Of a stretch of DNA of 64,000 nt, positions 1 to 64,000 are shown in pieces; positions within the stretch are counted from its first letter, which is position 1, and every line of letters begins with the position of its first letter. Origin of the DNA: the human T2T-CHM13v2.0 reference genome, Homo sapiens; assembly GCF_009914755.1 (NCBI RefSeq), contig NC_060944.1; one strand, written 5' to 3'. A program made the position numbers and the translations under genes. A model generated the notes under the pieces. It had not been told where the DNA came from and ran no database searches. It saw only the letters and a program-made list of their open reading frames with translations.

Positions 1-86
1 CTACCTAAAACCTATGACAGTGGTTACTTCAGGGGAAGGGCCTGAGATTGGGAACTGTAGTTGAAGGCTACTTCAGATTTACCTGG

Positions 87-388
87 AATGATTCTCAGCC
101 AGGGGTGATTCTGCCCTTTTTTTTTTTTTCTTCCTTCTGCTTTTTGCAGAGCAGGGCTACCCCACAGGCAATGCGCCCGAAGTAGTTGATTCTGCTCTCT
201 AGGGATATTGGGCAATGTCTGGAGATATTTTGGGTTATCACAAATGGTTGAGATGGGGGAGGGTGCTACTAGCATCCAGTGGGTCAAGGCCGGGGATACT
301 GCAAAATAGTCCACAATGCTTAGCACAGCCCCCGCAACAAAGAATTATCCAGCCTAAAATGGCAATGGTGCTGAAATTGAGAACCCTG
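87..388 (+). mobile_element. MER20 hAT-Charlie MITE, interrupted by a short retroposed insert at 118-186
   Basis: ttctcagccaggggtgattctgc...gggcaatgtctggagatattttgggttatcaca...gtgctactagcatccagtgggtcaaggcc...ttgagaaccctg matches the recalled MER20 consensus end to end. Confidence 0.85.
118..186 (-). mobile_element. Short (~57 nt + A12) retroposed insert resembling an ERV1 (MER4-group) LTR R-region hairpin
   Basis: Minus strand ACTACTTCGGGCGCATTGCCTGTGGGGTAGCCCTGCTCTGCAAAAAGCAGAAGGAAG(A)12; TSD tgattctgccct 106-117 / tgattctgctct 187-198; TGCCTGTGGGGTAGCC matches the LTR fragment at 48501-48516 at 13/16. Confidence 0.75.
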
Positions 389-471
389 ATCTGGATCATT
401 TTAACTTTTATAAGGAGATAGGATTCAAGTATTATTTGCATAATTTAAAAAGGGCTGAAAAAACAATGATG

Positions 472-536
472 TGGCGGGGAGGAGTCTCTCTGAAACTATT
501 TTGGTCTGGGAGGCTGCCTGATTAAAAAAAAAAAAA
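472..536 (+). mobile_element. Short (~52 nt + A13) insert resembling a MER51/MER57-type ERV1 LTR R-region hairpin
   Basis: ggagtctctctgaaactattttggtctgggaggctgcctgatt followed directly by A13; degenerate TSD aaaaacaatgatg 459-471 / aaagacagggatg 534-546; family call from recall. Confidence 0.6.
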
Positions 537-544
537 GACAGGGA

Positions 545-1380
545 TGCTGTGATCCACCGTCCACCTTCCCTTCCCTCTGCAGGACACAGCAGGTATTCCC
601 CTAGCTGCCAGGAGTGTTAGCTGCTACTCCCTCACATTCTGATGAGTCCCTCTTCAGAAATTGCCCTGAGCTGAAGGAAGCTGCCTTGTTCAACAGCCTT
701 TCTCCTTGAGAAGCCTCTGCACTGTTGACATCATGCTTTGTAGCAGGGGTTGGGGGAAGTGTCCTGTGCCCTGTAGGACACGTGGCAGCATTCCTGGCCT
801 CTATCCACTAGATGCTAGCAGCCCCCTCTTTTTTTTTTTTTTTTTTTGAGAGAGTCTTGCTCTGTGCCCCAGGCCGGAGGGCAGTGGCATGATCTCGGCT
901 CACTGCAACCTCTGCCTCCAGAGTTCAAGCAATTCAATTCTCCTGCCACAGCCTCCGAAGTAGCTGGGATTACAGGCGCGCACCACCATGCCCAGCTAAT
1001 TTTTGTATTTTTAGTAGAGGTGGGTTTCACCATGTTGGCCAGGCTGGACCCCTTCTCCTATTAAAATAACCAAAAATATCTCTGAACATCACCAAATATC
1101 CTCTGGGAGGCAAAATTCTCCCCCTCCCTGCATTAAGAACCACTGATGTACCCAGTGCCTGGTTAATACAGCAGCACAAAGGCCCAGCCCCCTGACCTCA
1201 GTTTGGAGTATCTCTGAGGGCCATCTCAGGCTTTGTTGAGATTGCATCATAAATTCCTCTCTTTACCCAATCCTCCTTCCCTCTCCCCATCATAGGTGTT
1301 GTTTTCCAGAGCATTCTCCAATAAATATTCTGGTGCAAATCTCCCTCCCAGAGACTGTTCCTTGGGGCCACTGACCCAAG
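545..1380 (+). mobile_element. LTR16-like (ERVL) LTR, interrupted by a minus-strand MER20 (~700-1146) that contains a truncated Alu (~828-1048, -)
   Basis: gaaattgccctgagctgaaggaagctgcct...aaaggcccagccccct...caataaatattctggtgcaaatctcc; antisense MER20 motifs gtcctgtgccctgtagga...ctggcctctatccactagatgctagcagc. Confidence 0.6.
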
Positions 1381-1540
1381 ACCAAGACGAAGGCTTAGGG
1401 GGGTTAAGTGGCTTTTCAAAGGTCCCACAGCAGGCTGGATGTGGAGCTAAGACTGTGACCTTTCTCCTCACTCCACAATTGGTGCTCACAAGCATTGCGC
1501 TTCAAGGCCTTATTCTTGGGCTCTGCTGACCACAGCTATC

Positions 1541-3330
<1,790 letters not shown>

Positions 3331-3564
3331 CTCTTCATTTTCAGAAGGTGCGGCTCTAACTCAGAGCACATTTATTCAACTGAATGCATTTATGAGGAAG
3401 ATCTTGAAAGCCTGTCTCCCTCTCTCCCTCCCAACACATCAAAAAATAATGGAATGTAAAACAATTGGCTGGTCTTCATCTTAAACTGGTCGGCTTAAGC
3501 TGGTCAGTGTCAACCAGGTTCAAGTTATGGAACTGTGTGTAAATGTTGAAAATGTATCATTGTA

Positions 3565-6160
<2,596 letters not shown>

Positions 6161-6164
6161 ATAT

Positions 6165-7420
<1,256 letters not shown>

Positions 7421-7444
7421 TAAGCAAATTTATTTCCCTACCAC

Positions 7445-8160
<716 letters not shown>

Positions 8161-8439
8161 TAGATTAAAGAACAAAACAATCTTTCACATGCTTCTACAA
8201 ATAGAAAGTTCATATTTAATATTGAATGACCATTCCATGAGGACTTTAAAAAATGAAATGGCTTATGAAGAACTCAAAATTAAATTGTGAATTTTCTTGC
8301 TTCTTCTTAGAGAATATTTTAAAAAGCTGTGGCCTCTAAACAAAAATAAAGCACTTATCCCATCTGTCTGGGTCTCACTGTGCACCGTGTTGGTGAGGCC
8401 ATCAGAATGAAAATGTATCACAACCCACCTTCCCCTTTA

Positions 8440-11010
<2,571 letters not shown>

Positions 11011-11399
11011 TTAAAAATTACATACATTTGCCCAACTCCAATCTTCCAGTTGTTCCCACTCTCCACAATTTCTTGAAGATTACTGCCTGCATTTCCTCGG
11101 TCACATGTGCCAATTATTTCAGTCCTCTGGAATGTCATTCATCAGGTTTAGAAACTTTTCGACAAGGTGAATATGGTAACGAAGTCCAAGAGTTGGATGT
11201 TTTCCCGCCCTTCTGAACCTCTTCCCTTCGCATACTCTTCTCCTCTGATGACTTCTCCTTTAGTCCGTGTTTACATTTTGTGATTTCTTAGACGTGAGCT
11301 CCTAGGCAACAGAAAGAGCTGGGGTAGTTGCGTGCACAGTGAGATGCACCTTAGGAAACTGTGGGCTTCTGGGGTGGCCTTCCCCTAAGTTCCCTGTGT

Positions 11400-13870
<2,471 letters not shown>

Positions 13871-14049
13871 ACAGTGCCATGTTCCTCACACCCTGGCCAC
13901 ATGTTGTATTATCAGTTATTTTTTCATTTAGCCTATCTGACAGGTGAAAAAGTAGTGTCACTTCATAGTTGTAAATTCATTTCTGATAAGAGCTGATCTT
14001 ATTTTTGTAGATTTTGAGCCATTTGTGGGATTTTGGGTCTGTGAACCAT

Positions 14050-14710
<661 letters not shown>

Positions 14711-14869
14711 CCCATTTCTTTCTTGACTCCATTCTCAGTCAGCCCCATTCCTGTGATTCCAAGATGGCTGCCAGCAGCTCTGGACTTTCATCCCACCTCT
14801 CAGCACCCTCAGCAGGGAGAATGCCGCTTTCCTGGATGGTGCAACAAAAGTTTAGGGATTGTCACGAGA

Positions 14870-23440
<8,571 letters not shown>

Positions 23441-24179
23441 ACGGATTAGGGATGGGAGGGATAGAATCCTAGAAAGAAATTAAGGACTTGTTTCCAGAGA
23501 AGAGGGGAACAGATATTCAGAGGTTAAATCAATAGATATTGACTCTCCTAGGCAAAGAGGAGAATGAAATCCTTGTGATCAGACAGCACAGAGTCCAGAG
23601 GCCTTGTTGATAAAAGAGATGGAATTTGTGGAAATACTGAGTGATCCATTCTCATTTAGATGTCCAATTAACTCCCATTCACGTCAGCTTTATTAATTTA
23701 TTGACCACCTAATATGTCCCAGACTTTGTGCTTGGAGTTGAAGAGACTTTTGTGAATAACAACTCAGCCAACAAGTCCATGAATTTTCAAAGGCTCCATG
23801 TTTATTCCGTGCACATTTAGAAGACCTTGCAAATTTCACCACTATGAAATTAAATTTCACATGGCCTAATTAGAATATCCGCACCCCTAAATTATTGCAA
23901 TTGCAGAGAATCGGAGGGTTCAAAGGAAAGCAGGGCACTCACGTAATTCACCACAACCCCCAGGCTGCTGGAACACTTGGTTAACTTTTGACCTTGGCCA
24001 ACTCCAGTGACCACTTGAAGGGAAGAAAGTGCCATCCCAGGATTGCCCATGATTACTCTTGGGTGGTTAGACCCCTAACTGTGTGCGTCAATCTGGAGAT
24101 GTTGTTACTGTTCAAAAGAGGGGGACATGAACCACAAATTAATTGGTTTTACATAGGCTTTTAAAACCAACAAAATTAA

Positions 24180-25665
<1,486 letters not shown>

Positions 25666-25712
25666 ACCTAAAACCATCCCAGAAGACAGGAACATGAGTC
25701 TCTGAAGGCCTC

Positions 25713-26533
25713 TGTATTAGCTATCTATTGCTGTGTAACAAATTGCTTCAAAATTTAGCAGCTTAAACCAATAAAACATTTATCTCACAGTTTCTGTGGG
25801 TCAGGAATCCAGGAGTGGCTTTGCTGGGTGGTTCTGCCTCAGGGTATCTGCCCTGTTTACAGTCATGCTGTTGGCTGGGCTGCAGAGGCTGGAAGCCTCT
25901 TTGGGGCCAGATGATTTGTTTCTGAGCTTGTTCATGTGGTTGTGGTCAGAAGGTTTCAGTCCCTCATGACATGGAAGCTGGCTCCCTCACTAAGTGAGAG
26001 AGAGAGAGAAACCAAGAGAGAAGTTTTAAGAAAGAGAGAGGGGCTGGGTGTGGTGGCTCACAACTGTAATCCCAGCACTTTGGGAGGCTGAAGCGAGCAG
26101 ATCACTGGAGGTCAAGAGTTTGAGACCACCCTGGCCAACATGGTGAACCCCATCTCTACTAAAAATACAAAAATTAGCCAGGTGTGGTGGTGCACGCTGT
26201 AATCACAGCTACCCAGGAGGCTGAGGCACGAGAAGCACTTGAACCTAGAAGGTAGAGGTTGCAGTGAGCCAAGATGGTGCCACTGCACTTCAGTCTGGGC
26301 AACAGAGTGAGACTCCATCTCAAAAAAAAAAAAAAAAAAAAAAAAAAAGAGAGAGAGAGAGAAAGAACCAAGACAGAAGCAGTATTGTCATGATGCACCA
26401 TCACTTCTGCCTAATTTTACGGGTCACACAGACCACCCTGGTGCAATAGAGGAGGGCACTGCACAAGGTGGGCACACCAGGAGGCAAAGGATCATTGGAT
26501 CACTGGAGGGCATTTTGGAGTCTGGCTAACACA
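25713..26533 (-). mobile_element. MLT1F/G-like MaLR LTR with an Alu (26042-26350, +)
   Basis: tgtattagctatctattgctgtgtaacaaatt...tctcacagtttctgtgggtcaggaatcc...ggagtctggctaacaca. Confidence 0.75.
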
Positions 26534-26559
26534 GCCCCATGACTTTTTTGTGATTTCTC

Positions 26560-27272
26560 ATTTTATTTTATTTATTTTTTTGAGACAGGATCTCACTTTG
26601 TCACTCAGGCTGGAGTCCAGTAGCATGATCTTGGCTCACTGCAGCCTCAACCTACCGGGCTCAAGTGATCCTCCCACCGCAGCCCCCCATAAGTAGCTGG
26701 GACTACAGGTGCACACCGCCACACTTGGCTAAATTTTTTGTGTGTGTATATTTTTAGTAGAGACAGGGTTTTACCATGTTGGCCAGGCTGGTCTCGAACT
26801 CCTGAGCTCAAGCTATCTGCCTGCTTCGGCCTCCCCAAGTGCTGGGATGACAGGTGTGAGCCACTGCATCTGGCCCTGTTCTCACTTTAAATATTCACCT
26901 TTTTCCTTCTCCTCCTCCTCCTTCTTCTTCCTTCTTCTTCTTCTTCTTTTCTTTCTTCTTCTTCTTTTTTATTTATGTTTTTGAAACAGGAAACAGGGAC
27001 TCGCTCTGTCTCCCAAGCTGGAATGCAGTGGTGCAATCACGGCTCCCTGCAGTGTCAACCTTCTGGGCTCAAGCAATCCTCCTGCCTCAGCTCCCGAGTA
27101 GCTAGGACTATAGGCACATGCCACCACACCTGGCTAATTTTAAAAAATCTTTTGTAGAGACAGGGTCTCACATGTTGCCCAGGCTAATCTCGAACCCCTG
27201 GCCTCAAGCAGTCTTTCCACCTCGGCCTCCCAAAGTTCTGGGATTATAGGCATGAGCCACTACACCTGGCCT
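26560..27272 (-). mobile_element. Two AluJ copies with a (CTT)n tract between them
   Basis: Alu consensus with J diagnostics (ggctcaagtgatcctccc). Confidence 0.9.
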
Positions 27273-28039
27273 AAACATTCACTTTTATACCTAATTTTGT
27301 ACTTAAATTTTGTATTTGTTTTAAAGAAGGCTCCCCCAAATTGTCTAAGCTTCAGGTACCACAAAACCTGGATCCATCCCTGGTCCTAAGACAGGTCTTC
27401 AGTTTTTTGTGACAGTGGGTGTTAGAGATTTTGTACAAAAGTTCAGAAGCTGGACTCAGCCCAGCGAAAAGGTTTGTTGATCTGCCTGGGGGAAGGTGTG
27501 GATTTCAGCCCATCCCTGTATGCCTTCACTCAATACTCCTTTGAAAGCATAAGCTGCTGGAATTAAACCAGCGGTTTTGATGTGCTTGGAGCTGAAGATA
27601 AAGTCCTGTTTGCACACTGTAATGGTGTATTTAAACATTTTGACAATTATCAGGTGAAATCTTTGGCTGTTATTGACTCTGCTCCTCTGTAAGTGATTGT
27701 GTGCGGCAGGAGAGTCTCTCCACCACATGACTGGGCCCTCACTTACAGGTTAATTGACTTGTTTGGTCGCTTTCTTCTTAAGCCACAGGAGTGGTGAAAT
27801 GCAATTTTTTTCTTGTGTTCTTTCGTAACACACCAAGACAAACAAAGCTGAGTTTTAAACCCTGTTGCATTTATTAACTTTTGAGGGTCTAGCTATGAGT
27901 TTTCAGAAACAACAACCAACCACCAGCTCTTCTGATCTTGGTTTGAATCTCTATGATCTGAGATAAATTAGGTTCCCCCCAAAAAAACACACCCCCACCC
28001 CAAGTTGGACACTGAATGATGTATTGGGAATTTGTTTGA

Positions 28040-31700
<3,661 letters not shown>

Positions 31701-32314
31701 GAGAGCATTTCTTTGCTGAACTCTTTGTACCCTGTAACATTGGGACTCACTCCCTGACGTCCAGCGATTGGATGCTGTGTCAGAGAACACAAGGAACAGT
31801 AGAGCCTGTGTTTACCTTTATTTATCAATGCAATTTTTCAACAATTTATGAGAACAGTTGCCAGAAAATTATGCGGCACATAGACAGTGTTATAGTTAAT
31901 CTACTGGCTAAGGGATGCCCAGGTAGCTGGTAAAACATTTCCAGGAGGGTGTTTCCAGAAGGGATTAGCATTTGAAACAATAGACTGAGTAAAGAAGAAC
32001 CTTGCTCGCCAGCATGCATGGACATCACCCAATCCTTGAGGGTCTGAATTGAAGAAAAAGGCAGAGGGAGGATGAATTCTCTCTCTGTTTCAGCTGAGAC
32101 ATCCACCTTCTCCTGCCATTGGACATCTCGGGCCTTCTGACTTGGACCAGGACAGATGCTGTTGGCTCCCTTGGTCCTCAGGCTTTCAGATTCGTACTGG
32201 AACCGCATCACCAGCTTTCTCGGGCCTCCAGCTTGCAGATGGCAGACAGTGGGACTTCTCCGCCTCCATAATCCTATGAATCAATCCCTGTAATAAATCT
32301 CTTCCTGTTCATAA

Positions 32315-33092
<778 letters not shown>

Positions 33093-33195
33093 TACTGGTT
33101 CTATTTCCCTGGAGAACCCTGACTAACACAGGCGGTAAGTAAGTTGTAGTGGTAACTGGGTTTGAGTCTGCCTCCTCCACTCCTCAACCACTTGA

Positions 33196-33387
<192 letters not shown>

Positions 33388-33841
33388 TAATTTTTTTGTA
33401 TTTTTAGTAGAGACGGGGTTTCACCTTGTCGCCCAGGCTGATTTCAAACTCCTGAGCTCAGGCTAACCGCCTGTCTTGGCCAAGTCTTCTTAATGTCTGT
33501 TCAGCATCTCTTCTCCCTGTCTTCCTTTTGTCACTGGAACCCCCCCATAGGATGCCCTAACACACAGATTTTGGTATGAGTGTGTTCGGCCCCATCTAAC
33601 TGAGGATGCATCGGAGAGGTCAGATGTGCACATTCACTGTGAAGGGACAGCCTTGAACGTGGACCCACACAGGGGTGATTACTGGTGATGAAAACTCCCT
33701 TGAGTTTTACTGAGTTGCATTGCCAGAAGTGACATGATTGTCTAAAGTAGTGAACAAGTTTTGGTAATGTTCCAAACAAAAGAAAGTACAGGCTTCCTTT
33801 AATTTATACAGAAGTGACCTTTGTGGAAAATTCAATAATAT

Positions 33842-34668
33842 TGTCTTAAGTCTGTTTTTTGTTGCTTATAACAGAAATAACAGAATACATAAAACTTGGT
33901 AATTTATAAATAAAAGGAATTATTACTTTTTTAATTTTTAATTTATGTGGGTACATAGTAGGTACATATATGAGGAATTATTTCTTACAATTATGGAGGC
34001 TAAGTCCCAGGCTCGAGGGGCTGCATCTGATGAGTGCCTTCTTGCTGTTGGGGACTCTTTGCAGAGACCCAAAGAAGCACAGGGCATCCCATGAAGAGGG
34101 GCCTGAGCAGCTACCTGAGGTCTCTCTTCTTCTTCTTCTAAAGCCACAAGTCCCACTCTATGACAACTCATTAATCCATTTACCCATTAACTCATTAATC
34201 TATTAATTCATGAATGGATGAATCCATTCATGAGAGCTTTCATGACCCAATCACTTCTGTTTTTTGTTTTTCTGTTTTTTTTTTTTTTTCTTTTTGAGAC
34301 AGAGTCTTACTCTGTCACCCAGGCTGGAGTGTAGTGGCACGATCTCGGTTCACTGCAACCTCCGGCCTCCTTGGTTCAAGCAATTCTTCTGACTCAGCCT
34401 CCCCAGTAGCTGGGATTACAGGCATGCATCATCATACCTGGCTAATTTTTGTATTTTTAGTAGAGATGAGGGTTTCACCATGTTGGCCAGGCTGGTCTTG
34501 AACTGACCTCAGGTGATCTGCCCGCCTCGGCCTCCTAAAGTGCTGGGATTACAGGTATGAGCCACTGGGCCAAGCCCAATCACTTCTTAAAGGCTGAACC
34601 TCTCAGTACTGCCACATTGGGTATTAAGTTTCAACATGAATTTTCAAGGGGACAGTCAAACCATAGCA
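33842..34668 (-). mobile_element. MSTB-like MaLR solo LTR with a tiny L1MA 3' insert (33925-33972) and an Alu (34258-34575)
   Basis: tgtcttaagtctgttttttgttgcttataacagaa...ccacattgggtattaagtttcaacatgaattt...caaaccatagca; TSD aggaattatt around the L1 piece. Confidence 0.85.
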
Positions 34669-34697
34669 GATAGAAGTGTGCAAAAAAACGCAATCAG

Positions 34698-36499
<1,802 letters not shown>

Positions 36500-36500
<1 letters not shown>

Positions 36501-36685
36501 CCTAGGGGATGTTTGGCACTGTCTGGAGAGGTTTTTGATTGTCACAACTGGTGGTGGGGGTGCTACTGGCATTTAGTGGGTAGAGGCCAGAGATGCTGCT
36601 AAACTGAATCTTACAATGCACAGGATTACCCCAAAACAATTATCTGGCCGGAAATGTCAATCGGGCTGAGAGTGAGAAATTTTGG
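36500..36685 (+). mobile_element. MER20
   Basis: ggggatgtttggcactgtctggagaggtttttgattgtcacaactgg...gtgctactggcatttagtgggtagaggccagagatgctgctaaac. Confidence 0.85.
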
Positions 36686-36789
36686 TATATGATTTAAATT
36701 GCTTAAACACGATCAAGGCATTTCTGCATCCTTGTGGGCATTTGCCATTACTACAGGCAATATTTGAGTGACGGAGACGGCTAGTTATC

Positions 36790-39039
<2,250 letters not shown>

Positions 39040-39040
<1 letters not shown>

Positions 39041-39558
39041 TTGGAAGAGGGTCAGGCGGGCGACTTGAGAAATCAAGCGCTCTGTTTTACCTGTGATTTG
39101 TGTTTCATATGCTGACATACTTCCGGGGTCTTGAGTTCCTTCTCCCGTGATTTTTCACTGGGGATGGGCTGTCTGCACGTGCAATGTGTTTATTGGAGTT
39201 GTGTACGTGCTCACTTGAGGCATTCTTCCCTTACCAGTTGAATGTCCCTAGACGGTCATCAGTTAAACTTTGCCATTTTGCCTCTTAATTCCCATGCTTG
39301 AGCCCATTTACCCAGTCCTGAGATCTTACTGGGAAGCTGCTGATCACCAGTTTCAGGTTGTTGTTTTTTTTCTGCTTATTGGGAGACTGCCTTTCCCTGG
39401 AGTCGGCTGAGACCAATCATTATTTTAGAGAGATAGTTAACAACCGCCTGAGCATCACCTGATGGTCACCTCTGGTCACCTGACATTCCTGGTGTGTGTG
39501 TGTTGTGGGGGAACTCTCTCTTGCTCTGTTCATGTCTGACTAGCTACCTACTGTAACA
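39040..39558 (-). mobile_element. MER31-like ERV1 LTR
   Basis: Ends catgtctgactagctacctactgtaaca (TGTTACAGTAGGTAGCTAGTCAGACATG on the - strand); gggaagctgctgatcaccagtttcagg. Confidence 0.75.
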
Positions 39559-40527
<969 letters not shown>

Positions 40528-41134
40528 TAAATGTGCCAACTGCCAGCTGCAAGAACCAAGTGGCCAGAACATCGAGGTTTTGAAGTCTCGCAAAACAGAT
40601 GTGTAAAAGTCAACTGCACAGGCAGGACCTTAGAGTGGCACCCGGAACCCAAGGCCTTGAAAGATCCCAGCTTGTTTCTTTACAGAAAGCTTGGCTTTGT
40701 TGACCAGGCTGATAGAAACCGCGCCCAGCTGTAGAAAGGTTGCGTGTGTATATATGTGCGTGTTTCTGCTTCCTCTTTTTTTATCTCATACGATTACAAA
40801 CACATAATCTCAAGGGTCTGCAGCACATGTCACCTTGGAGTTATTTTAGATTTACCCCCGGAACATCAAACGTTCATTCCAGAAGGGTTTGACAGGGCAT
40901 AGAGAGTGCCGACTAAACCCAGAGGGGGCAAGTTCAAGCATGTTTTTCGCTACCCCAATTTGCATCAGTGCCTCCCCACCCCCCCAAAACACATGCCTCT
41001 TTTGCATTACTCAGTGAAAAGTGAAAACTGATAAAGAAAAGGCATGTTTTGTTAATTAAAAACATCTTTATTTAATAGCATGGCTGCTAAATCTGGTAAA
41101 TAGCAGCATGCTGCTAGATCTGAATAATGGGGTC

Positions 41135-43307
<2,173 letters not shown>

Positions 43308-43309
43308 AG

Positions 43310-46868
<3,559 letters not shown>

Positions 46869-46926
46869 CCTTTCTTCATTTTTGTGGGGAGACTTATGCC
46901 CAGCTGAGAGAATTTGGGTCTCCCTT

Positions 46927-47924
<998 letters not shown>

Positions 47925-48479
47925 GTCCAACTAGTCCCTGACCCAGACTTGGAAGGAGAGGGTAGATTTCAAAAGACAAAGATATATTCATTCATTTTTT
48001 GAGATAAGGTCTCACTCTGTTACCCAGACAAGAGTGCAGTGGTGCAATCATAGCTCACCGCAGCCTTGAACTTCTCAAGGGATACTCTTGCCTCAGTCTC
48101 CCAAGTAGTCAGGATTCAGGTGTGCACCACCCCGCCCAGCCACAAAACAAAGACCAAAAAAAGCAACATTTCAGCCCTGGGTAGTGGCTCATGCCTGTAA
48201 TCCAGTGCTTTGGAAGGCCAAGGTGGGTGGGTCGCCTGAGGTCAGGAGTTCAAGACCAGCCTGGCCAACATGGCGAAACCTTGTCTCTACCAAAAAGTAG
48301 ATAAAAATTAGCCAGGTGTGGTGGTACTTGCCTGTAATCCCAGCTACTCGGGAGATTGCGGCAGGAGAATTGCTTGAACCAGAGAGGCAGAGGCTGCAGT
48401 GAGCCAAGATTGCGCCACTGTACTCCAGCCTGAGAGAGAGCATGAGACTCCATCTCAAAAAAAAAAAAAAAAAAAAAAG

Positions 48480-48565
48480 AAAGTAAAGGAATGAAAGAAT
48501 GGCTACTTCATAGGCACAGCAGTAGCATGGGCTGCTGATTGGCTATTTTTATGGTTATTTCTTTC
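48480..48565 (-). mobile_element. MER41-like ERV1 LTR fragment (TATA-like box plus R hairpin) between two Alu 3' ends
   Basis: Minus strand aagaaataaccataaaaatagccaatcagcagccc...tgcctatgaagtagccattctttcattcctttactttc. Confidence 0.7.
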
Positions 48566-48624
48566 TCCAGCCTGGGCGACAGATCAACACTCTGTCTCAA
48601 AAAGGAAAAAAAGAAAAAAAAAGT

Positions 48625-50010
48625 TACCTTGCCACATATTGAAATGGCCCCAGGAGCCTCCTCCTTTCTCCCCCTCCCCTCAACCCATTACGAAAAAAAA
48701 AAAAAACGGCCCTACAAAGGCTTCTTTTGTGGGGGCAAATTTGCATTGTAAAGAATTTCTATGAATATAACTAGATTTTTCATCTTCCAGGCTCTCCAAA
48801 TCCTGGTGAGATTAACTGAGAATCTAGCATCCTGTAAAGGTCTAAATAGAAAACATTAAAAAAAAATTATAGAGATGGGGTCTCACTCTGTTGCCCTGGC
48901 TGGTCTTGAAGTCCTGGGCTCAAGTGATCCTCTTGCCTTGGCCTCCCGAAGTGCTAGGACTACAGGCATGAGTTACCATGCCCGCCCAACAAATAGGAAA
49001 CATTTGTCCTCTATTGTCTCAAAGGGCAGCCACCTATGAGACTTCATCTACTTCATACAAACCTTGGTCTCCATAGCCCCTTATTGTAACCCAGACACTC
49101 CTTTCTTTTGATTCTAGATCTCTAGATAGTAACTTAACTTTCAGCCAATTGCCAATCAGAAAATCTTTGAAACCACTTGTTACCTGTAAATACCCTCGCT
49201 CACTTTGAGTTGGTCCACCTTTCTGGACTGAACCGATACACCTCACATGTATTCATTGATATCTTATGTCCTCCTAAAATGTATAAAACCAACCTCAAAG
49301 GGCGGGTGCGGTGGTTTATGCCTGTAATCCCAGTACTCTGGGAGGCGGAGGTAGACAGATCACCTGAGGTCAGGAGTTTGAGACCAGCCTGGCCAACATG
49401 GTGAAACCCTGTCTCTACAAAAAATAAAAAATTAGGCCAGGCGCAGTGGCTCACACCTGTAATACCAGCACTTTGGGAGGCCAAGGTGGGTGGATTACCT
49501 GAGGTCAGGAGTTTGAGACCAGCCTGACCAATATTGTGAAATCCTGTCTCTACTAAAAATACAAAACTTAGCCGGGCATGGTGGCGTGCACGTGTAGTCC
49601 CAGCTACTCGGGAGGCTAAGGCAGAAGAATTGCTTGAACCCAGGAGGCAGAGGTTACAATGAGCCGAGATCGCACCACTGCACTCCAGCCTGGATGACAG
49701 AGGGACACTCTGTCTCAAAATAAAAAAATAAAATAATAATAAAATTAATTAATTAAAAAATTAGCTGGGTGTGGTAGTGCACACCTGCAGTCTCAGCTAC
49801 TCCAGAGGCTGAGACGGGAGGATTGCTTGAGCCCGGGAGGTGGAGGTTGCAGTGAGCTGAGATTATGCTACTGCTCTCCAGCCTGGATGACAGAGCAAGA
49901 CCCTGCCCCCCACCCATCCCCCCAAAAAAAGTCTTCTGCTAGCCATCATCACTCATATTTGGCTCAGAATAAACCTCTTTAAATATTTTGCAGTTCAGCT
50001 TTTTCAACAC
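48625..50010 (+). mobile_element. MER4-family ERV1 LTR interrupted by Alus
   Basis: ccaattgccaatcagaaaatctttgaa...cctaaaatgtataaaaccaa...actcatatttggctcagaataaacctctttaaatatttt...tcaaca. Confidence 0.8.
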
Positions 50011-50215
50011 CTCCAATTTGAACTTGTCTGATTGTATCCACAGGTTTAGATTCAGGTTGAATATTTTTGGCAAAAATACTATAAAAGTGATATTGTGTGT
50101 GTCCTTCTTGGGGAATGATTTTTATTATACTACGTTTTAATAAATTTACTTTTAGCCGGGCATGGTGGCTCACGCCTGTATCCCAGCACTTTGGGAGGCC
50201 GAGGCAGGTGGATCA

Positions 50216-53888
<3,673 letters not shown>

Positions 53889-53959
53889 TTATATTGAAGT
53901 ATCATAAAGCAAGTTATAGACATGAAGTCACCCACAAAACCTAAAAATGTCCACTTCCC

Positions 53960-54440
53960 AGGGGTTCAATTCTCTACTTTCTCTTGCTGTCCACATCTAA
54001 TCTGTTTTGAAGTTTTTCTTGTCTAGCTTCAACATATACCCTGAACCCCCATCCTTTCTCCTACATCGTCTTAGCCCAAGCTCATATCCCCTCTCGCCTA
54101 GAATACCGCAGCCACTTCTCATCTGGTATCCTCTCCCAGTCTTGACCCAACTCCCCACACAGTCACAGGGGTTATCGTTGGAAAATGCAAGTCAGATCAT
54201 ATCACTCTGTTAAAAACACATCCAGTGGCTACTGCAATTAGAATAAACGGCAAACTTCTTTTATGACTGACAAGAACCTGCATGCCCAGACCCTGCCTGT
54301 CTGTCTGGCATTCTCGTTGCTTCTTGAGCCTTGTTTATCACGCTCAGGTTTACTGGCGTCTTCCTCTTTCTGCACATATCAAACTCTTGGTACTTGTAAT
54401 TGTCTGGATTGTACCCCACTCCCAGCCTGAATTCTGTGCT
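53960..54440 (+). mobile_element. L2 LINE fragment
   Basis: aaaatgcaagtcagatcatatcactctgttaaaaacacatccagtggct...attagaataaa. Confidence 0.7.
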
Positions 54441-54496
54441 TGACAAAAGGCTACCTTTTCTATCTACTTACCTAAAGAAAGTGAAGAAATGTCTAA

Positions 54497-56483
<1,987 letters not shown>

Positions 56484-56511
56484 CTGTTTTCTTTGTTTTG
56501 TTTTTTTTTTT

Positions 56512-56612
56512 AATATGAAACACTTCATGAATTTGCATGTCATCCTTGCACAGGGGCCATGCTAATCTTTGTGTTATTCCAATTTTAGTATATGTACTGC
56601 AGCAGGGAGCAT
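56512..56612 (-). pseudogene. RNU6: Full-length poly(A)-tailed U6 snRNA retropseudogene
   Basis: aatatgaaacacttcatgaatttgcatgtcatccttgcacaggggccatgctaatctt...ttccaattttagtatatgtactgcagcagggagcat is antisense U6; T-rich tail 56487-56511; ACAGAGA box degraded; no upstream promoter. Confidence 0.95.
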
Positions 56613-56759
56613 AAATATTTGTTGAATGAATGAATCTTGTCCAGCAGGGACGAAGTGGAAAGGAAGGTGCAATACAATCACTTGTGGATTCAGGATCTGC
56701 ATACCTGACCGGCAGACCTGCTTGCTGGCTTGGAACCTCCTGAAGTTCATGACTGTCTA

Positions 56760-60965
<4,206 letters not shown>

Positions 60966-61129
60966 CCCCGAATTCATTTTTTAAAAAAGGAAGTGTTTTA
61001 TTCCAGGGCTGGAGTCAGCCAACCTTTAAATGCCCCCGAAACTCTATATGATGGGATACCATGTAGCCAGTGAAACATTATGAAGCTGCTTAACATTCAA
61101 CAGTTAAAAAAGATCTCCCAGATACTTTA

Positions 61130-61238
61130 CTTTTAAAAGAAGTTGTGGATACATTGTAGGTGTATATATCAATGGGGTATACAGGATGTCTTGTTACAGG
61201 CATGCAATGTGAAATAAGCACATCATGGAGAATGGGGT
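61130..61238 (-). mobile_element. 5'-truncated L1MA-type 3' end inserted in an older L1ME
   Basis: gtggatacattgtaggtgtatatat...caggcatgcaatgtgaaataagcacatcatggagaatggggt; TSD ccagatacttta 61118-61129 / 61239-61250. Confidence 0.8.
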
Positions 61239-61327
61239 CCAGATACTTTAAGTTAAAAAAAAAAAAAGAGATAAAGCAGTGTGTATAATAGGCCTTATTT
61301 TGTGTTACAAAAATGTATATATATATA

Positions 61328-63050
<1,723 letters not shown>

Positions 63051-63321
63051 GAGAAAATGTAAGAATAGCTCCTAAGCCAAGCTGGGAAAATATTTGCTGA
63101 AGAATGGCAACACCTCACATTTATCTGTCTCTAGAAAAAGGCAAGGGTTAAGTCAGTTCCTCAAAAAGGCCACCTCAGAAGCCATGGCCTTTCCACTGGC
63201 AGTACTTCTCTCTTGACTTTACCCTTAAGAGGAATTGGGATCTCAGATCTATATACCAAGCCTGGCCCATATGTTTGAGGTCATGAAAAAGAATGTGGGG
63301 GCCAAAAATTCATCCTCCTAG

Positions 63322-64000
<679 letters not shown>

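What the first reader, a model, noticed from the sequence alone, without database searches (positions are those of the whole stretch)
106..546. Candidate class of retroposed short TAR-like RNAs from ERV1 LTRs: two independent examples within 450 bp
Seen: two unrelated ~50-57 nt inserts share one architecture: a long hairpin, an oligo(A) tail joined just after the structure, no upstream AATAAA/ATTAAA at poly(A) distance, and flanking direct repeats (clear for one, degenerate for the other). An in-window LTR fragment (48480-48565, -) carries a related motif (TGCCTATGAAGTAGCC) about 30 nt downstream of a CATAAAAA TATA-like box, i.e. near where an LTR transcript starts. Established: LTRs integrate via integrase and normally polyadenylate downstream of their own signal; tail plus TSD is the L1 TPRT signature; HIV-1 makes short promoter-proximal TAR hairpin RNAs. 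Inference: ancient ERV1 LTRs produced discrete short hairpin RNAs (paused/terminated or nuclease-resistant, oligoadenylated) that L1 copied in trans. These would be fossils of an attenuation or small-RNA system hidden under generic LTR-fragment annotations. I cannot confirm novelty.
Basis: partly seen in the sequence, partly recalled or inferred. Interest (0 to 1): 0.78.

Follow-up and report, generated by a model that had tools for sequence, protein, structure and literature searches.

The report
Retrocopies of short LTR start-site RNAs
Both small inserts are LINE-1-made copies of 43-50-base capped hairpin RNAs that began at the transcription start sites of two ancient retroviral LTR families, so they preserve a roughly 60-million-year-old record of very short LTR transcripts.

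Summary
Insert 1 (window 117-186, minus strand) is a clean insertion with a 12-bp target-site duplication inside an old DNA-transposon copy. Insert 2 (481-536, plus strand) has a 13-A tail but no convincing duplication.

Each insert belongs to a genome-wide family with two contexts: full LTRs, and short copies that lack U3 and carry an A tail.
- Family 1: 19 of 100 sampled places are short tailed copies, and at least 42 such loci were seen.
- Family 2: 13 of 55 sampled places, and at least 30 loci seen.

Short copies start at one base, about 30 nt after the LTR's TATA box. In family 1, 17 of 18 carry an extra, untemplated 5' G, the mark of a copied cap. They end in a narrow band (+49..+54 for family 1, +40..+43 for family 2). 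That band lies 20-35 nt before the LTR's own poly(A) signal and next to no A-tract.

The RNAs fold into hairpins that start at +1. No covariation supports the folds, and no RNA data were available.

Family 1 is ERV1-class by its 4-bp duplications. Neither family could be given a Repbase/Dfam name. Divergence suggests about 55-75 million years. I found no description in print.

The parts
88..388 (+). Host: old non-autonomous DNA-transposon (MITE-like) copy, split by insert 1. Bounds are approximate.
   Evidence: Window 199-392 gave 1017 first-look candidates and 40 scored matches at 72-80% identity. The alignment of 11 copies is continuous across the insertion point.
106..117 (.). Target-site duplication of insert 1, copy next to the tail
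   Evidence: Direct repeat D2, 11 of 12 identical with 187-198. The sequence is single in uninterrupted copies of the host element.
187..198 (.). Target-site duplication of insert 1, copy next to the 5' end
117..129 (-). A13 tail of insert 1. Base 117 is shared with the duplication.
130..136 (-). Seven A/G-rich bases between the unit and the pure A run. They match no LTR sequence.
   Evidence: row L001.
137..186 (-). Insert 1 unit: copy of positions +1..+50 of the R region of LTR family 1. It forms two hairpins.
   Evidence: 40 scored genomic matches. In register with LTR copies. Fold.
470..480 (+). Uncertain: either extra 5' bases of insert 2 or flank
   Evidence: 13 of 14 non-self relatives align only from window 480-487 on; one LTR copy (L036) aligns from 469.
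481..523 (+). Insert 2 unit: copy of positions +1..+43 of the R region of LTR family 2. It forms one long 5' hairpin.
   Evidence: 15 genomic matches. Contexts. Fold.
524..536 (+). A13 tail of insert 2
48480..48565 (-). Fragment of a third, younger LTR family (U3 end with a TATA-like box, plus the start of R). Its first hairpin stem is related to that of family 1. It lies between two Alu pieces and is not itself a short retrocopy.
   Evidence: 693 candidates; 38 non-self matches at 87-93% identity, all spanning the whole fragment.

Best explanation
Both inserts are LINE-1 retrocopies, made by target-primed reverse transcription, of very short capped RNA polymerase II transcripts. These RNAs began at the start site of an LTR promoter and ended 43-54 nt later, just after a hairpin that starts at +1.

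SHOWN
- The copies lack U3.
- They begin on the base that lies 30-33 nt after the TATA box.
- They usually carry one extra 5' G that the LTR does not encode.
- They end in a band a few bases wide, well before the LTR's poly(A) signal.
- They carry A tails, and many have target-site duplications.

INFERRED
- The RNA 3' end came from promoter-proximal pausing and premature termination, with the hairpin protecting the released RNA.
- The RNA then acquired an A tail. This happened either by oligoadenylation or because the L1 enzyme switched templates from a poly(A) stretch.
- The many dispersed LTR promoters made this RNA abundant in the germ line about 55-75 million years ago.
For: FAMILIES
- Family 1: the anchor pattern has 560 matches, against 0 for the reversed control. 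All 100 listed places were examined: 65 LTRs with U3 and U5, 11 with U3 only, 5 with U5 only, and 19 short copies with an A tail. Fourteen further tailed loci were seen as pattern matches.
- Family 2: 55 matches, control 0. The 55 split into 36 LTRs, 2 with U5 only, 13 short tailed copies and 4 others. Thirteen of 15 BLAST hits are short copies, and 6 more came.

5' END
- The base before +1 is G in 17 of 18 family-1 short copies. In 65 LTR copies it is T 48, C 7, A 7 and G 3.
- An extra G is reported at the 5' junction of full-length L1-mediated insertions and ascribed to the cap (PMC11702581, passages read).

3' END
- Family 1: +50 (7 copies), +51 (10), +52 (5), others (5), out of 27.
- Family 2: 10 of 13 copies end in +40..+43.

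DUPLICATIONS
- 8 nt or more: 11 of 28 copies, against 23 of 756 mismatched pairs.
- 9 nt or more: 7 of 28 against 15 of 756 for family 1, and 5 of 14 against 11 of 182 for family 2.

OTHER POINTS
- The empty-site equivalent for insert 1 is.
- No tail sits at the canonical site: 0 of 64.
- Folds: family 1 forms hairpins at 1-31 and 33-50; family 2 forms one at 1-38. z is -2.3 to -4.4.
- No alignment column separates short copies from LTR copies by more than 0.29 in base share. This points to many source LTRs rather than one master gene.
- Short copies and LTRs are equally diverged.
Against: - No RNA data of any kind were available. The start site is inferred from TATA spacing and the extra G.
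- There is no covariation. Pairing is 86.4% and 93.2%, not above column shuffles, with 0 and 1 double changes. The hairpins therefore rest on thermodynamics alone, and the two window copies fold no better than many shuffles.
- Duplications were found by script in only 25-39% of copies.
- In family 2 the extra G is not clear: G 5, T 4, A 4 of 13.
- In 12 of 27 family-1 copies, 2-19 mostly T-rich bases lie between the unit and the tail. These are unexplained.
- The samples were chosen by sequence anchors, so shares and ages are biased.
- How the tail arose is unknown.
- Dfam and RepeatMasker could not be consulted, so an existing annotation of these copies cannot be excluded.
Confidence: 0.65

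Rival explanations
1. Same short RNA, but never adenylated. The L1 reverse transcriptase began on the poly(A) of an L1 or Alu RNA and switched template to the 3' end of the short LTR RNA, as proposed for U6/L1 chimeras (recalled). This is a rival only for how the tail arose.
For: One copy (L011) joins the unit directly to a 5'-truncated Alu. Extra bases lie between the unit and the tail in 12 of 27 copies. The unit contains no poly(A) signal.
Against: Only 1 of 29 examined family-1 copies carries a recognisable piece of another retroelement between unit and tail. The other extra stretches are too short to assign.
Confidence: 0.3
2. The 3' end was made by endonucleolytic cleavage of longer LTR transcripts at the base of the hairpin (Microprocessor-like, or trimming back to the stem), not by polymerase termination.
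For: In family 1 the commonest ends (+50..+52) lie 0-2 nt after the last pair of the second hairpin.
Against: In family 2 the ends lie 2-5 nt or more beyond the hairpin, in unpaired sequence. The stems of 6-15 bp are shorter than typical Microprocessor substrates (recalled).
Confidence: 0.2
3. Position +50 is the virus's real poly(A) site. On this view the short copies are R-only relics of HERV-W-type processed pseudogenes, for instance after recombination between the two R copies.
For: HERV-W pseudogenes begin at R and end with R plus poly(A) (PMC5537654, passages read). One copy, L010, is R-U5 without U3.
Against: None of the 76 U3-bearing copies in the sample has a tail at +50, although 5'-truncated U3-R-tail copies should be the commonest product. 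AATAAA sits at about +85-90 in most LTR copies. There is no hexamer in the unit.
Confidence: 0.04
4. A SINE-like master gene transcribed by RNA polymerase III and derived from an LTR fragment.
For: T-rich bases lie before the tail in 12 of 27 copies.
Against: An extra 5' G is present in 17 of 18 copies. No column separates short copies from LTR copies. The LTRs have no T-run after +50. Two unrelated families show the same architecture.
Confidence: 0.04
5. Chance: ordinary LTR fragments that happen to lie beside A-runs.
For: None beyond the weak flanking repeat of insert 2.
Against: The 5' base is fixed, the 3' band is narrow, and duplications exceed controls. The reversed patterns give 0 matches and there is an empty-site equivalent.
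Confidence: 0.01

Closest known systems
HIV-1 TAR and the short promoter-proximal TAR transcripts (recalled; PMC1955452 and PMC4872094 seen only in a search listing)
   Same: A hairpin that begins at +1 of R. Short RNAs that end just after it, far upstream of the poly(A) signal.
   Different: These are gamma-like or unclassified ancient LTRs, not a lentivirus. No trans-activator is known and no RNA has been observed. The evidence here is genomic copies only. Family 1 has two small hairpins rather than one long bulged one.
HERV-W processed pseudogenes made by LINE-1 (PMC5537654, abstract and passages)
   Same: LTR-promoted RNA copied by L1. The copies start at R, lack U3, and have a poly(A) tail and target-site duplications.
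   Different: Those are full or 5'-truncated genomic RNAs that end at the canonical poly(A) site. These are 43-54-nt 5' pieces that end before the signal. That review calls HERV-W the sole HERV group mobilised by L1.
Retropseudogenes of small structured RNAs such as U6, Y RNAs, snoRNAs and 7SL (recalled; PMC4476161 seen in a listing)
   Same: Short structured RNAs without a poly(A) signal, copied by L1 with tails and duplications.
   Different: Those sources are polymerase III or intron-processed RNAs from host genes. Here the source is a capped polymerase II start-site RNA from a viral promoter.
Stem-loops at the start of R in gammaretrovirus LTRs (PMC2664473 discussion, passages read; the MLV R-region papers seen only in its reference list)
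   Same: A predicted stem-loop at the very start of R in gamma-like LTRs.
   Different: Those were described as expression elements of full-length viral RNA. No short RNA or retrocopy of them is reported there.

Membership tests
LINE-1-mediated (target-primed) retrocopy | 3' A tail not encoded by the parent | tested here: met
   A13 in both window inserts. Tails in 19 of 100 and 13 of 55 sampled places. The LTRs have no A-tract there.
LINE-1-mediated (target-primed) retrocopy | Target-site duplication of about 7-20 bp flanking unit plus tail | tested here: met
   Insert 1 has 12 bp, 11 of 12 identical, with an empty-site equivalent. Families: 11 of 28 against 23 of 756, and 5 of 14 against 11 of 182. 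Insert 2 has none found.
LINE-1-mediated (target-primed) retrocopy | A-rich start of the duplication (TT/AAAA target) | tested here: inconclusive
   The first two bases of 12 detected duplications are AA 5, AG 3, TA 2, TT 2. Several copies sit just after Alu tails.
LINE-1-mediated (target-primed) retrocopy | Extra 5' G on full-length copies of capped RNA | tested here: met
   Family 1: G in 17 of 18 short copies against 3 of 65 LTR copies. Family 2 is unclear: 5 of 13.
ERV1 (class I, gamma-like) LTR, family 1 | TG...CA ends and a 4-bp target duplication of solo LTRs (the class rule is recalled) | tested here: met
   Seven of 26 LTRs with both ends found have identical 4-mers, and none extends to 5 or 6 bases. 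Chance would give about 0.1.
ERV1 (class I, gamma-like) LTR, family 1 | Gamma-type gag/pol in the internal part | tested here: inconclusive
   Eight open pieces from the first 2.5 kb after one 5' LTR gave no Pfam match below E 0.05. The primer-binding site in 3 copies fits tRNA-Lys(CTT) best, 14 of 18, among the 33 tRNA kinds compared. One of these ties with two other tRNAs.
ERV1 LTR, family 2 | 4-bp target duplication | tested here: inconclusive
   Only 2 LTRs had both ends in view. One has CTGG on both sides and one has none.
TAR-like promoter-proximal element | Stable hairpin starting at +1 of R | tested here: met
   Ten well-kept copies give dG -20 to -29 kcal/mol and z -2.3 to -4.4. The window copies are weaker.
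TAR-like promoter-proximal element | Structure kept by compensatory change | tested here: not met
   0 and 1 double changes, and pairing not above shuffles. The copies decay neutrally and were chosen by sequence anchors, so the test has little power.
TAR-like promoter-proximal element | Short transcripts and a trans-activator that relieves them | not testable with these tools
   No RNA or protein-binding data. Short RNAs are inferred only from the retrocopies.
Ordinary processed pseudogene / canonical polyadenylation | AAUAAA-type hexamer 10-30 nt before the tail | tested here: not met
   There is none in either unit. The LTR signals lie 20-35 nt beyond the tail point. 0 of 64.
Known RNA family (Rfam 15) | Match to a curated model | tested here: not met
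   Only Alu-related matches appear in the flanks. The sole match overlapping a unit is sub-threshold: PK-BYV at window 111-154, E 6.4, 14.7 bits against a gathering score of 50.

The most novel reading that the evidence does not exclude
Ancient LTR promoters shed large amounts of 43-54-nt capped hairpin RNAs, the products of promoter-proximal termination. That would be a TAR-like checkpoint in gamma-like retroviruses. LINE-1 archived these RNAs in the genome. On this reading such copies are a general fossil record, and the start sites and stopping points of polymerase on extinct viruses, perhaps on other promoters too, can be read directly from DNA.
Probability: 0.35. Interest if true: 0.85.

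Novelty: new variant of a known kind. Interest (0 to 1): 0.72.

Why it matters
- L1-made copies of host small RNAs and of HERV-W genomes are known. Copies of start-site-proximal short capped RNAs from LTR promoters are not described in anything I could find.
- If the reading holds, tens to roughly a hundred loci per LTR family now filed as 'LTR fragments' are retrocopies of a distinct RNA species.
- They fix the start site of extinct LTR promoters to the base.
- They show that a hairpin-ended short transcript was abundant in the ancestral germ line.
- They allow early termination on retroviral promoters outside the lentiviruses to be studied from sequence.
- They also extend L1-mediated mobilisation of ERV transcripts beyond HERV-W.

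Tried and rejected
- **Rfam:** no family matches the units.
- **Covariation:** uninformative or negative.
- **Naming the LTRs from print:** four sequence strings gave 0 papers.
- **Naming from a core gene:** 8 open pieces from the first 2.5 kb of one provirus gave no usable Pfam match.
- **Naming from the primer-binding site:** only a weak best fit to tRNA-Lys(CTT). tRNAs of 33 kinds were compared; Thr, Tyr and several Arg, Ser and Leu isoacceptors were missing because the cuts were shortened to 10 kb.
- **Third LTR family (window 48480-48565):** only 3 tailed loci by exact pattern. Two tails lie right after its own AATAAA and one is short, so it gives no clear third example.
- **Dating from Alus next to short copies:** the order of insertion could not be settled.
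- **Shared upstream sequence that would indicate a longer composite element:** rejected. The 27 similar pairs of 861 are Alu ends by eye.
- **Single master gene:** rejected.
- **Not used:** protein homology searches, structure prediction, viral or microbial contig scans. I did not ask for supplementary files.
Full report
WHAT IS IN THE WINDOW

Insert 1 lies on the minus strand. Read 5' to 3', it is a 50-nt unit (window 186 down to 137), then seven A/G-rich bases (136-130), then thirteen A (129-117). It is flanked by a 12-bp direct repeat at 106-117 and 187-198, identical at 11 of 12 positions.

The surrounding sequence, about 88-388, is a copy of an old non-autonomous DNA transposon. Window 199-392 gave 1017 first-look candidates in the genome, and the 40 scored matches are 72-80% identical. 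In an alignment with 11 other copies, every one runs straight across the insertion point and holds the repeated 12 bases once. That is as good as an empty site. Insert 1 is therefore an insertion with a target-site duplication.

Insert 2 is on the plus strand. Its relatives align from window 481. The unit is 481-523 and is followed by thirteen A at 524-536. My own search found no repeat of 9 nt or more. Bases 470-480 may belong to the insert. Neither unit holds an AATAAA or ATTAAA before the tail.

BOTH INSERTS BELONG TO FAMILIES WITH TWO KINDS OF CONTEXT

Searching the reference genome with insert 1 gave 40 scored matches. Their flanks show two classes. One class lies inside complete LTRs: a TATAAATA box sits upstream, the LTR continues downstream, and an AATAAA follows at about +85-90. 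The other class is short. It begins at the same base, has unrelated sequence upstream, and runs into an A tail after about 50 nt.

A 27-nt anchor from the unit has 560 matches at up to 3 mismatches, against none for the reversed control. I fetched all 100 listed places, those with 0 or 1 mismatch, and classed them by script:
- 65 LTRs with both U3 and U5
- 11 with U3 only
- 5 with U5 only; by eye, 4 of these have U3 remnants and one, L010, truly lacks U3
- 19 short copies with an A tail, two of which are a segmental duplicate pair

If that share held for all 560 matches, there would be about a hundred short copies. This is an extrapolation. Counted directly, 28 independent short copies were examined at both ends. 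A further 14 were seen only as pattern matches covering the unit's 3' part plus an A-run.

Family 2 behaves in the same way. A 32-nt anchor has 55 matches, control 0, and all were fetched. They class as 36 LTRs, 2 'U5 only' that hold U3 remnants by eye, 13 short tailed copies and 4 others. One of the 'others', L143, is by eye a short copy with a tail at about +47. Of the 15 BLAST matches to insert 2, 13 are short tailed copies and 2 are LTRs. Six more tailed loci came from an exact pattern. That makes 24 copies examined and 30 seen.

WHERE THE SHORT COPIES START

In family-1 LTRs the unit's first base lies 33 nt after the first T of TATAAATA. In family 2 it lies 30 nt after ATAAAT. In both, the preceding base is a pyrimidine and the first base is G. 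This is where a TATA-driven promoter should start; that spacing is established knowledge, and here it is only inferred.

The base just before +1 is G in 17 of 18 short family-1 copies from the anchored sample. In the 65 LTR copies it is T 48, C 7, A 7 and G 3. The LTR does not encode this G. [quoted passage not shown] The simplest reading is that the template was a capped RNA whose first base is +1, copied to its very end.

In family 2 the picture is unclear, with G 5, T 4 and A 4 of 13. The RNA itself starts with GG, which blurs the count.

WHERE THEY END

I measured the last LTR-matching base against a natural LTR copy.
- Family 1: +46 (1 copy), +49 (1), +50 (7), +51 (10), +52 (5), +53 (1), +54 (2). 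That is 27 copies; one further copy had no tail by the script's rule.
- Family 2: +38 to +47, with 10 of 13 copies in +40..+43.

The window copies end at +50 and +43. The LTRs have no A-tract at these points.

The LTRs' own signals lie beyond the tails: AATAAA at about +85-90 in family 1, and AATTAAA about 20 nt after the end point in family 2. Of 64 exact genomic copies of the family-1 signal region, none has a run of ten A within 3-35 nt. In the samples of 100 and 55 places, no copy runs from +1 to the canonical site and then into a tail. No U3-bearing copy has a tail at +50.

These facts exclude three alternatives: ordinary polyadenylation, internal priming on an encoded A-tract, and the idea that +50 is the virus's true poly(A) site.

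THE SIGNATURE OF L1

Besides the tails, duplications of 8 nt or more were found next to 11 of 28 family-1 copies. Mismatched upstream/downstream pairs gave 23 of 756. With a second rule (9 nt or more, no A-run required) the figures are 7 of 28 against 15 of 756, and 5 of 14 against 11 of 182 for family 2.

Many remaining copies have an Alu inserted at the tail, or decayed flanks. Several short copies sit just after the A tail of an Alu. This explains the 27 of 861 pairs of upstream flanks that resemble each other. No other shared upstream sequence exists, so the unit is not part of a longer composite element.

STRUCTURE

Well-kept family-1 copies fold into a hairpin over positions 1-31 and a second over 33-50. 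The free energy is -22 to -29 kcal/mol and z is -2.3 to -4.4 (0-4 of 200 shuffles as good). Family-2 copies fold into one long hairpin over 1-38, followed by 5-6 unpaired bases, with z -2.3 to -3.9.

The decayed window copies give z -1.93 and -0.71.

Pair counts on 97 and 55 copies show 86.4% and 93.2% of cells paired. This is far above the slid registers but not above column shuffles, and there are 0 and 1 double changes. So there is no covariation support. The test is weak here, because the copies decay neutrally and were picked by sequence anchors.

ONE MASTER OR MANY SOURCES

No alignment column differs by more than 0.29 in base share between the 18 short and 78 LTR copies. Short copies also carry the variants seen among LTRs at +44..+50. 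They were therefore drawn from the general LTR pool, not from one diverged master gene.

FAMILY AND AGE

Family-1 LTRs are about 450-495 bp and run from TG to CA. In 7 of 26 copies with both ends found, the four flanking bases are identical on the two sides, and never five or six. Chance would give about 0.1. A 4-bp duplication is the class I (ERV1) rule; this is recalled.

Four of 30 LTR ends continue into a shared internal sequence. In three of these, the 18 bases after the LTR fit tRNA-Lys(CTT) best, at 14 of 18, among the 33 tRNA kinds compared. One of the three ties with other tRNAs. This is weak evidence.

Eight open pieces from the first 2.5 kb after one 5' LTR gave no usable Pfam match. 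Four sequence strings were found in no paper. I could therefore not give either family its Repbase/Dfam name.

For family 2, about 425 bp, only two LTRs had both ends in view. One has a 4-bp duplication.

Pairwise differences are as follows:
- 0.26 among short family-1 copies, on the 23 positions outside the anchor
- 0.245 among 45 LTRs of the matching subfamily, on the same positions
- 0.22 on 95 further LTR positions
- 0.22 for family-2 LTRs

Half the corrected distances is 0.13-0.16. At 2.2e-9 substitutions per site per year (a recalled rate) this is about 55-75 million years. It comes with wide error from small site numbers, CpG decay and anchor bias.

Short copies and LTRs are equally old, so the RNAs were copied while, or soon after, the LTR families spread.

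MECHANISM AND ITS LIMITS

It is shown that an RNA spanning +1 to about +43-54 of two unrelated LTRs existed in the germ line. It was very probably capped. It was copied by L1 dozens of times per family. The expected R-length polyadenylated RNA left no copies in my samples.

The remaining steps are inferred. The position of the 3' ends fits promoter-proximal pausing and premature termination of polymerase II (established for cellular genes and for HIV-1; recalled). Cleavage or trimming back to the hairpin cannot be excluded.

The origin of the tail is open. One possibility is oligoadenylation. Another is template switching, as in one copy (L011) that is joined to a truncated Alu. The odd, mostly T-rich bases between unit and tail in 12 of 27 copies are unexplained. 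Nothing here shows an attenuation function or a trans-activator.

COMPARISON AND NOVELTY

The architecture resembles HIV-1 TAR short transcripts. The copying resembles that of HERV-W pseudogenes and small-RNA retropseudogenes. A review calls HERV-W the sole HERV group mobilised by L1 (PMC5537654, abstract).

Four full-text searches with different term sets, plus one sequence-string search, found no description of retrocopied start-site RNAs from LTRs. The library lacks most subscription journals, and I could not see Dfam or Repbase, so prior knowledge cannot be excluded.

I rate this a new variant of a known kind: L1 retrocopies, from a new class of template.

Noticed in passing
L010 (G000:C15:67843853-67844901): A family-1 R-U5 copy without U3. 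It starts at +1 with extra Gs and runs to the normal LTR end with no primer-binding site after it. It is preceded by an inverted copy of about +27..+45, which looks like a snap-back.
   Followed up: partly
L011 (G000:C5:79706627-79707675): Family-1 unit +1 to about +68 joined directly to a 5'-truncated Alu. It looks like a template-switch chimera.
   Followed up: partly
L060, L093, L095, L130: In 4 of the 100 family-1 places an Alu 5' end lies about 15 nt after the LTR's AATAAAAG. That A-run appears to be a repeated L1-endonuclease target.
   Followed up: partly
family-1 short copies, e.g. L003, L014, L016, L019, L021, L028, L047: Two to nineteen mostly T-rich bases, matching neither the LTR nor the tail, lie between the unit's end and the A run in 12 of 27 copies.
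   Followed up: partly
window 88-388: Old MITE-like DNA-transposon copy with terminal inverted repeats. There are over a thousand first-look candidates in the genome, and scored copies are 72-80% identical. By recall it may be a hAT-type MER family; this is not verified.
   Followed up: partly
window 783-1051 and 961-1461: An Alu on the minus strand, giving SRP and mir-1268 matches in Rfam. The RefSeq element 'H3K27ac hESC enhancer' overlaps it. Window 106-546 is not in the list of masked repeats of 100 nt or more.
   Followed up: no
window 48480-48565 and its relatives: Third LTR family, younger (87-93% identity, 693 candidates). By exact pattern, two loci have tails right after its AATAAA and one has a short tailed copy.
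   Followed up: partly
L124 / L125 (chr17, two places): The same short copy with identical flanks at two loci: a segmental duplication carrying a retrocopy.
   Followed up: no
window 50477-51273 and 56509-56612: RPL35AP and RNU6-497P are annotated in the same window. They are two more L1-type retrocopies and were not examined.
   Followed up: no
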